Sequence record: PV390659.2
Length of the DNA: 64,000 bases
Reading direction: 5' to 3' (one strand)
From: Escherichia phage vB_EcoM_P8
Shown here: positions 1 to 64,000 of the stretch, piece by piece
How the letters are laid out: every line of letters starts with the position of its first letter
How positions within the stretch are numbered: the first letter of the stretch is position 1
The notes under the pieces: generated by a model
What the model was told of the DNA's origin: nothing
The model's database searches: none
Seen by the model: only the letters and a program-made list of their open reading frames with translations
Made by a program: the position numbers and the translations under genes

Positions 1-691
1 TCATTATTGAATTTAAGCTATAATTACTTTTTACAAGCGTGTGATTAATTTGATAAAAAGTAAATATTTCATCTGGGTTAACTAATAGCTTAAACACATC
101 TACTATATCAGTGTATTTTTTTACATACTTGTCACAACAGGACATGTGTAGCGTTAAATTAATAGGATTCATTGCATCAAGAATTTTTTCTAATGTTTCT
201 ATCTCGATTGCATCAACAAGTTCTATTTGACTTGATTCGCTAATTTCCTTCCAATCATACCATGTTTCATCTACTTGAACAGAATGAATATTTTCAGTAA
301 TCATCTTTGCTTTATTTTCATAAAACTCAGAAGGAAACTTTAATTTAATTTTAACATTAGCTACATCAAAAACAGGTTCCTTTAATTCTTTTTGATATAT
401 TTCAAATGGAACTGTCTTTTCTTTTTTACATTTTGGACATACAAATGTGACCGGTACTTTAGTTTTACCTATTGACCCTACAAATACCTGCAAAAATATA
501 AATGGTTGCCAAGTCTTCGGATAGTCTCCAAAATAATCAGCAATTAAATCAGCAATTATTTCTTTTTGTTCTTGTGGTGACCGATGTTCTATATCGTTTC
601 GAACTAACAAAAAATCTCGATAATCTTCTACCGTAAATGGTTTAAAACGATGAACACCATCTGGTAATTTACAACGAATAATGTTTGCCAT
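1..691 (-). CDS. 51: baseplate hub assembly protein gp51 (partial, 3' end runs off window)
   Basis: Minus-strand ORF starting at 691 (MANIIRC...), divergent from gene 26 as in T4; no stop before window edge. Confidence 0.55.
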
Positions 692-708
692 AGATGCTCC
701 TTTTATTC

Positions 709-720
709 TATTTATAAATA
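709..720. promoter_or_regulatory. back-to-back T4 late promoter motifs (TATAAATA on both strands) for genes 51 and 26
   Basis: TATTTATA 709-716 (minus-strand TATAAATA) and TATAAATA 713-720. Confidence 0.7.
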
Positions 721-741
721 TGATAAATAAAGGAGCTAAAT

Positions 742-1368
742 ATGTATGAATACAAATTTGATGTGAGAGTTGGTTCTAAAATAATCAACTGTCGCGCATT
801 TACTCTTAAAGAATATCTAGAACTTATTACTGCTAAAAAGAACGGTTCAGTAGAAGAGATCGTTAAAAAGCTAATCAAAGACTGTACAAATGCAAAAGAT
901 TTAAACCGCCAAGAATCAGAACTACTATTGATTCATTTATGGGCACATTCTCTTGGAGAAGTTAATCACGAAAACTCCTGGAAGTGCACCTGCGGAACTG
1001 AAATACCAACCCATATAAATCTATTACATACACAAATAGATGCACCAGAAGACCTCTGGTATACACTGGGTGACATTAAAATTAAGTTCCATTACCCTAA
1101 AATTTTTGATGATAAAAACATAGCCCACATGATAGTATCATGTATAGAAACAATTCATGCTAACGGTGAAAGCATTCCAATTGAAGACTTGAATGAAAAA
1201 GAGTTGGAAGATTTATATTCTATCATCACAGAGTCAGATATTGTAGCTATAAAAGATATGCTTTTAAAGCCTACTGTTTATTTGGCTGTTCCAATTAAGT
1301 GTCCAGAGTGTGGAAAAACTCACGCTCATGTAATAAGAGGACTCAAAGAATTCTTTGAGCTATTGTAA
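742..1368 (+). CDS. 26: baseplate hub subunit gp26
   Basis: 208 aa, T4 synteny 51/26/25, late promoter 22 bp upstream. Confidence 0.8.
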
Positions 1369-1766
1369 TGGCAAATATTAATAAGCTTTATTCTGACATT
1401 GACCCAGAAATGAAAATGGATTGGGACAAAGACGTTTCCAGATCTCTTGGATTAAGGTCAATTAAAAATAGTCTTTTAGGAATTATTACAACCAGGAAAG
1501 GGTCAAGGCCATTTGACCCAGAATTTGGATGCGATTTATCTGATCAGCTTTTTGAGAATATGACTCCTCTTACTGCTGATACTGTTGAGCGTAACATTGA
1601 AAGCGCAGTAAGAAACTACGAGCCACGTATTGATAAATTAGCAGTTAATGTAATACCAGTTTATGATGATTATACTCTGATAGTAGAAATACGCTTTTCG
1701 GTCATCGATAACCCTGATGATATTGAGCAGATAAAACTACAACTGGCTTCCAGTAACAGAGTATAA
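1368..1766 (+). CDS. 25: baseplate wedge subunit gp25
   Basis: 132 aa, overlapping start with gene 26 stop, T4 synteny. Confidence 0.8.
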   Translation: MANINKLYSDIDPEMKMDWDKDVSRSLGLRSIKNSLLGIITTRKGSRPFDPEFGCDLSDQLFENMTPLTADTVERNIESAVRNYEPRIDKLAVNVIPVYDDYTLIVEIRFSVIDNPDDIEQIKLQLASSNRV

Positions 1767-1792
1767 TGCTTCACGTATAAACGTGGTATAAT
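1766..1792 (+). promoter_or_regulatory. T4 middle promoter (MotA box plus -10) for uvsY
   Basis: ATGCTTCA 1766-1773, TATAAT 1787-1792. Confidence 0.6.
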
Positions 1793-1832
1793 GAATCTAA
1801 GTCCATCCAATAACAACTGAATAGAGAACAAT

Positions 1833-2246
1833 ATGAAATTAGAAGATCTTCAAGAAGAATTGAAGAAAGATGTGTTTATAGATTCGACTAAATTACAGTA
1901 TGAAGCAGCTAATAATGTGATGTTATATAGTAAATGGCTTAATAAGCATTCAAGTATTAAAAAGGAAATGCTTAGAATTGAAGCACAGAAAAAAGTTGCT
2001 CTTAAAGCTAAATTAGACTACTACTCGGGACGAGGAGATGGTGATGAATTTAGTATGGATCGTTATGAGAAATCAGAAATGAAGACAGTTCTATCAGCTG
2101 ATAAGGATGTTTTAAAAGTTGATACTTCATTACAATATTGGGGAATTTTATTAGATTTCTGTAGCGGAGCTCTTGATGCTATTAAATCACGTGGATTTGC
2201 TATTAAGCATATTCAAGACATGCGAGCATTTGAGGCTGGAAAATAA
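1833..2246 (+). CDS. uvsY: recombination mediator UvsY
   Basis: 137 aa protein near-identical to T4 UvsY as I recall it; MotA-box middle promoter upstream. Confidence 0.9.
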   Translation: MKLEDLQEELKKDVFIDSTKLQYEAANNVMLYSKWLNKHSSIKKEMLRIEAQKKVALKAKLDYYSGRGDGDEFSMDRYEKSEMKTVLSADKDVLKVDTSLQYWGILLDFCSGALDAIKSRGFAIKHIQDMRAFEAGK

Positions 2247-2470
2247 TGAAATATAGCATTGATGATGCTTTTAATTATGAAGAAGAATTCGAAACGGAAA
2301 TTCAATTCTTAATGAAAAAATATAATCTCAAGCGTCAGGATATTCGTATCCTGGCCGACCACCCATGCGGTGAAGATGTACTTTATATTAAAGGAAAATT
2401 TGCCGGATATCTTGATGAATATTTTTATTCTAAAGATATGGGCATTGATATGCATATGAGAGTTATATAA
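2246..2470 (+). CDS. hypothetical protein adjacent to uvsY
   Basis: 74 aa ORF, start overlaps uvsY stop. Confidence 0.6.
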   Translation: MKYSIDDAFNYEEEFETEIQFLMKKYNLKRQDIRILADHPCGEDVLYIKGKFAGYLDEYFYSKDMGIDMHMRVI

Positions 2471-2498
2471 ATAGATATATAATTTAGAGGAGACAATC

Positions 2499-2666
2499 AT
2501 GTCAGATAAGATTTGTGTTGTCTGTAAAACTCCAATCGATTCTGCATTGGTTGTTGAAACAGACAAAGGTCCTGTACATCCTGGGCCTTGCTATAATTAC
2601 ATTAAAGAACTACCAGTTTCAGAAAGTTCGGAAGAACAATTAAATGAAACACAACTTTTGCTATAG
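2499..2666 (+). CDS. small Cys-containing protein (possible zinc ribbon)
   Basis: 55 aa ORF not in ORF track (under 60 aa); AGGAG RBS at 2488-2492; CxxC near N-terminus. Confidence 0.45.
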   Translation: MSDKICVVCKTPIDSALVVETDKGPVHPGPCYNYIKELPVSESSEEQLNETQLLL

Positions 2667-2687
2667 TGTGACCTTTAGTCTATAGTT

Positions 2688-2718
2688 TTGGCCCTTCCTT
2701 TTTGGTTGGGCCTTTTTT
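2688..2718 (+). terminator. possible terminator between convergent uvsY operon and uvsW.1
   Basis: GGCCC ... GGGCC stem followed by TTTTTT; loop long, so weak. Confidence 0.35.
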
Positions 2719-2721
2719 AAT

Positions 2722-2964
2722 TTAAAAGCTTTCTTCTACTTCATCGTCTGAATCTTCTAATTCAGCTCTTTTTCCTGCCAAAGCATCTCTAACTGAGATG
2801 TCATCAGTATCTTTTAATTCAGTTTCTTTAACTCTTTTCTTATAATAAGCTTCAAGTTCTTCTAGACCCTCTAATGTTTGACAAGAGGCAATTTTACCCA
2901 TAAATTCATCAATAGAAGCTTCATAAAGAAATTGTTTAAATTCTAGTAACATCTTTTTCTCCAA
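2722..2964 (-). CDS. UvsW.1-like small protein
   Basis: 80 aa ORF immediately downstream of uvsW on minus strand, different frame. Confidence 0.6.
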   Translation of the reverse strand: MEKKMLLEFKQFLYEASIDEFMGKIASCQTLEGLEELEAYYKKRVKETELKDTDDISVRDALAGKRAELEDSDDEVEESF

Positions 2965-2977
2965 AGGGCCGAAGCCC

Positions 2978-4489
2978 TTATAAATTAACTGTTTTCATTA
3001 CGTAATTAAATTTTTCATCTGCGTATCGCTGAATACGATCAATGCCGTGTTTTAAAAGATAGTTCAAATGAACATATTTCTTTTTCGTATTAGCAGATTT
3101 TGGCTTAACACCACAATCATCGATGAGGTCCCAGACCGTTGCGATTGTTTTAGAACCATGCTTACGTAATACGCGACCTATTGTTTGCAATACAATAATT
3201 TTAGATTTAACGCCGTGCGCTAAAACAACGTGATGCAGATTTTTAACTGAAATACCAGTAGAAAATACACCATAACTAGCTACTATAATTATTCCTTTAC
3301 CGTTTTCAGCTAGGGTTTTCATTACATTGCGCGTTTCAGTATCAACTTCTCCTGATACGTAATAAACTTTATCGTATTCATTTTTAATTAAATCGAAAAT
3401 AGCTTTACCATGTGATACATGCTTAAACATGACAAAAGCGTTTTCATCTTTTTGTGCAAGTTTAATAGCTAATTTAGCGATCCATTTATTTCTTTTACTG
3501 AGCCCAGTAATAATTTTTATTTCTTCTTGGTAAGTTTTTCCCTTTAATTTAGTAGTGAACTCATCGGGATAGCGAAGAAAAATACTATTAATTTTTAACT
3601 CAGTTACTTGTCCATCTTCCATTAATTTAGAAGTCGTTACTGGTTTAAATATTTCACCAAACATTCCAACATACTGCATGATATTAGCTTTGCCATCACG
3701 CAATGAACCTGATAGACCAAATTTAAACATGCAGTTATTTAAACCTGATATGATAGATGAAATACTTTTTCCTGTGGCAAGATGGCATTCATCATTCATC
3801 ATCATTCCAAACTGTGAGAACCATTCTTTTGGTTGTTTTACTACAGTTTGCCATGTACCAACAATTACCGGTGCATCATTTTTATATTTATCATCTTTTG
3901 ATGCTCCGCCACCAATTTTCTTTATCATTGCATGACTGAATAAACGATAATCAACAAAGTCATCAGCCATCTGAGTTGTCAGAGCAGTTGTTGGAACAAT
4001 GATAAGAATTTTACCTTCATAATTTTCCAAATAATAACGTGCAAGCAAAGCTTGAATTAAAGATTTACCTGCGGATGTTGGAAGATTAAGAATTCTACGA
4101 CGATTAACTAATCCTTCGAACACTGCATCTTTTTGATACCAATGCGGTTCAATTCTTTTATTTCCTGAATGGATTTCTAATTTAGAAATCCATTCATCAA
4201 AATCTTTTCTTGATAATTCTTCTTTTTCGTTAATTTGTGGGTCAATCCAGGCTTTATAGCCAAAGTTATCACAGAACTTTTTAATTTGCCCGACTAAGCC
4301 GAACGGAAGAAGGCGATTATAATCTAAAAGACGGATTCGTCCATCCCAGTGACCATATTTGTATTTCGGATTAAAACGATACCCTTCAGCTTCAAAGCTA
4401 AAGAAATCACGGAGTTCATGAAATGTACTTTCTTCACAATCAATTCTCACGTGACTAAAATCATAAAAATGTACTTTAATGTCAGTCAT
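2978..4489 (-). CDS. uvsW: UvsW RNA-DNA and DNA-DNA helicase
   Basis: 503 aa; Walker A PTSAGKS, DECH box; recognised T4 UvsW sequence. Confidence 0.9.
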   Translation of the reverse strand: MTDIKVHFYDFSHVRIDCEESTFHELRDFFSFEAEGYRFNPKYKYGHWDGRIRLLDYNRLLPFGLVGQIKKFCDNFGYKAWIDPQINEKEELSRKDFDEWISKLEIHSGNKRIEPHWYQKDAVFEGLVNRRRILNLPTSAGKSLIQALLARYYLENYEGKILIIVPTTALTTQMADDFVDYRLFSHAMIKKIGGGASKDDKYKNDAPVIVGTWQTVVKQPKEWFSQFGMMMNDECHLATGKSISSIISGLNNCMFKFGLSGSLRDGKANIMQYVGMFGEIFKPVTTSKLMEDGQVTELKINSIFLRYPDEFTTKLKGKTYQEEIKIITGLSKRNKWIAKLAIKLAQKDENAFVMFKHVSHGKAIFDLIKNEYDKVYYVSGEVDTETRNVMKTLAENGKGIIIVASYGVFSTGISVKNLHHVVLAHGVKSKIIVLQTIGRVLRKHGSKTIATVWDLIDDCGVKPKSANTKKKYVHLNYLLKHGIDRIQRYADEKFNYVMKTVNL

Positions 4490-4518
4490 GTCTAAATACC
4501 ATGTAATAAATATATCTA

Positions 4519-4526
4519 TATTTATA
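4519..4526 (-). promoter_or_regulatory. late promoter for uvsW
   Basis: TATAAATA on minus strand, about 30 bp upstream of start. Confidence 0.65.
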
Positions 4527-4539
4527 CTGAGGAAATATT

Positions 4540-5220
4540 ATGATAGATAAAGATTATATTGCAGAGCTGAAGGCTCTTGATGATAATAAAGAAGCTAAAG
4601 CTAAATTAGCTGAATATGCTGAACAGTTTGGTATAAAGGTCAAAAAGAATAAATCTTTTGATAATATCGTTATTGATATTGAAGAAGCCCTCCAGAAGCT
4701 CGCTAGTGAACCTATGCCAGAGACTGATGGGTTATCTATTAAAGACTTAATTAATGCTGCTGATGCTGCAGAGGGATTAAAATATGACGATGAAGAGGTC
4801 AATCCAGAGGCAGCACTTCTGATTGATTCTCCGGTTAAATCTGACATTAAAATTGAAGTGGTAGAAACGGATAAAATTCCTGAAAATATCGATGTTTTGA
4901 TTGAAGATACTCCTTTTGTTGAAGAAAAATTCGAACAGGCTGTAGCTGAGATTATTGAATCTGAAAAACCGTCTGTATTTACTCTTCCGGAAAACTTTAG
5001 TCCTAATCTTCAGCTGATTGGGAAAAATCCAGGATTTTGTACCGTTCCTTGGTGGATTTATCAATGGATAGCCGAAACCCCAGATTGGAAATCTCGCCCA
5101 ACTAGTTTTGTGCATGCTTCTGCTCACCAAACATTATTTAGCTTAATTTATTATATTAATCGCGATGGATCAGTTCTAATTCGTGAATCTCGTAATTCTT
5201 CTTTCGTAACATTAAAATAA
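4540..5220 (+). CDS. hypothetical protein at the position of T4 inh (prohead protease inhibitor), assignment by synteny only
   Basis: 226 aa ORF between uvsW and hoc. Confidence 0.5.
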   Translation: MIDKDYIAELKALDDNKEAKAKLAEYAEQFGIKVKKNKSFDNIVIDIEEALQKLASEPMPETDGLSIKDLINAADAAEGLKYDDEEVNPEAALLIDSPVKSDIKIEVVETDKIPENIDVLIEDTPFVEEKFEQAVAEIIESEKPSVFTLPENFSPNLQLIGKNPGFCTVPWWIYQWIAETPDWKSRPTSFVHASAHQTLFSLIYYINRDGSVLIRESRNSSFVTLK

Positions 5221-5229
5221 GGATAACTT

Positions 5230-6360
5230 ATGGCTTTTACAGTTGATATAACTCCTAAAACACCAACAGGAGTTATTGATGAAACCAAGCAGTTTACTGC
5301 TACACCCAGTGGTCAAACTGGAGATGGACCTATTACATATGCTTGGACTGTAGATAATGTTCCACAAGATGGAGCTGAAGCAACTTTTGATTATGTATTA
5401 AAAGGACCTGCCGGTCAAAAGACTATTAAGGTAGTTGCAACAAATACTATTCCTGATTCCGAAGCTGAAACAGCTGAAATTAGTACAACTATTACAGTTC
5501 AAAACAAGACACAGACAACTACCTTGGCAGTAACTCCCGATAGTCCTTCAGCTGGAGTAATTGGAACCCCAGTTCAATTTACTGCTGCCTTAGCTTCTCA
5601 ACCATCAGGTGCATCTGCTACGTATCAGTGGCATGTAGATGGTTCTCCTGTAAGCGAAGCAACTAGTGCTACATTCAATTACACTCCTACTACAAGCGGA
5701 GTTAAAAAAATTAAGTGTGTCGCTCAAGTAACAGCGGCAGATTATGATACAAAAGAAGTTACTTCTAATGAAGTATCATTGACAGTTAATAAGAAGACAA
5801 TGAATCCACAGATTGCATTGACTCCTCCTTCTATTAACGTTCAGCAAGATGCTTCGGCTACATTTACTGCTAATGTTACTGGCGCACCTGACGCAGCACA
5901 AATTACTTACTCGTGGAAGAAAGATTCTTCTCCTGTAGAAGGGTCAACTAACGTATATACTGTCGATACCTCATCTGTTGGAAGTCAAACTATTGAAGTT
6001 ACTGCTGTCGTTACAGCGACTGATTATGATAGCAAAACAGTTAAAGCGACTGGTCAAGTTCAGGTAACTGATAAAGTTGCTCCGGAACCAGAAGGTGAAT
6101 TGCCTTATGTTCATCCTCTTCCACATCGTACTTCAGCTTATATCTGGTGCGGTTGGTGGGTTATGGATGAAATCCAAAAAATGACTGAAGAAGGTAAAGA
6201 TTGGAAAACTGACGACCCAGATAGTAAGTACTACTTGCATCGTTACACTCTTCAGAAGATGATGAAAGACTATCCAGAAGTTGATGTTCAAGAATCGCGC
6301 AATGGATACATCATTCATAAAACTGCTTTAGAAACTGGTATCATCTATACCTATCCATAA
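5230..6360 (+). CDS. hoc: Hoc highly immunogenic outer capsid protein (Ig-like domains)
   Basis: 376 aa; recognised T4 Hoc sequence with repeated Ig-like domains. Confidence 0.9.
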   Translation: MAFTVDITPKTPTGVIDETKQFTATPSGQTGDGPITYAWTVDNVPQDGAEATFDYVLKGPAGQKTIKVVATNTIPDSEAETAEISTTITVQNKTQTTTLAVTPDSPSAGVIGTPVQFTAALASQPSGASATYQWHVDGSPVSEATSATFNYTPTTSGVKKIKCVAQVTAADYDTKEVTSNEVSLTVNKKTMNPQIALTPPSINVQQDASATFTANVTGAPDAAQITYSWKKDSSPVEGSTNVYTVDTSSVGSQTIEVTAVVTATDYDSKTVKATGQVQVTDKVAPEPEGELPYVHPLPHRTSAYIWCGWWVMDEIQKMTEEGKDWKTDDPDSKYYLHRYTLQKMMKDYPEVDVQESRNGYIIHKTALETGIIYTYP

Positions 6361-6364
6361 TCTA

Positions 6365-6391
6365 AGGGGCTTCGGCCCCTTTCTTCATTTT
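6365..6391 (+). terminator. rho-independent terminator after hoc
   Basis: AGGGGCTTCGGCCCCT hairpin then T-rich tract. Confidence 0.7.
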
Positions 6392-6448
6392 GAAAGCACA
6401 CAAAACACAATCAGAAAACGATGTATATAATGGCACCAACTCGATAAC

Positions 6449-6664
6449 ATGAGATTGATTATGAGAACTGAGGTTGTGGTGTTTACACTCCATGAGTCTG
6501 GAAAGTCATTCATTGAAATTGCTCGTGAATTGAACTTACATGCAAAGGAAGTGGCTGTATTATGGGCTCGAGCTATGACTGCTAAGAATAAATTTGAGAC
6601 TCGAGAAAAAGTTGTCTATAGAAAAAGACATATTAATAAAAGGGTGAAAAATGGAACAGTATGA
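6449..6664 (+). CDS. hypothetical protein
   Basis: 71 aa ORF between hoc and rnlB. Confidence 0.5.
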   Translation: MRLIMRTEVVVFTLHESGKSFIEIARELNLHAKEVAVLWARAMTAKNKFETREKVVYRKRHINKRVKNGTV

Positions 6665-6929
6665 TCTTTATGAAAATGAATCTTTTGCTAATCAATTACG
6701 CGAAAAAGCACTTAAAAGTAAACAGTTTAAACTAGAGTGTTTTATTAAAGATTTTTCGGAACTTGCTAATAAAGCAGCTGAACAAGGTAAAACATATTTT
6801 AGTTATTATTGCACTGCTCGCGATAAATTGATTACTGAAGAAATTGGTGATTGGCTGAGAAAAGAAGGATTTAGCTTTAAAGTCAATAGTGATCAGCGTG
6901 ATGGTGATTGGTTAGAAATTACATTTTGA
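6651..6929 (+). CDS. hypothetical protein
   Basis: 92 aa ORF directly upstream of rnlB. Confidence 0.55.
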   Translation: MEQYDLYENESFANQLREKALKSKQFKLECFIKDFSELANKAAEQGKTYFSYYCTARDKLITEEIGDWLRKEGFSFKVNSDQRDGDWLEITF

Positions 6930-6938
6930 GGATTAATT

Positions 6939-7943
6939 ATGTTTAAAAAGTATAGCAGTCTTGAAAATCATTACAATTCTAAATTCATTGAAAAACTTTA
7001 CAGTTTAGGATTGACTGGTGGCGAATGGGTAGCTCGTGAAAAGATTCATGGCACAAATTTCTCACTGATTATTGAACGCGATAAAGCAACTTGTGCTAAA
7101 CGTACTGGACCGATTCTTCCTGCTGAAGATTTCTTTGGGTATGAAATTATTTTAAAGAATTACGCTGATTCCATTAAAGCAGTACAAGATATTATGGAAA
7201 CTTCGGCAGTTGTATCTTATCAAGTCTTCGGTGAATTTGCTGGACCTGGCATTCAGAAGAATGTCGATTATGGCGATAAAGATTTTTATGTATTTGACAT
7301 TATTGTTACTACAGAAAGCGGTGATGTAACTTATGTCGATGATTATATGATGGAATCATTCTGTAATACATTTAAATTTAAAATGGCTCCACTTTTAGGT
7401 CGCGGTAAATTTGAAGAGCTTATTAAATTGCCAAACGATTTAGATTCTGTTGTCCAAGATTATAATTTTACAGTAGACCATGCTGGATTAGTTGATGCAA
7501 ATAAATGCGTTTGGAATGCCGAAGCAAAAGGTGAAGTATTTACTGCTGAAGGATATGTATTGAAACCTTGTTATCCTTCTTGGATGCCTAATGGCAATCG
7601 TGTAGCTATTAAATGCAAGAACTCTAAATTTAGCGAAAAGAAAAAGTCTGATAAGCCTATTAAAGCTAAAGTTGAGCTGTCAGAAGCTGATAATAAATTG
7701 CTGGGAATTTTAGCTTGCTACGTTACACTGAACCGAGTAAATAACGTTATTTCTAAAATTGGCGAAATTGGTCCAAAAGATTTTGGAAAGGTGATGGGGC
7801 TAACTGTTCAAGATATTTTGGAAGAAACTTCTCGTGAAGGTATTACTTTAACTCAAGCGGATAATCCTTCTTTGATTAAAAAGGAATTAGTTAAAATGGT
7901 ACAAGATGTACTTCGTCCGGCTTGGATTGAATTGGTAAGTTAA
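6939..7943 (+). CDS. rnlB: RNA ligase 2 (Rnl2)
   Basis: 334 aa; KIHGTN ligase motif I; recognised T4 Rnl2. Confidence 0.9.
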
Positions 7944-7950
7944 ATAAAAA

Positions 7951-7975
7951 GGGACCTTTCGGTCCCTTTGTTTTA
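7951..7975. terminator. bidirectional terminator between rnlB and gene 24
   Basis: GGGACCTTTCGGTCCC hairpin flanked by A-run and T-run. Confidence 0.7.
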
Positions 7976-9256
7976 TTCATCAACGATAATTTTTGGTAAT
8001 TTAACACCTAATAAAACAGACAAATCTGAACGACCCGCCATTTTATCCATGTCTCCACCATCAATTATTCTTGCTTCTTTTTCATCTTTTGCTACAGTGT
8101 AAGGATTTGCAGATAAAGCATATCTAACCAATAAACCGATAGATGGTTGTAAGCTTTCTGGATCAACTACAACTTTAAATGCACCTACATGTTCAGGGTC
8201 ATCTAAGTCAAGACCTTCTGTATACGGAGCATAGAAAATTGATCCAACAATTTCTTTTTCGCCAATATTTTCTACTACACCAACGATTACATAATCTAAT
8301 GGGCTGTTAGTATCGCAATAAAGCGGTAAACCATTAGCTAAGAACCCGTAGGCATTTTGTGAAAGATATTTATCATCTTCTGGTTTATGTTTTAACCAAC
8401 CTGATGCAGCAAGAATCGCAGCGGCACGAGCTGAAGCAACACAGAACGTTGCAGTATAAGTTGATTCTTTTTGGATATGCGAAACCATTTCACATACCAT
8501 TCGGTATAATGAACGACCAGCTTCAGGTGCAGATGCATAACTCAAATCAATGAATCCAGTATCAGTAATTCCTGTAACTTTATAGCGTTTTGATACTGTA
8601 ATCAAAGACTGCAGAATATCTTTATTGATTTCATCCGCCATTTCAGTTGCAAGCAAATCTTCCAAGAAATTAGGAGCATCGAATCCATTTGCTTCTAAAT
8701 CTTGTGCTAATTCAACTGTAATGCCAGTTTTAAGTTTACGAGATTTAACCGCGGTTTGCCATTTATTAATCTGGAATCTAGCATCAGCAATTTCGCTATC
8801 AGAGCTTTCAAATTTGCTTGTTACTGCAGCATCAGAAAATAGACGAACCTTTAAAAGAACGATTGCAATCTGAAGAGCTAATTCTAAATCGCTTTCTTCA
8901 ATATCAGCAAATGGTGTATCTTCTAATACTTTATAAACGATATTATTATATTTGAATAAATCGCCTTTATTGAGAGTTAATTTAGACTCTTCTGTTAATT
9001 CTGTGATTTGTTCTCGGTCTACGTACCCAGCTTCGCCAGCGTAAGTAGCACCAGTTTTAAATGTAAATTCGTTATCTGGGTTAAGGTATTTGATACCATA
9101 AAAAGCAGCAACAGGTTGATTAGTTCTTTGCGTTGCTACAATGTCAGAATATATTAATTTAGTGGTAGCGCGAGTCAAAGCAACGAGATTTGGGCGACCG
9201 ATTGAGTTGCTATTCGTTGTGGTTGATTCGCGCAGAAGTTCGTTGATTTTAGCCAT
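7973..9256 (-). CDS. 24: head vertex protein gp24
   Basis: 427 aa, gp23 paralog, T4 synteny. Confidence 0.9.
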   Translation of the reverse strand: MAKINELLRESTTTNSNSIGRPNLVALTRATTKLIYSDIVATQRTNQPVAAFYGIKYLNPDNEFTFKTGATYAGEAGYVDREQITELTEESKLTLNKGDLFKYNNIVYKVLEDTPFADIEESDLELALQIAIVLLKVRLFSDAAVTSKFESSDSEIADARFQINKWQTAVKSRKLKTGITVELAQDLEANGFDAPNFLEDLLATEMADEINKDILQSLITVSKRYKVTGITDTGFIDLSYASAPEAGRSLYRMVCEMVSHIQKESTYTATFCVASARAAAILAASGWLKHKPEDDKYLSQNAYGFLANGLPLYCDTNSPLDYVIVGVVENIGEKEIVGSIFYAPYTEGLDLDDPEHVGAFKVVVDPESLQPSIGLLVRYALSANPYTVAKDEKEARIIDGGDMDKMAGRSDLSVLLGVKLPKIIVDE

Positions 9257-9283
9257 TGCGCTTTCCTTTTGGTTTATATGATT

Positions 9284-9291
9284 TATTTATA
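9284..9291 (-). promoter_or_regulatory. late promoter for gene 24
   Basis: TATAAATA on minus strand 28 bp upstream of start. Confidence 0.7.
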
Positions 9292-9292
9292 C

Positions 9293-9324
9293 CATAAAAA
9301 CAACTAAAGGGACCCGAAGGTCCC
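9293..9324 (-). terminator. terminator downstream of gene 23
   Basis: GGGACCCGAAGGTCCC hairpin followed on minus strand by T-rich tract. Confidence 0.7.
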
Positions 9325-9339
9325 TTAAATCGTCAAAGA

Positions 9340-10905
9340 TTAGATACCTTTAACATATACACGGCGGAAGTAAGCGTTTTTACCAAGGCTATTCAGAATA
9401 GAAGGCATACCGCTTTGAATGCGAGAAGCCGGAGCCTGAGCAGCGGATTCTGCAAATGGGTTGATACCGATACCGTAACGAGTTTTGAATCCCATTACTG
9501 GTTGGAAGTTCTTCGGATCGGAACCACGCAGCGGAGTCAGAGCTACATATGGAGCATAGTAAATACCAGCATCCATTTCGTTCGGACCTTTATAACCTAC
9601 AGTGAAATAATCCTGTTTAGCATACTGGTCGATATATACACGGTATTTACCACCCAGAACACCAGCAAATACTGACTTGGTAGTATCAGTGTTAAAGCCG
9701 GTAGCCAGACCCTGTGCAGCATAAGAAATGCCAGTATCAACTGAAGCCAGAACGTTAACTACGTTACGGGAAGCGATAATGAAGTTACCTTCACCACGAC
9801 CGGTCTGACGAGCAATTTCAACTGCTTCTTTGTCAATCTGGAACAACAGAGCTTTAAAGGATTCACCCGCCCAGCGAGCACCACGAATATCAATCGGATC
9901 CTGGAAGTCAAATACACCAGCTTTAGAACCCGGAGTCAGGGTCATACCAGATTTACCAACCTGAGCTGAGTAGTTAATCCAATCAACAACTTCACGGTTA
10001 ATTTCCAGCATGATTTCGGTAGCCAGAATACCAGACAGTTCAGCATCAGCATCCATACCGTGAACAGCGCGGAGGTCTTGTGCTAATTCGATAGAGTAAG
10101 CAGCTTTCAGCTGACGAGATTTAGCTTCGATAACTTGTTTATCGATACGGAAGCCCATTTCATTCCATGGGTTATCGGTAGAACCGTTGAAACCTTCCTG
10201 AAGTTCAGCGATAGAAGTAGCCATACCTTCAGCGATTTCTACCAGTACACCAGCTTCCATTTGTTTCTTAATTTCAGCATCTAATTTAGCTGCATCAGTT
10301 GCGCTTGCACTAATTGTTACTTGAGCAGAAGCCTGCAGATACACAGTACCAGTGTCCTGGAAGAAGTGAGTATAGATATCACCTACTGTGGTTTCTGTGC
10401 TAGCAGCCAGAGCCGGGAATTTCTTAGCAGCACCCTGACCAGAGAACATTGCATCTGGACCATACATTGGGTGGAATGCTTCTTTAGCACCGGAAGCGAT
10501 TGGGTCTTTACCATATACTGCACGCAGTGCGAATACCTGGCCAGTCGGGCTGTTCATCGGCTGAACACCACAAATATCGAAAGCAATCAGGTTAGGAATA
10601 GCACGACGTACCATACCCATAACAGCTGGGCCAATCTGAGTTACTGCGCCAGAAGTCTGACCAGCAGCGATGTTAGTAGCATTGTAACCGTGGTCACCAC
10701 CGATTTCAGCTTCTGTTAAGAAAGAACCGAACGCCTGAGCGATTTTTTCGTCTTTGTACTCTGGAGCTGTCTGGAAATCTTTTTCCTGGTTTTCAAAGAT
10801 TTTAGCGATAATCGCTTGTTTGCTATTAGCAATTTCCGGTAAACCTTCACCTTCCAGTAATGGCTTCCATTTGTTCAAAAGTTCAGCTTTAGTTTTGATA
10901 GTCAT
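9340..10905 (-). CDS. 23: major capsid protein gp23
   Basis: 521 aa; recognised T4 gp23 N-terminus MTIKTKAELLNKWKPLLEGEGLPEIANSKQAIIAKIFENQ. Confidence 0.95.
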   Translation of the reverse strand: MTIKTKAELLNKWKPLLEGEGLPEIANSKQAIIAKIFENQEKDFQTAPEYKDEKIAQAFGSFLTEAEIGGDHGYNATNIAAGQTSGAVTQIGPAVMGMVRRAIPNLIAFDICGVQPMNSPTGQVFALRAVYGKDPIASGAKEAFHPMYGPDAMFSGQGAAKKFPALAASTETTVGDIYTHFFQDTGTVYLQASAQVTISASATDAAKLDAEIKKQMEAGVLVEIAEGMATSIAELQEGFNGSTDNPWNEMGFRIDKQVIEAKSRQLKAAYSIELAQDLRAVHGMDADAELSGILATEIMLEINREVVDWINYSAQVGKSGMTLTPGSKAGVFDFQDPIDIRGARWAGESFKALLFQIDKEAVEIARQTGRGEGNFIIASRNVVNVLASVDTGISYAAQGLATGFNTDTTKSVFAGVLGGKYRVYIDQYAKQDYFTVGYKGPNEMDAGIYYAPYVALTPLRGSDPKNFQPVMGFKTRYGIGINPFAESAAQAPASRIQSGMPSILNSLGKNAYFRRVYVKGI

Positions 10906-10923
10906 TTGTGTTAACCTTTAAAA

Positions 10924-11733
10924 TTAGAAACGAGATGCGACTTTCGCATATACACTTACAATATCTTCTGCACCAGGTGCAGCTTTATCTTCTACAGCTT
11001 CAGTGACGAAATTCAGTCCGGCTGCTTCAGTATCAGGAGTATTTATACCCTCAGTAATAGTGCTTTCATCTTTATTAGACTTCTTCACCATTTCTACGAT
11101 GGCACTCAATTTATTTGAGAATTCATCTGAATAATCCATACCTTCGACCAGAGCAGAGACTTTTTCTTTTTGAGACTCAGTCAGATCTTTAGTACTTTCG
11201 CTCAATGCCACTTCACGCTGCACATAATTGATATATGCGTCACGCTTATTGAGTTCTTCGAACAGACGAGCTGATTCTTCTTTATGTTCTTGCAGCTCTT
11301 CTTCCATTTCAGCCACAACATCAACTGATTCTTCTGGAACAACAACGTTGTGTTCAACAAAGAGCTCTTTTAATCCACCAAGCATGGATTCAAACAGTTC
11401 GGCTTTGATGCCTTTATCAACTGCTAATTTATTTTCAGCGAGCCATTCTTTTGCAAGATGGTCGATGAATTTAGAAGCTTGCTCAGCGATTTTCTTCTCA
11501 GCTTTTTCTTCGGCTTCTTCTTTATTTTTTTCTACTTCTTCTTCTGCTTTTTCAGCAATTTTAGCGATATGAGATTCAGCTAATTTAACGGCGTGCTGCT
11601 TGACGGTAGCTTCGAATACAGTGCCGAAAGTTTCTTTTGCTTCCGGAGAAATATTAACTGATTCGAAAATACTATCAAGAGCAACGGAAGCATCAATTTT
11701 TTGCGCTTCAGCAATCAGTTGTTCTTTAAGCAT
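10924..11733 (-). CDS. 22: prohead core scaffolding protein gp22
   Basis: 269 aa acidic coiled-coil, T4 synteny. Confidence 0.9.
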   Translation of the reverse strand: MLKEQLIAEAQKIDASVALDSIFESVNISPEAKETFGTVFEATVKQHAVKLAESHIAKIAEKAEEEVEKNKEEAEEKAEKKIAEQASKFIDHLAKEWLAENKLAVDKGIKAELFESMLGGLKELFVEHNVVVPEESVDVVAEMEEELQEHKEESARLFEELNKRDAYINYVQREVALSESTKDLTESQKEKVSALVEGMDYSDEFSNKLSAIVEMVKKSNKDESTITEGINTPDTEAAGLNFVTEAVEDKAAPGAEDIVSVYAKVASRF

Positions 11734-11760
11734 TTTGTAGTCCTGTTGTTTAGATAATAA

Positions 11761-11768
11761 TATTTATA
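11761..11768 (-). promoter_or_regulatory. late promoter for gene 22
   Basis: TATAAATA on minus strand 28 bp upstream of start. Confidence 0.7.
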
Positions 11769-12402
11769 ACGCTTTTTTCATGGCCTCTGCGAGAGCCATA
11801 TAGGCGTCATCGGCACTTGTATCGGCTTCCGCCGTCTGTGATTCGGTAATTTCCTTAGGAGTTACCCATGCATCTGGAGCACTTGGACCCCATACTGCAT
11901 CAACACCTACAGTTAATTTGAATCCTTCGTTTACGATACGATAACCTTTATTTGTGTCAGTCAATGAACCTAATCCACGAGAAGAAACTCCTGGAATCCA
12001 TCCGGCACGAATATTAGCTGCTAATTTATCTCCAGGACCGTGGTCACCTTCAATAACACGAGCTCGTCCGTATACGTCATTTCCTTTCCACCACATATCT
12101 TCTATAATGATAGCGGCTTGCATCGGGTCAACATTAGCGCGTGGAGGATGATTTAATTCTCCGAGAGCTTGTTTAGTTAAAACTTGCTCATTAATATAGT
12201 CTTTTACCGCTTTTTCTAATATGCGTTTTGGATAAAGACGTTTATTTCTATTGACGACTTCTGCTTGCATGAATATTCCTTCGATGTATAAACCCGGTTT
12301 TAAACCTAAGTCTTTTCCATCGTGGGATTCGAGCATTGGCACACCATCAATAATTTCGCCAGGTTGACCCCAAGTTTCAATTAGTAATTGGGGTTCATTC
12401 AT
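11764..12402 (-). CDS. 21: prohead core protease gp21
   Basis: 212 aa, T4 synteny. Confidence 0.9.
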   Translation of the reverse strand: MNEPQLLIETWGQPGEIIDGVPMLESHDGKDLGLKPGLYIEGIFMQAEVVNRNKRLYPKRILEKAVKDYINEQVLTKQALGELNHPPRANVDPMQAAIIIEDMWWKGNDVYGRARVIEGDHGPGDKLAANIRAGWIPGVSSRGLGSLTDTNKGYRIVNEGFKLTVGVDAVWGPSAPDAWVTPKEITESQTAEADTSADDAYMALAEAMKKAL

Positions 12403-12827
12403 TAGCTTAATCCTAATGCTTTACGGCGTTTAAGAGCTTTTTTACGCTTACGCTGAGCACGAGATTGACCTGCTGGATTGGCAATCTTCGTTTTGGTAGC
12501 TTTGCGAGCAATTTGTCTACGTTTTGCTTTAGACAGTCCGGTGGTTTGAAATGCATTACGTTCACGCGTCTTGCGGTCTTTAGTACGTGTAATTTCACCA
12601 CGAGCAGAAACATGTTTAACGATGAATTCATTTAGCGGCATATCTTCATTAATAGAAGCTAATGCAATTGCTAAATCAGTTTCATCATCAAGCATATTCT
12701 CGACAATTGTATTTATATCGTCTTTATTTAAAGCAGAAGACAATTCGTCAAAGCGACCCTGTGCTTCAGGAATAAGTGCTTCGACATTCTCGAGAACTAA
12801 TTCATGAGTTTCAGGGATCAGAAGCAT
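12402..12827 (-). CDS. 68: prohead core protein gp68
   Basis: 141 aa, basic C-terminus, T4 synteny. Confidence 0.8.
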
Positions 12828-13071
12828 TATTCATCATCCTCGTCTTCGTCATCTTCGTCAGAGTCTTTGTCTTTTTTGTCGTCTTTATCATCACTATCTT
12901 CGTCTTCATCATCCTCGTCTTCAGGTTCTTCACCTTCGATTAAGAAATTACGAGCGATAGCGATTTTTTCTTCTTTAATTAAATCAATCGTTCTTGCAGC
13001 CATGGCTTCAGCAAATAATTTACGAGCGGCTACGAGGTCGTTTGATTTAATAGCTTCAATTAAACCTTCCA

Positions 13072-13072
<1 letters not shown>
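12827..13072 (-). CDS. 67: prohead core protein gp67 (acidic tail)
   Basis: 81 aa with poly-acidic C-terminus, T4 synteny. Confidence 0.8.
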
Positions 13073-14697
<1,625 letters not shown>

Positions 14698-14729
14698 TTA
14701 AGCAGGATGGGGATTTCTCCCCATTCATT

Positions 14730-15221
14730 TTATTCCCAATAATCGAGAGCGAGAGTTACTTCAAAGGTTTGGATTTCATTGTTTGAATCCCAATCTAACT
14801 GAAGTTCACCCACGTTAGTAGGCCACAGGCCTTTAATTTCGACTTCTTTTGTTACAGTTTTAGCGTCACGAGCATATTGGCGTACAATAGCACTCTTTTT
14901 ATACTCTGCTGGTTTTCCACCAGTAATTTCGTTTCCTTGCCCAGCAGCAATGCTTTGCCAGTCAACAAACTTCTGGCGTGCATCATGCGCCTCATCATTC
15001 ATTACTGTAATAGTCCAGTCATCGAATGTACGATCGCCTGCTACGTTAATTTTACGGTTCATAAATCCGACTGGAATTTTTTCTACAATACCAGCTGGTA
15101 AAGCAGTGGCTTTACATTGAAACGTAAAATTTTGTCCAAGATAAGAAATTTCTACTTGGAATAAGTTAGGTCGAGCAAAATCACCAGATTCAAACGCTCG
15201 TGTTACATCATCTACAAACAT
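14730..15221 (-). CDS. 19: tail tube protein gp19
   Basis: 163 aa, T4 synteny. Confidence 0.9.
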   Translation of the reverse strand: MFVDDVTRAFESGDFARPNLFQVEISYLGQNFTFQCKATALPAGIVEKIPVGFMNRKINVAGDRTFDDWTITVMNDEAHDARQKFVDWQSIAAGQGNEITGGKPAEYKKSAIVRQYARDAKTVTKEVEIKGLWPTNVGELQLDWDSNNEIQTFEVTLALDYWE

Positions 15222-15294
15222 ATTAGCCTCTGTAGTATTTATATCCCTATGTTTAACCTAGGGCATATAGAATTAAAGAATTAAGGATATAGTG

Positions 15295-15302
15295 TATTTA
15301 TA
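15295..15302 (-). promoter_or_regulatory. late promoter for gene 19
   Basis: TATAAATA on minus strand 74 bp upstream of start. Confidence 0.5.
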
Positions 15303-15337
15303 TGGCCTGCCGAAACAGGCCTTTAGAATGCACCGTA

Positions 15338-17317
15338 TTAACCTGCAAGACCAGTTAACTCATCGAAATCTGCACCTGTAGCAGTTGCTACGAAGTTCAA
15401 GGTAATGTAGTTAATGCTTCTAGCCGGTTGGATGTAGAATGTTGCAACAAACTCATTTCTATCAATTACTGACGGAGTGTTATTTGTTGTATCGCAAACT
15501 ACACGATATTCATAAATTCCACCGAGAGCTTTAATTCCCTGCAAGTATTGGGCAGTTTCTGTGCGGAATGATGAACGAGTAAACGCGTTGTTTAATTCGA
15601 ACAAACGATATTTTGAACTACGTCCGATATTCGTTTTCAACATATTAAACAGACGACGAACGTTAATACGATCAAATGGAGAAGGAACAGAAGTAGCTGT
15701 TTTATCACCATATAATACGTAACCATCACCACCTGTACCGGTTACCGGGTTGATAGCTTCTTGGTATAAACGGTCGCGCTGCGCCTGGCGAGTTTCAATA
15801 GCAAGTTTAATAACGTTAAGAATCTGGCCACGATTATAACCAGCTGGAGACATCCAAGTCTGAGAAACGTTATCGGTTCTTGCACATAAACCGGCAATAT
15901 CAGCTGCTAATGGAACCCAGCGATTGACATCATTATATTTGTCATACTGATATTTGTAGTTACCATCAATTGCTGCGTAGGTTGAACTGATATTAAAGTT
16001 ATTATCAGTGTATGAACCTGTTGCAGTTCTCCAATTGACTAAGTTATCAACAGCGCGAGTTACAGGAATTCCAACTACAGTTTCGCGCGGTGGTGAGCAT
16101 AGTACTAAGCAATCCTGGCGAGCATCCCCAATTGAAACGACGTGTTTTTGGACAGTAGATGCTGTTTCTAAAGATTCACCGGCACAAGAACCCGCAATAA
16201 ACAACTGAACGTCAACAGATTCACGGTCAGCAAAGAAGTCCCAGGCTTCCATTAAATCTCCTGCTGTTACTTCAGCATTTGATGATAATCCACCAGACAG
16301 AGTTAAAATTCCAGAGAATCCTTCTGGCCAGTTTTGTGCAGTTGCGAAAATATATTCTGAACCGCCTTTTGCGAAAAAGTCATCAATGTAGATGTTACTA
16401 TCGTAAATATCTTTTTCACCACGCTTTGTTGAAAGAACAATACTTTGAACAATAGCATCATTACGACGAACTATAATAGCGTATTGCGAATCAGTTTGTG
16501 GTCCATATCCAAACACCGCTTTGGCAGTAGATGCACGTGTTCCGCCACCTGGATAAATTGGAAGTAATACAGAAGCACCTTTTGCGTAGTCAGCTTTAGA
16601 TACGATTTCAATTTCGATTTTATCGCCCAACTCGCCTGGATAAAGAGCTACTACTCCTGGAATTCCATATTTTTCGAGATTTGTTTGAAATTCAACCGCT
16701 GTCATAGCAGCTTCGGCATTTTCAATCTCAGCTAATAAAATACCGGAATCAGTAATAATTTTTCCAAGAGTTATTACTGCAGCTAAACCAGATGAAGACG
16801 AAGAAATTTCTGCGGTCCAGTTAGAACCTAGTTCTGGATATTCACCGACTTCTTTCGCTTTAGCGATAATTTTTGCAGTAGGAATATTAATTTTCTTAAT
16901 TTTTCCATCAGCATCTACTTCGGTAATTTTACCTTCCGTTTCAATGTCTTCTGAAACATACTTAACTGTGATTTTATCTCCAACCGCGTAGTTACTACCT
17001 GGGGTAGAAATAGTGTATTCAATATTACCAGCAATCGGAGATGAGTTTTTAGCGGTATCTCTATCGACAGCACGCACAACTCGCAAATCATTTCCATATT
17101 GTAAGAAATTCATTGCAGACATAAAATAGTCAGCAGTTTCAGCTGTAGGTTGACCAAAAGTATTAACTAAATCTACTTCATTTGTAACCTGTTTGATCTG
17201 AAAAGCAGGACCCCACTGGAATTTACCGGCCAAAGCTGCTGTACCAGTAGAGTTATTAACCACGGTGCTTTGAACCGTAGTTTCTTTGAGCTCAATGCCC
17301 GGAGATAATAAAGTCAT
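15338..17317 (-). CDS. 18: tail sheath protein gp18
   Basis: 659 aa, T4 synteny. Confidence 0.9.
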   Translation of the reverse strand: MTLLSPGIELKETTVQSTVVNNSTGTAALAGKFQWGPAFQIKQVTNEVDLVNTFGQPTAETADYFMSAMNFLQYGNDLRVVRAVDRDTAKNSSPIAGNIEYTISTPGSNYAVGDKITVKYVSEDIETEGKITEVDADGKIKKINIPTAKIIAKAKEVGEYPELGSNWTAEISSSSSGLAAVITLGKIITDSGILLAEIENAEAAMTAVEFQTNLEKYGIPGVVALYPGELGDKIEIEIVSKADYAKGASVLLPIYPGGGTRASTAKAVFGYGPQTDSQYAIIVRRNDAIVQSIVLSTKRGEKDIYDSNIYIDDFFAKGGSEYIFATAQNWPEGFSGILTLSGGLSSNAEVTAGDLMEAWDFFADRESVDVQLFIAGSCAGESLETASTVQKHVVSIGDARQDCLVLCSPPRETVVGIPVTRAVDNLVNWRTATGSYTDNNFNISSTYAAIDGNYKYQYDKYNDVNRWVPLAADIAGLCARTDNVSQTWMSPAGYNRGQILNVIKLAIETRQAQRDRLYQEAINPVTGTGGDGYVLYGDKTATSVPSPFDRINVRRLFNMLKTNIGRSSKYRLFELNNAFTRSSFRTETAQYLQGIKALGGIYEYRVVCDTTNNTPSVIDRNEFVATFYIQPARSINYITLNFVATATGADFDELTGLAG

Positions 17318-17345
17318 TTTTAATCCTCTTTAATATGCTTTAATA

Positions 17346-20486
<3,141 letters not shown>

Positions 20487-20527
20487 GATTTCTCCTAATC
20501 TGGGCTTTAATTAGTTTATAATATTTA

Positions 20528-22229
<1,702 letters not shown>

Positions 22230-22242
22230 TTAAAAATCCTTT

Positions 22243-22258
22243 GGGGCCTTGCGGCCCC
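22243..22258 (-). terminator. hairpin downstream of wac
   Basis: GGGGCCTTGCGGCCCC hairpin. Confidence 0.55.
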
Positions 22259-22261
22259 ATG

Positions 22262-23719
22262 TTATGCTGGTGATAAAAAGGTAGAAAGTAATACCCATTC
22301 GCCGTCTTTACGAACGTAAGCTTGGCCATCTTTTGGAGCTTCAGGAATATAACCTGCTTCCTGTAAAGTCTGAACATCCCCATGTAATGAAGATACATTA
22401 CTTTTAATACTACGCATTTCTTGATTAATAGAAGAAATGTTAGTTTCATTAGCTTTTATTGAATTAGTTAATCCACGCTCTTCTACTGTTGAACCATTTG
22501 GATTTGTGCCGCTTACTAGTTTATTTAGTGCAACAACTTGGCCTTTAATTCCAGTAGTGTTATTACCAATTTCAACTTGTAAGTTTTGAACATCATTGTT
22601 CAGTCTATTAACCGAGGTTTCAACAGTTGAAACCCTATTTAAAAGAGACCCAGGAGGAGAAGGCTGACCTCCACTAGAATCAGTTCCAACGATTTGGTTT
22701 AGCCATGAAACGTTTGCTCGTAGTCCAGATGAAGTGTTTTCACCAACAATTCCATTTAAAAACTCGATAGATGTTGTATTATCTTTAATTCGACCTTTAA
22801 TGCTAGAAGGAATATCATCTGAGCCAATTGTTGTTTCAATGACAGTCAATCGTTGTTTAATACCTCCGCTTTTATTTAGTTCATCATTTAAAGCTGAAAT
22901 TTCTCGTGTATTAGTGTTAACATCTGTGATTATTGAAGTATTTCCTGGATATCCAATAGAAGTTTTGATAGATTTAATTTCGGAACTAAGATTAATCTGC
23001 GATTGATCTAAATTATGAACACGTGAATATATGCTTTCACTGAATGAAGATGGTCTTTGTCCAAGTTCTTGTCTAAGATTTCCGACTTCAATTGTCAGTG
23101 AACCTACATCAGATTCAATAAATTTTTCTTCCAAATCACTTAGACGTATTCCTTGGGAAGTTATAGCATCTGTATTATTAATGATGCGGTGCTTCATACC
23201 CGTGCTGCTATTTCCTACAACAGGAAGACCATTAATGTCTTGCCCAGCATATTGTCCTAATTCCCTTTTAATCCATAACAAATCATTTCTAATCGTTCTA
23301 TAAACTGAATTTGCTTGCGAATTAAATGGACCAATATCAGAAAGAATATTATCAACCGTAGTATTTGTGCCATTTAATATATCAGTATGTTCATTCGTGA
23401 GTGTCTTTAAATTTGATATATCATTTTTATTAACACTGATCTGTGATAGCGCTTCTATATCTCCTGATACATCTAAAATGCCTTGAATGGTTTTAATATC
23501 TTCCTGAGATGTTTCAATGGCAGTTTTAAGAATTCCTACATTTTCGTCGAGAACCTCGACATTTTTAAACACAGAAACAGTTGGTCTATTCATTGACCCA
23601 TCGTTTCCATACTTAGTACTAGCTCCTAATATTTCTTCACCATTTTTAATCCATGAAATACGTTCCTGACCTTCGCCAGGAACGCTATCAACAAAAGGTA
23701 ACTCTTTTAATTCAATCAT
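22262..23719 (-). CDS. wac: fibritin (whisker) with C-terminal foldon
   Basis: 485 aa coiled-coil; C-terminus [27 protein letters not shown] matches foldon. Confidence 0.9.
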
Positions 23720-23728
23720 TTGTAATCC

Positions 23729-25279
23729 TTAGTAATGAATTTTAATAATATAGTTTAATGATATATTCCATGGTCTAGTTTCATAACCAATTAATCCTTC
23801 ACGATTAAGTGTACCAAGGGCATCTCTCGGTCCACCCAATTCAAATCCATCATTAGTGAAGTATGAAGCATTATCCCAGTCGGCATATTTTCTAGTTCCA
23901 AGATATCCTTGATAAACGGACGCGCCAAATGGAGCTTCATGTCTTTGGTATTCTCCCCAACCACCAGCGTGTTTATGGTATGACATTTGTTGTGCCTGAA
24001 CACCACCAACATGCATTCCGTCACATCCTACACCAAGTCTATCCTTCCCATAGCCATCTTGTCCTCGTTGATTTAAAATATGACCGCCCGTGCCAGCTCC
24101 TCTAACAAAAAGACCTCGCATATCAGGAATGCCAGGGTTATTCCAATCACCACCAAATCTCGTTCCAACTGTGTTTCTATAATCAGGATATTGATCTCCT
24201 GACACGGTTCCACCATGGCACATAATCCAACCCGGAGGTGCTGAATCTCCCGCAAACATCATAATAGTTCCAACTGGAACCCTTTCTGACGCATATCTTT
24301 CAGTGGCAACAGGTTGATCGCCATTTTTCCACATTCCGCCGCGCGACCAAATTCCGTTTGCTGTAAGATGGTCTAAATTTAAAGAACCATTAATAGTTTG
24401 TCCACCACGAGTATTAATTACATCTGCGTTCCATGCTAATGCACCAGAGCTATCACCTTCAGGGGCAATACCGGCTTGCGTCGTTAATTTAACTACTCCA
24501 CGCATAGAACCAGTAGCTCCTCGACCATTTAGTGTTTCACCTGTTACTGCAACATCTCCTAAATTACTGTTAACTTCCGATTGTGTTCCTAAACGTATAA
24601 CACCCTTATATTCTTGTGTTGCAACAGAATTCATAAAGGTATACGGAGAAATTGCATATCCTTCGCGGAGAGTTCCTTGACGAGTTTGCGCAACAGTAGA
24701 TAATTGAACTACACCTCTCACAGATTCTGATGCAGTATCTTCGGAAGGAGCTATTTGTGAAATTAATTTTATTGCAAGTTTTTGCGTTTTTAATGGAGTC
24801 ATTGCCGTAGTATCATCAACTCCAGCTAAAGCTGCAGGTGTAGATGATATTTTAATAACCCCGTTTGATGACTCAGACGAATATCTATTTTGGAACACAT
24901 CGTCAGTATGGTATTTCAGTTTTTGCGGCGTTATTGATGAATTATTATCTGAGCCTTCTAATGTTTCTTCATTTGTTGAATAGCGCGTTAAACCATACTT
25001 AGTTTCAGTAGCATTTGGATACAATAATCTTGTTGCTAATGTAGCTGGTGTAACGATTTTAGAATTATTAGTTCCATCTAAAACCTCTTGCTCTGACGCA
25101 ATCATTGCTATTCCTTTAACTTCCATAGTTGCATCAGGAATACCATTTACGCCGATATTACTTATTTTTGATAATGCAGACTGCACTGTCGTGACAGTGT
25201 CAGGAAAATTCGATCCTACTGGATCGAATTTAACATATTTTGATTCATTTGATACGTGCTGATATGTATTGTTACTCAT
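23729..25279 (-). CDS. 12: short tail fiber protein gp12
   Basis: 516 aa, T4 synteny. Confidence 0.85.
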
Positions 25280-25935
25280 GCTATTCTCTCAAAATAATAA
25301 AATACTGTAGGTTGTGTGTGACTATCTAGCGTGACAGTTTGCGCACCTAATAATTGCCAAGTTCCGTATCCAGGTTTAGAAGGAGAAATTATTTCCTGTT
25401 TGAAAGTAATTCCTTTATCAGAGTATTGTTCTAAGATATGTTCTTGGTTATCTAAATACTTAACTTGTATTTTATTTCCTATGGTAGGATGGTCTTCAAA
25501 TGAATCAATTGCAATAAATTTTGCAACCATTTCCTGTAGAGCTGTTCTAACGGCACTGGTAAATTCGATTGAAGTCATTCCGTTGGTAGCTTTAACAGGA
25601 ATGCCAAACATGTTAACAATAACTGGGTCACCCGGTTTGGCTGAAGTATCAGTAACAGTTCCTTCAAATGACCAATAGTCTGTTTGCTGCACGCCAGTAG
25701 GAGATACGCCGCTTATATTAACTAATACAGCTCCAACTTGTTGCTCTGCCATATTTCTAACATCATTGATAGCAGATTCTACATTTGGGTCATAAAAACC
25801 CTTTGCTATTTGTGAAATTGTTACAGCGCCTACTGGCTGATTATTCATAACCGAAATATCATTTTTCTTAGTTCTAAAACCAAGAAAATCTGCTAAGCGG
25901 GAAATAACTCCCGCTTTATTATTAAGTAAACTCAT
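25276..25935 (-). CDS. 11: baseplate wedge / short-fiber attachment protein gp11
   Basis: 219 aa from internal ATG (MSLLNNKAG...) overlapping gene 10 stop; ORF track starts 18 nt upstream. Confidence 0.85.
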
Positions 25936-27740
25936 TATGCAATCCTTATCCAACGGTATACAGTAATAGACGGTTGAATATTACTAATATTAGCAGGAGG
26001 AGTATGTGAAGAGTTTGTTGTTGCGTAATCTTCACGGTATTTTGTATATATAGGACCAGTTTCATCTGGGTCATATTGGCAACCTCCAATAATAACCGAT
26101 CCATTTTCGTCTTCAATTAAAACTCTTTCGTCGGTTTTAGTTGCAGGAAGATTTGCGTTTTCAAGCGTTACTGATGTTGTTCCAACCGTTCCACCGGCAG
26201 TATGTGAAGGATTTCCACTAGAATCTAAATCATTATTGTTTAAAGCAAAGTTTGGATCCGTAACATCATCATTCCATCCTACTAAAACTTGTCCTTTACC
26301 AAATAATTTCCATGAACCAAATCCCATATAAGTCACCGGATTATTTGGATTTATAGCATTTTCATAAATTGAACCTACAGGATAAATGCTATCGAAAATA
26401 GATGATATTGAATTATACGTTCTAGTATAAGAATCAACTTTTTCAACATTTGGCCAACCGATTTTATCGAAATCTGTTAAGGCCACATCACCAGTAACTT
26501 CAGTAGATGATCCTTTGCTAACATAGCGGTCATCAGTCAATTCAATAATGTCATCTTTTTCTAAAAGAGTTCCTAAATCGTTATTGAACCATGTTATAAC
26601 GATAATGTCACCTGATTCAAATTTTCTATCAAATAAAAGACTGGTAGGTTTTCCATCTTCATATTCTATAGAATAATCTGTGTTTGATTCTTTCCATTCG
26701 CCACCAAGAGATATACATCCTTCTTGTGTATCTGAACTAGCGCCTTCACACAAAAACAGAGGATATCCAGCTGTTCCAGCCTGCTGCTGTAAAATTCCAT
26801 TAAAACGAACCTCAAGAGAGTTAGGATTAATGGGTTCACCAGGAATTAATCCAAATGCAGAAAATGGAATTGATTTCATCGCCGATAAATCAGTAACATA
26901 AATGCTTCCTTCTAAAGAAGTCTTTGATGTTAGTTTTGAATCTAGTACTTTTATTTGGCGTCTAGTATATGAACTTCTCCATTGTGATACACCATCCATA
27001 AATGTTTCAATTTGAACAGTGTCACCAATATTACAAGGCTGTCTTAATCGAATATTAAATCCATCAAGAGGAACTAATTCGCCTTCATTTTCGCCCGGAG
27101 AGCCAAAGTCACTGTTTTCGCTAAATACATCACCGTAATACAATTCGTTACCACGATGTTTTACTCTGATGTTATTGACATTATAACTAGTTCCATTAAA
27201 AACATCTAAAAAGTCTGTTTGCCCTTGAACTTCGACTAAAAATTCTTTACGAGCTACATTACTAATGTCTGAACTAATAATTTTATCAATTTGCTTATTT
27301 TTGACATACTCCCAGCGTCCTGGAGCGCAATAAACGAGCTCTAAATCACTAAATTGAATATTAATTTCAACTGACGATGACGACCCTTTAATTGTATCTC
27401 CGGAAGCAGCTACTAAAGTAACTGGATTGATGTTCCATGTAGCGAATACGTCTCTAGCTCTAATTACCTTGTTGTAATCATTAACAGTTCCTTTAGGAAG
27501 TTGTAGAGTTACTCTTCCAGACGAAGTATTAATGGCATATGATTTTCCCCATTCTGCCGTTAGTGTTTGTCCAGATGAAGCATTATAAGTTTTCCAGGCA
27601 CCGGCTGAATATGGAACATCTCCATCACCAAGTTCATAATAAAGTTCATCAAAGTTTTCATTTATTTTTATACCACCTTTACGCAGGTAGTCACCGGTAC
27701 CATCATCAACAACATTACCGATATTAATATTTTGTTTCAT
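25935..27740 (-). CDS. 10: baseplate wedge protein gp10
   Basis: 601 aa, T4 synteny. Confidence 0.85.
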
Positions 27741-28606
27741 TATTGAGCCACCCCGATTTTCTGCGTAGCGATAACTTTAACTGCTGCTCTCATACCGACA
27801 GTTGAAGAACTTATAGTCGCCGTTACATAATTTTCTTTAATACTAAATGCAATATTAGCGATTTCGTCTTCTTCGGTTTCATTCCCAACCCGCATGACAG
27901 CATATTCAGAAGAAATGACCGTTGAATTAACAGTATCTACAAGAATATTTATTTCTGCCGTTTTAATTTTTCTTCCATCTACCGATTGACACGTAACTAG
28001 TAATTTAGCCATATTGTATTCAGTACGATGAAATAATGGAATGTCAACTGATCCGGATGTAGAAATATTCCATGTACCTTCAGCCGGTGATTCCTTTTGG
28101 CCAAACATACTTTCAATAGAATAATTCCAAACTGACGTAGAATTATCAGATGAAATACAACGTAAAGTAACTTTACTATATGGGCTAGTTACTACCAAAT
28201 TACCTGAAACACCTTTAATTGAATCAATCGCTTGAATCGTTAAAGGATTGGTAACTGATATAGATCCATTTGAGTTAATAAATTCAACGCAATCACCAAG
28301 TTCGCCTCTTTCAATGATAACTTTAACACCTACAGCAGAGGTATCAATATCGTGTCTAGTACCAACTTTCACCGGAGTTGCGTACTCTGTGATAGAATGC
28401 TTTTGATAATATCCAGTAGCATGGATAATTTGGCCGTCAGCACCAGTACCATTTGCTACTGCCATTTTACGCTGATCGCCAAACGCGTTATAAATTGCAT
28501 TAAAATCACTGTTAATTTTATTACCACCGTCGAATAAGATATCACCAGTAGAAGCGTTACCAATTTCGCCGGTATCAATCAATTTCTTTGGTTCTTGAAT
28601 GAACAT
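27740..28606 (-). CDS. 9: baseplate wedge / long-fiber socket protein gp9
   Basis: 288 aa, T4 synteny, late promoter upstream. Confidence 0.85.
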   Translation of the reverse strand: MFIQEPKKLIDTGEIGNASTGDILFDGGNKINSDFNAIYNAFGDQRKMAVANGTGADGQIIHATGYYQKHSITEYATPVKVGTRHDIDTSAVGVKVIIERGELGDCVEFINSNGSISVTNPLTIQAIDSIKGVSGNLVVTSPYSKVTLRCISSDNSTSVWNYSIESMFGQKESPAEGTWNISTSGSVDIPLFHRTEYNMAKLLVTCQSVDGRKIKTAEINILVDTVNSTVISSEYAVMRVGNETEEDEIANIAFSIKENYVTATISSSTVGMRAAVKVIATQKIGVAQ

Positions 28607-28630
28607 AGCGGTTTCCTTATGAGTTTATAG

Positions 28631-28638
28631 TATTTATA
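28631..28638 (-). promoter_or_regulatory. late promoter for gene 9
   Basis: TATAAATA on minus strand 25 bp upstream of start. Confidence 0.7.
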
Positions 28639-28639
28639 A

Positions 28640-28664
28640 AGAAAAAGGGAGCCCATGGGCTCCC
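28640..28664 (-). terminator. rho-independent terminator downstream of gene 8
   Basis: GGGAGCCCATGGGCTCCC hairpin followed on minus strand by TTTTT. Confidence 0.7.
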
Positions 28665-28669
28665 TTAAT

Positions 28670-29674
28670 TTAAAATGTAAACAGAATATTGATTTCTTCC
28701 GTTTGATCCATTGCCATAATAATAGGTGGCCTATTTTCCATATAAATCATTTCGCCCGAATGCCTCATTAAATCTTCCGGATCATAGTAATCCTTTTCAG
28801 CTTTAACGTTTGGGTCATTTGGATGAACTTTAGCTTCAAGAGGATTCGTGATTATCGATATTTGTCTAAATCCTTTATTTCCTGGCAATGCAGCTTCAGG
28901 AAAATAAACTGAATCTAAGTATGCTTTAAAACGAATAGTATTTGCCTTAACCCGGTAAATTAATCCAAAATCATCTTGCTGCCAAGTGAGGTTATCTTCA
29001 TACCCCCATCTAGTCGGATCTTCTTTTAATTCCTCAGGCCAAGGAACCACGATATATTCATTCGTGCATCTGTTTATAGATACATCAGGCGGAATCTCAA
29101 AAAGATATTCCCATACATACCCGTCTCCAGGTTCGATTGTTCCTTCCGCGTCTCCTCGACCTTCAGGAGGAGTCATTGACCTAACAGAAGGAGTCCATTT
29201 TCCACCTAGCTTAAGGCATTCATCCTTATTAGTTAAAGACTCAATTGAGCACATTCCAGTATCAGGAACATCTAAACAACGATATACTAACCAGCCTGCG
29301 CCTGATTCGGTAGCGTTGTAAGGAGCTGAGTTACACACTACAATATCGTTAATTCTAAATGTGTATGGATCCGGATATCTAGTATCTCCCCAATCTCGAC
29401 GAGGAATAACTGCATCAAGCATAGATGGAAGAACCTTCACGGTTCCCATCATATGAGTCCACATGTCAGTTACACCTAACACAGAATCGGTGGGATAAGG
29501 TGGGGCAAATCCCACCTCATTTTCGTTTGATGACCACGGTTCTGATCTTCCAAATGTAATAAAGATAGTGTTTTTATCCGGACCACTTCCAATTGAATTA
29601 TAAAAATTCAACATTTTTTCTGTTCTAAATTTTGAAGTAACTATCGCACGATAGATAACACTTGAATCATTCAT
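28670..29674 (-). CDS. 8: baseplate wedge protein gp8
   Basis: 334 aa, T4 synteny. Confidence 0.85.
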   Translation of the reverse strand: MNDSSVIYRAIVTSKFRTEKMLNFYNSIGSGPDKNTIFITFGRSEPWSSNENEVGFAPPYPTDSVLGVTDMWTHMMGTVKVLPSMLDAVIPRRDWGDTRYPDPYTFRINDIVVCNSAPYNATESGAGWLVYRCLDVPDTGMCSIESLTNKDECLKLGGKWTPSVRSMTPPEGRGDAEGTIEPGDGYVWEYLFEIPPDVSINRCTNEYIVVPWPEELKEDPTRWGYEDNLTWQQDDFGLIYRVKANTIRFKAYLDSVYFPEAALPGNKGFRQISIITNPLEAKVHPNDPNVKAEKDYYDPEDLMRHSGEMIYMENRPPIIMAMDQTEEINILFTF

Positions 29675-32600
29675 CTATTTTAACCTGTGTTGGATTTTCA
29701 GGGTCTCTTGGATTTCCTATATTATCTTTTAGACGTTTATTAACTAAATCCCTAAATTGTGCAAATGTTGTTCCAGATGCATCAAATAGAGGACTCATTA
29801 ATTTACGTCGTTCAGACGGCAATTGACCTTGAAATATTGAATTATTATTTTCAGCATTATAGTCATCAGGAAGAGGATATTCTACACCAGCCATTGGGCC
29901 AGGTTCATAAATTGCTTCGCCTGTTACTGAATCATGCTCAATTTCACCGGTTGGAGTCAATTTAGCTACTCTATCAGCATATTCAGTAGGCAATCCAGAA
30001 TCCCATTTATAGTTTTTGTATTTATTAATTATAGTCTCTGTGTGTTTAAGAGTTAAACCAACATTAATAAACATTGTTAAAAGAGTAATTGCTATAAATC
30101 CAAATCCTACTGGATGAACAAAACGAATAACGTCAGATTTCCAGCGGGAAGAAGGTAAATTGGATTTAATTTTCATTACATAATATGATCTACTTCTATT
30201 AATATAGTCTATATTATTTTGAAGCAAATCCTTTCCTTTAACCCCGCGAATAATTTCGCCTTCGAAACTAGGGAGTCTTTCTGCTTTAACTTCTTGACCG
30301 GCAATTAATCTTCCCAAAAGATTATGAATAGTTACGGTCCATTGCAATTTGCCATTGGAATAGCTTCTTTCTATATAAGTAACATTACATCTTCCTGTAG
30401 CTGTATAAATCGTTTGTCCTACTAAATCTTCAGTCAAAGAATCAGATTGAACGATTATATCATATTCAGTACCAGCCCCAGATTCAATTTCAATTTCAAC
30501 TTCTTCATTATAAAGAACTTTAAAAAGAAATTTGTATGATGCTTCAATTCCTTTAGTAGAATAAAAATCATAGCTACGTGATTCAAAAAATCTTGCAACA
30601 GCATCACGTTTATCAGCATTTAAATAAATGTTTCTTTTATATATCTCTGACCACAAATATTCCCACGCGTGCTCTTCTCGCGGATATTGGTTACGAATTA
30701 AATTTCGTAAATTATTATACTGAGTTCCATATCCATCAGAAAGATACTGAATATATGCTTCGCAGAATGCCTCAAAATTAGAATCCTGTAGCAAATAAGA
30801 ATCAGGCATCATTGTGCCAATCAATGGTCTTAAATCAGGATCAGCCAATCCATGCTCTTCTTCCGGGGACCAAGGAGTTTCACGCTCTTGGTTTTGTAAA
30901 AATGCTTTTAAAAATATTCCAGTTGGCTTCCAAATTATTTCAACCGTGTCTCTCACTCGATAGTTAAAATCATAGTAAGAAATTATTTCACCAGAAGACT
31001 TATAAAAAAGCATCCCAGACGCGTATTTTTTAAATCCCGTGAATTTAACATTTGGCATTACTATCGTACAATCACCATCATCCCAGTATTCATGAACTAA
31101 TCTATCTGGTGATGTTTCAGGAATATTTTCTATAACTTTGGTGTATTTTAAATCAGCATAAACTACTACAGCTCTATCAGAGTTGTTTATCCAACAGCGT
31201 GTGTTAGATTTTTTAGACCAGTTAAAGAATGGTTCTGCATAGTATTTCATCGGCTGAGGTGTAAAAGTTTCCCAATCAGATTTTTCATCTGCTATAAATG
31301 CCATCATATGATAATGCTTATCAGCTAGCCATTCACGAGGAAATTCATATTTAACAGCGCCGATTAACTGATATTTCGCTGCAGTTTCAGGGTCATTAAC
31401 AATGTTATCACTTAAAAATTTAAAATTACTCGAAGACAGAGAAACTAATTTACCATCAGTTGACATATTCGCATATCCAGGTTGAATACGTCTTCTTTCT
31501 TCTTCAGTGTTGCCAAAAACTCTTTTCCATGTTTTCGTGGCATGATTTAAAACATATATTCCTTTATCGGCAGAATCAATTATTTTTGATGTTCTAGGAT
31601 TAGCATTTAATGTTTCAACTTCTCCAACAATAAGAGCGAAAACTTTATCACCAATAGAATCCATTTTATAACATACTGCTTTAGGATTTCCAGTTATAGT
31701 CATCGTATCAGGTTCAAATAGCCTTTCCGAATATGTTGGAGATAATGGGTCAGAATCTATAGGTGCATTACTCGTTTTTATGTATCTAACTTTGTCTCTG
31801 GCGACAACGTAAATGTAATCATCGGTGCAAGTAATAGCTTCTGCAATGCGGTATACATTAGCTGGCAAAGTCGCGTAAGTGGCAAAAATTTCTACATCAA
31901 ATCCTAGATGTAATTGGTCGCCAAGTTTAGCAAATGTTATATCCTGCGAACTAAATCTGACATCATCAGCTGACCATCTAACATCAGTAGATTTGCGGCC
32001 ATAGAAAATCTTGTCGTATCCTAGAACGTATGTTGTGTTTGCAGATTGGTAATATACTGTCTTAGATAAAGGATATCCTACGCGGTCATTGAAGAGTTTT
32101 ACAGCTTTCCAAGTTTGTCCTTTATCATTAGATACTTTAACTACAGGTTGATAACGCTCAAAAAGATATAGAATCCCTTCTGATTCCATCAAATAAACTC
32201 GGTTAATATCCTTACATACTTGCTGAATAGAACCTTGTATTTCATGATACTCATTTTCACCAATAATAAAATTACTTATTGATGAAACATCAACATATGA
32301 TGGGCTGAATTGAAACGATTCGTTCATCAATGCAGCCATTATAGTGTCATTGTTAAAATTGACATAGTCAGAATTATTAAGAGTAAATTTTTCCTGAATG
32401 AATTTATTAGCTAATTGCATTTCAATCATGTTTTGAAATGTATAAGCGTTTGTAGCAAAAGTTTCAAACTCTTCAGTATAAATCCAATCAGACTGCTCAA
32501 AATCCTGCGCAGCTGTAGCTACTCTAATAATGTACGATGTCAATGGATTAGCGTTATCAAAAAAGAAGCTGTTATTTGCAGTATATCCTAAGTTAATCCA

Positions 32601-32765
32601 TCTGTATTGATTACTCGGGAGATTTTCCCCCGAGTTTGTTTTTGTCTCAGCGATTTCTACAAAATAGTAGAAATTAGCACCAACGTCATCCCAGCGTACT
32701 TGCACCTGATTTGCGGATAACTTGGAAATTCTGAGACTAGTGACTGAAGGTGCTTTTACTGTCAT
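29667..32765 (-). CDS. 7: baseplate wedge initiator gp7
   Basis: 1032 aa, T4 synteny. Confidence 0.9.
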   Translation of the reverse strand: MTVKAPSVTSLRISKLSANQVQVRWDDVGANFYYFVEIAETKTNSGENLPSNQYRWINLGYTANNSFFFDNANPLTSYIIRVATAAQDFEQSDWIYTEEFETFATNAYTFQNMIEMQLANKFIQEKFTLNNSDYVNFNNDTIMAALMNESFQFSPSYVDVSSISNFIIGENEYHEIQGSIQQVCKDINRVYLMESEGILYLFERYQPVVKVSNDKGQTWKAVKLFNDRVGYPLSKTVYYQSANTTYVLGYDKIFYGRKSTDVRWSADDVRFSSQDITFAKLGDQLHLGFDVEIFATYATLPANVYRIAEAITCTDDYIYVVARDKVRYIKTSNAPIDSDPLSPTYSERLFEPDTMTITGNPKAVCYKMDSIGDKVFALIVGEVETLNANPRTSKIIDSADKGIYVLNHATKTWKRVFGNTEEERRRIQPGYANMSTDGKLVSLSSSNFKFLSDNIVNDPETAAKYQLIGAVKYEFPREWLADKHYHMMAFIADEKSDWETFTPQPMKYYAEPFFNWSKKSNTRCWINNSDRAVVVYADLKYTKVIENIPETSPDRLVHEYWDDGDCTIVMPNVKFTGFKKYASGMLFYKSSGEIISYYDFNYRVRDTVEIIWKPTGIFLKAFLQNQERETPWSPEEEHGLADPDLRPLIGTMMPDSYLLQDSNFEAFCEAYIQYLSDGYGTQYNNLRNLIRNQYPREEHAWEYLWSEIYKRNIYLNADKRDAVARFFESRSYDFYSTKGIEASYKFLFKVLYNEEVEIEIESGAGTEYDIIVQSDSLTEDLVGQTIYTATGRCNVTYIERSYSNGKLQWTVTIHNLLGRLIAGQEVKAERLPSFEGEIIRGVKGKDLLQNNIDYINRSRSYYVMKIKSNLPSSRWKSDVIRFVHPVGFGFIAITLLTMFINVGLTLKHTETIINKYKNYKWDSGLPTEYADRVAKLTPTGEIEHDSVTGEAIYEPGPMAGVEYPLPDDYNAENNNSIFQGQLPSERRKLMSPLFDASGTTFAQFRDLVNKRLKDNIGNPRDPENPTQVKIDE

Positions 32766-34744
32766 TGTGATATAGGCTCCAAATCGATAGTTAAGTATTG
32801 TGGACGTAAATCATTTTCAAATACAATCAGTGAACCATCGCGTGTGAAAATAACATCGTCTATTGGATCAGAATATAGCTCAATAGTCTGAACCTCAAAT
32901 TTATCGGATGTTAAATTAATTTTAGCGATATTCCAATAAATCATGTCAGCTGGATAATTTATTTCACCGATAACGTAGTATTTGTCGCGTCCATCGGAAC
33001 TTGCTAATTTATTAAAATCATTGCCTGTATATGGCTGAATGTTTTCATTTTCTGTAACATCGCCAGAAGCAAATGGACCAATAATAACTTTACCAATTCC
33101 TTTAGAATCTCGGTCTGTTGATACTATGCGAACGTCATATAATACATCTTCTTCTAAACCAGTATCAGGATTTACAACCTTTCGTCCAGAATTAAATGAA
33201 AACGTATTAGATTCCATAGAACGATCTTTTATTTGATTATTGTATTTAATACCTGCTTCAGGCGTTTTATAGAAGTTTTGTACTTCACGAACAATTTGAA
33301 TTGTCGCTGATGAACCAATGATAGAATGATCTGCATCATCTACATATGTCAACATCTTAGATTTAGCGAAAGATGAGTTAAAAATTTCTACGTCTTCGGT
33401 ATAATAACGATCAATTTTATCAATTATTTGACCTTCGAGCCACTGTTCGGATTCTTGCAGCTTATTTAAAGCATATGTGACTTTTAAATTAGTCTTAATA
33501 AAAAGATAATTAGGAGAAATAATTGATGGCGTAATAGGAGCTAAATTATAGTCTTTGAGATAATTTTTAATATCTTCGCGCTGTACAGTAGTTAAATACA
33601 ACCCTGATTTAGGTTTAGCCGCAATAAATGCATAACCAGGTTTAGTAGAATCAGTGAAAGTCTGAACTGCTTGAATAATAGAACCAAATCTCTCTGAGAC
33701 GAATGTATCATAGTCAGTTGCAGTTACGCAGCGTTGCTGGGTTTCGCGTTTAATAGTACCCAATTCGCGAATACGTTCAATATCTTCTGGATCGCCGCCG
33801 CCATCTGCCCCAACAAAATCTGGGTCATCGTTTGGATTTTCATTAATGTTGATGACAGTTATATTTGTTAATGTATCTGCATATGAAAATCCGACTGCGC
33901 CATTCGCATCTGCGCCGTTAGTACTGATGTACTCAATAACAATCGTAGAGTTCTGAGTAGGTTTAAGACCCCCAATATAATTAGCAGTCAATGCTCCTTC
34001 TGCCGCATTAACAGAAATCTCACCTTCACCAAAATAAAACTCAGTATTTCCATCAATAGTTTCACGCATGTAGTAAATTGTTGATGTAGAACCAGCATGA
34101 ACCATTGACTTTCTTGTCCAGTTAATCCATTCTGCTCCATCAACGTACAGTTTAACTTGGTTTCTATCTATATTTTTGTCATAAATGATAATAGGTGTTA
34201 ATTTATCATAAATGATTTCAGTTCTTACTATACGTCCCTGGGCTAATTTTAAACGCGGAAAATACTGGTTATTTTTATCGCGAATAGCAATAACATCTTC
34301 GGTAGATACAAAGTTATAAGGATTAACTGAAGTATCTTTTGCATATGCTAAAAAGCGAGTACCACGAGGAATAGTAATGTAATTTCTATTCAATGCATCT
34401 GTACAAGTTAGCATAATTTCAGTTTGAGCAGCTGATTTTGAAGTAGGTAAATATCCATTATCTTGTGCCGCTTGAACTACTGAACTACGTAAGTTAGCAG
34501 TACGCATAAAACTTTCATACACGGCAGCATTACCAAACTGCTGGATGTATAATGTATTATAAGCCAAAAGGTCGCACAGAACGTTTAATCTTGAGCCTTC
34601 AAAATCATAATCCAAAAATTCATTTTGGCCATTAAGCCATTCAATGAGGTTTTGTTTTATTTCAGCAAATGTACCCCCGACGAATATCTCGGGAATAGCA
34701 TTTGCTGTTCTTGTTAATTGATAATTTACAGGGGTATTTGCCAT
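32762..34744 (-). CDS. 6: baseplate wedge protein gp6
   Basis: 660 aa, T4 synteny. Confidence 0.9.
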   Translation of the reverse strand: MANTPVNYQLTRTANAIPEIFVGGTFAEIKQNLIEWLNGQNEFLDYDFEGSRLNVLCDLLAYNTLYIQQFGNAAVYESFMRTANLRSSVVQAAQDNGYLPTSKSAAQTEIMLTCTDALNRNYITIPRGTRFLAYAKDTSVNPYNFVSTEDVIAIRDKNNQYFPRLKLAQGRIVRTEIIYDKLTPIIIYDKNIDRNQVKLYVDGAEWINWTRKSMVHAGSTSTIYYMRETIDGNTEFYFGEGEISVNAAEGALTANYIGGLKPTQNSTIVIEYISTNGADANGAVGFSYADTLTNITVININENPNDDPDFVGADGGGDPEDIERIRELGTIKRETQQRCVTATDYDTFVSERFGSIIQAVQTFTDSTKPGYAFIAAKPKSGLYLTTVQREDIKNYLKDYNLAPITPSIISPNYLFIKTNLKVTYALNKLQESEQWLEGQIIDKIDRYYTEDVEIFNSSFAKSKMLTYVDDADHSIIGSSATIQIVREVQNFYKTPEAGIKYNNQIKDRSMESNTFSFNSGRKVVNPDTGLEEDVLYDVRIVSTDRDSKGIGKVIIGPFASGDVTENENIQPYTGNDFNKLASSDGRDKYYVIGEINYPADMIYWNIAKINLTSDKFEVQTIELYSDPIDDVIFTRDGSLIVFENDLRPQYLTIDLEPISQ

Positions 34745-34752
34745 TTTAAATC

Positions 34753-35046
34753 CTATTTAATGAATACTTTAGATGATGCCTGAGCCACAGTATCACCGCA
34801 TGATATTGGATCAGCCATTTGAACAGCTTTCTTTCCAGTGACATATACCTTAGAAGTTCTAGGTTGTGTCACTCCGCCATGTGTTTCATATGGCTTTTTA
34901 ATTTCTGTATGTTCTGTAATTGGATCACCTGCTACGAGAACAGCAATTCCTCCAGTGAATACTTTACTTTGTGTAGCATTCACAACCGTTGGAGGCCATG
35001 CTTCATGGCCGGCAGTAACACACTTATCATAACTTAATCCTGACAT
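34753..35046 (-). CDS. 5.4: PAAR-repeat spike tip protein gp5.4
   Basis: 97 aa between genes 5 and 6 as in T4. Confidence 0.75.
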
Positions 35047-35604
35047 TTATGGCCTCTCATACACGTAGCTTCTCAATTTATTAGCCCAACGACTCCAATT
35101 TCCAACTATAGTTTTTGTATAATTTTTAACAAGAGTTTTTCTTATTGGAGCTGGAGGATTCGTTGGTTCAGTAGTATCAGAAGATGACCTAGAATTACTG
35201 CCAGAACCTCCAGATTCACCTTGTTCTTGATAGTCATATATTAATGTTACTTCGTAAGTGAATGTCTTCTGGAGGTTTTGAGGAGCTTTCCATAGATATA
35301 ACTGAGTATTAGAATCAGTTGGAAGGTCTTCCCATGAAGCAGCAGTTTTAAATTCATTATCTAAACGATATTTCAACACATCATTTCCAAATCCAAACAC
35401 AGATTCATACGTTCCATATAAACGATTTTCTTCTACTAAAACCCCAGGAGTTTCTTCGTAACTAGTTATATTTATAGATACTAACGTTTCACCTGTTTCT
35501 AATTGAGCGGTAAAGGTGACGTCGATAGAAGAACCTTCCATGGATTCTCCTAAATCAGCGCTCATTGGAAGTATATTAGCCAATGTCAATCCTCGATCCA
35601 TCAA
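35047..35604 (-). CDS. hypothetical protein downstream of gene 5 (T4 5.1-like by position)
   Basis: 185 aa ORF. Confidence 0.6.
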
Positions 35605-37303
35605 TTGTGTATTGACCAGATGAAATAGAACTCATAGATGCCATTTTTTCTGTCCAATCACCACCAACGTCCCAATCAACTGTCCCAGCAACTTTCCAAG
35701 AAAGATTTCCATTTACTGTATTAGTCTGATTTCCTTCAACTAAAGTGGTAGCATCCCCTTTAACTGTAATGTCAGCATTACCTTCAACTACAATAGTAAC
35801 ATTACCTTTGACTAGGATAGTTCCATTACCTTCAACCGTCTTAGTTTCATCGCCACGCACAAATATTGTATTGCTTCCATCTATTTGGTGGAGACGATTA
35901 TCCATGTTGTAGTAAATTTCTGATCCACCGACGTTAGTCTTTTTATCGCCGGCTACCAAAAAATTACCATCAGCATTTGTTATATCATACAAATTATCAA
36001 CAGTTTTTCTCGTTCTTCTTCCTGATGGTGATACTTCCTCGTACGTTCCAGTTGGATGAACTAATCTGTATCGTTCTTGCCCCGGAGTATCATCAAATTC
36101 CTGAATATGACCGCTTTCAGTTTCCATTGTATGAACATACGGATACTCACCTTTATATGAAGAAACAGGTTCTTTGAATAAAATTCTCGAATCATTCGGA
36201 ATAGGAGGGTCAGCCGGGTCAGAAGACTTTGCTACAGTAGCAGCCATTGCTGACAAAGACCTAGCTGGTGTTTTAACTTCAATACCGTATGATTCCAAAT
36301 TCCCGGTAAGAATAATCATGGTAACACGGGATGCACGGCCTTTTGTTTGTTGATACCATAATGAATCACGCCCGGCTTTATATGCTTTTTCCCAATCTCC
36401 GGCTAACATAGCAGTTAACATTGTGTTAAATTTAGCTACGCCGCCAACACCCATCTGAAATGCCATATTTTCTAACGCCATTTGACGAGAACGATTAACT
36501 GCTTTCCAAACTGGGCCAACTTTAGAATGCGATTTAATGTCACGTTGCATATCAGCCAAATCGCGTTCAAATAAAGTTACCGCTTCTTCCATTGTAATAG
36601 AACCTGGATTTCCGGTAATTTCACGACCAACTTGTTTTGATAAAACTTTATTAATTTGGGTCATATCACGAACTGGCTGCTTCATGATAAGATGACCAAT
36701 ACCAATTGTCGGATATCCTTCGGTATCCCAATAAACTTTTAGTCTTAATCCTTCATCACGGCGAAGCATTTCAGCCATTGACATATTTGGATTATCATCA
36801 GTTGGAATCTCTGATAGCGGTCTATCATCGGGATTTATCGCAGTGTCTAAATTACTGTCTTGGATAACGTTAGAAGACGAATCATATCCTACTTCTCCTC
36901 CTTGGTTTAATACGTTAGTATCATTTCCTAGACGTCTAGGATACTGTCCAGTTGGGTCAGAAAATCCTTCAAGTCTATTAGGTTTTTCGCGAACTATTCC
37001 ACCATATGTGCCAAGGACAATTCCGTTAGTTTTCCATTTGTCTAAAAAATGACCATATACTCTAGTTCCTTCTACCGGACCAGTAACGGAGCCTCCAATT
37101 CCAGACATTGCTGCTGAAGTTATCGGTTGAATAACTGACATCCATGGCAACTTATCAGTTGGAATACCCATTACATCACCTTGTGCTCTTTGAGGTGGAT
37201 GCAGACCAACCACACGAACACGAACACGACCTAATTTTAATGGGTCCATTCTATCTTCAACAACACCAACAAACCAATTAAGGTTATTACTTATCATTTC
37301 CAT
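35576..37303 (-). CDS. 5: baseplate hub / cell-puncturing protein with lysozyme domain gp5
   Basis: 575 aa; internal lysozyme segment LRLKVYWDTEGYPTIGIGHLI similar to gene e product. Confidence 0.9.
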   Translation of the reverse strand: MEMISNNLNWFVGVVEDRMDPLKLGRVRVRVVGLHPPQRAQGDVMGIPTDKLPWMSVIQPITSAAMSGIGGSVTGPVEGTRVYGHFLDKWKTNGIVLGTYGGIVREKPNRLEGFSDPTGQYPRRLGNDTNVLNQGGEVGYDSSSNVIQDSNLDTAINPDDRPLSEIPTDDNPNMSMAEMLRRDEGLRLKVYWDTEGYPTIGIGHLIMKQPVRDMTQINKVLSKQVGREITGNPGSITMEEAVTLFERDLADMQRDIKSHSKVGPVWKAVNRSRQMALENMAFQMGVGGVAKFNTMLTAMLAGDWEKAYKAGRDSLWYQQTKGRASRVTMIILTGNLESYGIEVKTPARSLSAMAATVAKSSDPADPPIPNDSRILFKEPVSSYKGEYPYVHTMETESGHIQEFDDTPGQERYRLVHPTGTYEEVSPSGRRTRKTVDNLYDITNADGNFLVAGDKKTNVGGSEIYYNMDNRLHQIDGSNTIFVRGDETKTVEGNGTILVKGNVTIVVEGNADITVKGDATTLVEGNQTNTVNGNLSWKVAGTVDWDVGGDWTEKMASMSSISSGQYTIDGSRIDIG

Positions 37304-37877
37304 AAGATTTCTCCATTATACGTATAAGGTCGTTCATAAATGAATTGATGTCTGATTTTGCTATTATTTTTATTTGACGAAGTTTTTCATTTTCAAGAAC
37401 AGCAGCTTCATACGTATCGACCGCAGCAAGTGCTCCTTCATATTGAGGATATTTTCTAGCTTTATCGCCTTTATCATACCAAACATATGGATTATCATCG
37501 TATGATATTAAATTATAAAATTTTTCACCGTTCTCATTAACATGATATACTATTTGGTCTCCACCTACATTTTTGTATTTTTGTATAGATGCTTGATAAG
37601 CAGCTTCTTGCGAAGTAATCCATCCATAATACGGATCATAATTATCATTACACATCAATAAAACCCAATACAGCTGTGGATTTCCATATATAGCATTTGC
37701 TAATTCTTCCGGGCGTGGTGAACCTTTAATATAATAAGTACGTAAGCGGTATCCAGCAAGAGCGCGTTTGAAATAGTCTTTATAGTTTCTAAAAATATCT
37801 GTCATAGGAATAGTCGGCGCGTTTTTATTCACCGTTTTGGCCGCATATTCAATCGGATCAAAAAATGTAAAGAGCAT
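37287..37877 (-). CDS. 53: baseplate wedge protein gp53
   Basis: 196 aa, T4 synteny. Confidence 0.85.
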   Translation of the reverse strand: MLFTFFDPIEYAAKTVNKNAPTIPMTDIFRNYKDYFKRALAGYRLRTYYIKGSPRPEELANAIYGNPQLYWVLLMCNDNYDPYYGWITSQEAAYQASIQKYKNVGGDQIVYHVNENGEKFYNLISYDDNPYVWYDKGDKARKYPQYEGALAAVDTYEAAVLENEKLRQIKIIAKSDINSFMNDLIRIMEKSYGNDK

Positions 37878-37890
37878 GGGCCCTCCTGTT

Positions 37891-37913
37891 TATAAATATA
37901 TTATCTATTTATA
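37891..37913. promoter_or_regulatory. divergent late promoters for gene 4 (plus) and gene 53 (minus)
   Basis: TATAAATA 37891-37898 and TATTTATA 37906-37913. Confidence 0.7.
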
Positions 37914-37924
37914 AGGAGAATCCA

Positions 37925-38377
37925 ATGGCATATTCTGGAAAATGGGTTCCTAAAAATATATCAAAATATAGAGGTGACCCTAAAAAAATTACGTATAGAT
38001 CAAATTGGGAAAAATTCTTTTTTGAATGGTTAGATAAAAATCCAGAAATTATTGCATGGGGTAGTGAAACAGCAGTAATTCCTTATTTTTGTAATGCAGA
38101 AGGGAAAAAACGTAGATACTTCATGGATATTTGGATGAAAGATTCTTCTGGACAAGAATTTTTTATTGAAATAAAGCCTAAAAAAGAAACACAACCACCA
38201 GTTAAACCAGCACATCTAACAACCGCAGCGAAGAAAAGATTTATGAATGAAATTTATACATATTCCGTTAATACTGACAAATGGAAAGCAGCGCAATCTT
38301 TAGCTGAAAAGCGCGGAATAAAATTTAGAATTCTAACAGAAGATGGATTACGAGCTCTTGGCTTTAAGGGGGCATAA
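37925..38377 (+). CDS. 4: head completion protein gp4
   Basis: 150 aa, T4 synteny, late promoter upstream. Confidence 0.85.
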
Positions 38378-39201
38378 TGGCTATTTTTCAAATAATTAAT
38401 GAAAGCACTCCCCAAATTCCAAAGGTTAAGCAATCATTAAACGAAAAGAAATGGATTCAGATAGGTCTTGAATACAAAAAGGCCAAAGCAAAAGGAATGA
38501 CAGGAAAGCAATTTGCTGAAGAAAGAGGAATCAAATACTCTACGTTTACTTCGGCAATGTCAAAATATGCTTCAGGAATTAAAACGGCTGAAAAGATTCA
38601 AAAGCTTGAATCAAAACCAATGAATAAACTCAATAAGCAAGAAAGACAACTGCTTATGATAAATTCATTCAGGCAAACATTGCGTGATAAAATTCGCAAT
38701 GAAGGTGCAGCAATTAATAATAAAACCAGAAAGTGGTTTGCTGAAACTATTAAACAGGTAAAAGGACATAAAGTTGTTCGCCCGCAGCCGGGACGAATAT
38801 ATGCTTTTGCTTATGATGCTAAACACAAGGAAACTCTTCCTTATTGGGATAAATTTCCTTTGATAATTTACCTTGGTTTAGGTAAACATAATTTAATGTA
38901 TGGATTGAACTTGCACTATATTCCACCTAAAGCTCGTCAACAGTTTCTAGAAGAGCTTTTAAAGCAATATTCAAATACACCTACTATTACTAATAAAACG
39001 AAATTAAAAATTGATTGGAGTCAAGTGAAAGGATTTAGGGGTGCAGACCAAATGATTAAGGCATATATACCTGGTAATATTATGGGTAGCCTTGTTGAAA
39101 TCGCCCCGAAAGACTGGGCGAACGTTGTGTTAATGCCACTTCAGCAGTTCGTTTCAAAAGGAAAACGTTTCTCTGCAAACAAAGTCTGGTCAAATATCTA
39201 A
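38377..39201 (+). CDS. 2: DNA end protector protein gp2
   Basis: 274 aa, T4 synteny. Confidence 0.85.
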
Positions 39202-39307
39202 TTCTATTATCTTCCATTCTTTTCTATTGTTTGTTCTAATTGGAATTGAATGGAAGGGACTTAGACCCATTATACCACCAACATTTATAAAGCATTATGA
39301 GGAATAT

Positions 39308-39838
39308 ATGTCGCAAGCTCTGCAACAAATTTTTAACCAAGCAAATACAACTAACTTTGTAGTATCAATACCGCATAGTAATACTACATCTGCTTTTACT
39401 TTAAATGCTCAGTCAGTTCCTATTCCGGGAATTAGGATACCTGTTACTGATACCGTGACTGGGCCGTTTGGACTAGGCCGAGCACAGCGTCCAGGAGTTA
39501 CATTTGAGTACGATCCACTCATCGTGAGATTTATAGTTGATGAAGAACTTAAGTCGTGGATAGGAATGTATGAATGGATGCTAGGAACTAGTAACTATCT
39601 TACAGGCGAAAATACTGCCCAAAAAACAGGTCCTGAATACATTACGCTTTACATTTTAGATAATAGTAAAACTGAAATCGTGATGTCAATAAACTTTTAT
39701 AAGCCTTGGGTTTCTGACCTGTCTGAAGTAGAATTTAGTTACACGGAAGATTCAGACCCGGCTTTAGTATGTACAGCAACGATTCCTTATACGTATTTTC
39801 AAGTAGAAAAAGATGGTAAAATTATAGCAGAAGTTTAA
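39308..39838 (+). CDS. 3: tail tube terminator / sheath stabilizer gp3
   Basis: 176 aa from ATG 39308 (MSQALQQIF...); ORF track extends to an upstream alternative start. Confidence 0.8.
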   Translation: MSQALQQIFNQANTTNFVVSIPHSNTTSAFTLNAQSVPIPGIRIPVTDTVTGPFGLGRAQRPGVTFEYDPLIVRFIVDEELKSWIGMYEWMLGTSNYLTGENTAQKTGPEYITLYILDNSKTEIVMSINFYKPWVSDLSEVEFSYTEDSDPALVCTATIPYTYFQVEKDGKIIAEV

Positions 39839-39862
39839 TGCTTCAGTTTCATGTGTTATAAT
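39838..39862 (+). promoter_or_regulatory. T4 middle promoter for gene 1
   Basis: MotA box ATGCTTCA 39838-39845, TATAAT 39857-39862. Confidence 0.6.
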
Positions 39863-39887
39863 CTTAACTAAATTTGAGGAGAAACAT

Positions 39888-40612
39888 ATGAAACTAATCT
39901 TTTTGAGTGGTGTAAAGCGTAGTGGAAAAGATACTACTGCAGATTTTATCATGAATAATTATTCTGCAGTTAAATATCAACTTGCTGGTCCTATTAAAGA
40001 TGCATTGGCTTATGCATGGGGCGTATTCGCAGCAAACACTGACTATCCTTGCTTAACTCGTAAAGAGTTTGAAGGAATTGACTATGATCGTGAGACTAAT
40101 TTAAATCTGGCTAAATTAGAAGTAATTACGATTATGGAACAAGCATTTTGCTATCTTAATAGTAAAAGCCCAATTAAAGGCGTGTTTGTTTTTGATGACG
40201 AAGGAAAAGAATCAGTTAATTCCGTAGCATTTAACAAGATTATTGACGTTATAAATAATATTGAAGACCAATGGTCAGTCCGTCGTCTGATGCAAGCCCT
40301 AGGTACGGATTTGATTGTTAATAACTTCGACCGCATGTATTGGGTAAAATTATTTGCTTTAGATTATCTTGATAAATTTAACTCAGGTTATGATTATTAT
40401 ATCGTTCCTGATACTCGTCAAGACCATGAAATGGATGCGGCTAGGGCGATGGGTGCTACAGTAATTCATGTAGTTCGTCCTGGTCAAAAATCCAATGATA
40501 CTCATATTACAGAAGCTGGATTGCCAATTCGTGATGGCGATTTAGTAATTACAAACGATGGTTCTCTTGAAGAACTTTTTTCTAAAATTAAAAATACACT
40601 AAAGGTACTATA

Positions 40613-40613
<1 letters not shown>
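39888..40613 (+). CDS. 1: deoxynucleoside monophosphate kinase gp1
   Basis: 241 aa; recognised T4 gp1; P-loop GVKRSGKDT; MotA middle promoter upstream. Confidence 0.95.
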
Positions 40614-41310
<697 letters not shown>

Positions 41311-41362
41311 TTTCACAAAGTTGTTTACATACTGATGAGGTAGTGATACTATTATCTCATCA
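41311..41362 (+). promoter_or_regulatory. T4 early promoter with spacer stem-loop (PeSL-like) upstream of ipI
   Basis: GTTTAC 41324-41329, extended -10 GATACTAT, inverted repeat TGATGAG/CTCATCA. Confidence 0.65.
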
Positions 41363-41382
41363 AAATTAATTAGGAAAATAAA

Positions 41383-41670
41383 ATGAAAACATTTAAAGAA
41401 TTTACTTCTACAACTACCCCGGTTTCTACTATTACTGAAGCTACTCTTACTTCTGAAGTTATTAAAGCAAATAAAGGACGAGAAGGTAAACCAATGATTA
41501 GTTTGGTTGATGGCGAAGAAATCAAAGGTACTGTTTACCTAGGTGATGGGTGGTCTGCTAAAAAGGATGGTGCTACAATCGTTATCTCTCCTGCTGAAGA
41601 AACTGCGTTGTTTAAAGCTAAACACATTTCTGCGGCACATCTCAAGATTATTGCTAAAAATCTTTTGTAA
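41383..41670 (+). CDS. ipI: internal head protein I (IPI)
   Basis: 95 aa; N-terminal capsid-targeting sequence MKTFKEFTSTTTPVSTITEA; recognised T4 IPI. Confidence 0.9.
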   Translation: MKTFKEFTSTTTPVSTITEATLTSEVIKANKGREGKPMISLVDGEEIKGTVYLGDGWSAKKDGATIVISPAEETALFKAKHISAAHLKIIAKNLL

Positions 41671-41674
41671 TAAA

Positions 41675-41730
41675 TATTTCACAAAGTTGTTTACATAGGG
41701 TTTTAGTTGTGATACTATTACCCTATCAAC
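41675..41730 (+). promoter_or_regulatory. T4 early promoter with spacer stem-loop (PeSL-like)
   Basis: GTTTAC 41688-41693, GATACTAT -10, inverted repeat ATAGGG/CCCTAT. Confidence 0.65.
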
Positions 41731-41746
41731 TACTGAGGAGAATAAA

Positions 41747-41932
41747 ATGAAACGTTGTGAATTAATTCGAAATGTTGCTATTGCAATTTCTGCTTCTGCT
41801 TTTAGTTTTTCAATGTTTGTTGGATTTATATGTGGATTATTAACTACAGCAGAAAATGTGTTTTCACTTGTAGTAGCATTTTTAATTGGTTTAATCGCTA
41901 TTGTTATGGATAAAATTTCTAAAGGTGAATAG
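41747..41932 (+). CDS. small membrane protein (2 predicted TM helices)
   Basis: 61 aa hydrophobic ORF behind early promoter and GAGGAG RBS. Confidence 0.55.
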   Translation: MKRCELIRNVAIAISASAFSFSMFVGFICGLLTTAENVFSLVVAFLIGLIAIVMDKISKGE

Positions 41933-41933
41933 A

Positions 41934-42317
41934 ATGTATAAAGTGTACGCGGATTATCAGGCTAATCCATCTGAAAAGCCAGGTTGTCAAATTGGATGGG
42001 CTCATGATACTTTGCTTGAAGCAGTAGATGCTGCTCAAAAATTAGGATATAAATATGTAGAGATTGTTCAACTACCATCAGGAAAAGTTATTACTCTTGA
42101 AGAGTTCAATAATATTAAACCAAACTTTTTACTTTTTGCAGGTGATAATTATTATCCTCGTGGTGGATATGCTGATTTAATCGCGAAAGCCGCTACCGAA
42201 GATGAACTTCGTGATATTATTAAAGAAAATGAAAATAAACCGATGTATGGTTCTAATCGTTTTGACTGGTGGCAAATTGTAAATGCCCATACTCATACTA
42301 TTGTTGATGAAGGCTGA
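41934..42317 (+). CDS. hypothetical protein
   Basis: 127 aa from ATG 41934 (ORF track 41901 upstream alt start). Confidence 0.55.
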   Translation: MYKVYADYQANPSEKPGCQIGWAHDTLLEAVDAAQKLGYKYVEIVQLPSGKVITLEEFNNIKPNFLLFAGDNYYPRGGYADLIAKAATEDELRDIIKENENKPMYGSNRFDWWQIVNAHTHTIVDEG

Positions 42318-42319
42318 TA

Positions 42320-42610
42320 ATGATTCTTTATGCGAAAGTATCATCCATTGAAAATGGATATAAATATGATCAAGACGCGGCTAAAGCCTTGATTGATGAT
42401 TATGGCATTTTAACATGTTTTGAAGTTGAAAAGGTTTACATTGACCGTTCATCTTCTCAAGTTAAATTAGTGAAGGAAGACCGTAAATTTAATACAGTAA
42501 ATTTTGATTTCTTTATTGAAACAGAAAAAGGTCCTCTTGAATATGATATTTTCAAGAATCCTTTGGGTCTTGAATGTATTAAATATACTTACATTAATGC
42601 AGCGTGGTGA
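42320..42610 (+). CDS. hypothetical protein
   Basis: 96 aa ORF, tightly packed. Confidence 0.55.
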   Translation: MILYAKVSSIENGYKYDQDAAKALIDDYGILTCFEVEKVYIDRSSSQVKLVKEDRKFNTVNFDFFIETEKGPLEYDIFKNPLGLECIKYTYINAAW

Positions 42611-42612
42611 AA

Positions 42613-43128
42613 ATGAATATTTGTTTGGGTACTACAATTCCGCAGGGTTACGTAATTGATGTCACTACCTGGGAAAATGATGGTGACAACTATAAAACCA
42701 AAACACTGTTTGGCGTAGAAGAGCATGAAATCTTACAATTCCAATATCTTTTAAAGAAGTTTAAAAGCCGACATTCTAGTACTAAAATTGAGCACTATTG
42801 TGGTAATGCTTCGTTCAGTGAGCAATCGCTTTTTATCTATGAATACTTGGTTGAAGGACTGTTCTCAGACCAACTTTATCCAGAATTCATTAAAAAGGTC
42901 TTTGATATAGAAGTTGACCTTGGTAATAAATCTGAAGAAGATGAAGAACGTGTATTTGACTTATTCTTTGTGAATGGTAATAAAGTGCTTGAAGGACTTA
43001 TTAATATTTTAGGTAATGCTTCTGAGTATTATGATTATGATTTTTTGCGTGTAGTTGAGAGTGTTAAATACTCTTATATAGAAGAAGAAATTGTTTTGCC
43101 GACCGTTAAAATGTTTAATTTGCTTTAA
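42613..43128 (+). CDS. hypothetical protein
   Basis: 171 aa from ATG 42613 (ORF track GTG 42604). Confidence 0.55.
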   Translation: MNICLGTTIPQGYVIDVTTWENDGDNYKTKTLFGVEEHEILQFQYLLKKFKSRHSSTKIEHYCGNASFSEQSLFIYEYLVEGLFSDQLYPEFIKKVFDIEVDLGNKSEEDEERVFDLFFVNGNKVLEGLINILGNASEYYDYDFLRVVESVKYSYIEEEIVLPTVKMFNLL

Positions 43129-43214
43129 GAATTATTTGTTATTATTAACTTATATCGCATTGATTAATACCCTCTATCATCAAGGGTTCTTTCCTGAGAG
43201 CCTTTGTTAATAAT

Positions 43215-43287
43215 TGGGAATTAGCCAAGTTGGTAAGGCACTGGATTTTGATTCCAGGATGCAAAGGTTCGAGTCCTTTATTCCCAG
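43215..43287 (+). tRNA. tRNA-Gln (anticodon UUG)
   Basis: Cloverleaf read by eye: acceptor TGGGAAT/ATTCCCA, anticodon loop TTTTGAT, T-arm GGTTCGAGTCC. Confidence 0.85.
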
Positions 43288-43288
43288 C

Positions 43289-43375
43289 GCGAGAATGGTC
43301 AAATTGGTAAAGGCACAGCACTTAAAATGCTGCGGAATGATTTCCTTGTGGGTTCGAGTCCCACTTCTCGCACCA
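43289..43375 (+). tRNA. tRNA-Leu (anticodon UAA), class II, CCA encoded
   Basis: Acceptor GCGAGAA/TTCTCGC, anticodon loop CTTAAAA, long variable arm. Confidence 0.85.
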
Positions 43376-43380
43376 AATTT

Positions 43381-43454
<74 letters not shown>

Positions 43455-43464
43455 ATTTAATTTA

Positions 43465-43538
43465 CTCCGTGTAGCTCAGTTTGGTAGAGCGCCTGATTTG
43501 GGATCAGGAGGTCCAAGGTTCAAATCCTTGTATGGAGA
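43465..43538 (+). tRNA. tRNA-Pro (anticodon UGG)
   Basis: Anticodon stem CCTGA/TCAGG, loop TTTGGGA, T-arm GGTTCAAATCC. Confidence 0.8.
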
Positions 43539-43540
43539 CT

Positions 43541-43630
43541 GGAGGCGTGGCAGAGTGGTTTAATGCACCGGTCTTGAAAACCGGCAGTCGCTCCGGCGAC
43601 TCATAGGTTCAAATCCTATCGCCTCCGCCA
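43541..43630 (+). tRNA. tRNA-Ser (anticodon UGA), class II, CCA encoded
   Basis: Acceptor GGAGGCG/CGCCTCC, anticodon loop CTTGAAA, long variable arm. Confidence 0.85.
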
Positions 43631-43635
43631 GTTTT

Positions 43636-43711
43636 GCTGATTTAGCTCAGTAGGTAGAGCAACTCACTTGTAATGAGAAGGTCGGCGGTTCGATTCCGTC
43701 AATCAGCACCA
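43636..43711 (+). tRNA. tRNA-Thr (anticodon UGU), CCA encoded
   Basis: Acceptor GCTGATT/AATCAGC, anticodon loop CTTGTAA. Confidence 0.85.
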
Positions 43712-43712
43712 A

Positions 43713-43787
43713 GGCCCTGTAGCTGGAAGGTTCAAGCAAGCGACTCATAATCGTCAGATGGTGGTTCAATTCCACCCAGGGCCACCA
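43713..43787 (+). tRNA. tRNA with CAU anticodon (Ile2-type, as T4 tRNA-Ile; Met cannot be excluded from sequence alone)
   Basis: Acceptor GGCCCTG/CAGGGCC, anticodon loop CTCATAA, CCA encoded. Confidence 0.8.
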
Positions 43788-43800
43788 AATTAAGAATTAA

Positions 43801-43887
43801 GGGGAGTTATCCCGTAGAGGTAGCGGTGTGGACTGTAAATCCATTGTCATTGCGACTCGGGTGGTTCGACTCCATCACTCCCCACCA
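43801..43887 (+). tRNA. tRNA-Tyr-like (anticodon GUA), class II
   Basis: Perfect 7-bp acceptor GGGGAGT/ACTCCCC, anticodon stem GTGGA/TCCAT with loop CTGTAAA, long variable arm, T-arm GGTGGTTCGACTCCATC, CCA encoded. Confidence 0.65.
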
Positions 43888-43891
43888 ATTT

Positions 43892-43966
43892 GGATGTGTA
43901 GCTCAATGGCAGAGCGATCGCCTGTTAAGCGATTGGTTATAGGTTCGAATCCTATCACGTCCGCCA
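43892..43966 (+). tRNA. tRNA-Asn (anticodon GUU)
   Basis: Acceptor GGATGTG/CACGTCC, D-arm GCTCAATGGCAGAGC, anticodon stem ATCGC/GCGAT loop CTGTTAA, CCA encoded. Confidence 0.75.
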
Positions 43967-43970
43967 AATC

Positions 43971-44046
43971 CGAGGCATAGCTCAGAAGGAAGAGCAAGGA
44001 CCTTCTAAGTCCTAGGTCGTAGGTTCGATCCCTACTGCCTCGACCA
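43971..44046 (+). tRNA. tRNA-Arg (anticodon UCU)
   Basis: Perfect acceptor CGAGGCA/TGCCTCG, anticodon loop CTTCTAA, CCA encoded. Confidence 0.85.
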
Positions 44047-44062
44047 ATTAAGTGAGGAAAAT

Positions 44063-44413
44063 ATGAAAGGTAATGTTTATTTAGTAGTTCATGATTTAAC
44101 ATTCTATTTTAATCATAATGACACTGTTATTTCTGAACGTGTAATTAATTTACTTTATCAGCATGCAGATTATGTTTATGTCGAAAACGAATATGGTCAT
44201 TGGCAATTTCTCAAAAATCGTTCATTTGGTTTAGATGGTTACGAATATTTTGAACGTAAAGACCTTTTAGATAAAATTCCGTTATCTACACAATATCAAA
44301 ATCATAAGTCTTTATATAAATGCCGTCCAATTCGAAATGCTGAATCTGCGTATGAAGTAATTGATTTATGGCGTAAACGTCGTGAACAGGTTGATGCTTT
44401 AAAAGAATACTAA
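44063..44413 (+). CDS. hypothetical protein between tRNA cluster and structured RNA region
   Basis: 116 aa ORF, GAGGAAA RBS 7 nt upstream. Confidence 0.6.
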   Translation: MKGNVYLVVHDLTFYFNHNDTVISERVINLLYQHADYVYVENEYGHWQFLKNRSFGLDGYEYFERKDLLDKIPLSTQYQNHKSLYKCRPIRNAESAYEVIDLWRKRREQVDALKEY

Positions 44414-44419
44414 GAAACC

Positions 44420-44720
44420 GGGTCGCTACCGGTAAGTCGTCGGACTGATGTTCCCTGGAGTATAGTTTCTCCCACAGTTTTACTGTGTTCTGATTCTTTA
44501 CTATCACAGCAGAAACGGCGCACCGAATTATCGATTCGAGGAAATATCTTTGCCGTAAGCCGAGTAGCGTTTTTGGCGGAACGTTCGGATATGGTCGAGA
44601 TATGGCCTTTTAAAAATATTGAGTAGCGTCAACTGCTTAATAACCGGGTTCGAATCCCGGCGTTTCGTACAAACACTTGCCTTAGCAGGTGGAACCCCGA
44701 CAAGGTTGCCGCAAGGCTTA
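44420..44720 (+). ncRNA. non-coding structured region, possibly T4 small stable RNA (species 1/2, rnaC/rnaD) homologs
   Basis: About 300 nt with no ORF, tRNA-like T-arm CCGGGTTCGAATCCCGG at 44643-44659, ends at a strong terminator; location after tRNA-Arg matches my recollection of T4. Confidence 0.4.
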
Positions 44721-44747
44721 GCCCCGACCGAAAGGTTGGGGCTTTTT
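44721..44747 (+). terminator. rho-independent terminator (copy 1 of duplicated element)
   Basis: GCCCCGACCGAAAGGTTGGGGC hairpin plus TTTTT. Confidence 0.8.
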
Positions 44748-44749
44748 AG

Positions 44750-44757
44750 TATAAATA
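44750..44757 (+). promoter_or_regulatory. late promoter for internal-protein-like gene
   Basis: TATAAATA 40 bp upstream of ATG 44798. Confidence 0.6.
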
Positions 44758-44797
44758 TAGTAGTATATTAAATCCACGAATTAAAACAGGAAATAAG

Positions 44798-45271
44798 ATG
44801 AAATCATATGCTCAATTTTTAAATGAAGCGGTGTTAAATGAAGCATCTAGCACCGAAATTCAAGCTGTCGCAAAAGCAGCCATTGCAGCGGGTAAATATT
44901 CCTATAAAGATGCTTCTGACGAATCACGATTCCAGTTTGCTCGCGACATGAAAGCAGAAGGATTTACGGGAAATGCAGTTAGTATGGCCTGGAAAAGTTT
45001 AGTTGCTACTGGCGCTGCTTTTGCAAAGGCTTCAGGTAAACCTGCTCCTAAAGCAGATCCTAAAGCTGCACAAGAAAAAAATATCGTTAAAGGAATTATC
45101 GCTAAATATGAAGCTATCCTTAAAGAGCTTTTAGTAATCAAAACCGAAGGCCAAAAGTTAGCCCGCGCTTATAGTTTCAAAGATAATCCACATGCTCACT
45201 CTCTTGAGTATGTTGAAGACATCCAAAAAATTATTAAAGACCGCATTTGGTCTGCTAAACAAATCAAATAA
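44798..45271 (+). CDS. internal-protein-like virion protein candidate (N-terminal capsid-targeting-like sequence)
   Basis: 157 aa; N-terminus MKSYAQFLNEAVLNEA resembles IPI targeting sequence with L-x-E-A cleavage-like sites; own TATAAATA late promoter; flanked by identical terminators. Confidence 0.6.
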   Translation: MKSYAQFLNEAVLNEASSTEIQAVAKAAIAAGKYSYKDASDESRFQFARDMKAEGFTGNAVSMAWKSLVATGAAFAKASGKPAPKADPKAAQEKNIVKGIIAKYEAILKELLVIKTEGQKLARAYSFKDNPHAHSLEYVEDIQKIIKDRIWSAKQIK

Positions 45272-45278
45272 CATTTTA

Positions 45279-45305
45279 GCCCCGACCGAAAGGTTGGGGC
45301 TTTTT
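45279..45305 (+). terminator. rho-independent terminator (copy 2, identical sequence)
   Basis: GCCCCGACCGAAAGGTTGGGGC hairpin plus TTTTT. Confidence 0.8.
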
Positions 45306-45424
45306 GATATCTAGGCCTTTCTGGACCTCTCTAGGCATCATTTAGTTTATACCCTTTATAATATATTATCCTATCCTTTAATTGCCCATCCCTGCCCTAG
45401 AATTCCCTAAAACTTTTTAAAAAT

Positions 45425-45480
45425 TTTTTCACAAAACGGTTTACATCCCCGTTCTTCCATGGTACTATACAACTATCAAC
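45425..45480 (+). promoter_or_regulatory. T4 early promoter
   Basis: GTTTAC 45439-45444, TACTAT 45463-45468. Confidence 0.6.
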
Positions 45481-45512
45481 TACTGATACAGAAAAACAAC
45501 TTGGAGAATGAA

Positions 45513-45776
45513 ATGGATAATTACGGCGAACTGTTCAACTTCTTTATGAAATGCGTTTCAGAAGATTTCGGTCGTACAGTGAATGATATTAAAGTTATCG
45601 GTCCTGATCATCCGATGTTTGAAACTTACGCAGTAATGGGTAATGAAGATGGTCAGTGGTATACTGTAAAGGTTGTGATTAACATGTTCACTGCTGAAGG
45701 TTATGTTAAACTGTCTTCTAAAGTTTACCATGATAACGACGAAATCGCAGAAGAATATTTTAATAATATGAAATAA
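45513..45776 (+). CDS. hypothetical protein
   Basis: 87 aa from ATG 45513 with GGAGAA RBS; ORF track start 45459 lies inside the promoter. Confidence 0.55.
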   Translation: MDNYGELFNFFMKCVSEDFGRTVNDIKVIGPDHPMFETYAVMGNEDGQWYTVKVVINMFTAEGYVKLSSKVYHDNDEIAEEYFNNMK

Positions 45777-45820
45777 GTTTACATAGGCTCATGATTGAGA
45801 TATTATGAGCCTATAATTTG
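45777..45820 (+). promoter_or_regulatory. T4 early promoter with spacer stem-loop (PeSL-like)
   Basis: GTTTAC 45777-45782, inverted repeat ATAGGCTCAT/ATGAGCCTAT, TATAAT 45812-45817. Confidence 0.65.
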
Positions 45821-45831
45821 AGGAAACTGTT

Positions 45832-46362
45832 ATGTCTCTTTATACCGAACTGAATGAAACTTCCGAAAAATCTTTTGATGGTATCTTATCAATAATGCAA
45901 AAGCAGGTATTAGAACAGCTTAGTGAAGCCGCAAGCAACGGACATAAGGCTTGTCGAATCCCAAGCCCACATCGTCGCCTGTATGAACGCCCTCTTATTA
46001 ATTGGCTAGAAAGCGAAGGTCTTACAGTTAAGATTTGTCCTGCCAAATTTGATGTCCCACGTATTCTTAATATTTACTGGGATAAACCGATTGAGAAACC
46101 GATTGAGAAAAGTGAACCTTGGGTTGTCAATGTAAAAACATATGATAATGGATGCTCACTTGAGGTGTCTGCTGTAATTAAAGGCACTCACGGTGAAAAA
46201 TCGTGGGGTTGGCCTGGTAAAGATAAAGAAATCGTGTTAAGTGTAAAAGCTACTAGTATTAGTACTCCTATAGCTAAAAGCATTATCGCCGCCGCTGTTG
46301 AAGAAGCTGAACGAATTTGTAAAATTAAAAATAGTTTACATCTCTTAAATAGCATGATATAA
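45832..46362 (+). CDS. hypothetical protein
   Basis: 176 aa ORF behind early promoter; contains a 12-bp tandem duplication (PIEKPIEK). Confidence 0.6.
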   Translation: MSLYTELNETSEKSFDGILSIMQKQVLEQLSEAASNGHKACRIPSPHRRLYERPLINWLESEGLTVKICPAKFDVPRILNIYWDKPIEKPIEKSEPWVVNVKTYDNGCSLEVSAVIKGTHGEKSWGWPGKDKEIVLSVKATSISTPIAKSIIAAAVEEAERICKIKNSLHLLNSMI

Positions 46363-46405
46363 TTCTTCCACAGATTTTAATTTTTAATCAACCTAAGGAA
46401 ATACT

Positions 46406-46999
46406 ATGAACACACTGAAGAAAATTGTTGAGTTTATTCGCACTAAACTTGGTTCTGCTATGGCTAAAAATCTATCTGTTGAAGAACAGTATACTGCTGC
46501 AGCAGCAAAACTTCTTGATAAAATTAAAGACCTAAAAACTGCTTCTGTTAAATCTATTAATGAAGAAAAACGTATTCGTGAACTTGTTATCGAAAAGAAT
46601 CGACAAGCCGAATCAAAAGAGCGTGAAATTCGCAAACTTCTTTCCGAAGGTCAAGATGTAACAATGCATGCTAAGCTCGGTTTACTATATCGTCGAACAG
46701 CTGAGCAGTTGACTACTAAAGCTGATGGTTATGCTGAAATGCGAATTGAAATCGCCAAGAAAGTAGTTGAGTTAGATGATGCTCGTCAAGAACTTGCAGT
46801 TAAATTGGAATATATCCGTGAAACTCGTGCGGCAAATGCTCTTGGAATTAGTACTGCTGATGATGTAGTTGAAATCGCAGCGCTAACTAAGGTTGATATT
46901 GAAGATACCCTTGCTCGAGTTGAAACCTTTAATGGTAATATTTCTGGGGTTGAAACTACCTCTGCCGATGTTCAGGAATACATTAATTCTCTGAAATAA
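46406..46999 (+). CDS. coiled-coil protein, possibly PspA/IM30-like
   Basis: 197 aa, heptad-rich helical sequence; family assignment is a guess from composition. Confidence 0.5.
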
Positions 47000-47006
47000 T
47001 GATAAG

Positions 47007-47024
47007 GGGCTTCGGCCCCTATTA
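47007..47024 (+). terminator. hairpin after ORF 46406-46999
   Basis: AGGGGCTTCGGCCCCT hairpin, same sequence as the hoc terminator stem; no strong T-run. Confidence 0.45.
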
Positions 47025-47040
47025 CTTGGAGTAAATAGGA

Positions 47041-47649
47041 ATGAAAATGCAAAGTGATTTCAATTCAATGTTTGAAGAGTTCCAAAGACAAGTTGATGTT
47101 CCAGACCAATTACTAAATGCTCTTAAACGTATGGCAGAAGGACGTAATTACTATTGGGGCTCTTCGTATGAAACTGATGAAAGTCTTTCTGGAAGACTTT
47201 ATAGAGGTAAAAAGTCTTTAATACGTCCTGGAATACTCATTAAAAGTATTGAATCAATTCATTCATTGACATGTGATTTTGATGTTGAATTTACTGATTT
47301 CATTTCTCCTGAATGGACAGTTTGTTATTTAAATGACGATTATGATTATCTTGGCGTTTATAGTTTAAGTGACGCATGGTTTAAACGTAATTTACAAAAG
47401 TCAAATTTATTTTATATTGATACTACGGTAAAATTTCAGGGAAAGAAATATTTCTTTACTCTTATAGTTGATTCTGAAACAAAGCATGAAAATAAACGTA
47501 TTCTTAGTAAAAAGAATATCTTAACTATTGTTGATGATCTTTTTGATAAATTCGTGGAAAATCCTAATTTTGAAAGCGATTTATTATTAGAAAAATTTGT
47601 TAAGGAATGTAGAGAATATGTCAAAGCCATCACTATACCTTCCAAGTAA
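47041..47649 (+). CDS. hypothetical protein with C-terminal FVKECR motif shared with the next three ORFs
   Basis: 202 aa ORF. Confidence 0.55.
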   Translation: MKMQSDFNSMFEEFQRQVDVPDQLLNALKRMAEGRNYYWGSSYETDESLSGRLYRGKKSLIRPGILIKSIESIHSLTCDFDVEFTDFISPEWTVCYLNDDYDYLGVYSLSDAWFKRNLQKSNLFYIDTTVKFQGKKYFFTLIVDSETKHENKRILSKKNILTIVDDLFDKFVENPNFESDLLLEKFVKECREYVKAITIPSK

Positions 47650-48010
47650 ACCTGTGAAGTATGAACTAAAGCGTCAGCTAATTCCTACTGATGTATTAAT
47701 AGGTCCTGTGACAGCTATATCATTTGTAATTCTATTGATTGTTGGAATGGTTATAGACTTTATGACTGATATTGAATCTGGCGTAATATTTTTGTTAGTA
47801 TTAATTCTTCCATTAGTAGTTCCATTTTTATTGGTACCTGTAAATTGGGTAGGATATTGGTATCAAGGAAGGCATTATCGTAAACGTGTACGTGAATGGA
47901 AAGCTCAGTGTAAAAAGATTAAAAAGGAACACCAGCTTAAACTAAATATGTATGAATTTAATGAAATTATGAAATTTGTTAAGGAATCACGATGCAAAAG
48001 CCAAAACTAA
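47618..48010 (+). CDS. small membrane protein, paralog family member (C-terminal FVKESR)
   Basis: 130 aa from ATG 47618; two hydrophobic helices then basic region. Confidence 0.55.
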   Translation: MSKPSLYLPSKPVKYELKRQLIPTDVLIGPVTAISFVILLIVGMVIDFMTDIESGVIFLLVLILPLVVPFLLVPVNWVGYWYQGRHYRKRVREWKAQCKKIKKEHQLKLNMYEFNEIMKFVKESRCKSQN

Positions 48011-48366
48011 ATAAAGTCAAATATTCTTTTTCTGAGTCATTTTTAATTTTTGCTGTAGCGTTGGCTGCAGCTCTTGCTGGTAGTCTTATTGGATTAATGA
48101 TTGACTGTATTATTTTAAACATCCGCAGTAACGTCAGCGGTATAGTAGATATAATAGAAGTTTGGAGTGAACTTCATTATACTATAGCGATTTCATTATT
48201 TTCATTCTTTGGTATTATTTTATATTTTCATTATGATAATTTTAAAATAAATTGGCAAAGAAAAAAGGATTACAAAATACAATTAAAAGAATATAATAAC
48301 TACATGTCTTATATTGAAAATGAATCAATGAAAGAATTCGTGAATGATTGTAGGAAAATCAAATGA
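47992..48366 (+). CDS. small membrane protein, paralog family member (C-terminal FVNDCRKIK)
   Basis: 124 aa, two predicted TM helices. Confidence 0.55.
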   Translation: MQKPKLNKVKYSFSESFLIFAVALAAALAGSLIGLMIDCIILNIRSNVSGIVDIIEVWSELHYTIAISLFSFFGIILYFHYDNFKINWQRKKDYKIQLKEYNNYMSYIENESMKEFVNDCRKIK

Positions 48367-48851
48367 TTTTAAAAACTCGCTGGTATGATTTAGATGATGG
48401 GGACGATGGCATTCCAGTTGATAGAGTTGACTGGAATGGCTGTTCCGAAGATATGAAAAATTTGTTAATTAGGGAGTTTAGAATGGGATATCAACCAGTT
48501 AAGCCATCTACTGCAACAGATGATAAATTCGTGTGTATTCAAAATGGTCGTGCTAAGTTAACGAACGCTGATTGGTTCACAGATAAGAAGGTTATTCTGT
48601 GGTATATTATTAGTTTTCCTGTGACATCATTTGTATTTTGCTTCTTTGGAGAAAGTCCAATAGGCAGAACGGAAGATTGGATTCTTTTAATTATACTTGT
48701 TAATATTTTTACAGCAGCAGTACTATCAGGAATATGGTGCGTGTTCATTGAAATGCCATGGCGGTTACGTAGGCAGCAAAAGATTTTTGATGAAAAGAAA
48801 TATACTCAAAATTTAAATAATTTTATCACTGAATGCAGGAAATTAAAATGA
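48363..48851 (+). CDS. small membrane protein, paralog family member (C-terminal FITECRKLK)
   Basis: 162 aa, two predicted TM helices. Confidence 0.55.
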   Translation: MILKTRWYDLDDGDDGIPVDRVDWNGCSEDMKNLLIREFRMGYQPVKPSTATDDKFVCIQNGRAKLTNADWFTDKKVILWYIISFPVTSFVFCFFGESPIGRTEDWILLIILVNIFTAAVLSGIWCVFIEMPWRLRRQQKIFDEKKYTQNLNNFITECRKLK

Positions 48852-49288
48852 AAACACTATCAGCTGGTATTATCTTTATGACCGAAGATAAAGATTTATT
48901 CATGGGACGGGTTACTGGTTCTCGTAAGCCTGGAATGATGGCACATCGCTGGGATATTCCAAAGGGCCGCGTAGAAAATTCTGATTTAAGCGCACTAGAT
49001 GCAGCACGAAGAGAATGCTCAGAAGAGACCGGTTTTAGCAATTATAGTCCAGACCTTCTAAAAGACCTAGGTGTATTTAAATATTCTAGTAATAAAGACT
49101 TACAGTTATTTTATTATACGATTCCAGTAGAGCATGAGATGTTTAGAAATTGCCATTGCGAGTCTTATTTTGAAAATAAAGATGGCGTTATGATTCCAGA
49201 GATGGATGCTTTTGCTCTTATTCCTCGTACTCAGTGGCAATATGTGATGGGTCCTTCACTTTACCGAATAATGAACAGCCTCTTTTAA
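48848..49288 (+). CDS. nudE: Nudix hydrolase NudE
   Basis: Nudix box GRVENSDLSALDAARRECSEETG; start taken at ATG 48848 with AGGAAA RBS (ORF track alternative 48833). Confidence 0.8.
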   Translation: MKTLSAGIIFMTEDKDLFMGRVTGSRKPGMMAHRWDIPKGRVENSDLSALDAARRECSEETGFSNYSPDLLKDLGVFKYSSNKDLQLFYYTIPVEHEMFRNCHCESYFENKDGVMIPEMDAFALIPRTQWQYVMGPSLYRIMNSLF

Positions 49289-49819
<531 letters not shown>

Positions 49820-49860
49820 AGTGGTTTACTTTCTCCTAGAATTGTGATAGTATATTCACA
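49820..49860 (+). promoter_or_regulatory. T4 early promoter upstream of denV
   Basis: GTTTAC 49824-49829, TAGTAT 49848-49853. Confidence 0.55.
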
Positions 49861-49878
49861 GTTACTTGGAGGGATAAA

Positions 49879-50295
49879 ATGACTCGTATTAATTTGACTT
49901 TAGTATCTGAACTTGCTGATCAACATTTAATCGCAGAATACCGTGAATTGCCACGCGTTTTTGGTATAGTTCGTAAACACGTGGCAAATGGTAAGCGGGT
50001 TAAAGATTTTAAAATATCTTCCGAGTTTATTTTAGGTTCTGGTCATGTTACGTTCTTTTACGACAAGTTAGAATTTTTGCGAAAGCGTCAATCAGACATT
50101 ATAATGGAATGCTTAAAACGTGGGTTTAGTATAAAAGATACTGAAGTTCCTGACATCAGCGATATTCCAGCAGAATGGAAAAATGATTATAATCCATGCA
50201 AATCAGCTATTAAATTGAGTCAACAACGACTCGATGAAAAAATTTTAATGAAGCCACACTGGTACAAGTATTACGGCAAAAATATTTACATTTAA
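49879..50295 (+). CDS. denV: endonuclease V, pyrimidine dimer DNA glycosylase
   Basis: 138 aa; recognised T4 endo V ([17 protein letters not shown]...). Confidence 0.95.
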
Positions 50296-50304
50296 AGGAA
50301 ACAT

Positions 50305-50779
50305 ATGAAAACATATCAAGAATTTATCACTGAAGCAGCTATTAATTCTCAAATTATTGCTGAATCTTTTACTGATCTTTTGAAATTTAAAAAAAGGTCA
50401 AAAAATCACTGCTGTATTGGATGATGGTACAGAAGTTGAGATGGATGTACAGGGATATAATTATGCAGTAGATGGAAAACTGTATAATAAATCCCATGCT
50501 AAATTTGATTCATTTGACGACTTTGTTAATACAGTTGAAGATGAAAAAACTCGTAGATCAATTTCAACTGGTGATGCTAAGGTTCTTATGGCACACGGTC
50601 ATGAACGTATTCGTGCTAAACAGAATAAAATGGGTGAAGATAATTTCGCATTAGTTGGTTATCAATCTGGTAAGCAAACTTATGGCTATCAGCGTACTGC
50701 TACCATGTATAATAAGAATGGTAAAATCGCTTTCGTGAATAGTAAAGGTTCTATTCAGTACGTCAAATCATTCAAATAA
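50305..50779 (+). pseudogene. internal-protein-like gene interrupted by a +1 frameshift in an A7 homopolymer (or sequencing error)
   Basis: ATG 50305 encodes MKTYQEFITEAAINSQ... and stops at 50422-50424; the reading continues in the +1 frame from the A7 run (50389-50395) to 50779; with six A the ORF is continuous, about 157 aa. Confidence 0.6.
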
Positions 50780-50920
50780 TATGGGAACAACCTGGACCTC
50801 ATGATTCTGTGAGGGATTCCCGCCAACCTGTAATAAGGTCGAGCCCAAGTGCGGTAATGGGTAAATACAGAAATGGACAATTCATGCGCCATGGAATGGC
50901 CCAAATTTAGAGAGAATAAA

Positions 50921-51460
50921 ATGAGAACATTTTTAACTGGCCCTTATCTATCCCTGATGAATGCTTTTACACACCATTCTGATGCTAGAGTAGAAGAAAT
51001 TTGTAAAAACGATTATATCCCACCATTTGAAGACTTGCTTAAACAATATTGTACACTTCGACTAGATGGTGGACGTCAATCTGGTAAATCAACTGCTGTG
51101 ACTAACTTTGCTGCTAATTGGCTGTATGACGGTGGAACAGTTATTGTTCTTTCTAATACTTCAGCTTACGCTAAAATTTCTGCGGGCCACATTAAAAAAG
51201 AATTTTCTCGTTATTCTGGCGATGATATTCGATTCCGCTTATTTACCGATTCTGTCCATAGTTTTATCGGTAATAAAGGAAGCAAGTTCAGAGGTTTATC
51301 GCTTTCGCGGATTTTGTATATAATCGATGAGCCTGTTAAATCTCCTGATATGGATAAAATTTACGATATTCATATTGAAACTGTGCACCACTGTTGCAAT
51401 AGTAAATGCTGCATTGGTGGTATTACTCGTCCACAGTTTTTCATAATCGGAATGCAATGA
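50921..51460 (+). CDS. P-loop NTPase-like protein with C-terminal Cys cluster
   Basis: Walker A GGRQSGKST, Walker B-like LYIIDEP, C-terminal HHCCNSKCCIGG; start at ATG 50921 with RBS. Confidence 0.55.
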   Translation: MRTFLTGPYLSLMNAFTHHSDARVEEICKNDYIPPFEDLLKQYCTLRLDGGRQSGKSTAVTNFAANWLYDGGTVIVLSNTSAYAKISAGHIKKEFSRYSGDDIRFRLFTDSVHSFIGNKGSKFRGLSLSRILYIIDEPVKSPDMDKIYDIHIETVHHCCNSKCCIGGITRPQFFIIGMQ

Positions 51461-51786
51461 TGACAGACACGCAACTTTTCGAATATCTTTATTTTTCGCC
51501 AAAAACTATTAAAAATAAATTGGTGAATCATTTTGAAATTTTGGCAAATAACAACGTCTTGAGCGAATTTTATCCTAAGCAATACAAATTACAAAAAGGC
51601 GTATTCAAAGGATGCAGAGTTTTGTGTACTGCTCCTAATGCAAGATTAATGAATAAAATTCCATATTTTACCATGGAATTTATTGATGGACCTTTTAAAG
51701 GACTAATCACCCAAAGTTTAATGGCATATGATTCTGAGCCATTTTTAATTAAAGAGCAATCTTGGATAAATTTATTTTCTAATTGA
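51457..51786 (+). CDS. hypothetical protein
   Basis: 109 aa from ATG overlapping upstream stop (ATGATGA). Confidence 0.5.
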
Positions 51787-51794
51787 GAGGTTAT

Positions 51795-52157
51795 ATGAAA
51801 GCATATCAAATTCTTGAAGGCACGCATAAAGGTACTATTTATTTTGAAGATGGTATTCAAGCACGAATTATTGTCTCTAAAACCTTTAAAGAGGACTCTT
51901 TTGTAGACCCGGAAATTTTCTACGGTTTGCATGCCCGTGAAATTGAAATTGAAACACAACCTACAGTTAAAATTGAAGGTGGTCAACACCTGAACGTTAA
52001 CGTTCTGCGTCGTGAAACTCTGGAAGATGCAGTTAAGCATCCGGAAAAATATCCGCAGCTGACCATCCGTGTATCCGGTTATGCAGTTCGCTTTAACTCT
52101 CTGACTCCGGAACAGCAGCGCGACGTTATCGCTCGTACCTTTACCGAGAGTCTGTAA
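51795..52157 (+). CDS. autonomous glycyl radical cofactor (GrcA/YfiD-like)
   Basis: C-terminal [29 protein letters not shown] glycyl-radical motif, matching E. coli GrcA as I recall it; GAGAGG RBS. Confidence 0.8.
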
Positions 52158-52378
52158 TGGCAAAGATAATTATTGAAGGTTCTAAAGATGTGCTAAATGC
52201 TTTCGCCGAGTGGTTTAGTAATTCAGGCGAACAGCAATTTAATGAAGCATGGAATATGGGTGATATTGATGGAATTTATCCTACGACAGAAATTTCTGTT
52301 CAGGGATATGGCATTCATGAACCTATTCGTTTAGTTGAATATGATTTAGGTACTGGTGAGGAAGTAAAATATGATTGA
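52157..52378 (+). CDS. hypothetical protein
   Basis: 73 aa ORF, ATGA-type overlap with upstream gene. Confidence 0.5.
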   Translation: MAKIIIEGSKDVLNAFAEWFSNSGEQQFNEAWNMGDIDGIYPTTEISVQGYGIHEPIRLVEYDLGTGEEVKYD

Positions 52379-52637
52379 AGATATTAAGGGTTATAAGCCA
52401 CATACTGAAGAGAAAATCGGTAAAGTGAATGCTATCAAAGATGCTGAAGTTCGTTTAGGACTTATCTTTGATGCTTTATATGATGAATTCTGGGAAGCAC
52501 TAGATAATTGTGAAGACTGTGAATTCGCGAAGAATTATGCTGAAAGTCTTGATCAGTTAACTATTGCTAAAACGAAACTCAAAGAAGCCAGTATGTGGGC
52601 TTGTCGTGCTGTGTTCCAACCAGAGGAAAAATATTAA
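52371..52637 (+). CDS. hypothetical small helical protein; position corresponds to T4 vs.4 (Acb2) by ORF counting only
   Basis: 88 aa ORF; assignment from synteny, not sequence recognition. Confidence 0.45.
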
Positions 52638-52915
52638 TGGCTCAATTAAGCGCAGGGTTTGGTTATGAGTATTATACTGCCCCTCGTCGTGTATCTGTTG
52701 CTCCTAAGAAAATTCAAAGTCTTGATGACTTCCAGGAAGTAGTCCGTAACGCTTTCCAGGACTATGCACGCTATCTTAAAGAAGATTCACAGGACTGTCT
52801 CGAAGAAGATGAAATTGCTTACTATGAGCAGCGTCTTGAGCAACTCAAAAATTTACATGAGGTTCGTGCAGAAGTTTCAAAGTCTATGAATAAATTGATT
52901 AGATTTAAAGAATAA
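52637..52915 (+). CDS. hypothetical protein
   Basis: 92 aa from ATG 52637 overlapping upstream stop. Confidence 0.5.
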
Positions 52916-52950
52916 CTGTTTACTTTTCCTCTTGACTGTGGTATAATTTT
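52916..52950 (+). promoter_or_regulatory. T4 early promoter upstream of regB
   Basis: GTTTAC 52918-52923, TATAAT 52942-52947. Confidence 0.65.
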
Positions 52951-52974
52951 TCTATCAGTTAAGAGGAGAATAAC

Positions 52975-53436
52975 ATGACTATCAACACAGAAGTTTTTAT
53001 CCGTCGAAATAAGCTCCGTCGTCACTTTGAGTCGGAGTTTCGTCAAATTAACAATGAGATTCGTGAGGCATCAAAAGCAGCAGGGGTCTCATCGTTTCAT
53101 CTAAAATATTCTCAGCATCTTCTTGATCGTGCAATTCAACGGGAGATTGATGAGACATATGTTTTTGAATTATTCCATAAAATAAAAGACCATGTTTTAG
53201 AAGTTAATGAATTCCTGAGTATGCCTCCGCGTCCTGACATTGATGAGGATTTTATTGATGGGGTTGAATATCGTCCTGGGCGTTTAGAAATCACAGATGG
53301 AAATCTTTGGCTTGGATTTACAGTTTGTAAACCTAATGCGAAGTTCAAAGACCCGTCGCTTCAATGCAGGATGGCAATTATCAACAGTCGTCGTTTACCA
53401 GGAAAGGCTTCTAAAGCAGTAATTAAAACTCAATGA
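52975..53436 (+). CDS. regB: RegB site-specific endoribonuclease
   Basis: 153 aa; recognised T4 RegB (MTINTEVFIRRNKLRRHFESEFRQ...); early promoter upstream. Confidence 0.9.
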   Translation: MTINTEVFIRRNKLRRHFESEFRQINNEIREASKAAGVSSFHLKYSQHLLDRAIQREIDETYVFELFHKIKDHVLEVNEFLSMPPRPDIDEDFIDGVEYRPGRLEITDGNLWLGFTVCKPNAKFKDPSLQCRMAIINSRRLPGKASKAVIKTQ

Positions 53437-53443
53437 GGTAAGC

Positions 53444-53989
53444 ATGAGAAAAGCACTACTCGCTGGTCTATTGGCCATTTCTATGATGGCACATAGCTCC
53501 GAGCATACTTTCAGTAATGTCCAACTCGATAACATGCGTTACGCGTATCAATTCGGGGAACAATTTTCTAAGGATGGAAAATATAAAACACACAAAAATA
53601 TCCATAAAAGCGGATTAGGTCATATAATGGCTGCTATTTTATGGCAAGAAAGCTCTGCCGGAGTTAATTTAAAATCTAAACCAAAACATCATGCCTACGG
53701 AATGTTCCAAAATTATTTGCCGACCATGCGGGCAAGAGTTAAGGAACTTGGTTATAATATGACCGATGCCGAAATAAAAAGAATGTTGAATAAACGGTCC
53801 AATTCAGCTTCCTGGGCGTACATTGAACTTTCTTATTGGTTAAATATACATAAGGGCGATATAAGAAAGGCGATATCCTCTTATAATTCGGGATGGAATG
53901 TTAAAGCAGGTTCTAAATATGCTTCTGAAGTCCTAGAAAAGGCTAACTACCTTAAAAATAATAAACTTTTGGAAATAGTAAATGACTAA
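53444..53989 (+). CDS. secreted lytic transglycosylase-like protein
   Basis: 181 aa; N-terminal signal peptide MRKALLAGLLAISMMAHS; SLT-like segments WQESSAG ... MFQNY ... SYNSG. Confidence 0.55.
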   Translation: MRKALLAGLLAISMMAHSSEHTFSNVQLDNMRYAYQFGEQFSKDGKYKTHKNIHKSGLGHIMAAILWQESSAGVNLKSKPKHHAYGMFQNYLPTMRARVKELGYNMTDAEIKRMLNKRSNSASWAYIELSYWLNIHKGDIRKAISSYNSGWNVKAGSKYASEVLEKANYLKNNKLLEIVND

Positions 53990-54323
53990 AATTTTAGTTT
54001 TATGTATAGGATTAATTTCATTTTCTGCGTTAGCAAATACATCATATACTGAAATTAGAGAGTATGTAAACCGTACTGCCGCGGATTATTGCGGGAAAAA
54101 TAAAGCATGCCAAGCTGAATTTGCGCAGAAATTAATATATGCATATAAAGACGGAGAAAGAGATAAATCAAGCAGATACAAAAATGATACTTTATTAAAA
54201 CGATATGCTAAAAAGTGGAATACCTTAGAATGTTCAGTTGCGGAGGAGAAAGATAAAGCCGCTTGTCATTCAATGGTTGACCGTTTGGTAGATTCTTATA
54301 ATCGAGGATTGAGTACTAGATGA
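53982..54323 (+). CDS. small secreted protein (signal peptide); position of T4 vs by synteny
   Basis: 113 aa; N-terminus MTKILVLCIGLISFSALA. Confidence 0.5.
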   Translation: MTKILVLCIGLISFSALANTSYTEIREYVNRTAADYCGKNKACQAEFAQKLIYAYKDGERDKSSRYKNDTLLKRYAKKWNTLECSVAEEKDKAACHSMVDRLVDSYNRGLSTR

Positions 54324-54799
54324 TTGTAAAATATATCAAGGGCGATATTGTCGCCCTATTTCTTCAAGGTAATATTATTGCGCACGGGTGCAATTGTTTT
54401 CATACTATGGGTTCAGGTGTAGCGGGTCAATTAGCAAGGGCCTATCCTAAAATTTTAGAAATAGATAAAACCACTACCGAGTACGGTTCTCGTGATAAAT
54501 TAGGCGATATGTCTATTGTTTTTAAACATAATCCTACAGGATTTGGTATATGCTATAACCTGTATACACAATACGAACCGGGTCCTAATCTTGATTATGG
54601 TGCTTTAGTAAACTGCATGATAGAATTAAATCTACAGGCAGAGACCCTTTTGTTTAAACCAGTAATTTATATTCCACGCATAGGTTGTGGTATTGCTGGC
54701 GGCGATTGGGATAAGGTTTCTAAATTAATCGACATGTTTACTCCTGATATTGATTTAATAGTGGTGGATTATGAAAGTGCATTACCCGCATCCGTTTGA
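54320..54799 (+). CDS. macro-domain-like protein (possible ADP-ribose binding or hydrolase)
   Basis: 159 aa; glycine-rich segments GSGVAGQLARAYP and IGCGIAGGDW resemble macro-domain phosphate-binding loops. Confidence 0.5.
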   Translation: MIVKYIKGDIVALFLQGNIIAHGCNCFHTMGSGVAGQLARAYPKILEIDKTTTEYGSRDKLGDMSIVFKHNPTGFGICYNLYTQYEPGPNLDYGALVNCMIELNLQAETLLFKPVIYIPRIGCGIAGGDWDKVSKLIDMFTPDIDLIVVDYESALPASV

Positions 54800-54983
54800 T
54801 CCTAAAAACAAAGCGGAAATTATTCGACAATGGGAACGCATTTGCCGTACTAAATGCCCAATTAATAGTCCACATGATGTAGATAAAGACTATATTGGAA
54901 CATTCGTTGAATATACCTTTATTGATAAGAAAGGTCATAAACAACATGTAGAAGAATATTGCTTAAAGGTTACATGGTTATGA
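54771..54983 (+). CDS. hypothetical protein
   Basis: 70 aa ORF. Confidence 0.45.
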   Translation: MKVHYPHPFDPKNKAEIIRQWERICRTKCPINSPHDVDKDYIGTFVEYTFIDKKGHKQHVEEYCLKVTWL

Positions 54984-55186
54984 GCCAAACTAGTATTCTT
55001 AAAAATGCCCATTGTGAAAAGTGTAAATGGCCAGTTGTTTTTGCTTTATGCAATGATGAAATGGCTTGTGATTTCGATTATTGGTGCTATTGCTCTAATA
55101 AAGGATGCATCAATCATAAAGGCGAAGGATTTTATTCAGGATTTTATCCTTATCCTGATTTCGTTAAAGAAGGTAAACCAAAATGA
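54980..55186 (+). CDS. Cys-rich small protein (possible metal-binding)
   Basis: 68 aa from ATG 54980; 8 cysteines including CEKCKW and CYCSNKGC. Confidence 0.5.
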   Translation: MSQTSILKNAHCEKCKWPVVFALCNDEMACDFDYWCYCSNKGCINHKGEGFYSGFYPYPDFVKEGKPK

Positions 55187-55356
55187 ATAGTTTTGAGTTA
55201 CAATATGAAGTGTTACGTGAACTTGATAATTTAATTGAACTCGCTGTTAATAAAGGTTTTGCCATTGGAATTGGTCAAAAAGATACTGATCATTTAACTA
55301 TGGAAATATTTAAGCAAAAGCGAATTATTTTAAAACTTCTGGAAATTAATATATGA
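55183..55356 (+). CDS. hypothetical small protein
   Basis: 57 aa ORF not in ORF track; ATGA-type overlaps on both sides. Confidence 0.4.
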   Translation: MNSFELQYEVLRELDNLIELAVNKGFAIGIGQKDTDHLTMEIFKQKRIILKLLEINI

Positions 55357-55538
55357 GTCTGAGTAAAGAACAAAAAGATAAATTGTTTGAGCTTATCCAT
55401 GAACTTCTAGATGAGCATACAGAAGCAAACACCTTTTATGATGAATACGGCCCGCTATCTCCCGAACACCAGGAAGAATTTGCTGATCGGTTTGATAAGA
55501 AAGAAAACGAATTAATAGCTTATGTGAATACGCTTTAA
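55353..55538 (+). CDS. hypothetical small acidic protein
   Basis: 61 aa ORF. Confidence 0.5.
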   Translation: MSLSKEQKDKLFELIHELLDEHTEANTFYDEYGPLSPEHQEEFADRFDKKENELIAYVNTL

Positions 55539-55547
55539 GAAGGTGAT

Positions 55548-56129
55548 ATGGCGAGTTTAATTTTTACTTATGCAGCAATGAATGCTGGAAAATCTGCTTC
55601 TCTTTTGACTGCTGCGCATAATTATAAAGAACGTGGAATGAGTGTATTAGTTCTTAAGCCTGCTATTGATACTCGCGATTCTGTCTGTGAAGTCGTTTCT
55701 CGCATTGGAATTAAGCAGGAAGCGAATATTATTACGGATGATATGGATATTTTCGAGTTCTATAAATGGGCTGAAGCACAAAAAGATATTCATTGCGTAT
55801 TTGTAGATGAAGCTCAGTTTTTAAAAACTGAACAGGTACATCAATTAAGCCGAATTGTCGATGCATATAATGTTCCTGTTATGGCTTATGGTCTAAGGAC
55901 TGATTTCGCTGGAAAATTATTTGAAGGTTCTAAAGAACTTTTGGCGATTGCAGATAAACTTATTGAACTAAAGGCAGTTTGTCATTGCGGTAAAAAAGCG
56001 ATTATGACAGCTCGATTAATGGAAGATGGAACGCCAGTTAAAGAAGGTAATCAAATCTGTATTGGTGATGAAATTTATGTTTCTTTGTGTAGAAAACATT
56101 GGAATGAATTAACTAAAAAGCTCGGTTAG
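55548..56129 (+). CDS. tk: thymidine kinase
   Basis: 193 aa; P-loop AAMNAGKS; recognised T4 Tk. Confidence 0.95.
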   Translation: MASLIFTYAAMNAGKSASLLTAAHNYKERGMSVLVLKPAIDTRDSVCEVVSRIGIKQEANIITDDMDIFEFYKWAEAQKDIHCVFVDEAQFLKTEQVHQLSRIVDAYNVPVMAYGLRTDFAGKLFEGSKELLAIADKLIELKAVCHCGKKAIMTARLMEDGTPVKEGNQICIGDEIYVSLCRKHWNELTKKLG

Positions 56130-56138
56130 TGCAAAAGT

Positions 56139-56146
56139 TATAAATA
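56139..56146 (+). promoter_or_regulatory. late promoter upstream of rI region
   Basis: TATAAATA 56139-56146. Confidence 0.55.
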
Positions 56147-56171
56147 GGTTTATCTAACTAAAGGGGTATAT

Positions 56172-56384
56172 ATGCTACAATTAACTGAAAAGCAACTTCG
56201 CAATCTTACTGTTCTTCAATTAGATGAAATTCGTAGGGAAGTTGGAAATATCATTTCAGCTTTGCGTCGAGAAGTATCACTCAACCAATCTCCGGCAGAC
56301 TATACTAGATTGCGAAATTTTGAAAAATACCTTGATAAAGTTAAGGCCGTGCATCGGCATAAAGTAAATACAGGACAAAAATGA
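56172..56384 (+). CDS. hypothetical protein upstream of rI
   Basis: 70 aa ORF with late promoter motif upstream. Confidence 0.55.
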
Positions 56385-56396
56385 TAGGAGGCCTTT

Positions 56397-56690
56397 ATGG
56401 CCTTAAAAGCAACGGCATTATTTGCCATGCTAGGATTAGCGTTTGCTTTATCTCCACCAATTGAAGCGAATGTCGATCCTCATTTTGATAAATTTATGGA
56501 ATCTGGTATTAGACATGTTTATATGCTTTTTGAAAATAAAAGCGTAGAATCATCTGAACAGTTCTATAGTTTTATGCGAACGACCTATAAAAATGACCCG
56601 TGCTCTTCCGATTTTGAATGTATAGAACGAGGCGCGGAGATGGCACAATCATACGCTAGAATTATGAACATTAAATTGGAGACTGAATGA
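56397..56690 (+). CDS. rI: lysis inhibition regulator RI
   Basis: 97 aa; recognised T4 RI (MALKATALFAMLGL... signal-anchor, periplasmic domain). Confidence 0.9.
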   Translation: MALKATALFAMLGLAFALSPPIEANVDPHFDKFMESGIRHVYMLFENKSVESSEQFYSFMRTTYKNDPCSSDFECIERGAEMAQSYARIMNIKLETE

Positions 56691-57073
56691 AATTCAGCGA
56701 CTTTTCACAAAGTGGAAAACCTTCAAAGGCAGATGAATACTTAGGTTTATTAATGGCTGCACAAGCTTATTTTCATTCTGCGCATTTTGAAACTAAAAGT
56801 TATGCTAGACACAAAGCATACGATTTTATTTTCTCTGAGTTGCCAGATTTGATTGATAAATTTGGTGAGCAATATTTGGGGTATTCTGGTAGAAAATACA
56901 CACCTTCAATTCCAGATGCTAGTAAACTTCCTACCGACACAATTAAAATGATTGATCGTATACTAGACCAATCTAACAGCATTTACAAAGAAATGCCTCC
57001 AGCCATTCAAAGCACGATAGATGATATTACTGGAATGTTTTACCAAAGTAAGTATCTTCTTTCCCTCGAATAA
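56687..57073 (+). CDS. hypothetical protein downstream of rI
   Basis: 128 aa ORF followed by strong terminator. Confidence 0.6.
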
Positions 57074-57077
57074 CATT

Positions 57078-57100
57078 AGTCTCCTTCGGGAGACTTTTTT
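57078..57100 (+). terminator. rho-independent terminator after the rI block
   Basis: AGTCTCCTTCGGGAGACT hairpin plus TTTTTT. Confidence 0.8.
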
Positions 57101-57104
57101 CATT

Positions 57105-57145
57105 TTACCGGTTTACTTTCCATTTGAGCTGTGATACTATACAAC
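57105..57145 (+). promoter_or_regulatory. T4 early promoter
   Basis: GTTTAC 57111-57116, TACTAT 57135-57140. Confidence 0.6.
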
Positions 57146-57168
57146 TATCGGATAAAGAGGAGAACATC

Positions 57169-57357
57169 ATGAAAATTGAAGCACTTAATCAAGAAGGAAA
57201 TATCTACGTCATCATTAATGGTGATTTTTTCGTCAACATGGATGATGTTACTAGTGAAGAACTTGAAGAACTTCTTAAGAAACGTTATGATATGTGTGAT
57301 GAAGCTGCAACTCATATGGCGTGTGCAATATTCTCTCTTTCATATGTGGTGGAATAA
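57169..57357 (+). CDS. hypothetical small protein
   Basis: 62 aa from ATG 57169 with AGAGGAG RBS. Confidence 0.5.
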
Positions 57358-57560
57358 TGATTAGTATTGAACAAGCAGATAAAATTAAAGAATTGGTAGC
57401 TTTAATTCGCAAAGCAGATGAGGAACTTAGTGACTTTGCTTGGTTTTCGGCAGGCATTGCAAATAAAGGTATTGAAGAATTTGAAGCTAAAGTTGATAAT
57501 GCTGTAGAAGCTTTAGATATGTTTCTTGATGAAATTATCGATCACAATACGAGAGTTTAA
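57357..57560 (+). CDS. small helical protein, member of a tandem paralog set
   Basis: 67 aa from ATG 57357 ([17 protein letters not shown]...). Confidence 0.5.
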   Translation: MISIEQADKIKELVALIRKADEELSDFAWFSAGIANKGIEEFEAKVDNAVEALDMFLDEIIDHNTRV

Positions 57561-57562
57561 GT

Positions 57563-57757
57563 ATGCTGACACACGAACAGTTTGAAAAAATCATTAAATT
57601 AGCACGTGATGTTGAAATAGATTCATATCAATTAGCAGTTGAGCATTGTGAAGGATATTCATACGATGGTATAGAAGCAGCTAAAAAGGATTTGGATAAA
57701 TCCAAAGCTAAGTTAGTTCAATATCTTGAAATGATTAGGTGGAATAATGAAAACTGA
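57563..57757 (+). CDS. small helical protein, member of a tandem paralog set
   Basis: 64 aa (MLTHEQFEKIIKLARDV...). Confidence 0.5.
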   Translation: MLTHEQFEKIIKLARDVEIDSYQLAVEHCEGYSYDGIEAAKKDLDKSKAKLVQYLEMIRWNNEN

Positions 57758-57920
57758 AAAGCAGATGTTTTTAATGAAGCTAATTGAAGAATACGCTAAT
57801 GCAGTTTCTGACTATGAGTGTTCTTCTAGGGAAAGAGGCATAGCTTTTGCAAAGGAAGAAATGAAAATCATGGTTGATGCTCACACAAAACTCCAGAATT
57901 TTATTGAAAACGTCATTTAA
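57747..57920 (+). CDS. small helical protein, member of a tandem paralog set
   Basis: 57 aa ORF not in ORF track (MKTEKQMFLMKLIEEYANAV...). Confidence 0.45.
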   Translation: MKTEKQMFLMKLIEEYANAVSDYECSSRERGIAFAKEEMKIMVDAHTKLQNFIENVI

Positions 57921-57966
57921 TGGTTTACAAGTTGGCAAGGTTATGGTATAGTAATCTTGCCAACTG
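57921..57966 (+). promoter_or_regulatory. T4 early promoter with spacer stem-loop (PeSL-like)
   Basis: GTTTAC 57923-57928, TATAGT 57947-57952, inverted repeat CAAGTTGGCAAG/CTTGCCAACTG. Confidence 0.6.
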
Positions 57967-57980
57967 CCAAGGAGAAGAGA

Positions 57981-58085
57981 ATGAAAGTTTTGTTTGTTGT
58001 GTATGTGATGATTCAATATAATTACCCAATGTTTACTTATAATCTGGTGAACAACATTATTGATATTATTCAAAGGAGCATGTAA
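57981..58085 (+). CDS. possible 34-aa hydrophobic peptide
   Basis: ATG behind GGAGAAGAG RBS right after an early promoter; TAATG overlap with next gene. Confidence 0.3.
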   Translation: MKVLFVVYVMIQYNYPMFTYNLVNNIIDIIQRSM

Positions 58086-58270
58086 TGACAAGTGAGCAGG
58101 CTTTTAAATTAAGAGAATTAATTGAGATGTATAGTAAAGCTGTTCATGCATCAACAGTTATTGATGAATCAGCTTTCTCCGGACATGCTAATAAGATTAA
58201 ATACAAAACTCTTATGGAAGAAGCTAAAGTAAATCTTGATTCTTATATTGAAACTTTAATTGGTGAATAA
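58085..58270 (+). CDS. small helical protein, member of a tandem paralog set
   Basis: 61 aa (MTSEQAFKLRELIEMYSKAV...). Confidence 0.5.
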   Translation: MTSEQAFKLRELIEMYSKAVHASTVIDESAFSGHANKIKYKTLMEEAKVNLDSYIETLIGE

Positions 58271-58271
58271 C

Positions 58272-58538
58272 ATGAGCTTTCCTAAATTAGAAGTAGGCGA
58301 TTTAGTCTTAACAAAATTGTGGAATGATGCTCAATCAGTAGAAATCTGTCAATATCGTGGAGCAACAGGTAATTTGATGTACACGATTTATAACCCAGAA
58401 ATTTTGTTAGAGTGTCATTTGGAACGCTTTATAAAAGACACCGATAGTATGCCTTATAGTGTATCGATTGTACGTAAATCTGATACAAAGGAATACTCTA
58501 AAATTTTAGAACAAATTCATGCCAATAAAAAGGATTAA
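58272..58538 (+). CDS. hypothetical protein
   Basis: 88 aa from ATG 58272. Confidence 0.5.
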   Translation: MSFPKLEVGDLVLTKLWNDAQSVEICQYRGATGNLMYTIYNPEILLECHLERFIKDTDSMPYSVSIVRKSDTKEYSKILEQIHANKKD

Positions 58539-58539
58539 T

Positions 58540-59070
58540 ATGAAACGATTAGTACTAGAAGTTAGTTCACTTTTTGGTGAATTGGCTATAGAAAAAGTAA
58601 ATAATATGTATCGTTTGACGCAAGAAGACGATATGCTATATTTTACGCCTAGCGAAATTATTCATTTAACCCAAATTGAAAAACCATACACTGATAAAAT
58701 TGTAAGCATTAATGATGAGCATAAAATTCATTTTTATTCTTTATGCCCAGGATTTAATATTGAAAGCGAGTCAATATGCTTATCAATTAATAATTGGGAT
58801 AATTTTATAGCTAAGATTAAATATTTCTATTATTCTAATGAAAGAAAACATGGTTTAAAATGGTTTAAAAATTGCAATGCTATTATTACTAACGCTTGTA
58901 ATCAAAATTATGAAACTGTTTTAAATGTATCAAAATGCTATGAAGAGGGAGATGTCTTAACTATTCGTCAATCGGTAAATGATGTTAATGTTGTTGTATT
59001 AAACAAAGAAGAAGCTGTTTTATTAAAGACTTATCTTGATTCTGTCATTCCAACTATGATTTCAAAGTGA
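58540..59070 (+). CDS. hypothetical protein, paralogous to ORF 59248-59598
   Basis: 176 aa from ATG 58540 (ORF track 58519). Confidence 0.5.
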   Translation: MKRLVLEVSSLFGELAIEKVNNMYRLTQEDDMLYFTPSEIIHLTQIEKPYTDKIVSINDEHKIHFYSLCPGFNIESESICLSINNWDNFIAKIKYFYYSNERKHGLKWFKNCNAIITNACNQNYETVLNVSKCYEEGDVLTIRQSVNDVNVVVLNKEEAVLLKTYLDSVIPTMISK

Positions 59071-59076
59071 GGAAAT

Positions 59077-59247
59077 ATGTTTATTTCAAGTGAAAGTGGT
59101 TTAATTCGTGTTGAATTTAAAAATGACATCTTCCTTATTCAAGGAGATGATAATATTAAAATGAGTTATGACGAAATTAAGAAAATTTGTCATGCTCTTG
59201 AAAGTCATGGAAAAGTAAATGCTACTATCGATATAGGCGATTTATGA
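59077..59247 (+). CDS. hypothetical small protein
   Basis: 56 aa ORF not in ORF track, GAGGAAA RBS. Confidence 0.4.
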   Translation: MFISSESGLIRVEFKNDIFLIQGDDNIKMSYDEIKKICHALESHGKVNATIDIGDL

Positions 59248-59598
59248 GTGACACTTTATGAAGTATCCGAAGGATTTAACATTGAAGATGAAAACAACAT
59301 CTTAGCTATTGATAAAAGAAGTGATTTGTTTGATGTGTTAAAAGTTTATGAACAGTCAAACGGTGGAAGAAAAGCCGTATTAATTTATCAAAAACCGCAT
59401 TCATGTGGAACTGCTTCAATCATTTCAAATATTGAAGATGAAACTGATACTTATATGTGTGTTTTGAAAGCTGGCCGTGACCGTCATCCGGATTTTATTT
59501 CTATTCGTCAAAACAATGAAGAAATTTCATTATCAAAATCAGAAGCTGAAGCTATGATTAAGTATTTAACAACTGTTACACCTTCAATGAAAGGATAA
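59248..59598 (+). CDS. hypothetical protein (GTG start), paralogous to C-terminal half of 58540-59070
   Basis: 116 aa; shared motifs GFNIE..E and KxYL..V.PxM. Confidence 0.5.
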   Translation: MTLYEVSEGFNIEDENNILAIDKRSDLFDVLKVYEQSNGGRKAVLIYQKPHSCGTASIISNIEDETDTYMCVLKAGRDRHPDFISIRQNNEEISLSKSEAEAMIKYLTTVTPSMKG

Positions 59599-59600
59599 TT

Positions 59601-60062
59601 ATGATTATTAATGAAAGCTCTTGGCACTATAAATTATTCAAAATGTTTAATGATGAATGGAAACGGCCTAAGACACTATGCGCGTATTTTTGGTCTATTG
59701 TTATTCCTACATTTTTCGTTTCTTTTTTCGGATGTACTATACTCGCAGGTCTAACTATCATCTGTGCAGAAATCATACAGAAATGGCTTATTTTTGGTAG
59801 TTTATGGACTCTTATTCCATCAGCATTTGTACTTGCCATTTTGCTTGTTTTACTTATTATTGGTTCATTTGTTATTCCTGCACAACTGCATGAAAAATAT
59901 AAAGATTATAAATGGAAAAAGGATTATGCTTTACATGTAGAAAATATTGATAGGGCGTATAAAGGTTTACCTCCTATTCAACCCAAGAAGTCTATTATCG
60001 CCGAATTTTTAAAAGCTCGTAAAGCTAAAGTATGTCCTGTTATTGAATATAAGGCTGAATGA
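59601..60062 (+). CDS. membrane protein (about 3 predicted TM helices)
   Basis: 153 aa hydrophobic ORF. Confidence 0.55.
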   Translation: MIINESSWHYKLFKMFNDEWKRPKTLCAYFWSIVIPTFFVSFFGCTILAGLTIICAEIIQKWLIFGSLWTLIPSAFVLAILLVLLIIGSFVIPAQLHEKYKDYKWKKDYALHVENIDRAYKGLPPIQPKKSIIAEFLKARKAKVCPVIEYKAE

Positions 60063-61072
60063 TGAAAACAGTAATGAAAAGCTATTTTGGTAGTCATCTT
60101 TATGGAACTTCTACTCCAGAATCTGATGTAGATTTTAAAGAAATCTTTGTTCCTCCTGCTCGCGATATTCTTATCGGAAATGTTAAAGAGCATATGAGTA
60201 AAAACACTAACAACACATCATCTAAAAACACTAAAGATGATATTGACCATGAACTATACAGTCTTAAGTATTTCTTTAAATTAGCAGCAGACGGTGAAAC
60301 TGTAGCATTGGATATGCTTCACACTCCGCCTGAACTAGTAGTTAAATCTGATTTGCCTGATGTATGGAAATTTATCCAAGACAATCGTTCACGGTTTTAT
60401 ACAACTAACATGAAAGCCTATTTAGGATATGTGCGCAAGCAAGCTTCTAAATATGGTGTTAAGGGTTCTCGTTTGGCCGCATTGCGTGATGTATTGAAAG
60501 TAGTTAATCAAATCCCCGATCAGTGGGTTGATTACCGAGAAGATGGAACACAAGGACAACGTCGTACTAAAATTGCAGATATTAAACACCGTCTTCCAGA
60601 GAACGAGTTCTGTGAATGGGTATTCCATAACCACGAGAAAACAGGTCCTCAAACGTTCTATACTGTTCTTGGACGTAAGTACCAAACCACCTTGTCTTTA
60701 ATCGAGCTCAAGCAATCTCTGAATAAGCTCGATGCGGAATATGGTGAACGTGCTCGTAAGGCTGAAGCTAATGAAGGTATTGACTGGAAAGCTCTGAGTC
60801 ATGCTTATCGCGCAGGGTATCAATTGATGGAAATCTACCAAACAGGTGATTTGGCGTTCCCATTGCGCGAAGCCTCTATCATTAAGCTGATTAAAGCCGG
60901 TGAATTACCATTTAAAGAAGTTCAAGAACTTCTTGAAGATACTGTTGATTTGGTTGAAGTCCTAGCCATCCAGGCAGCTAAGAACGGTATGCCTGATAAG
61001 GTAGACATGAAGTTCTGGGACAAGTTCGTTGAAGAGGTATATCTTGAAAACCACCGAAGTTATTATAAATGA
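60059..61072 (+). CDS. predicted nucleotidyltransferase-fold protein
   Basis: 337 aa; N-terminal GSHLYGTSTPESDVDF fits the minimal NTase GS...D.D motif; strong terminator downstream. Confidence 0.55.
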   Translation: MMKTVMKSYFGSHLYGTSTPESDVDFKEIFVPPARDILIGNVKEHMSKNTNNTSSKNTKDDIDHELYSLKYFFKLAADGETVALDMLHTPPELVVKSDLPDVWKFIQDNRSRFYTTNMKAYLGYVRKQASKYGVKGSRLAALRDVLKVVNQIPDQWVDYREDGTQGQRRTKIADIKHRLPENEFCEWVFHNHEKTGPQTFYTVLGRKYQTTLSLIELKQSLNKLDAEYGERARKAEANEGIDWKALSHAYRAGYQLMEIYQTGDLAFPLREASIIKLIKAGELPFKEVQELLEDTVDLVEVLAIQAAKNGMPDKVDMKFWDKFVEEVYLENHRSYYK

Positions 61073-61074
61073 TA

Positions 61075-61100
61075 GGGAGCCTTCGGGCTCCCTTTTTTGT
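61075..61100 (+). terminator. rho-independent terminator after nucleotidyltransferase-like gene
   Basis: GGGAGCCTTCGGGCTCCC hairpin plus TTTTTTGTTT. Confidence 0.8.
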
Positions 61101-61109
61101 TTAAAATGA

Positions 61110-61160
61110 CGTCACAAAGTTGTTTACAAGCATAAAGCTTTATGGTACTATACAACTATC
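61110..61160 (+). promoter_or_regulatory. T4 early promoter with palindromic spacer
   Basis: GTTTAC 61123-61128, palindrome ATAAAGCTTTAT, TACTAT 61147-61152. Confidence 0.6.
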
Positions 61161-61185
61161 AACTGATGTGGATTTGGGGAATAAA

Positions 61186-61335
61186 ATGAAAACTACGTTA
61201 ATTGAAGTAAAAAAGTTGATTGACACAGAAGAGATTTCAGCTTGTTTTGAAAATTTCTTAGAAGATGCAACTGAAGATAACGCAGTTTATCTCGCTCAGA
61301 AAATTATAGAAACATATTTGGAGCAGAATCAATGA
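61186..61335 (+). CDS. hypothetical small protein
   Basis: 49 aa from ATG 61186; ORF track start 61120 lies inside the promoter. Confidence 0.45.
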   Translation: MKTTLIEVKKLIDTEEISACFENFLEDATEDNAVYLAQKIIETYLEQNQ

Positions 61336-61595
61336 CAGTTTACGTAGATGTTTTAATGAATCATGGATGGAAACTTCGCGGTCATCCAACTAAAAATTGT
61401 CATATGTTCACTGATGGAGATATTGAAGAGCTTCATGAAATGGCAGAAGCAATAGGAATGAAACGCTCTTGGTTTCAAGATAAACGCATTAAACATTATG
61501 ACTTACACGCGCACCGCCGCCAAAAAGCCGTAGAACTTGGAGCTGTAGAAGTATCTCGTCGCGAAGCAGTAAAAATTTGGCGAGCATTAAAATAA
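61332..61595 (+). CDS. hypothetical protein
   Basis: 87 aa ORF. Confidence 0.5.
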   Translation: MTVYVDVLMNHGWKLRGHPTKNCHMFTDGDIEELHEMAEAIGMKRSWFQDKRIKHYDLHAHRRQKAVELGAVEVSRREAVKIWRALK

Positions 61596-61640
61596 ATTGT
61601 TTACAGTAGGGTAGTAGTGTGATACTATTACCCTATCAAA
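61596..61640 (+). promoter_or_regulatory. T4 early promoter with spacer stem-loop (PeSL-like)
   Basis: GTTTAC 61600-61605, stem TAGGGTA/TACCCTA enclosing GATACTAT. Confidence 0.65.
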
Positions 61641-61664
61641 ACAAATGTGAAATTGGAGAATAAA

Positions 61665-62633
61665 ATGAAAACTGTAACTATCAATAAGGGTATCTACTTC
61701 GGTAAAGAAATCTCTGGAACTTTTGAGCTCTTAGGCGAATGGTTCCCAGATAATGCTCCGGTAGATGCACAAGGAGATGGTAAAGTTTTTGTTGAAATTG
61801 ACGGTAAACGTCGAGGTGTTTGGGTTTACAAATCAGATATTTCATATGATGGTGTAAAAGTTGAAGAAGTTAAAGAATCATATGAAGATATGAAAACCCG
61901 CATTAATAAAAGATTTAATGTTATGGGAATGATGACGAATGGTATTATTAATGGAAATATTCGTTCATTGATTATCTCTGGCGCAGCAGGTATTGGTAAA
62001 ACGTATTCTTTAGATAAAGCTTTAAATAAAGCAAATGATAATGGATACATTGAATATAAAAGCATTAACGGTAAAATCTCTGGTATTGGTCTTTATGAAC
62101 AGCTTTGGAATAATCGTGAAGAGAATTCTGTCCTTTTGATTGATGATGTGGATGTTTTCTCTGATATGGACATTCTTAATCTTCTAAAAGCTGCTCTGGA
62201 CACTGGAGAGACCCGTAAAGTCTGCTGGAGCACTGCATCTTCTTACTTAGAAGAAAAAGGCATTGAGCGTGAGTTTGAATTTAAAGGAACGATTGTTTTT
62301 ATCACAAACGTTGACATTGACCGCGAATTAGACCGTGGTACTAAACTTGCTCCACACTTACAAGCATTAGTGTCCCGCTCAGTTTATTTGGATTTGGGTG
62401 TTCACACTAATGAAGAAATTATGGTCAGGGTTGAAGATGTTATTCTTTCAACTGACATGATGCAAAAGCGCGGTCTTTCTGATGAAGAAACTTATAAAGC
62501 ATTATCATGGATGAAAGTTAATGTTAATCGTTTACGCAATGTTTCACTGCGTACTGCTCTTTATCTTGCTGACTTTATTATGACCGACAAAAACGGTTGG
62601 GAAGAAATTGCTGAGGTTACTCTTCTGAAATAA
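61665..62633 (+). CDS. P-loop ATPase (AAA-like)
   Basis: Walker A GAAGIGKTYS, Walker B VLLIDDVD; ATG 61665 with GGAGAA RBS (ORF track GTG 61647). Confidence 0.6.
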   Translation: MKTVTINKGIYFGKEISGTFELLGEWFPDNAPVDAQGDGKVFVEIDGKRRGVWVYKSDISYDGVKVEEVKESYEDMKTRINKRFNVMGMMTNGIINGNIRSLIISGAAGIGKTYSLDKALNKANDNGYIEYKSINGKISGIGLYEQLWNNREENSVLLIDDVDVFSDMDILNLLKAALDTGETRKVCWSTASSYLEEKGIEREFEFKGTIVFITNVDIDRELDRGTKLAPHLQALVSRSVYLDLGVHTNEEIMVRVEDVILSTDMMQKRGLSDEETYKALSWMKVNVNRLRNVSLRTALYLADFIMTDKNGWEEIAEVTLLK

Positions 62634-62734
62634 TTCATAAGAGGACTTCTATGACAAAAAGGCAGTTCAGAAATAGATTATATGGACTGCCATTAAAAAG
62701 ATGACTAGAATTAAACTGGTGAATGGAGGTAGTG

Positions 62735-63037
62735 ATGTTATACTCAAAGGCTCGTGAAATTTACGAAACTAAAATTAAAGAAGCAGTATTTCAGTTCGCA
62801 ACGACAATGCGATGGACAAATGACTGGGAGTATTCAAAAAATCATAAGAAGCCCATGGTGACAAGAAAGGCTCATATGTTAGTGTTAATAGACCGTGAGC
62901 AGATTAAAGCCCGAGAAGCCCTCCAGAATCATAAAAAGGCTGCCTTTGAATGGTTTATGGATAACACTGCACCCGAGACTAAGAAAGCAGTGAGCGCATG
63001 GTTCAGTGGAAAAAATTGTGAAAGAAGTTTCTTTTAG
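62735..63037 (+). CDS. hypothetical protein
   Basis: 100 aa from ATG 62735 with GGAGG RBS. Confidence 0.5.
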   Translation: MLYSKAREIYETKIKEAVFQFATTMRWTNDWEYSKNHKKPMVTRKAHMLVLIDREQIKAREALQNHKKAAFEWFMDNTAPETKKAVSAWFSGKNCERSFF

Positions 63038-63075
63038 TGGTTTACAAGACTGTTCCTCTGTGGTACTATACAACT
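63035..63075 (+). promoter_or_regulatory. T4 early promoter
   Basis: GTTTAC 63040-63045, TACTAT 63064-63069. Confidence 0.6.
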
Positions 63076-63097
63076 ATCAACTACGGAGGAACAGAAA

Positions 63098-63625
63098 ATG
63101 AACGCTAAAGATATTTTCAACTTGGTAAATTACAACGATGGTAAATTTAAATCTGAAGCACAAAGCAAGTTCTTTAACGACATCTCAATCGGAGGTGAAA
63201 TCACAGTTGATGGAGGACAAATTTACAAATCCCGCTGGAATTGGATCGTTATTATTGATGAGATTGGTATTGTAGAAATTTACAAAAATACGAATAAAAA
63301 TCGTACATTACACTGGTCTCGTGATACTAACGAACAGTACAAAAAGGATAAAGCATCTAAATTATCTCGTGTAACTCAAGAAGATATTGAGTTCATCAAG
63401 AAAGATATTTTAATGTATGATAACTTAATTGCTGAAGAGCAAGCTGTTATTGATAAATTTGATGAGATTAAAGCTTCTCGTGAAATTCCTGATTTTATGA
63501 AAGAATCAGTAAATGAACGATACTCTCTCATTTCAGAGCGTATTGAAACTTACAAAAAGCAAAAAGCTGAACGCCAAAATACTCTTCGGAAGTTTGAAGA
63601 ACGGTTAAAGACGGTACTCGCATAA
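63098..63625 (+). CDS. hypothetical protein with coiled-coil C-terminus
   Basis: 175 aa ORF behind early promoter. Confidence 0.55.
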   Translation: MNAKDIFNLVNYNDGKFKSEAQSKFFNDISIGGEITVDGGQIYKSRWNWIVIIDEIGIVEIYKNTNKNRTLHWSRDTNEQYKKDKASKLSRVTQEDIEFIKKDILMYDNLIAEEQAVIDKFDEIKASREIPDFMKESVNERYSLISERIETYKKQKAERQNTLRKFEERLKTVLA

Positions 63626-63680
63626 CCGCTTTATACCAAGGATGGTATAATGGTTCTAAGCCCTTTTAATTGAGATTATT

Positions 63681-63974
63681 ATGAAACAGTTGATAATTAA
63701 AAGATTGAATTTATTGATATGTTGTTTATGTGTAGTAGTTGCATATGGTTATTACGCAATTAATGATTATATGCACTATAAAGATTATGATGTTACTGTA
63801 GTTAATACTATTACAGGAACACAAGGAAAAGGGTCTAGTTTATCGTTTATTGCCGTATATGAACTTAAAGACGGTTATAGATTTAGTGAATATATTTCCC
63901 CAGAGATGTATTCTTCAATAGAAAAAGGTGATAATATTATCAAACAATGTCTGTTTTACGTCGAAAGGACGTAA
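63681..63974 (+). CDS. small membrane-anchored protein
   Basis: 97 aa; N-terminal hydrophobic helix LLICCLCVVVAYGYYAI. Confidence 0.5.
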   Translation: MKQLIIKRLNLLICCLCVVVAYGYYAINDYMHYKDYDVTVVNTITGTQGKGSSLSFIAVYELKDGYRFSEYISPEMYSSIEKGDNIIKQCLFYVERT

Positions 63975-64000
63975 ACTTACAGTAATATTATCACCTTTTT

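Follow-up and report, generated by a model that had tools for sequence, protein, structure and literature searches.

A tRNA-Tyr(GUA) gene and a tRNA-Asn(GUU) gene that T4 lacks were found in the tRNA cluster of Escherichia phage vB_EcoM_P8, within the 64-kb stretch of DNA that was analyzed here (the window), and they are best explained as part of a T2-type variant of the T-even tRNA region. In this explanation, which we consider probable, both genes yield functional tRNAs that back up the tyrosine- and asparagine-tRNA pools, and the pair was displaced in T4 through SegB. The pair is already known: the region was described in 2008, the two genes are annotated in many of the approximately 400 matching records, and a counter-defense role for the tRNA-Tyr gene was reported in 2026. 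There is little new in the window itself, which holds one more copy of a cassette present in T2 and in hundreds of relatives. The locus serves as a textbook case of a tRNA content that is set by defenses that cut tRNAs and by a selfish homing endonuclease, SegB, that overwrites the cassette.

Gene content of the tRNA cluster

Over the whole 64-kb window, ARAGORN predicted ten tRNA genes, all in a single run on the plus strand. The first six, tRNA-Gln (positions 43215 to 43288), tRNA-Leu (43289 to 43375), tRNA-Gly (43381 to 43454), tRNA-Pro (43465 to 43539), tRNA-Ser (43541 to 43630), and tRNA-Thr(UGU) (43636 to 43711), are common to T4 and together occupy 43215 to 43711. They are followed by a T2-type allele of tRNA-Ile(CAU) (43713 to 43787; Rfam score, 58.1 bits), a class II tRNA-Tyr(GUA) of the phage type with a long variable arm (43801 to 43887), tRNA-Asn(GUU) (43892 to 43966), and a T2-type allele of tRNA-Arg(UCU) (43971 to 44046; Rfam score, 68.1 bits). 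This is the order, from Gln to Arg and including Ile(CAU), Tyr, and Asn, that had been read in a preliminary description of the DNA, and the coordinates given there for the Tyr and Asn genes were the same as those obtained with ARAGORN, both genes also scoring above the Rfam gathering score. The T4 genome (NC_000866) was found to have eight tRNA genes, none of them for Tyr or Asn, as had been stated in that description. Two outcomes had been named there as arguing against the reading, namely, scoring of the genes as pseudo-tRNAs and the presence of the same ten genes in T4, and neither was encountered.

Past tRNA-Arg, also on the plus strand, lies an ORF of 116 amino acids (44063 to 44413), which was recognized from the ORF list and from primer matches as the trna.2 ORF of phage T2L and which forms the right part of the cassette considered below. 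The primers used in 2008 for the trna.2 probe (#24 and #25) match the window at 44065 to 44093 and at 44381 to 44405, respectively, with one mismatch each. The trna.2 ORF matches phrog_3355, a family of unknown function (E = 8.5e-55); this ORF and three others that are inserted relative to T4 matched only PHROG families that have no assigned function, and Pfam gave nothing significant. Homologues of two T4 stable RNA genes, rnaD (44413 to 44524) and rnaC (44531 to 44669), follow on the plus strand, as seen by blastn and by pairwise alignment with T4. Beyond the 3' end of rnaC, a consensus scan revealed a terminator-like hairpin (44720 to 44743, plus strand), a 10-bp stem with a T run behind it, at which the tRNA transcription unit probably ends; T4 transcription is presumed to stop past the species I RNA gene (PMC2330249). 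Matches to the sigma-70 promoter consensus inside the cluster were no more numerous than in shuffled sequence, in a scan that is blind to T4 middle promoters. By analogy with T4, a polycistronic precursor is the probable source of both extra tRNAs, which the host synthetases would charge. The cluster is 99.9% identical to that of Escherichia phage vB_EcoM_BMB16 (Tequatrovirus), for which the same ten tRNAs are annotated.

Relation to the tRNA regions of T4, T2, and other phages

The order of the T4 cluster is Gln, Leu, Gly, Pro, Ser, Thr, Ile, segB, Arg, rnaD, and rnaC, and the genes that flank the cluster in the window are collinear with those of T4. On the Gln-to-Thr side, positions 43109 to 43732 of the window are 95.7% identical by blastn to positions 72636 to 72014 of T4. 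Homology to T4 then ends at 43732 and restarts only at 44413 with rnaD and rnaC; the rnaD-rnaC stretch is 90% identical overall, with 96 of 116 positions identical in rnaD and 136 of 139 in rnaC by pairwise alignment. The break falls approximately 20 nt into tRNA-Ile(CAU), the first 20 or so nucleotides of which are T4-like and set the left boundary of the cassette, whereas the remainder of the gene is divergent. Likewise, the tRNA-Arg(UCU) of the window has no useful similarity to that of T4. In T4, the interval between these points contains the 3' part of Ile, segB (a GIY-YIG homing endonuclease gene), and Arg, and it lacks Tyr, Asn, and trna.2; in the window, it contains the 3' part of Ile, Tyr, Asn, Arg, and the 116-amino-acid ORF. 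Because homology is lost inside the Ile gene and is regained at rnaD, and because Ile and Arg are present as different alleles, the difference from T4 cannot be a mere insertion or deletion, and the segment from 43733 to 44412 (from about nucleotide 20 of Ile to the start of rnaD) is an alternative cassette to the T4 version. The preliminary description had instead proposed the gain or loss of tRNA genes within an otherwise collinear cluster; this does not hold, since the whole cassette has been swapped, with different alleles of Ile and Arg and with segB on the T4 side.

The segment from 43713 to 44413, comprising Ile(CAU), Tyr, Asn, Arg(UCU), and trna.2, is the T2L-type tRNA region that was published in 2008. 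Brok-Volchanskaya et al. (2008, NAR; PMC2330249; EMBL AJ880101 and AJ884578) determined the sequence of the tRNA region in T2L, RB1, and RB3 and found that segB is absent from all three and that four additional tRNA genes (Met, Tyr, Asn, and Arg) are present together with the ORFs trna.1 and trna.2; the tRNA region was also described there as nonessential for phage development. The window agrees with this type in that there is no segB between Ile and Arg, that Met/Ile, Tyr, Asn, and Arg form one run, that trna.2 lies past Arg, and that a predicted SegB site lies in the Asn gene, but it does not have trna.1. In the T2 genome (AP018813), the order is Gln, Leu, Gly, Pro, Ser, an ORF, Met/Ile, Tyr, Asn, Arg, and an ORF of 351 nt. 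Identity between the window and T2 was 75 of 75 positions for Asn, 86 of 87 for Tyr, 74 of 75 for Ile, and 75 of 76 for Arg. The alignment with T2 is interrupted from 43651 to 43713, where trna.1, which T2 has between Ser and Met/Ile, is replaced by the T4-like tRNA-Thr(UGU), so that there are ten tRNAs in the window and nine in T2.

The absence of the pair from T4 can be related to the specificity of SegB. This enzyme cuts tRNA genes at their 3' ends, at a 27-bp site with the T-arm core GGTTCRANTCC that is often followed by CCAR, and its most preferred site lies wholly inside the tRNA-Asn gene (PMC2330249). When a T4 derivative (B20) was crossed with T2L, segB was recovered in 99.6% of the progeny, and an approximately 1,250-bp region of T2L was excluded (PMC2330249). 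Within the window's tRNA-Asn gene, the SegB core GGTTCGAATCC was located at 43942 to 43952 and CCAA at 43964 to 43967. A SegB target is predicted in this gene from the located motif and from the complete identity of the gene to its T2 counterpart; it was placed at 43942 to 43967 by motif match and without strand assignment, the bounds of the 27-bp site being approximate. In a mixed infection, SegB would cut within tRNA-Asn, and repair would swap the whole cassette for the segB-bearing T4 version, so that T4 would lack both Tyr and Asn because the tRNA-Asn gene contains a cleavage site preferred by SegB. Within the 64-kb window itself, a tblastn search with T4 SegB gave no match at an E value of 10 or less.

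The Tyr-Asn pair is widespread. It was found at a query coverage of at least 80% in 395 records of the phage collection, and the best match was at least 99% identical in 213 of the 648 records that matched the Tyr-Asn stretch. The matches include the RB3 record AJ884578, in which tRNA-Tyr(GUA) and tRNA-Asn(GUU) are annotated. In 211 related records (at least 80% coverage), an additional 114-nt spacer and a tRNA-His(GUG) gene lie between Asn and Arg. By comparison, T4-type segB was found in 131 records of the phage collection at the same coverage, which indicates that the arrangement in the window is the commoner one among sequenced relatives and that the T4 form is the less common. Phage T6 (AP018814) is a mosaic in which a T4-type Ile gene is followed by Tyr, then directly by segB and a T4-type Arg gene; it lacks tRNA genes for Asn, Pro, and Ser. 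The T6 tRNA-Tyr gene is identical to the window copy at 85 of 87 positions, the entire variable arm included. In its variable arm and T arm, the T5 tRNA-Tyr gene does not differ from the window copy (UGUCAUUGCGACUCGG-GUGGUUCGACUCCAUC), whereas the sequences of the acceptor, D stem, and anticodon stem differ, for an overall identity of approximately 85%.

Related Tyr genes also occur in rV5-like phages (95.7 to 96.7% identity), T5-like phages, and others, as well as on plasmids of approximately 90 to 115 kb. When the Tyr-Asn stretch was compared by blastn with 5,426 E. coli genomes (E ≤ 1e-5), no chromosomal match was obtained, and the 273 places that matched were on plasmids only. The two plasmids that were inspected look like an SSU5-like phage-plasmid (with Asn, Tyr, Thr, and Ser) and a P1-like phage-plasmid, as judged by size and gene content. 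A recent capture of the two genes from the host chromosome was ruled out by the absence of a chromosomal match and by the many differences from E. coli tyrU and asnT.

Integrity of the tRNA-Asn and tRNA-Tyr genes

The tRNA-Asn gene matched the Rfam tRNA model RF00005 with a score of 74.1 bits (E = 7e-17; gathering score, 29), and the full model (positions 1 to 71) was covered. The ARAGORN cloverleaf has standard pairs throughout, two of which are G-U wobbles. The anticodon is gtt, and the 3' end reads ...GTCC-G-CCA, which gives G73 and an encoded CCA. Both G73 and the anticodon GUU are AsnRS identity elements, and the gene has all three features (GUU, G73, and CCA) of a bacterial tRNA-Asn.

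The tRNA-Tyr gene passed the same model only narrowly, with 30.2 bits against the gathering score of 29, and in a permissive Rfam scan the tRNA-Sec model gave the top match of the clan, with 34.4 bits, below its threshold of 47. By ARAGORN and by alignment with E. coli tyrU, it is a class II tRNA with a GUA anticodon, a long variable arm, G1-C72, A73, and CCA; of these, G1-C72, A73, and the anticodon GUA are TyrRS identity elements. An encoded CCA had been described for both genes and was seen in both. Clean acceptor stems and canonical T arms had likewise been attributed to both. The fold of Asn is a standard cloverleaf, but that of Tyr is not fully canonical: the D stem drawn by ARAGORN (UCCC/GCGG) contains a C-C mismatch, and in the register that covariation supports, 4 nt separate the acceptor stem from the D stem. 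Viral contigs were scanned by pattern for phage tRNA-Tyr genes, which were then extracted with ARAGORN, and 14 distinct members of the same type were aligned. Across these 14 homologues, 99.4% of the cells in the cloverleaf were paired, changes on both sides were present in 12 of the 24 pairs, and compensatory changes were present in four of the five helices. The alignment also distinguished between two registers of the D arm. With a 4-nt connector (UAUC), the D stem is CCGU/GCGG, is 100% paired in the 14 homologues, and includes a compensatory change from C-G to U-A; with a 2-nt connector, only 62.5% of the D stem is paired, and one pair is never formed. The computed energies were -27.5 and -20.8 kcal/mol, respectively. 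Thus, the tRNA-Tyr departs from the canonical arrangement, in which the acceptor and D stems are joined by 2 nt (positions 8 and 9). The Rfam model also takes CCGU/GCGG as the D stem but moves the acceptor stem over by 2 nt to accommodate it; such a move would abolish the ACCA end, and the covariation of the acceptor stem contradicts it.

The T5 tRNA-Tyr has the same architecture of connector and D stem (UAUU and CUGU/GCAG). A conserved 4-nt connector from the acceptor to the D stem therefore appears, from these alignments, to be a structural peculiarity of the phage tRNA-Tyr family that is common to the active tRNAs of T5 and T6. The covariation and the T5-like architecture indicate that the tRNA-Tyr is a sound tRNA with a family-wide oddity and not a pseudogene, and the 4-nt connector is no argument against its function.

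Proposed functions of the two tRNAs and rival explanations

The preliminary description had cited the proposal that phage tRNAs replace host tRNAs depleted by defense nucleases, and for Tyr this idea is upheld by experiments in a close relative. During infection by T6, the EcB88 Septu system, consisting of the ATPase PtuA and the HNH nuclease PtuB, cleaves the variable arm of E. coli tRNA-Tyr at C48/A49 (Chihara et al. 2026, Nat Commun; PMC13096335). In the same study, overexpression of the T6 tRNA-Tyr restored plating of T6 on Septu, mutants of T6 that escaped Septu had amplified a 718-bp tRNA-Tyr/segB unit, and deletion of the tRNA-rich region sensitized T6 to Septu; T4, which has no Tyr gene, could not escape, and T2 was resistant (PMC13096335). 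The T6 tRNA-Tyr is itself cut by Septu at C48, which indicates that it protects by dosage and not by resistance to cleavage; indeed, wild-type T6 is only partially protected, and full escape takes amplification of the gene (PMC13096335). Similarly, the T5 tRNA-Tyr, which has its own strong promoter within an approximately 8-kb tRNA-rich region of the T5 genome, neutralizes the PtuAB of retron-Eco7, and rescue was likewise obtained with E. coli tRNA-Tyr when the strong phage promoter drove it (Azam et al. 2024; PMC11555353). Moreover, in another study that reports rescue from the PtuAB of retron-Eco7 by phage tRNA-Tyr genes, tRNA-Tyr alone was enriched in a screen of 245 coliphage tRNAs against PtuAB (PMC12445682). 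The tRNA-Tyr of the window has the sequence features expected of such a counter-defense tRNA, given its close identity to that of T6 and the variable and T arms that it shares with T5; its variable arm is 2 nt longer than that of the host in the alignment with tyrU. From this likeness, we infer that it does the same job as the tRNA-Tyr of T6 and T5. It would add to the tyrosine-tRNA pool, such that phage translation could go on while the PtuAB of Septu or retron-Eco7 cuts the host tRNA-Tyr. Since there is no segB in the window, SegB-driven amplification of the Tyr gene may be out of reach for this phage.

For tRNA-Asn, one defense to consider is PARIS, whose AriB nuclease cuts host tRNA-Asn(GUU) as a secondary but biologically relevant target at U36-A-A-U-C|C41; in tRNA-Lys, the substitution U39A abolishes cleavage (PMC12409363). 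The OLD nuclease of P2 also cuts tRNA-Asn, more slowly than tRNA-ThrU. The tRNA-Asn of the window reads U36-A-A-G39-C-G41 where the host has UAAUCC, and the AriB motif UAAU is thus destroyed; the tRNA-Thr(UGU) of the window reads UAAUGA where the host has UAAUCA. U39 was absent from 24 of 37 distinct viral tRNA-Asn(GUU) sequences, a biased sample of fetched viral loci that has no bacterial control. Variants of the T5 tRNAs for Lys, Thr, and Asn inhibit PARIS (PMC12409363), but the phage of the window has no tRNA-Lys(UUU), the main target of AriB. T4, which has no Asn gene, was rescued from PARIS by the T5 tRNA-Lys alone, and Asn was thus not limiting there (PMC12409363). T-even phages, this cluster included, lack tRNA-Lys(UUU), and T6 is strongly restricted by both PARIS and OLD (PMC13096335), which argues that an AriB-proof tRNA-Asn would not defeat PARIS by itself. 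Tentatively, its most likely function is as back-up for a depleted tRNA-Asn pool; the phage tRNA would sustain the supply of asparagine-tRNA when the host tRNA-Asn is cut.

We weighed this reading, back-up of both pools, against others. Simple codon supply, the classical view, in which the Tyr and Asn tRNAs are kept just to boost translation of an AT-rich genome and have no role in defense, is possible but doubtful. Over the 19,166 codons of 86 ORFs in the window, Tyr and Asn codons are used at 45.1 and 56.0 per 1,000, respectively, and approximately 75% of them end in U; in E. coli, the corresponding values are roughly 28 to 29 and 39 to 40 per 1,000. The rescue obtained with the host tRNA-Tyr shows that rescue from retron-Eco7 and Septu is a matter of dosage, so that supply is the operative variable either way, and supply and defense are not mutually exclusive because the defense effect is itself one of dosage. 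However, codons for Lys (72.9 per 1,000) and Asp (63.2 per 1,000) are used more, and yet the cluster has no tRNA for either; T4, with a similar composition, copes without Tyr and Asn; the nearly identical T6 tRNA-Tyr has a direct phenotype linked to defense; and the same combination of Tyr, Asn, and Thr recurs in unrelated phage-plasmids. It is less probable still, although worth considering, that tRNA-Asn, along with the tRNA-His of the 211 relatives, is a cleavage-proof substitute directed against a defense nuclease not yet linked to T-even phages, either a Toprim enzyme like AriB or OLD or an undescribed nuclease specific for the GUN family of tRNAs, and that, separately, the 4-nt connector of the phage tRNA-Tyr alters recognition by a nuclease or modification enzyme while charging is kept.

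In the preliminary description, cleavage of the anticodon by nucleases of the colicin E5 type was suggested. In such a reading, Tyr and Asn (and His in relatives) would be kept as members of the GUN, or queuosine, anticodon family and would replace cut tRNAs or evade the cut. Tyr(GUA), Asn(GUU), and the His(GUG) of the 211 related records do account for three of the four members of the GUN family, and a hypothesis that joins this family to anticodon nucleases is in print (van den Berg 2023, eLife; PMC10264068). Nevertheless, we consider this reading very unlikely. The anticodon loops, CUGUAAA in Tyr and CUGUUAA in Asn, match E. coli tyrU and asnT exactly, so the loop mutations that predict insensitivity, i.e., an anticodon loop unlike that of the host isoacceptor (PMC10264068), are absent, and nothing points to evasion of an E5-type nuclease. 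The differences from the host lie instead in the anticodon stem of Asn (positions 39 and 41) and in the variable loop of Tyr. Furthermore, colicin E5 is a toxin that acts between bacteria, the papers on tRNA-targeting phage defenses that were consulted report no E5-like antiphage system, and the nucleases demonstrated to act on tRNA-Tyr, PtuAB of Septu and of retron-Eco7, cut the variable loop. Asp, the fourth GUN member, was not found in the clusters of the window, T4, T6, T2, or G50, and the paper on the Schlafen defense names no Tyr, Asn, or His target. The remaining reading, in which Tyr, Asn, or both would be pseudo-tRNAs or decaying remnants in a mobile cassette, is effectively refuted. 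It could draw on the low score of Tyr with the generic tRNA model (30.2 bits) and its subthreshold score with the tRNA-Sec model (34.4 bits), on the mismatch in the D stem predicted by ARAGORN, and on the dispensability of the tRNA region (PMC2330249). Against this stand the 74.1 bits of Asn, the compensatory changes and 99.4% pairing of Tyr, and the conservation of the pair at 99% identity or more in 213 of 648 records; in addition, the T6 and T5 tRNA-Tyr, which have the same unusual D arm, have been seen by northern blotting and are biologically active.

A phage-type tRNA-Tyr family

The tRNA-Tyr(GUA) gene of the window belongs to a phage-type family in which the connector between the acceptor and D stems is 4 nt long and the D stem (CCGU/GCGG) is fully paired, as seen in the 5' part of the gene (43801-43826). 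In tRNAs, this connector is usually 2 nt long. The connector reads UAUC in the window, UAUU in T5 (L131:300-387), and UAGU in two phage-plasmids (L005 and L006, both at 2507-2593), and the tRNA-Tyr of T6 (L004:2969-3055) falls in the same 4-nt connector family. The 4-nt register is backed by covariation, and the borderline Rfam score and spurious tRNA-Sec match of the window tRNA-Tyr were attributable to this connector.

Of 5,426 E. coli genomes, 269 have plasmids of approximately 90 to 115 kb bearing a phage-type tRNA-Tyr gene that shares its connector and variable arm with the rest of the family. The plasmid matches cover tRNA-Tyr and part of the neighboring tRNA at about 81 to 85% identity, with one shorter match at 91%. 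The two plasmids that were inspected, of 109 kb (L005:2427-2673) and 94 kb (L006:2425-2673), look like SSU5-like and P1-like phage-plasmids in size and gene content. In these plasmids, tRNA-Tyr adjoins Thr plus either Asn or Arg; therefore, the Tyr/Asn/Thr combination recurs in unrelated mobile elements. Closer relatives were found in rV5-like phages, including Escherichia phage V5, which belong to an unrelated family. Their tRNA-Tyr genes (records H52, H53, and H189 to H193; genomes of about 137 to 140 kb) are mostly 94.6 to 96.7% identical to that of the window, which is far closer to the rV5-like gene than to the host gene. This identity suggests that tRNA-Tyr has been exchanged between phage families.

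Other tRNAs of the cluster

Only 4 nt separate tRNA-Asn from tRNA-Arg in the window (43966-43971); in 211 related phage records, a tRNA-His(GUG) gene and a 114-nt spacer lie between these two genes (for example, L129:2316-2509). The GUN (queuosine) family has four tRNAs, of which Tyr, Asn, and His account for three; the fourth, tRNA-Asp, was not seen in the clusters of the window, T4, T6, T2, or G50.

The tRNA-Thr(UGU) of the window (43636-43711) reads U36-A-A-U-G40-A41, compared to UAAUCA in E. coli thrU, and this single change lies at the nucleotide adjoining the published cleavage point of AriB, the PARIS nuclease. A27 and A43 are unpaired at the top of its anticodon stem. Shortened anticodon stems have been reported for phage Thr tRNAs resistant to OLD, the P2 nuclease.

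Stable RNAs and open reading frames around the cluster

The homologue of rnaD (T4 stable RNA, species 2) lies at 44413-44524, its start abutted by the stop codon of trna.2, and is identical to T4 at 96 of 116 positions; it has diverged much more than the homologue of rnaC (species 1; 44531-44669), which matches T4 at 136 of 139. Two identical 24-nt terminator-like hairpins (AGCCCCGACCGAAAGGTTGGGGCT; 44720-44743 and 45278-45301) bracket an ORF of 157 aa (44798-45271; phrog_2280, a family of unknown function) that T4 lacks; the arrangement suggests that the ORF was inserted between the two copies of a duplicated terminator. Two further ORFs of unknown-function families, neither with a Pfam match, are missing from the corresponding positions of T4: one of 174 aa just upstream of tRNA-Gln (42604-43128; phrog_2290) and one of 176 aa (45832-46362; phrog_6869), where T4 has e.7.

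In public records, T6 segB (L004; AP018814, 65756-66421) is mislabeled "serine recombinase." Implausible structural-protein names are likewise attached to many small ORFs of T2 (L130; AP018813), such as "tail sheath monomer" for the 402-nt trna.1 ORF.

Follow-up and report, generated by a model that had tools for sequence, protein, structure and literature searches.

The DNA analysed here, called the window below, is a stretch of 64,000 nucleotides from Escherichia phage vB_EcoM_P8 (record PV390659.2). Its tRNA/stable-RNA cluster ends with a homologue of T4 rnaC as the final gene. Beyond it lies a compact cassette in which a terminator, the late promoter motif TATAAATA, a Shine-Dalgarno sequence, an ORF encoding a 157-aa protein and an identical second terminator follow one another in that order, and the right flank carries gene e.8 behind an early-type promoter (Table 1). 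A preliminary description of this DNA had placed the ORF between two direct copies of a 27-nt element (44721–44747 and 45279–45305), put the late promoter motif between the first copy and the ORF, and counted seven ORFs from the cassette to nudE. All of these elements were found where it had put them, with the motif serving as a predicted promoter.

Table 1. Features of the cassette and its flanks in the window (a slash marks predicted cleavage).
Feature	Position	Strand	Remarks
rnaC homologue (T4 stable RNA, species 1 RNA)	44531–44669	+	136/139 bases identical to T4 rnaC; T4 annotation
Terminator copy 1, 30-nt direct repeat TTAGCCCCGACCGAAAGGTTGGGGCTTTTT	44718–44747	+	Hairpin at 44720–44743, then T-run
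T4-type late promoter motif TATAAATA	44750–44757	+	2 nt past the terminator T-run, 40 nt before ATG
Shine-Dalgarno sequence AGGAAA	44788–44793	+	4 nt before ATG; read off the sequence
CDS, 157-aa protein	44798–45271	+	Stop codon included; PHROG 2280
Leader, putative capsid-targeting sequence MKSYAQFLNE/AVLNE/A	44798–44845	+	Alignment with T4 IPII/IPIII
Terminator copy 2, identical 30-nt repeat TTAGCCCCGACCGAAAGGTTGGGGCTTTTT	45276–45305	+	Right cassette boundary
Right flank: early-type promoter and gene e.8	45440–45776	+	Joined directly to the single terminator in T4
Early-type promoter TTTACA-17-TACTAT	45440–45468	+	Right flank
Gene e.8	45513–45776	+	Right flank

The 27-nt element occurs exactly twice in the window, both times on the plus strand, and no further copy is present there even if three mismatches are allowed; the number expected from 100 shuffles is zero. 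The identity of the two copies extends to exactly 30 nt (and to 35 nt at 94%), and the exact 30-nt terminator is absent from the rest of the window. In each copy a 10-bp stem with seven G-C pairs closes a GAAA loop and is followed by T5, and the hairpin has a free energy of −20.3 kcal/mol (z of −4.5 to −5.7). Copy 1 would stop the tRNA/rnaC unit and form the left boundary of the cassette, and copy 2 would stop the late transcript. A 20.7-bit Rfam match to 'Betaproteobacteria toxic sRNA' at 45249–45308 (E 0.68, gathering score 50) was dismissed as the terminator hairpin itself, and the E-value scan of Rfam returned tRNAs only. The window contains 23 occurrences of the motif TATAAATA, where 10.6 would be expected, and the motif stands at the equivalent position upstream of the leader-bearing ORF in the related loci L005, L010, L011, L012 (JS98) and L013. 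The AGGAAA sequence is likewise kept in orthologous cassettes. Two minus-strand ORFs within the cassette, of 79 and 38 aa, are unsupported.

The 157-aa protein and its leader

The 157-aa ORF is a real gene under purifying selection, because its dN/dS is 0.05–0.2 overall (0.02–0.06 in the C-terminal half), although dS is about 1. Its N-terminal domain falls into three divergent allelic types, with a dN 5–10 times that of the C-terminal half. The predicted mature product has 141–147 aa, a mass of about 15.4–16 kDa and a pI of about 9.5; it is rich in Lys and Ala, contains a KPAPKADPKAAQEK linker, and the protein is predicted to be all-helical. In all of about 100 rows among the matches listed the annotation is 'hypothetical', since T4, T2 and T6 do not have this putative third internal-protein site.

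No similarity of sequence or fold was detected between the body of the protein and Ip1–4 or any protein whose function is known. The preliminary description had called the gene internal-protein-like; by BLAST and hhalign that likeness is limited to the leader. A Pfam search yielded sub-threshold noise only and no match to IPI_T4, and PADLOC gave no match. Homology to Ip1, Ip2 or Ip3, which would have put the protein into their inhibitor family, was not found by Pfam, PHROG, BLAST or PDB fold. Foldseek against the PDB gave no fold match, its best hit being a meaningless ferritin likeness with an E-value of 0.67, and against BFVD it returned only members of the protein's own family and, weakly (E 7e-3), a Serratia phage protein that is itself uncharacterised. 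An exhaustive phmmer search of 1.84 billion representatives produced 11 matches. The three non-phage ones (753–2315 aa, '5 stretches') are spurious: they go back to a single 31%-identical match of 54 residues, tallied five times over because the protein is repetitive. Ip4–10 were reportedly defined by Repoila et al. in 1994; none of Ip4–7, as annotated in T2, T6 and PST, matches the 157-aa protein.

The leader MKSYAQFLNE/A aligns with MKTYQEFIAE/A of T4 IPII/IPIII with a position-exact match at Tyr4, Phe7, L/I8 and Glu10, and it reads M1 K2 S3 Y4 A5 Q6 F7 L8 N9 E10, in which residues 4 and 7 would direct targeting. In IPIII, the first 10 residues are enough for packaging, residues 4 and 7 were shown by experiment to control targeting and residues 8 and 10 processing, and the gp21 protease cleaves after L/I-x-E (PMC9026906). 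The 157-aa protein has two such motifs, L8-N9-E10/A11 and L13-N14-E15/A16, so that cleavage is predicted to follow codon 10 (44827) and/or codon 15 (44842), and the gp21 site is conserved in homologues of three genera. The resemblance to internal-protein leaders seen in the preliminary description thus stands, but its choice of comparator does not: it had used IPI, a leader-bearing protein that the window encodes at 41383–41670 and that is 100% identical to T4 IPI, and the IPII/IPIII leader matches far better. Among window ORFs of at least 40 aa, only ipI and the 157-aa ORF start with MK.[YF]..F, the sole further such start in the window being that of a frameshifted ip4. Across 255 kb of related loci, the leader was found in 31 distinct proteins out of 718 ORFs. 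This set includes the classical IPII, IPIII, Ip4 and Ip7 along with unnamed families, and the same leader heads about a dozen unrelated bodies.

The orthologue in phage fD1, g140 (98% identical, 3/157 residues different), is listed as particle-associated by LC-MS/MS of purified virions, and so are the leader-bearing fD1 products g129 (Ip4) and g146. The fD1 proteome is unspecific: it assigns 113–137 of the 277 gene products to the particle, among them non-structural enzymes, and DenV, lysozyme and NudE are on the list. The detection of g140 is therefore weak proof of packaging. A literature search found no usable virion proteomes for JS98, Sf22 and RB69.

Occupied and empty sites among relatives

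Alignment to T4 and other relatives, which the preliminary description had suggested as a check, revealed that both the ORF and the second terminator are absent from T4, T2, T6 and PST. In each of these phages the right flank follows immediately on a single terminator copy. The T4 interval corresponds to window positions 44670–44747 plus 45306–45512, a difference of exactly 558 bp. The 157-aa protein is found in 511 phage records, so that its gene shows a presence/absence polymorphism among close relatives. Empty sites are a minority among these relatives, as 3 of 13 full-coverage rows among the matches listed for a T4 junction query were empty; this is a rough estimate, because the flanks of the query got joined across single cassettes.

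In Dhakavirus, a leader-bearing ORF with a terminator, TATAAATA and a Shine-Dalgarno sequence lies just upstream of e.8. The upstream module of this genus, including JS98 (terminator, T-run, TATAAATA, Shine-Dalgarno sequence and leader), precedes a different body of 205 aa. In Jiaodavirus, a homologue is located past the tRNA cluster. The 3' terminator in other genera is unlike the 5' one, and it is only the doubling of one identical terminator that is peculiar to Tequatrovirus. Since the site is also occupied in Dhakavirus, Jiaodavirus has a homologue past its tRNA cluster and empty sites are a minority, the occupied state is probably ancestral, with T4 representing a deletion between the repeats and not P8 an insertion. 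The preliminary description had taken the cassette for an insertion. Its link between the repeats and the presence or absence of the gene is borne out by the exact single-copy empty sites, but the direction of change is probably the reverse. Recombination between the 30-nt direct repeats would remove precisely the 558 bp, and T4, T2, T6 and PST would be its product.

Some Tequatroviruses of the pSs-1 type have a second cassette at the site, with a 187-aa product that starts MKTYAEFLTE/A; this protein occurs in 165 phage records. The two pSs-1 cassettes share 76% identity in their leader DNA, counted from the Shine-Dalgarno sequence up to and including codon 11. PHROG 2280 groups the 157-, 187- and 205-aa proteins. 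By hhalign, the 157-aa family is linked to the 205-aa protein through the C-terminal part alone (89% probability) and to the 187-aa protein through the leader alone, and the two pSs-1 cassettes are accordingly not claimed to be paralogues.

T4 IPII and IPIII and T2 Ip4 have the same 10-residue leader and the L/I-x-E/A gp21 site at identical positions, and they are likewise small, basic, dispensable and variably present among close relatives. The mature product of the 157-aa gene resembles IPII and IPIII in its pI of 9.5, and Ip4 also has 157 aa and was also detected in fD1 virions. All three belong to separate PHROGs (7857, 5341 and 3155 vs. 2280), and BLAST and hhalign matches between them and the 157-aa protein are confined to the leader. 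Their genes lie at e-denV or 57B-trna.4, whereas the 157-aa gene lies at rnaC-e.8. The literature consulted describes only two Ip loci, 57B-trna.4 and one next to e; the cassette is outside both, location being a descriptive and not a mechanistic feature of the family. The classical T4 ip genes have an early-type promoter/stem-loop upstream, in contrast to the strong terminator and TATAAATA of the 157-aa gene. T4 IPI (Ip1; Pfam IPI_T4), which inhibits the GmrSD enzyme of E. coli CT596, is the functional paradigm of an injected anti-restriction protein. It has a 19-residue leader cleaved at ITE/A and an alpha/beta fold, unlike the predicted all-helical 157-aa protein.

The layout also recalls the PeSL mobile regulatory cassettes of T4-type phages (Arbiol, Comeau and Krisch 2010, 2014), as well as the two classical IP loci with their PeSL-like elements, in which a non-essential ORF is also placed between repeated elements. 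A single element at the empty site in relatives (here T4, T2, T6 and PST), gain and loss via recombination between elements, and transcriptionally insulated units are common to both. PeSL elements are repeated stem-loop/promoter units, whereas the cassette has a G+C-rich intrinsic terminator and its promoter is not duplicated. The PeSL promoter is sigma-70-like/T4 early, that of the cassette is of the late TATAAATA type and on the 5' side only, and a composite of early promoter and stem-loop on both sides is not found here. Morons, which are described in temperate phages and expressed from the prophage, have their own promoter and terminator, stand between two conserved genes and are dispensable; the same applies to the cassette. 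Moron flanks are not thought to mediate mobility (Arbiol et al.). The cassette differs from morons in that it would be late-lytic, has flanking homology, and encodes a product predicted to be virion cargo.

Proposed role and competing explanations

We consider it likely that the interval works as an autonomous unit of late transcription and encodes a T4-type internal head protein, which is injected and probably acts against a host defence. The gene would be transcribed late from TATAAATA, and the 10-residue capsid-targeting sequence, with its Tyr4 and Phe7, would bring the protein into the prohead scaffolding core. There the prohead protease gp21 would cut off the leader at the first L-N-E/A site, the other such site serving as a possible second one. 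What is left, a basic helical protein of about 15.5 kDa, would then remain with the packaged DNA, be injected with it into the next host and most likely neutralise an early-acting defence. By analogy with Ip1–3, the prime suspect as a target would be a GmrSD-family type IV restriction enzyme. T4 Ip1, Ip2 and Ip3 are injected and each inhibits a distinct GmrSD type IV restriction enzyme (PMC12373910), so that the 157-aa product may fairly be called a candidate for an injected anti-defence protein, whose role against a defence we infer from this analogy. Ip1–3 are not homologous to one another, and Ip4–10 showed no activity against 15 GmrSD groups, which means that an internal protein need not target GmrSD; five active GmrSD groups are inhibited by none of Ip1–10 (Silas et al. 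2025).

The packaged protein might instead be mainly a structural, charge-balancing companion of the DNA in the head, filling an internal-protein complement that is without IPII and IPIII, and not a specific inhibitor of a defence. Its basic, Lys/Ala-rich mature form with the KPAPKADPKAAQEK linker would suit such a role, and P8 has neither ipII nor ipIII and carries a frameshifted ip4. A head contains some 1000 molecules of internal proteins, whose lysines touch DNA phosphates (PMC3012670). The extreme conservation of the C-terminal half is also unlike a fast arms-race surface. On the other hand, T4, T2, T6 and PST manage without the protein, all three function-assigned T4 internal proteins are specific inhibitors, and the three divergent allelic types of the N-terminal domain, with their elevated dN, suit a specificity module. 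We regard a mainly structural role as rather unlikely; the two roles are compatible and not mutually exclusive.

It seems very improbable that the gene is an ordinary late accessory gene, or moron, whose product is not packaged. The leader likeness would then be a shared translation-initiation/recombination module and the virion detection a contamination. The unspecific fD1 proteome would permit this, and the leader DNA shared by the pSs-1 cassettes could have been kept as recombination homology. Against it, the functionally mapped residues Tyr4, Phe7, L/I8 and Glu10, with Ala/Ser next, are kept from family to family, and it is the synonymous and neighbouring positions that vary. Moreover, ten leader residues are enough to package foreign proteins in T4 (PMC9026906), so that a leader-bearing protein would be packaged whatever its origin. 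We give still less credence to the view that the terminator copies are independent elements kept alike by functional selection, that they are not a duplication or recombination substrate, and that the absence of the ORF from T4 is unrelated to them. The copies do have separate plausible jobs, one ending the tRNA/rnaC unit and the other the late mRNA, and the 3' and 5' terminators differ in other genera. But the identity is 30/30 and takes in bases outside the stem, namely TTA ahead of it and T5 behind it, and the breakpoints in T4, T2, T6 and PST lie exactly within the repeat, with one copy left. In L005, L008 and pSs-1 the copies differ by 1–4 bases, as diverging duplicates should.

Beyond the reading of the interval as a unit for an injected internal protein, we tentatively suggest a broader possibility, namely that rnaC-e.8 may be a third internal-protein hotspot of the Tevenvirinae. 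Its products might inhibit defences that have no known phage inhibitor, with the variable N-terminal domain setting specificity. Such a hotspot might hold one or two terminator-bounded cassettes: the 153–157-aa family with its three N-domain alleles, the 205-aa relative, and the 187-aa second cassette. It would have been overlooked because the site is in its deleted state in T2, T4, T6 and PST alike. If this is true, example targets are the GmrSD groups that are active against T-even phages yet unaffected by Ip1–10.

The model phages T2, T4 and T6 are probably deletion variants at the rnaC-e.8 site, and the cassette illustrates how terminator-bounded modules, here with a predicted late promoter, are exchanged in nature. 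The 157-, 187- and 205-aa genes are widespread yet without annotation, and none of them is at the two loci usually screened. Seeing their products as leader-bearing virion cargo would turn them into a short and concrete list of candidates. In general, the host range of therapeutic T4-like phages depends in part on their internal-protein repertoires.

Anatomy of the cassette

The window represents a T4-like (Tequatrovirus) genome, and the queried stretch matches Escherichia phage vB_EcoM_BMB16 at 100% identity. The preliminary description pointed to a 27-nt element repeated around a 157-aa ORF with its own late promoter motif, and this layout was confirmed. The element is found exactly twice (44721-44747 and 45279-45305), with no third copy in the window even if 3 mismatches are allowed and none expected by chance. 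The ORF lies between the copies, preceded by the consensus late-promoter motif. The identity of the repeat in fact extends over 30 nt, TTAGCCCCGACCGAAAGGTTGGGGCTTTTT. Each 30-nt copy is a textbook intrinsic terminator with a 10-bp stem containing 7 G-C pairs, a GAAA loop and then five T; the hairpin has a free energy of -20.3 kcal/mol (z of -4.5 to -5.7 vs. shuffles).

Features of the cassette and its flanks in the window (+ strand)
Feature	Coordinates	Remark
rnaC homologue (T4 stable RNA)	44531-44669	136/139 bases identical to T4; upstream of copy 1
Terminator copy 1	44718-44747	30-nt repeat
Late-promoter motif TATAAATA	44750-44757	Between terminator copies
AGGAAA (ribosome-binding site)	44788-44793	Read from sequence
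157-aa ORF	44798-45271	Between terminator copies
Terminator copy 2	45276-45305	30-nt repeat
Early-type promoter	45440-45468	Downstream of copy 2
Gene e.8	45513-45776	Downstream of copy 2

Since the rnaC homologue, which closes a cluster of ten tRNA genes, sits upstream of copy 1, this copy is the terminator of the tRNA/stable-RNA unit. The cassette is an insulated unit bounded by its two terminators, with a late-promoter motif, a ribosome-binding site and a constrained coding sequence (pairwise dN/dS of 0.05-0.2 for eight orthologues of the gene).

The cassette is similar to the PeSL cassettes (mobile units of promoter and stem-loop) of RB49 and phi1, in which repeated regulatory stem-loops surround a non-essential ORF and a single element persists in relatives. 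It likewise resembles the PeSL-like elements at the classical internal-protein (IP) loci. However, its repeat is a strong G+C-rich terminator and its promoter is of the late type, whereas T4's own ip genes lie behind early-type promoters embedded in inverted repeats. For these reasons, the cassette is without the defining PeSL feature, yet shows PeSL-like behaviour.

Several differences from T4 are seen nearby. Ten genes, Met(CAT), Tyr and Asn among them, make up the tRNA array, vs. eight in T4. The homing endonuclease gene segB is absent from the tRNA region (43215-44046, 44063-44413), and a 116-aa ORF (44063-44413), the T2 counterpart of which is annotated as similar to RB69ORF150c, lies between tRNA-Arg and the rnaD-like region. 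The seven ORFs between the cassette and nudE had been compared by number with the T4 e.2-e.8 block. They match it by number but not wholly by content, because the e.7 position is taken by a 176-aa ORF (45832-46362; 111 aa in T4) and the e.2 position by a 162-aa ORF (48363-48851; 102 aa in T4).

Occupation of the rnaC-e.8 site

The ORF was expected to be missing from T4 at this position, correctly: the 284-nt rnaC-e.8 spacer of T4 holds a single terminator and no gene in the T4 annotation. The first part of the spacer matches window 44670-44747, and its positions 49-284 align to window 45276-45512, i.e., from copy 2 onwards. T4 therefore consists of the left flank, one terminator and the right flank, with exactly 558 bp missing. 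The single-copy junction ...GGTTGGGGCTTTTT/GGTATCTAGGCC... is common to T4, T2, T6, and Yersinia phage PST. Among 13 listed full-coverage matches in a spread sample of relatives, 3 are empty and 10 carry one cassette.

The same site was compared in several GenBank records and in ten IMG/VR loci surrounding e.8 homologues. Directly upstream of e.8, some Tequatroviruses contain a 153-157-aa gene alone (the window, fD1, HY01-type phages, and loci L005 and L006), and in others it is followed by a second cassette (Shigella phage pSs-1, L007, L008, L014). The second product, a 187-aa protein starting MKTYAEFLTE/A, is found in 165 phage records and is 'hypothetical' in all rows listed; its cassette, which directly follows the first (2118-3403 in the pSs-1 locus), is closed by a third terminator whose stem differs (CCCTATC...GATAGGG). 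Dhakaviruses have either a 154-aa form (IME341) or a 205-aa protein with the leader MKTYNEFLNESVLNE/A. The latter is exemplified by JS98 orf135 (3260-3877 in locus L012), annotated as hypothetical, which sits behind the same terminator-TATAAATA-Shine-Dalgarno module. In the Jiaodavirus Klebsiella phage KpV477, a homologue follows the tRNA cluster and extends over two small CDSs. In vB_EcoM-G28 (3195-3488 of its locus) and KpV477 (2841-3231), the gene of this family is shortened or divided between two small CDSs; these look like frameshifts, either genuine or due to sequencing errors.

The preliminary description explained the cassette as an insertion, with the terminator duplicated by recombination. 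The duplication is real and specific to Tequatrovirus, and outside this genus the 3' terminators are different; the proposed polarity probably does not hold. The 5' module (GAAA-loop terminator hairpin, T-run, TATAAATA or a near variant, AGGAAA, leader) is kept across Tequatrovirus, Dhakavirus and Jiaodavirus even where the body differs. Hence the site has long been occupied by a leader-bearing late gene, and for the empty site in T4, T2, T6 and PST the most plausible origin is a deletion between direct repeats.

The rnaC-e.8 site is a probable third internal-protein locus. According to annotations, Ip4-Ip7 of T2, T6 and PST all lie within the two classical ones. More than 30 variants are reportedly mentioned by Comeau et al. 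in 2007. Arbiol et al. (2010) refer to 'two highly variable IP loci' and Silas et al. (2025) to 'the two Ip loci'. The third locus is absent from the available literature and unannotated in databases; it may have been mentioned elsewhere.

The leader and the virion evidence

The 157-aa protein starts with MKSYAQFLNE/AVLNE/A. Its resemblance to a capsid-targeting sequence is upheld, but IPI is not the proper comparator: the T4 IPII and IPIII leaders both start MKTYQEFIAE/A, which the new leader matches exactly in position, whereas IPI starts MKTFKEFTSTTTPVSTITE/A. In IPIII the first 10 residues are enough for head incorporation; residues 4 and 7 are the main determinants of targeting, processing depends on residues 8 and 10, and the prohead protease gp21 cleaves after Glu in L/I-x-E (PMC9026906, a review of L. 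Black's work). The ORF has Tyr4, Phe7, Leu8 and Glu10, then Ala, and another L-N-E/A five residues on. The leader agrees with the packaging and cleavage signal defined by experiment. LNEA is encoded by TTAAATGAAGC at 44819-44829 and again at 44834-44844. This extended two-site leader, E[SA][IV]LNE[AE], also occurs on unrelated 90-, 93- and 205-aa proteins in other phages, and some 157-aa orthologues have a short one-site leader.

Among ORFs of at least 40 aa in the 64-kb window, only ipI and the 157-aa ORF start with MK.[YF]..F; at 50305, a frameshifted ip4 shows the pattern as well. Related loci totalling 255 kb contain 718 ORFs, and the pattern is present in 31 distinct proteins among these. 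Sorted by length and leader rather than by formal clustering, they make up about a dozen families, including the named IPII, IPIII, Ip4 and Ip7. Beyond the leader, the 157-aa body resembles only one of the other families, the JS98-type 205-aa protein, and this match is a partial C-terminal profile match (hhalign probability of 89% between orf135 and Klebsiella/Yersinia versions of the 157-aa family).

The window's ip4 (50305-50779), a homologue of T2 Ip4 (MKTYQEFITEAAINSQ...), is 86-94% identical. It has a +1 frameshift in an A7 run (50389-50395; A6 in T2), so that an N-terminal fragment of 39 aa and a C-terminal ORF of 120 aa (50417-50779) remain. A sequencing error in the homopolymer, a pseudogene and slippage are all possible explanations. 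Lysozyme gene e (49325-49819) directly precedes denV (49879-50295). ipIII and ipII, located between these genes in T4, are absent there, and their leaders are all that tblastn detects elsewhere. The phage thus has an IP set of IPI, the 157-aa protein and an Ip4 that is possibly defective.

The same cassette occurs in Yersinia phage fD1 (HE956711), where 3/157 residues of g140 differ from those of the window protein. The fD1 study lists g140 as particle-associated by LC-MS/MS, along with g129 (Ip4) and g146 (the ipI-locus protein), both labelled 'head protein' by the authors; the neighbour g139 (e.8) is not so marked. The authors do not comment on g140. Its detection is supportive of packaging but not decisive, because as many as 113-137 of the 277 gene products of fD1 were called particle-associated, among them DenV, lysozyme and NudE.

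Conservation and possible function of the protein

By tblastn, the protein is present in 511 phage records, in 469 of them at coverage of at least 80%. Most matches are from Escherichia, Shigella and Yersinia phages (95-100% identity); further groups show 71-74% identity, and in Klebsiella phages the N-terminal domain is about 59% identical. All of the roughly 100 rows listed are annotated as 'hypothetical protein' or equivalent. No match was found to Pfam families, PDB folds or defence-system models. The protein belongs to phrog_2280 ('unknown function'), and Ip1, Ip2, Ip3 and Ip4 are in four other PHROGs, each labelled 'internal virion protein'. In an AlphaFold model (10-sequence alignment, mean pLDDT of 71.7), the leader and a KPAPKADPK linker are disordered, the N-terminal domain is a confidently predicted set of three helices, and the C-terminal part forms a helical hairpin. 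Divergence was compared by region between window 44798-45271 and its orthologues in loci L004, L005, L008, L009 and L011. Three allelic types of the N-terminal domain (residues 17-80) can be distinguished, with dN of 0.2-0.35 and dN/dS of 0.15-0.3. The C-terminal half (residues 81-157) has dN of 0.02-0.045 and dN/dS of 0.02-0.06, although dS is about 1, near saturation. One may speculate that the variable N-terminal domain is a specificity module on a nearly invariant C-terminal scaffold.

These data support a predicted capsid-targeted internal protein of a known kind, with a function suggested by analogy. Following late transcription from TATAAATA, the precursor would be targeted to the scaffolding core, gp21 would remove 10 or 15 residues, and the product would stay with the DNA to be injected into the next host. 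The predicted mature form has 141-147 aa, about 15.4-16 kDa and a pI of 9.5, near those of mature IPII (9.6) and IPIII (9.7). Anti-defence is the best-supported guess for a role after injection, judging from the T4 proteins: Ip1, Ip2 and Ip3 each inhibit a single GmrSD-type type IV restriction enzyme (PMC12373910), and leaderless IPIII expressed in the host rescues phage without ipIII. Five further GmrSD groups are active against T-even phages and are inhibited by none of Ip1-10 (Silas et al. 2025). A general role as a DNA companion is a non-exclusive alternative, consistent with the basic, Lys/Ala-rich composition of the protein and with vB_EcoM_P8 being devoid of ipII and ipIII and having a frameshifted ip4.

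Nothing known is overturned by the cassette. At the rnaC-e.8 site, the classical T-even phages appear to be the deleted form, and the cassette proteins are specific candidates for injected anti-defence proteins that lend themselves to testing.

Follow-up and report, generated by a model that had tools for sequence, protein, structure and literature searches.

The four small genes e.5, e.4, e.3 and e.2 (T4 names) of Escherichia phage vB_EcoM_P8, a member of Tequatrovirus, are located on the plus strand between e.6 and nudE in the window, the 64,000-nucleotide stretch of sequence record PV390659.2 that was analysed. Their identity was established by a 100% DNA match to phage BMB16, by synteny with T4 from e.6 to denV, and by full-length PHROG profile matches: PHROG 2607 for e.5 (E=5e-109), 2604 for e.4 (4e-71), 2330 for e.3 (1e-61) and 2203 for e.2 (3e-78). 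Translation bears out the four open reading frames and the terminal peptides quoted for them in the initial annotation. The position between e.6 and nudE is conserved, with synteny to T4 and T2, and e.5 to e.2 share 86-95% identity with their T4 orthologs, whose order and lengths agree except for the length of e.2, which is frameshifted in T4.

Upstream of e.6 lies the best promoter-like site of the region (46335..46363, plus strand; sigma-70 type, TTTACA-17-TATAAT, TG-extended, 11/12 match), the probable early promoter of an operon extending from e.6 to e; it is a consensus match only, and counts of such sites are no higher than in shuffled sequence. The gene e.6 (46406..46999, plus strand; PHROG 1203) encodes a helical, highly conserved protein of 197 aa, found in 1106 phage records at 31-100% identity. 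Between e.6 and e.5 lies the hairpin GGGGCTTCGGCCCC with a UUCG loop (47006..47019), which has no T-tract on the plus strand.

All of the following genes up to nudE are encoded on the plus strand. The e.5 product (47041..47649) is a soluble protein of 202 aa. The e.4 product (47618..48010) has 130 aa and is predicted to form a two-TM hairpin (helices at 47699-47755 and 47795-47851), after which comes a basic tail on the cytoplasmic side; its start is taken as ATG 47618, as annotated in T4, T2 and relatives, and the frame is extendable to TTG 47597. The source GenBank record contains no annotation of e.4. The 124-aa e.3 product (47992..48366) is likewise predicted to be a two-TM hairpin (48040-48096 and 48172-48228), and its tail is basic. 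The gene e.2 (48363..48851) is present in its intact 162-aa form, with an acidic N-terminal domain of approximately 75 aa, TM helices at 48591-48647 and 48678-48734, and a tail that is again basic, whereas in the T4 reference a frameshift has left a remnant of 102 aa, evidently a pseudogene of this membrane protein. The Nudix hydrolase gene nudE (48848..49288) has an ATGA overlap with e.2 and is translationally coupled to it, and the endolysin gene e (49325-49819) is located downstream of nudE. Start/stop overlaps link the genes, and e.5 to e.2 appear to share a transcript with the upstream gene e.6 and the downstream genes nudE and e.

Scans of the proteins from e.6 to e.2 against Pfam, NCBIfam and PADLOC delivered nothing above threshold; PADLOC gave a 4TM effector for e.4 at E=0.027 and no match for the other proteins. 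Searching the PDB with profiles of the e.5-like proteins and of e.6 yielded no credible match, and no functional study was found in the literature on e.2 to e.6. Precomputed Pfam assignments exist for e.4 (PF26873) and e.2 (PF26896). The databases list e.5, e.4, e.3 and e.2 as four separate families, unrelated to one another and without an assigned function, and the tail that they have in common is not captured. A relationship of e.6 to PspA/IM30 was rejected at the level of sequence (hhalign of the e.6 alignment against E. coli PspA, P=0.4; no PDB or Pfam match). The superinfection-exclusion membrane proteins Imm and Sp of T4 are comparable in being small early inner-membrane proteins of the T-even accessory region. 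Indirect comparison, through sequence and profile searches of family libraries, gave no link to them: e.4 and e.3 match only unannotated PHROGs with the label 'membrane protein'. Knock-down of e.2 to e.6 in T4 had no laboratory fitness effect, and the genes are listed as of unknown function (PMC11879866, supplementary file 15). Decayed members are found in T4 (e.2), T2, phiC120 (e.3) and PG7 (an e.5-like gene). The genes e.5 to e.2 are dispensable, and because the knock-downs show no fitness effect and members decay often, any function is conditional.

The C-terminal motif and its carriers

The consensus tail Φ-x-x-F-[IV]-x-[ED]-C-R-[KE] is found at the ends of e.5, e.3 and e.2, while e.4 carries the variant FVKESRC. 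On the plus strand the motif reads FVKECRE in e.5 (47596..47616), FVKESRC in e.4 (47975..47995, with the ATG of e.3 inside the R-C codons), FVNDCRK in e.3 (48337..48357) and FITECRK in e.2 (48822..48842). When the window's ORFs are taken in all six frames, with 40 aa as the minimum length, the strict pattern [FW][IV]..C[RK] matches three times, in e.5, e.3 and e.2, at 11, 3 and 3 residues from the C-terminus. Residue shuffles of 93 plus-strand ORFs gave a mean of 0.18 strict matches (P ~5e-4 against the three seen), or 0.03 within the last 20 residues, where three matches were reached in 0 of 2000 shuffles; the pattern was picked post hoc, and the real control is its replication in other genera.

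As the initial annotation had described, the last three proteins each have two hydrophobic helices followed by a basic tail; the loops between the helices are uncharged or acidic, and the tails contain 15 (e.4), 10 (e.3) and 9 (e.2) K/R residues. By the positive-inside rule these proteins would be oriented N-in/C-in, with their tails in the same compartment as the soluble e.5. The spacing of Φ(-3), F(0), I/V(+1) and C(+4) would place these residues on one helix face. AF2 models of e.5 (4 sequences, mean pLDDT 54) and e.2 (23 shallow sequences, 50) have both tails helical, at low confidence.

The capsid targeting sequence of T4 internal proteins, an N-terminal MKTYQEFIAE cleaved by the prohead protease and carried by soluble packaged proteins, is likewise a short conserved peptide that small accessory proteins from this part of the genome, otherwise unrelated, have in common, and it even includes an E-F-I-x-E core; an internal-protein-type gene with MKTYQEFITEA is located at 50305. 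The tail described here is C-terminal and partly carried by integral membrane proteins, and on grounds of position and membrane topology this resemblance was dismissed.

For e.3 and e.4 the comparisons point to genuine paralogy: their BLASTP alignment spans the full length (1-125 against 1-121, E=0.001), the PHROG 2604 profile of e.4 matches e.3 residues 32-122 (E=0.008), and hhalign scores the pair at 88.6% (P=2.6e-6) over a 41-column tail. Hhalign also connects e.3 with e.2 (P=5.5e-5, 17 columns), e.5 with e.2 (P=6e-4) and e.5 with e.3 (P=8e-4), with only 13-25 columns or residues shared by e.5; reversed controls gave P values of 0.008-0.3. The pairs e.5/e.4 (P=0.05) and e.4/e.2 (P=0.023) did no better than these controls, and profile comparison detected no similarity of the TM regions between e.3 and e.2 or between e.4 and e.2. 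Paralogy of all four was rejected, as significant similarity beyond the tail was not found for every pair, and so was e.5 as a paralog of the membrane proteins, since its similarity is confined to the last 13-25 residues and it has no TM helix. What stands of the tandem-duplication family initially proposed is the common C-terminal module and the likely paralogy of e.3 and e.4, whereas e.5 and the pair e.4/e.2 fail beyond the tail or against the controls.

Approximately 40 instances of the motif adjoin the e.6 region in 14 phages from at least 11 Straboviridae genera. The genera and phages include Mosigvirus, Dhakavirus, Gaprivervirus, Kanagawavirus (PEi20, Kosakonia 305), Klebsiella phage K65, Karamvirus PG7, Ishigurovirus ZPAH1, Biquartavirus 44RR2, Pseudotevenvirus RB43 and Pectobacterium POP12. 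Where the phages examined contain e.6 (10 genera), it is located upstream of the motif-bearing genes, and distant e.5-like genes were located by this synteny; VR7 has retained e.3 and e.2, but its syntenic 9 kb contain no e.6. A phmmer search of e.5 against 1.8 billion representatives gave 5 matches, all close relatives or fragments. Scanning IMG/VR with e.4 as the query returned 5 loci, and with a back-translated FIKECRK-stop 8 loci, half of them (4) Straboviridae e.2 or e.3. One IMG/VR locus (L027) has an internal ..QFIKECRKW within a 156-aa phage protein, and three (L024-L026) were discarded as matches by chance, no ORF terminating there.

The motif is carried by soluble e.5-like proteins, by other small soluble proteins and by two-TM proteins. 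Because the soluble e.5-like carriers are the most widely distributed form and the regions examined in RB43, POP12 and 44RR2 show no two-TM members, the distribution suggests that the tail is older than the membrane proteins. The e.5-like proteins share 16-19% identity outside Mosigvirus, and the invariant columns of their alignment from 8 genera are M1, N98, F186, C190 and R191, the last three of which belong to the tail motif. The cysteine is not universal: e.4-type tails have S, V or I in its place (FVKESR, FIKEVR, FVKEIR), and K65 has WIKEMK.

It is unlikely that the genes represent a single family of inner-membrane effectors for superinfection exclusion, anti-defence or host takeover, produced by tandem duplication, with the tail as a juxtamembrane portion conserved from a single ancestral fold and its presence on e.5 secondary. 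The full-length alignment of e.3 and e.4, weak as it is, would agree with such an origin, as would the PVT..SFV that e.2 and e.4 have in common at TM1 down to the DNA, the tandem paralogs in ZPAH1 (e.5a/e.5b, E=3.5e-15) and PG7 (112/117), and a high turnover and dispensability typical of arms-race genes. The TM regions of e.2, however, have no detectable profile similarity to those of e.3 or e.4, the most widespread carriers are soluble, and models of defence and exclusion systems gave no match.

Junction repeats and recombination

The e.3/e.2 junction contains TGTAGGAAAATCAAATGA (48349..48366), which spans the C-R-K-I-K-stop codons, the AGGA Shine-Dalgarno sequence (SD) and the ATGA overlap with e.2; its counterpart TGCAGGAAATTAAAATGA (48834..48851) comprises the SD and the ATGA overlap with nudE. 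The two plus-strand copies are identical in 15 of 18 positions and are the only zero-mismatch matches to the junction pattern in the window. This pattern had been recognized from the start at these last two junctions, but its third variable position is C or A, not C or T. A second junction repeat, missed in the initial annotation, is the exact 16-mer AAATTTGTTAAGGAAT, likewise on the plus strand: at the e.5/e.4 junction (47593..47608) it codes for (K)FVKE and includes the AAGGA SD of e.4, and at the e.4/e.3 junction (47972..47987) it contains the e.3 SD, at a distance of 6 nt from the start codon at 47992.

Exchange or deletion of modules at the junction repeat, as initially suggested, is seen in nature. 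T2 (L019) and an IMG/VR locus (L015) are without e.2, which has been excised precisely between the two copies of TGCAGGAAA, the ..DCRK of e.3 being joined to LK-stop and nudE within this sequence. In UFV05 a natural e.4::e.2 fusion (P0143) consists of e.4 residues 1-32 and e.2 residues 87-162; the crossover lies at TCCTGTGACA, present on the plus strand in e.4 (47704..47713, encoding P-V-T at the start of TM1) and in TM1 of e.2 (48617..48626). In phiC120-type phages e.3 is reduced to its first few codons and the tail. Judged from these sequences, the junction repeats evidently act as microhomology for in-frame deletion and fusion.

PeSLs are intergenic elements composed of a sigma-70 promoter and a terminator hairpin, and recombination deletes or swaps the gene between them (PMC2839356; Comeau et al. 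2014, PMC4122927). The repeats described here are also short, located at gene boundaries in a hyperplastic region, and associated with recombinational removal of the intervening gene, but they measure 9-18 nt, are coding, include an SD and a start/stop overlap, lack promoter and hairpin, and encode a conserved peptide. No promoter-like or terminator-like sites were found at 47590-47620, 47970-47995, 48345-48366 and 48830-48851, and membership in the PeSL cassettes was rejected for want of an intergenic promoter and terminator, although loss of the intervening gene is observed.

That the junction repeats were selected as PeSL-like shuffling cassettes, with the peptide hitch-hiking on a retained 3' end, is considered improbable. 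Neutral hitch-hiking would lose the F, I, C and R given the codon turnover at 20-30% overall identity, and microhomology recombination is expected for any short T4 repeat, which makes selection unnecessary; moreover, the repeats are 9-16 nt long within coding sequence, at junctions without promoter or stem-loop. Agreement with a recombination linker comes from the in-frame loss of e.2 between repeats in T2 and L015, the e.4::e.2 fusion across 10 identical nt, the survival of the e.3 3' end in phiC120, the tail common to unrelated heads, and the tblastn records at the Tequatrovirus level, which are fewer for e.2 (~447) than for e.3, e.4 and e.5 (~500).

By-product status of the tail, with translational coupling requiring an A/U-rich SD and an ATGA overlap and the constraint lying on the RNA, is judged quite improbable. 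Each motif in the window does overlap the next SD (AAGGA in K-E codons or AGGA in R-K codons, 5-11 nt before the ATG), a generic AGGAAA-N5-ATGA is found at unrelated junctions as well (e.g. at 41369), the e.5 and e.4 junction codons show no synonymous change in 6 Tequatrovirus genomes, and phiC120 has retained tail and ribosome-binding site (RBS) after deletion of the e.3 body. Across the genera, however, arginine is encoded by all six codons (AGA, AGG, CGA, CGT, CGC, CGG), cysteine by TGT and TGC, and phenylalanine by TTT and TTC. The SD shifts among K-E, E-E, K-G, I-R-S and R-K codons or lies outside the motif. The next start follows at 11 to >500 nt, and the motif is located 0-32 aa before the stop, sometimes 25-32 residues. 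It is also kept where no downstream gene lies within 50-500 nt, as in the 80-aa protein of ZPAH1 (ending ..SFIKECRKIVS-stop, followed by a 240-nt gap), 44RR2, the 117-aa protein of PG7, RB43 and POP12, and an SD leaves the F, I/V and C unexplained. The residues are thus kept through synonymous change and independently of a downstream start. Because codons vary, the SD moves and the motif persists without a nearby downstream gene, the motif looks as if it has been selected as a peptide and not as an RBS by-product. The initial annotation had named similarity confined to RBS-coding nucleotides as what would refute it; this is half borne out in extent, the similarity lying mostly in the tail, but fails as a cause on the same three grounds.

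A RegA operator repeat is extremely improbable and was rejected: two identical copies of AAAUUUGUUAAGGAA shortly precede the start codons of e.4 and e.3 and agree in 12/15 positions with the RegA SELEX consensus aaAAUUGUUAUGUAA (quoted in PMC3014915), but this consensus at up to 3 mismatches has 9 matches in the window against 11.9 ± 3.5 by chance, and the copies are located 6-11 nt upstream of the AUG without overlapping it, unlike natural operators, and are not conserved in other genera. The junction SDs read GGAA, not the GGAG carried by strong RegB sites (PMC3014915).

A putative docking tail

On balance we lean towards a shared C-terminal helix on varied heads that has been kept for its peptide and is predicted to serve as an amphipathic docking helix. 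The genes would be united by this cytoplasmic helix of about 13-40 residues and not by whole-gene paralogy, the heads being a soluble domain in e.5, plain two-TM hairpins in e.4 and e.3, and an acidic N-terminal domain with a hairpin in e.2. Docking is proposed because one invariant peptide is found on unrelated heads: with their L/F/I/C face and invariant Arg the helices may dock onto a single common partner, or onto one another, on the cytoplasmic side of the inner membrane, and a varying set of accessory proteins would in this way be assembled or addressed. As the genes of T4 adjoin one another without gaps, the tail codons double as the SD of the next gene, and this overlap of coding sequence and SD gives rise to short repeated junctions, with microhomology as a side effect. 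The low-confidence AF2 models and the replacement of Cys in e.4-type tails and in K65 count against docking, as do the Pfam, NCBIfam, PADLOC and PDB searches, in which no homolog of known function was found, and the knock-downs without laboratory fitness effect.

More tentatively, the tail could be a phage 'address tag', a docking helix that plugs unrelated early proteins into one inner-membrane hub. Candidates for the hub would be the neighbouring, nearly ubiquitous e.6, a protein of the host, or a hetero-oligomer formed by the tails, perhaps bridged via the conserved Cys; in-frame recombination with retention of the tail would supply new heads. The VR7 locus, with e.3 and e.2 and a syntenic 9 kb devoid of e.6, counts against e.6 as the partner. 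In a more remote variant the nascent tail might act in cis on the ribosome, tuning termination and reinitiation.

The tail motif appears to be undescribed so far. One bait of 20-30 residues could reveal the partner of the whole set of orphan genes. Dense packing of genes couples protein tails to ribosome-binding sites and thereby creates microhomologies that drive in-frame loss and fusion of modules.

Gene order and annotation of the e.6-e.2 region

The window is 100% identical to Escherichia phage vB_EcoM_BMB16 (Tequatrovirus), and comparison with the T4 RefSeq map gives the plus-strand order e.6, e.5, e.4, e.3, e.2, nudE, e and denV. Full-length matches assign the plus-strand genes e.5 (47041-47649, 202 aa), e.4 (47618-48010, 130 aa), e.3 (47992-48366, 124 aa) and e.2 (48363-48851, 162 aa) to PHROG 2607, 2604, 2330 and 2203, respectively; the databases place them in unrelated families. 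They are already known as orphan genes. Pfam, NCBIfam and PADLOC scans of these genes gave no match, PDB profile searches with the e.5-like and e.6 alignments no credible match, and exhaustive phmmer with e.5 only five matches and no functional lead; literature searches on e.2 to e.6 found no functional study.

The e.4 gene (4219-4611 in the fetched BMB16 locus) is unannotated in record PV102577, which has no CDS between e.5 and e.3; the ORF itself is uninterrupted, with 86% identity to T4 e.4. The T4 RefSeq gives nudE as 151 aa beginning MQEIKMKTLS, from an ATG that arises within the E-C codons closing e.2 (window 48833-48850). The start used in the BMB16 and T2 records, MKTLS, with AGGAAA 5 nt upstream and an ATGA overlap, looks more likely. 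Elsewhere in the window, a 39-aa ORF at 50305 opens with MKTYQEFITEA, the capsid-targeting sequence of internal proteins, and its continuation (..KKGQKITAVLDDG..) runs in the +1 frame up to 50779; this is an IP-type gene split near 50390-50420 by a frameshift or sequencing error.

A promoter-like site, TTTACA-17-TATAAT (46335-46363), lies upstream of e.6 (46406-46999), and the 14-nt hairpin GGGGCTTCGGCCCC between e.6 and e.5 (47006) occurs twice in the window, with the second copy at 6366. The four gene junctions have no promoter- or terminator-like sites and show start/stop overlaps, which is consistent with a single coupled transcription unit.

The shared C-terminal module

Of 303 six-frame ORFs in the 64-kb window, only e.5, e.3 and e.2 match the strict pattern [FW][IV]..C[RK], once each and always at most 11 residues from the stop (shuffles average 0.18 matches at any position and 0.03 within the final 20 residues); e.4 carries the variant FVKESRC. 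The C-terminal peptides quoted in the initial annotation are correct, and hydropathy agrees with its two TM helices and basic tails in e.4, e.3 and e.2. The loops of these three proteins hold 0-1 basic residues and the tails 9-15, which implies that both termini are inside (N-in/C-in); e.5, by hydropathy, lacks a TM helix. A hydrophobic residue at -3, F(0), I/V(+1) and C(+4) fall on one side of a helix, and AF2 shows the e.5 and e.2 tails as helices at low confidence.

BLASTP similarity is weak: e.4 and e.3 align end to end (21% identity, E=0.001), e.3 and e.2 along their final 38 residues. In hhalign comparison of family profiles including orthologs from other genera, e.4 and e.3 matched at 88.6% (P=2.6e-6) over 41 columns, the whole cytoplasmic tail, followed by e.3 and e.2 (66%, P=5.5e-5, 17 columns), e.5 and e.2 (28.7%, P=6e-4, 25 columns) and e.5 and e.3 (24.3%, P=8e-4, 13 columns); e.5 and e.4 (1.1%, P=0.05) and e.4 and e.2 (2.1%, P=0.023) did not rise above the reversed controls (0.2-5.1%, P 0.008-0.3). 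The common element is thus a C-terminal module and not the entire protein. The paralog family by tandem duplication that had been proposed would hold for e.3 and e.4, which are probably true paralogs, but not for e.5, which has only the tail in common with the others.

The tail motif across Straboviridae

With the conserved neighbor e.6 (1106 phage records) as anchor, the region was fetched from 14 phages, and the tail was found there repeatedly. It occurs in S143_2 (Mosigvirus; EQFIMECREYV, EFVKEIRCK, NFIKECRK* and, on a fourth two-TM protein, NFIKECRGK*), dhaeg (Dhakavirus; RFIAECREYA, EFIKEVRNGTA*, TFIKECKS*), VR25 (Gaprivervirus; SFIEECRK* on the e.2 homolog), PEi20 and Kosakonia 305 (Kanagawavirus; SFIKGCRNGRN*, DFVDQCRANIK, LFIKNVRRK*, AFIQMCRR.., SFIQMCRG..), Klebsiella phage K65 (EFIKYCRERAQK*, DFVKEVRRK*, AWIRSCRK*, SWIKEMK*, LFIAKCRAK*), PG7 (Karamvirus; NFIRICRK.., SFIDDCRRARK*, EFITECRGK.., NFISKCRTKR*), the Aeromonas phage ZPAH1 (Ishigurovirus; RFIKKCRGMVK*, NFVRKCRDIMK.., SFIKECRKIVS*), 44RR2 (Biquartavirus; LFVDYCRRTASKK*), RB43 (Pseudotevenvirus; KFIHSCKK..) and Pectobacterium phage POP12 (SFIHQCK..). 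The carriers include two-TM proteins and, among soluble ones, both e.5-like and other small proteins. Among eight aligned e.5-like proteins, 16-19% identical outside Mosigvirus, M1, N98, F186, C190 and R191 are invariant. The initial observation is real, and the motif is more general than it indicated.

The next gene's Shine-Dalgarno lies inside the motif codons at all four junctions of the window, as it would if the likeness were confined to RBS-coding nucleotides. Across phages, however, all six Arg codons and both Cys and both Phe codons are in use; the Shine-Dalgarno shifts among K-E, E-E, K-G, I-R-S and R-K codons or lies outside the motif; the next start follows after 11 to >500 nt (240-nt gap 3' of an 80-aa motif protein in ZPAH1); and the motif stands 0-32 residues from the stop. 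The motif is therefore best read as a selected peptide, kept also where no start lies close downstream, and not as an RBS shadow.

In PG7, an Enterobacter phage, the gene that follows e.6 is apparently broken into two ORFs, one of 79 aa and one of 95 aa with a TTG start (4656-5179 of the fetched locus); it lacks the tail motif, and its ..KFIFSFIADNN.. loosely resembles e.5 ..YFFTLIVDSE.. (unaligned). This is probably an e.5-like gene in decay. A second tandem family, absent from the window, lies directly 3' of the e.3-like gene in Mosigvirus, Dhakavirus, Gaprivervirus, Kanagawavirus and Karamvirus (fetched loci L003 4784-5578, L007 4191-4772, L009 4984-5565, L010 5710-6545 and L012 5302-5828), comprising two to four acidic soluble proteins, each 65-105 aa long with a W[VI]SSSxxC* or xSSC* ending.

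Junction repeats, gene turnover and a possible role

The repeated junction sequence described initially was recovered as TGYAGGAAAWTHAAATGA at 48349 and 48834; a second pair, the exact 16-mer AAATTTGTTAAGGAAT at 47593 and 47972, had been overlooked. A RegA operator at the repeats was rejected (9 matches against 11.9 expected). Several natural variants emerged when Tequatrovirus loci were compared codon by codon. In an IMG/VR phage, e.3 ends ..GAT TGC AGG AAA TTA AAA TGA directly before nudE, e.2 having been excised by a crossover within TGCAGGAAA; T2 has the same structure, e.3 being joined to nudE without e.2. By tblastn, e.2 occurs in about 447 Tequatrovirus-level records versus about 500 for e.3, e.4 and e.5. 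The T4 reference e.2 is a 102-aa frameshifted remnant of the 162-aa gene (T4 67479-67974; 3480-3975 of the fetched locus), the remainder of which, ..FIEMPWRLRRQQKIFDEKKYAQNLNNFITECRK included, can be read in two further frames through what is annotated as an 'intergenic' gap upstream of nudE; the ..NFITECRK tail remains legible in a different frame. UFV05 carries an e.4(1-32)::e.2(87-162) fusion joined at the shared TCCTGTGACA (window copies 47704 and 48617). In phiC120-type Mosigviruses an internal e.3 deletion of ~265 nt (fetched loci L004 4446-4545 and L028 3349-3426, reverse-complement coordinates) leaves a few codons at the start, which the deletion puts out of frame, and the last ~25 (..ENFIKECRK*), which carry the next gene's RBS. 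In these recombinants the suggested exchange of modules at a conserved linker is directly seen, and is best taken as an outcome of the short repeats, not their purpose. Unlike PeSL cassettes, the junction repeats lack the defining promoter and hairpin.

Heterogeneous heads thus carry one conserved cytoplasmic C-terminal peptide, and gene turnover is high. In the laboratory, knock-downs of T4 e.2 to e.6 were without effect (PMC11879866, supplementary file 15). The tail may act as an amphipathic docking helix through which its carriers would meet a shared partner, or one another, at the inner membrane. Exclusion, anti-defence and host takeover are candidate biological roles. Because e.6 is followed by motif genes in the examined phages that carry it, from 10 genera, it is the obvious candidate partner, although VR7 keeps e.3 and e.2 while e.6 is absent from the syntenic 9 kb. 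The e.6 protein is much better conserved than its neighbors (98% identity within Tequatrovirus, 88% in Mosigvirus, 53-65% in Kosakonia, Klebsiella, Aeromonas and Enterobacter phages). No support was found for the 'host specificity protein' label on many e.6 records, and a PspA-like assignment was rejected (P=0.4).

The e.5-e.2 case is of a known kind, a shared short peptide tag together with microhomology-driven module loss; the tail common to these families and its occurrence across phages seem to be undescribed, and the shared tail gives a clear experimental handle.

Follow-up and report, generated by a model that had tools for sequence, protein, structure and literature searches.

The gene ipIV is split by a +1 frameshift in a run of seven A in the stretch of phage DNA analysed here, which is 64,000 nucleotides long and is referred to below as the window. 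Such frameshifts recur on different haplotypes of a gene that is under purifying selection. The best explanation, which is considered probable, is that genuine and recurrent replication slippage from six A to seven (A6 to A7) gives a null or leaky ipIV allele.

Identity of the split gene

The window matches the Tequatrovirus Escherichia phage vB_EcoM_BMB16 (PV102577) at 100% identity, and in that record the split gene is annotated as two 'hypothetical protein' CDSs. When one A is deleted from the run the two parts fuse into a single ORF of 157 aa, as had been proposed in a preliminary description made from the letters of the window and its open reading frames. The repaired 157-aa protein matches Pfam DUF7412 (PF24183) over positions 1-157 of 158 (E 1.3e-95) and phrog_3155, 'internal virion protein', over 1-157 of 157 (E 1.1e-101). 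Both fragments match PF24183 in other contigs that have seven A. The UniRef 90% cluster of the intact protein includes the 'IpIV internal head protein' of phage T2. A single 474-nt gene, annotated as ipIV, Ip4 or 'internal virion protein', occupies the same place in relatives that are 96-97% identical (Kha5h, ime09, PYps55T, ECO4, EPIMRB01 and many more). After removal of one A the protein is 99-100% identical to IpIV/Ip4 of T2, RB14, RB32, RB51, ime09, Kha5h and AR1, and it is the same as the Kha5h protein. Judging from its sequence, the split gene is ipIV/Ip4, which encodes an internal protein (IP) of T2/RB-type Tequatroviruses, and the earlier claim that an IP-type gene is split by a +1 frameshift in A7 is borne out. 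The family members, taken from 14 clusters, are nearly all 156-160 aa long. The gene in the window shares with the IpIV/Ip4 family an N-terminal targeting sequence, a length of 157 aa and a position between denV and vs.8, but unlike the rest of the family it is split by A7 into ORFs of 39 aa and 112 or 120 aa. Because the split falls at codon 31, leaving no uninterrupted ORF of about 157 aa, ipIV in the window is a disrupted allele of the family and not, as written, a functional member.

The gene order in the window is nudE-e-denV-ipIV-vs.8...regB, with denV (endonuclease V; 49879-50295, plus strand) as the upstream neighbour and a vs.8 homologue (50921-51460, plus strand) as the downstream one. 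The preliminary description had correctly placed the gene between denV and the block leading to regB. It was also right that ipII and ipIII of T4 lie between denV and e; the T4 order is e-ipIII-ipII-denV-vs.8, and unlike in the window there is nothing between denV and vs.8. Its suggestion that the IP loci are rearranged has to be given up. A position between denV (or e) and vs.8 is that of the ipIV family, and the denV-ipIV-vs.8 layout is common to about 300 Tequatrovirus records. The layout is the usual alternative to that of T4, with a different IP gene in a different slot and no ipII or ipIII between e and denV. The e-denV-ipIV neighbourhood is mosaic, with genes present in some relatives and absent from others. 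EPIMRB01 (locus L006, 13053-14109) and loci L025 and L015 have no denV, and ipIV directly follows e. An extra gene for a 93-aa 'internal head protein' lies between e and denV in Kha5h, ime09 and loci L010, L012 and L017.

Organization of the split gene

The ribosome-binding site AGGAAA of ipIV (50296-50301, plus strand) comes right after the denV stop codon at 50293-50295 and is invariant in the aligned relatives. Frame 0 of the disrupted gene runs on the plus strand from ATG 50305 to TGA 50422-50424 (50305-50424), and its translation is the 39-aa MKTYQEFITEAAINSQIIAESFTDLLKFKKRSKNHCCIG. Residues 1-30 are native and are followed by nine out-of-frame residues, RSKNHCCIG, before the TGA. The gp21 prohead protease cleaves according to the rule (L/I)xE. 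The putative capsid targeting sequence (CTS) of ipIV, MKTYQEFITE (50305-50334, plus strand), has I-x-E at its end, and a further I-A-E motif is found at residues 18-20 (50356-50364). Both MKTYQEFITE and IIAE lie in frame 0, and thus the gene has a CTS together with an (L/I)xE site. In the family alignment M1, K2, F7, E10 and E20 are invariant. The role of the CTS is known from work on other internal proteins (PMC3012670; PMC12373910).

The run of seven A occupies 50389-50395 on the plus strand and marks the +1 insertion. When intact it has six A (A6), which encode the conserved Lys-Lys of an invariant K-G-Q-K motif. The rest of ipIV, GQKITAVLDD...VKSFK (127 aa), lies in the +1 frame at 50396-50779 on the plus strand and ends at TAA 50777-50779. 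This frame is open from 50384 onward. The 120-codon downstream ORF of the preliminary description starts at TTG 50417, the start chosen by the program, and the BMB16 annotation starts at ATG 50441 (CDS 50441-50779, 112 aa). The ribosome-binding site, start codon, stop codon, A7 run and downstream +1 ORF that were first described can all be read in the sequence. Frame 0 and frame +1 are both open over 38 nt (50384-50421, plus strand), and any +1 shift inside this overlap would result in a full-length or near-native protein. There are only six A/T runs of seven or more in the 64-kb window, and the A7 of ipIV falls within the 38-nt overlap. These two facts, together with the A6 of relatives that are otherwise identical around the run, make the split more than chance.

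Distribution of A6 and A7 alleles

The preliminary description had proposed a comparison with orthologues. Over 145 nt aligned around the run the relatives are identical to the window save for A6, and each has one 474-nt gene. A6 is found in Kha5h, PYps55T, ime09, EPIMRB01, ECO4 and one IMG/VR contig. A probe of 71 nt matched 304 phage records, among which the A7 match was BMB16 only. Likewise, of 310 records matched by peptide probes, only BMB16 matched the out-of-frame peptide in one piece and none (0/310) matched the other shifted frame. Exact-pattern scans of IMG/VR, which holds few T4-like contigs with the window haplotype, gave no A7 and one A6. The idea that A7 is private to BMB16 was overturned by look-ups of the exact products. 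The exact 39-aa product is present on 9 contigs from at least 8 other samples, all of them A7, two of these contigs being complete genomes from metagenomes (168.6 and 169.2 kb). The 90% cluster of the 39-aa peptide has seven distinct sequences on about 18 contigs, and the total of contigs from other samples bearing an allele of the A7 type is about 18-21. A DNA probe showed that the GenBank/RefSeq phage vB_EcoM_G4507 (MK327946 / NC_054919) also has A7, on a different haplotype, and here the gene is annotated as two 'internal virion protein' CDSs.

The cluster of the intact protein comprises 114 sequences, of which the 15 listed already cover at least about 660 contigs. Shifted alleles make up roughly 2-3% of contigs, and two distinct isolates, BMB16 and G4507, carry them among about 300 GenBank records. 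In-frame A6 is the state of roughly 97-99% of ipIV copies. Additions of G occur at the same junction. In allele P0021 the peptide KKGSKNY implies A6G3, and contig L009, which has the 112-aa member P0013, carries an allele about 80% identical to that of the window that is split into 39 and 112 aa. The L009 split results from an extra G (A5G4), which gives AAAAAGGGG where the intact frame needs AAAAAGGG; comparison of indels with this divergent contig is confounded by an identity of about 70-80% outside ipIV. Products of A5 (-1) or A8 (+2) were absent for all five haplotypes tested.

Probable independent origins, age and selection

Fifteen ipIV alleles were compared after the run was normalised. 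There are 48 segregating sites, of which 46 are synonymous, and no amino-acid change is private to the A7 alleles among the 15. All shifted alleles keep an intact frame downstream. These observations indicate that ipIV is under strong purifying selection and that the shifted alleles are young.

Of the eight distinct A7 alleles, seven have their nearest counterpart among the A6 alleles and not among the other A7 alleles. At least four backgrounds can be told apart on which the upstream flank (300 nt) and the downstream haplotype are concordant, and each of these backgrounds also occurs in an A6 relative. The window pairs with Kha5h, L025/L015 with EPIMRB01 (both sides of this pair are without denV), L022/L016 with PYps55T, and L018 and L024 with L005. 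The window (A7) and Kha5h (A6) differ by 3 nt in the gene and also by 3 nt in the 300-nt upstream flank. Both tract lengths, ON and OFF, therefore exist on otherwise near-identical haplotypes, as at contingency loci. Recurrent mutation is the parsimonious reading because four concordant backgrounds, G4507 and two extra-G alleles have to be accounted for.

The 5' end of the gene is unusually uniform. Among the 15 alleles the first 90 nt of ipIV (50305-50394) have 1 segregating site versus 47 in the remaining 384 nt (50395-50779), and the synonymous positions in the first 90 nt are frozen as well. This suggests recombinational homogenisation of, or an RNA-level constraint on, the 5' ends of IP genes. 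Since codons 1-30 are nearly invariant, it was also considered whether a single A7-bearing 5' block has spread by very-short-patch recombination. This is less likely, as the flanks agree on four backgrounds and extra-G variants exist.

A second gene with a variable A-run

A second gene of 157 aa, with the CTS-like start MKSYAQFLNE..., is found at 44798-45271 on the plus strand. It is intact in the window, where 45075-45081 is an in-frame A7. EPIMRB01 shares this A7, and other phages have A6, A8 or A9. The A8 state is that of the ENA scaffold ERZ28615049 (locus L021, 3818-4292), whose genome also has A7 in ipIV, and A9 is that of the RefSeq phage ECO4 (locus L007, 18610-19085), where an annotated 339-nt CDS corresponds to the predicted 112-aa truncation. 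In exact look-ups the +1 product of 97 aa was found on at least 14 contigs, including phages G28 and T4_ev240, and the -1 product of 111 aa in phages F26 and SfPhi01. The intact version in the window is present on 44 contigs. Slipped products of two control genes with A6/T6 runs were absent; the power of this comparison is low, as the intact control haplotypes are on only 10 and 1 contigs. A third gene of the CTS type (95 aa, MKTFKEFTSTT...), intact and free of long homopolymers, lies at 41383-41670 in the window, close to gene 57B, which is the classical place of ipI.

Proposed mechanism and consequences

Slippage of the DNA polymerase on the AAA-AAA Lys-Lys codons probably adds one A and converts A6 to A7. 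Translation from ATG 50305 then ends after 39 residues, and the fragment has the CTS but not the 127-residue body (residues 31-157). The body could be made only from an internal start such as ATG 50441 and, being without the CTS, would not be packaged. ATG 50441 has a poor ribosome-binding site, with GAG immediately upstream. The virions of this phage would carry no IpIV, or a trace from a rare +1 ribosomal slip at AAA_AGG_U. The A6/G2 junction may be a mutational hotspot that yields short-lived null or hypomorphic alleles of a conserved accessory gene; whether it is a hotspot or a place where additions are merely tolerated is addressed with low power by the control look-ups at other A6/T6 runs. 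The missing A5 and A8 alleles are not predicted by simple neutral slippage, and +1 alleles may perhaps be better tolerated through leakiness. A mutational bias towards additions would also explain the +1-only pattern.

Internal proteins have an N-terminal signal that directs their packaging, after which they enter the host by injection (PMC3012670; PMC12373910). The targeting sequence of IpIV suggests that it too is packaged in the capsid and injected. A 2025 study showed that T4 Ip1, Ip2 and Ip3 are inhibitors, each one of a different GmrSD type IV restriction enzyme (PMC12373910); Ip4 is absent from that paper. IpIV has the same type of CTS as these three proteins (MKTYQEFI.E), and the T4 internal proteins are non-essential, packaged and injected. 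In contrast, there is no similarity to Ip1, Ip2 or Ip3 beyond the CTS, and the matches to other IP PHROGs are weak and N-terminal. A search of PDB sequences with IpIV gave no credible match. An AlphaFold2 model built from 12 family members is of moderate confidence (pLDDT 70.5, pTM 0.63), and a Foldseek search of the PDB with this model gave nothing significant (best E 0.037, TM <0.3). As there is no solved relative and no significant fold match, the role of IpIV is argued by analogy with Ip1, Ip2 and Ip3, and by this analogy IpIV is probably an injected inhibitor of host defence. Such an anti-defence function would be dispensable on the K-12 host on which BMB16 was isolated.

Alternative explanations

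Three options had been listed in the preliminary description, and of these a real inactivating mutation is the best supported. A sequencing or assembly error, in which the true state of BMB16 is A6 and the consensus gained an A through miscalling of the homopolymer, is very unlikely. It is true that homopolymers are the classic place for indel errors, and that BMB16 is the sole A7 phage among the GenBank phage records with the window's flanking haplotype, its state being known from the deposited consensus. However, the phage was plaque-purified five times on E. coli DH5alpha during its isolation, and its Illumina reads, from a 350-bp library, were assembled with ABySS (PMC12466917). A6/A7 miscalls in a consensus are rare with Illumina reads and de novo assembly. 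When about 50 kb was compared with two relatives, just one single-base homopolymer indel private to the window fell inside a gene, that at 50395, and the structural genes have none. A7 is also the consensus in G4507 and in independent Logan/ENA assemblies from at least 8 samples, and an error would have to account for variants that are solely +1 and never -1. Thus neither an error-prone platform, nor other homopolymer indels, nor a want of independent confirmation was found. It is unlikely, though less so, that expression depends on slippage, so that A7 still gives a useful full-length, packaged IpIV as a hypomorph ('pseudo-pseudogene') through +1 ribosomal frameshifting or slippage of RNA polymerase. 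The insertion makes a candidate +1 slip heptamer, AAA_AGG_T (50392-50398, plus strand), which has the make-up of a shift-prone site with a slow A-site codon. The P-site tRNA-Lys could re-pair on AAA one base 3'; AGG, a rare codon, would occupy the A site, and the +1-frame codon is GGU. A slip here would give exactly the wild-type protein. The natural alleles are +1 only, never -1 or +2, as expected if +1 is partly rescued, and low-level frameshifting that rescues 'savior indels' provides a precedent (PMC5009743). Every A7 allele keeps an intact downstream frame, but this is equally explained if the alleles are young. The two-frame arrangement is not conserved, as A6 keeps the gene in frame in about 300 GenBank records and on at least about 660 contigs and the shifted alleles are polyphyletic and young. 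A conserved form of the slippage-dependent expression that had been offered is therefore not supported. There is no Shine-Dalgarno-like stimulator within 20 nt upstream of AAA_AGG_T, and a phage-encoded tRNA-Arg(UCU) may relieve starvation for AGG. E. coli RNA polymerase bypasses an indel only with at least seven T, or with more A's (PMC6260861), and selection against slippery runs typically begins at 9 nt (PMC1088944). Transcriptional slippage is associated with a conserved A/T run, typically of 9 or more, at the junction, and the run here has 7 A and 6 in most homologues. Because it falls short of both the polymerase and the 9-nt thresholds, a large rescue at the RNA level is unlikely.

It is also quite unlikely that the slippage is adaptive, with the poly-A tracts of IP genes acting as contingency loci so that populations hold phages with and without the injected protein. 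Switching would be useful if the protein is needed in some hosts and harmful in others, for example when it is sensed by a defence system, and IP genes are considered arms-race genes (PMC12373910). ON and OFF states are found on the same extended haplotypes, and the second CTS-type gene behaves alike, with A6, A7, A8 or A9 and slipped forms on roughly 10% of contigs or more. In the metagenomic genome ERZ28615049 scaffold_51 both ipIV and the second CTS-type gene are shifted. On the other hand, A6/A7 is short for a true phase-variation tract, the OFF frequency of ipIV is only about 1-3%, switching inside a population is not in evidence, and IpIV is not known to be costly to the phage. For a weakly selected accessory gene a balance between mutation and selection suffices without adaptation, and the controls on other runs are underpowered. 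Recurrent +1-only ipIV alleles on at least four haplotypes, the extra-G variants and the A6-A9 range in the second gene have led to a broader suggestion, that the poly-A tracts of IP genes are reversible switches, that A7 is partly rescued at AAA_AGG_U and that populations hedge each internal protein. This suggestion is unlikely to be correct, and genuine recurrent replication slippage giving a null or leaky allele is the preferred explanation.

Neighbouring sequences

A conserved, relatively G+C-rich spacer separates ipIV from vs.8 (50782-50915, plus strand). The G+C content over 50780-50935 is about 43% versus 36% for the window. In T4 the spacer comes directly after denV and is annotated as an N-terminal extension of vs.8; the frame of this extension is closed in the window by an 8-nt indel. 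Because 1-2-nt indels occur throughout the divergent alleles, the spacer is probably non-coding. It has a hairpin at 50783-50821, GGGAA...CCTCA-loop-TGAGG...TTCCC, that is invariant, with indels solely in the loop. Folding of the spacer RNA gave z = 0.47, the fold of the alignment had no compensatory pairs, and there is no support for a structured RNA beyond this one hairpin. An Rfam match to SNORD116 in 49800-51600 was sub-threshold (27 bits vs a gathering score of 35) and is treated as chance. A scan for promoters and terminators gave counts no higher than in shuffled sequence, and no terminator was found.

Three other observations were made in the window. T4 (NC_000866, locus L008), near the position that corresponds to 52207 of the window, has a 1-nt deletion relative to all other loci, which lies within the vs.5 homologue (52157-52378). 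T4 vs.5 is annotated as 177 nt rather than the 222 nt seen elsewhere, which fits the 1-nt deletion; either a frameshift peculiar to T4 or a mistake in an old sequence could be the cause. In related contigs the homologue of vs.4 (88 aa, 52371-52637), which is in the same early block as ipIV, has the Pfam family Acb2_Tad1_hairpin, and this is an anti-CBASS/anti-Thoeris sponge fold. An ORF of 171 aa (42613-43128) just upstream of the tRNA cluster falls within about 42586-43109, the one stretch without an alignment to ECO4, and it may be an inserted accessory or homing-endonuclease-type gene.

Comparison with known systems

Streisinger et al. in 1966 and Streisinger and Owen in 1985 reportedly described frameshift hotspots at A-runs in the rII and e genes of T4. 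The ipIV allele resembles these in being a one-base addition in a six-A run, made by a T4-type polymerase in a non-essential gene. Those hotspots came from laboratory mutant hunts, however, whereas the ipIV slip is a natural polymorphism across wild phage genomes. Phase variation by hypermutable homopolymers is known, from polyG tracts reported in Campylobacter phages and from bacterial contingency loci. As in those tracts, the length of a coding homopolymer in ipIV toggles the frame of a putative host-interaction gene and both states are found in close genomes, but the ipIV run is short (6-7 A) and the OFF state is rare. With respect to rescue, the +1 site of Ty1, CUU_AGG_C, and 'hungry' codons are relevant, together with the rescue of a 'savior indel' in the thymidine kinase of a herpesvirus (PMC5009743). 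AAA_AGG_U would be like the Ty1 site in having a re-pairable P-site codon and the rare AGG in the A site. Unlike the Ty1 site it is not conserved, it arose by mutation, and no stimulatory element was found.

Implications

Taken by itself, A7 in ipIV is ordinary, since the disrupted gene is known and so is the mechanism that gave rise to the allele. A modest added interest comes from the same +1 slip being found in two IP genes of wild T4-like phages under strong purifying selection. In the annotation of both BMB16 and G4507, what is listed as two CDSs (named 'hypothetical protein' in the former and 'internal virion protein' in the latter) is one disrupted ipIV. The virions of BMB16 are probably without IpIV, and natural A6/A7 pairs such as Kha5h and BMB16 are close to ready-made isogenic pairs that could be used to find the defence countered by IpIV. 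The recurrence of slip alleles in two IP genes suggests that slippage in homopolymers causes these arms-race genes to be lost, and possibly regained, unusually often. If frequent loss of IP genes is true, it would bear on the host range of therapy phages that are propagated on laboratory strains.

Follow-up and report, generated by a model that had tools for sequence, protein, structure and literature searches.

Two 'spare part' proteins for oxygen-damaged pyruvate formate-lyase (PFL) are experimentally validated according to PMC8683613, which cites Wagner et al. 2001: YfiD of E. coli and Y06I of phage T4. As reported there, PFL activase installs the glycyl radical on YfiD or Y06I, the complex with oxygen-cleaved PFL regains activity, and T4 Y06I was purified and assayed as a protein. 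The same source describes the C-terminal glycyl-radical domain of PflB as the piece that oxygen cleavage removes and for which the spare part substitutes. A comparison of T4-like genomes from 2006 noted the Gly_radical Pfam match of vs.6, the T4 gene for Y06I, and suggested a role in nucleotide metabolism (PMC1524935). With regard to the exchange of DNA between a phage gene and its host homolog, PMC3900582 describes intragenic recombination of cyanophage psbA and psbD with host photosystem genes, resulting in patchy GC content.

Here, we describe the vs.6 gene of Escherichia phage vB_EcoM_P8 (PV390659.2). The analysed window comprises 64,000 nt of this genome, and positions refer to it. The coding sequence extends from 51795 to 52157 on the plus strand, starts with ATG, ends with TAA and encodes 120 amino acids, as taken from the ORF list and translation. 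A Shine-Dalgarno-like GAGAGG, read off the sequence at 51785..51790 (plus strand), lies 4 nt 5' of the ATG and is overlapped by the TGA stop of vs.7 (51784-51786). On the other side, the TAA of vs.6 overlaps the ATG of vs.5 (52157), the genes being closely spaced. The DNA is 100% identical to the gene of Escherichia phage vB_EcoM_BMB16, where it is annotated as 'autonomous glycyl radical cofactor', and 97.8% identical to T4; the protein differs from T4 Y06I in a single amino acid (T54P). A preliminary description of the locus had named Y06I as a homolog known from the literature. This is correct, given the validated role reported for Y06I in PMC8683613 (citing Wagner et al. 2001), but it understates the relation: the genome belongs to a Tequatrovirus, and its segment 51795-52157 is orthologous to T4 vs.6/Y06I, with the same host-like tract as in T4.

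The cluster of early genes around vs.6 reads denV ... vs.8-vs.7-vs.6-vs.5-vs.4 ... regB, vs.1, vs, tk, and the synteny of vs.8-vs.7-vs.6-vs.5 between denV and regB/vs/tk is retained in BMB16 and RB69. The profile phrog_1209 matches the protein over its full length (1-120 of 121 positions, E=5e-63); the label of PHROG 1209 still reads 'unknown function'. Promoter and terminator scans around vs.6 gave no signal above shuffled expectation. An antisense ORF of 197 aa on the minus strand (51570-52163), which spans all of vs.6, is open in the window phage, in T4 and in E. coli grcA. Stop codons disrupt it in RB69, Jiaodavirus, Karamvirus, RB43 and T5; it was rejected as spurious and probably represents a by-product of codon bias.

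At the protein level, the proposed identity as a GrcA/YfiD-like glycyl-radical cofactor is well supported. Gly_radical (PF01228) is the sole Pfam domain (E=2.2e-18, 67 bits with a cut-off of 22), the best PDB match is YfiD (6OWR, E=4.6e-42), and TIGR04365 is the top NCBIfam match (E=1.4e-45). The protein stays below the equivalog cut-off of TIGR04365 (154.6 vs 170 bits) because its N-terminal half is phage-specific; this gap is a formal one only, as the T4 ortholog has direct biochemical support. With about 14 kDa, the product is a small stand-alone glycyl-radical domain, in keeping with the size and layout of GrcA. The motif RVSGYAV occupies residues 92-98, and alignment with 6OWR and with PflB 697-759 places Gly95 (codon at 52077..52079, plus strand) opposite G102 of YfiD and G734 of PflB; the role of this glycine is taken from PMC8683613. 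Over residues 61-120 (EGGQHL...TESL, 60 aa), the protein shows no difference from E. coli GrcA 68-127, in line with the preliminary description, and the N-terminal half is divergent as it had proposed, with 19 identities to GrcA in 59 residues. This N-terminus, MKAYQILEG..., is common to the T4-like genera and still recognisable in T5 (MKAYQNL). Judged from this distribution, the N-terminal half of vs.6 is an old phage feature.

The DNA of the gene falls into three parts on the plus strand. A phage-type 5' part (51795..51972) comprises codons 1-59 and the first base of codon 60, has a GC content of 0.34 and agrees with E. coli grcA in approximately 47% of its nucleotides and in 19 of 59 amino acids. 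It is followed by a tract of 172 nt (51973..52144) that appears to be host-derived by conversion, with a GC content of 0.49 and 100% identity to nt 200-371 of K-12-type E. coli grcA; direct alignment of 51973-52144 gives 172 of 172 positions identical to this allele. The remainder is a phage-type 3' tail (52145..52157), which reads ACC GAG AGT CTG TAA vs ACT GAA AGC CTG TAA in E. coli. Only three mismatches to the K-12-type allele occur 3' of the tract (52145, 52148 and 52151), all of them synonymous and within the last 13 nt, and past the vs.6 stop direct alignment shows no similarity to the E. coli grcA region. With no more than about 47% identity in the 5' part and three differences in the tail of 13 nt, both junctions lie inside the ORF. 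The 5' junction falls within codon 60 (ATT in the phage, GTT in the host), at the start of the conserved EGGQHLNV block; the 3' junction is found approximately 13 nt ahead of the stop. As read from these junctions, the pattern is that left when diverged homologs undergo patch-type homologous recombination, and not that of a host gene captured whole.

Composition changes together with sequence identity. GC content is 0.343 in 51795-51972 and 0.494 in 51973-52144, with a window mean of 0.359, and GC3 rises from 0.22 in the 5' part to 0.44 in the tract; the composition of the gene is clearly not uniform. The preliminary description had seen GC-richer, E. coli-like DNA at about 51960-52157 and had suspected a chimera formed by recombination with host grcA. 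The composition step and the chimera are borne out, the 3' half being host-like in composition as well as in sequence (172/172), while the exact boundary is shifted to 51973. It had also implied one recombination boundary; the 5' junction agrees with this, but a second junction is found inside the ORF, about 13 nt before the stop. An alignment with T4, which it had recommended for locating the boundary, is uninformative since T4 carries the same tract. Genera without the tract (Karamvirus, Krischvirus, Pseudotevenvirus and T5-like phages) and host alleles were used as comparators instead.

Only 1% of the 172-nt windows in the 64 kb are equally GC-rich, most of them in the tRNA cluster. Two further regions, 9303-10800 and 23868-24483, show local GC peaks of 0.50-0.53 (172-nt windows) and have no megablast match in E. 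coli. Composition alone therefore does not mark host DNA in the window. The GC-rich tRNA cluster itself (about 43212-44792) contains a segment, 43797-43952, with the sole megablast matches besides grcA, namely 83-90% to tRNA-Tyr and tRNA-Thr on E. coli plasmids of about 95-100 kb, which are perhaps phage-plasmids.

The tail is mosaic among related phages: at the four sites ACT/ACC, GAA/GAG, AGC/AGT and CTG/TTG/CTA, they show many combinations, and the tract ends at differing points on its 3' side. All eight Mosigvirus-type sequences but one chimeric contig (OCHD01000040.1, see below) have CTA as their last Leu codon, for which Tequatrovirus has TTG or CTG. T4 matches E. coli grcA without interruption over 178 nt. 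The most host-like copy that we observed belongs to the Tequatrovirus Escherichia phage OES_C-2 (locus 623-985), where all but one of 185 nt agree with E. coli, nearly to the stop; this phage also has a 6-nt deletion in the EIEIE repeat, which leaves EIE.

With BLASTN, the segment 51973-52157 (185 nt) matches grcA in each of 5,426 complete E. coli genomes (5,426/5,426) at 95-99% identity. When the whole 64-kb window is compared with the same genomes by megablast, there is no chromosomal match besides the grcA tract. Identity of this degree has to be judged against protein conservation, for which phages with equally conserved proteins provide a baseline: in such genera, identity to any host grcA amounts to no more than 71-85%, and genera that lack the tract but have a similarly conserved C-terminus share 128-155 of 183 positions with E. 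coli or other hosts. In a wider set, when the final 183 nt are compared, copies from Karamvirus, Krischvirus, Pseudotevenvirus, Slopekvirus, T5-like phages and jumbo phages share 116-155 positions with E. coli grcA, and their best matches among 80 grcA genes of Enterobacteria and Pasteurellaceae fall in a similar range. On the host side, Citrobacter, Trabulsiella and Salmonella have the same or nearly the same C-terminus, but at 15-30 of 183 sites their grcA does not agree with that of E. coli; the next-best host outside Escherichia is Citrobacter, whose grcA encodes the same C-terminal protein and reaches 167-168/183. Since the unconverted phages and Citrobacter grcA score lower, the identity of the tract is far above the level of protein conservation, as the preliminary description had expected from such a BLASTN comparison. 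On these alignments, the phage tract is specifically Escherichia DNA, and it had an ancestor in common with living alleles of E. coli very recently. PflB and TdcE were considered as donors and ruled out by their protein differences in the tract. An IMG/VR locus that seemed to be a phage case with 91% identity to Yersinia turned out to be a bacterial-type grcA (N-terminus MITGIQ...) and was dropped.

Two further phage copies deserve mention in their own right. Aeromonas phage ZPAH1 (locus 526-912) has its grcA-like gene directly after nrdD/nrdG and before thioredoxin and glutaredoxin genes, and the encoded protein has a lysine-rich C-terminal extension. This genomic context is unlike that of vs.6 and suggests that the gene may be regulated together with further radical enzymes that are sensitive to oxygen. 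In phage T5 (locus 499-888), the annotated grcA-like CDS (520-888) overlaps an annotated tRNA-Met (499-574), and thus the true start of the T5 gene may lie further downstream.

The distribution of the tract among phages bears on its age. Approximately 640 phage records from Tequatrovirus and Mosigvirus carry it, all with an identical apparent 5' junction (grcA nt 199/200), and it is present in the T4 record X04567.1 of 1986. Tequatroviruses isolated on Yersinia or Citrobacter also contain the E. coli tract, which speaks against very frequent conversion. Of the fixed differences between the two genera, 11 fall in the 5' part and not one in the tract (Fisher p=8e-4), yet both parts are about equally polymorphic, with 34 variable sites in the 5' part and 27 in the tract. 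Compared with RB69, the window phage shows 70.6% identity in vs.7, 72.1% in vs.5, 90.4% in the 5' part of vs.6 and 98.8% in the tract. The dS values between Tequatrovirus and Mosigvirus are 0.31-0.46 in the 5' part vs 0.07-0.17 in the 3' part. Members of both genera have tracts without a single difference from E. coli. Measured against these divergences, the tract is younger than the phage genera. At the same time, 270A and 336A are shared by descent within Mosigvirus, and the variant set of the Tequatroviruses IME537, Killian and Nami is nested. Tract variants are inherited in phage lineages in these cases, and conversion is therefore too infrequent to erase the phage-lineage signal. Our detailed phage alignment consists of about 20 sequences.

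Further records came from two scans. A dereplicated IMG/VR scan yielded six loci of the Tequatrovirus/Mosigvirus type, and a metagenome scan, which returned mostly bacterial grcA together with at least 5 phage loci, served as the sample of host alleles. Contig OCHD01000040.1 (170,927 bp, Mosigvirus-like; locus about 580-1400) has a tract with the Mosigvirus variants 270A and 336A, and 3' of the tract it continues with E. coli DNA from the eamB side, 100% identical over more than 400 nt and about 1-2 kb from the contig end. Most likely, it is a chimera that arose when phage and host DNA were joined in assembly at the shared repeat; a genuine hybrid molecule of phage and host is possible. Two records labelled 'Pseudomonas phage' (PV654520.1 and OR584013.1) have a 3' half of vs.6 that is 97-99.5% identical to the window phage and E. 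coli grcA. They resemble ordinary Tequatroviruses, and their host labels may be unreliable.

Which alleles were donated can be examined from the variants within the tract. IME537, Killian and Nami, which form a Tequatrovirus subclade, carry 225A/306A/357T, and this combination is the grcA haplotype of E. coli O157:H7 TR01 and other strains. The variants 216T, 240C and 303A of other phages also equal Escherichia alleles. Altogether, 6 of the 27 variants in the phage tracts agree, by site as well as by base, with the 9 host variant states of 25 Escherichia-like sequences, mostly metagenomic, among the matches listed. With the approximately 20 phages compared, the hypergeometric probability of this coincidence is p=9e-7, or 6e-4 if third positions only are considered; a few of the shared sites could be due to parallel mutation. 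As 225A and 357T are also the states in Salmonella and other enterics, they are ancestral in the hosts, and the direction is therefore from host to phage. Taken as they stand, these variants apparently derive from more than one E. coli donor allele, in line with repeated, independent host input. A grouping of E. coli alleles into two classes by identity bins (3,136 vs 2,290 genomes) was rejected, as end-trimming by BLAST makes the bins ambiguous.

Jiaodavirus, a genus of Klebsiella phages, presents a parallel situation. In five vs.6 sequences of this genus, the 5' parts are mutually identical at 172-177 of 178 positions (97-99%), and the tracts behind them represent two haplotypes that are 12-13 of 172 sites apart (p=0.003-0.017). 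GC content is 0.54 in the tract and 0.365 in the 5' part. The tracts encode the Klebsiella-type residues LLDAVEH or LMDAVEH, and the tail encodes TEAL where the E. coli phages have TESL. One of the haplotypes is 94% identical to the grcA of a Raoultella MAG, vs 85% for the E. coli phages; as this is the best among the matches listed, and K. pneumoniae grcA is absent from our host loci, the donor is identified approximately. The Jiaodavirus tracts would thus represent a parallel conversion from donors of the Klebsiella/Raoultella type.

Taking the phage and host comparisons together, we hold with good confidence that the history of vs.6 is one of recurrent host-to-phage conversion of an old phage grcA homolog, and several other histories have to be weighed against it. 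A single conversion in the common ancestor of Tequatrovirus and Mosigvirus, followed by vertical descent, would explain why the apparent 5' junction is identical in all records and why some tract variants are inherited in phage lineages; identity to the host would then have to be held by nucleotide constraint, e.g., codon usage or mRNA structure, in a protein which is indeed extremely conserved. The shared junction in about 640 records is uninformative on the number of events, because homology ends there either way. Such a constraint is not visible among the enterobacterial hosts, which differ at 15-30 of 183 nt with an identical protein, and the tract, although its polymorphism equals that of the 5' part (27 vs 34 variable sites), has 0 vs 11 fixed differences. 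Moreover, phage variants reproduce host haplotypes, and Jiaodavirus has two tract types on one 5' background, so that we give a single ancient event little credence. Once acquired in one or very few host-to-phage events, the tract might also have spread by recombination between phages in co-infections, with the tract as a hot spot. T-even phages recombine readily, 240C and 345A are found in both genera, and the tract is the best-matching stretch between the genera in this region (98.8% vs 70-90% around it). This scenario leaves the Klebsiella-type tracts of Jiaodavirus unexplained, and without further host input it does not account for the occurrence of 225A/306A/357T, 303A and 216T in particular subclades. 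We regard it as unlikely, though far from implausible, as a replacement for host conversion; recombination between phages probably works alongside host conversion and moves tracts as well.

The two remaining alternatives question the direction and the reality of the transfer. Sequence identity by itself is symmetric, and survivors of abortive infection could in principle recombine with phage DNA, so that T-even phages might have been the source of the 3' half of E. coli grcA or of the polymorphisms in it. The GC content of 0.49 and the codon choice of the tract fit E. coli and not the phage (0.36), E. coli grcA is evenly related to grcA of Citrobacter, Salmonella and Trabulsiella with no break at nt 200, and the shared 225A and 357T are the states of other enterobacteria. 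For the tract as a whole, the reverse direction is effectively refuted, and we consider it highly improbable in general. Host reads or assembly chimeras could have produced a host-like 3' half, given that a shared repeat can mislead assemblers and that contig OCHD01000040.1 does pass from phage vs.6 via the tract into E. coli DNA downstream of grcA. Nevertheless, the structure with phage-type tail and vs.5 recurs in about 640 independent phage genomes and in the Sanger record X04567.1 from 1986, the frame is intact, and the T4 protein was purified and assayed as stated in PMC8683613. The chance that the mosaic is an artefact is practically negligible.

Recurrent host-to-phage conversion would then have proceeded as follows. 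T-even phages would have begun with an old, AT-rich grcA homolog that has its own N-terminal half. In the Tequatrovirus/Mosigvirus clade, the part that begins with the second base of codon 60 and reaches codon 117 would have been overwritten by E. coli grcA via homologous recombination, with both crossover points in the ORF at places of pre-existing similarity between phage and host. This conversion would have been repeated or refreshed several times from differing E. coli alleles. Homologous DNA inside the infected cell recombines efficiently with that of T4, and host DNA is fragmented early in T4 infection. Fragments of degraded host DNA may hence pair with vs.6 through the highly active recombination and repair system of T4; a phage 3' end would copy host sequence and then re-anneal, by copy-choice or strand-annealing repair. 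A tract that is already 100% host-like would be an even better substrate, such that it would evolve in concert with the host gene and not with the phage genome. A stronger version, in which frequent and ongoing conversion keeps the tract in concerted evolution with host grcA and imprints the allele of recent hosts, is a tentative proposal that we find possible but somewhat doubtful. If it were true, each T-even phage would carry a short imprint of the grcA allele, species or lineage of its recent hosts, vs.6 would be a natural reporter of phage-host homologous recombination that needs no selectable marker, and its tract might serve as a barcode that records the host history of Tevenvirinae, both for isolates and for metagenomes.

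The mosaic leaves the known biochemical role of the protein unchanged. By analogy with T4 Y06I, host PflA would put the radical on Gly95, the protein would dock on PFL whose C-terminal radical domain has been cut off by oxygen, and the rescued enzyme would again convert pyruvate to acetyl-CoA and formate during phage growth in a micro-oxic gut host. Relative to unconverted phage relatives, the conversion alters 2-13 residues of the Gly-radical domain, and an exact fit to host PflA and PflB is a possible benefit of the converted tract. A host-identical tract is not required, because Krischvirus phages that infect E. coli retain an unconverted copy with about 76% identity.

To our knowledge, T4 is usually portrayed as a phage that has essentially no DNA in common with its host and that destroys host DNA early in infection. 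Against this background stands a perfect 172-nt copy of a host gene inside a T4 gene, with variants that track E. coli alleles and with Klebsiella-type alleles in Klebsiella phages. The gene and its role were known before; with the host-identical tract, the model phage itself now provides a clean example of recurrent gene conversion from host to phage in an auxiliary metabolic gene. In the open full-text literature, we found no description of the vs.6 mosaic at the DNA level; an earlier remark in the T4 genome review (PMC150520) is possible. The locus provides a concrete natural case of homologous recombination between lytic phage and host in enterobacteria, a process previously best documented for cyanophage photosystem genes. 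From a practical point of view, the repeat is long enough for phage-host chimeric contigs in metagenome assemblies and can mislead host prediction and contamination filters. The vs.6/grcA pair could also be used to gauge how frequently host DNA enters a lytic phage genome, and which T4 functions are involved.

Among the described systems, T4 Y06I is the closest. Like the window gene, T4 vs.6 is located between vs.7 and vs.5 in the denV-regB-vs-tk early region and has the host-identical tract; it differs in that its E. coli-identical run ends later, with ACT GAA in T4 where the window phage has ACC GAG. E. coli GrcA (YfiD, 6OWR) shares the C-terminal 60 residues and 172 nt of identical DNA as well as a similar size and single-domain layout. 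The N-terminal part of the vs.6 protein is 7 residues shorter, however, and unlike E. coli grcA, vs.6 sits in an AT-rich cluster of phage early genes, outside the host's own regulation. The C-terminal glycyl-radical domain of PflB (PDB 1H16 etc.) aligns with its residues 697-759 to residues 58-120 of the vs.6 protein (E=5e-26). PflB differs from vs.6 at many residues of this stretch (e.g., VMNREMLLDAMEN), and because of these differences the donor of the tract is grcA and not the PFL gene. Cyanophage psbA resembles vs.6 in mode: a metabolic gene of host origin swaps internal segments with its host homolog, which leads to a GC-patchy mosaic. In vs.6, we likewise find a host-like internal segment with a composition step and, among about 20 phages, signs of repeated exchange. 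Gene, host and phage group are different in the two cases, and the vs.6 tract is a single patch of 172 nt with 100% identity to a living host allele.
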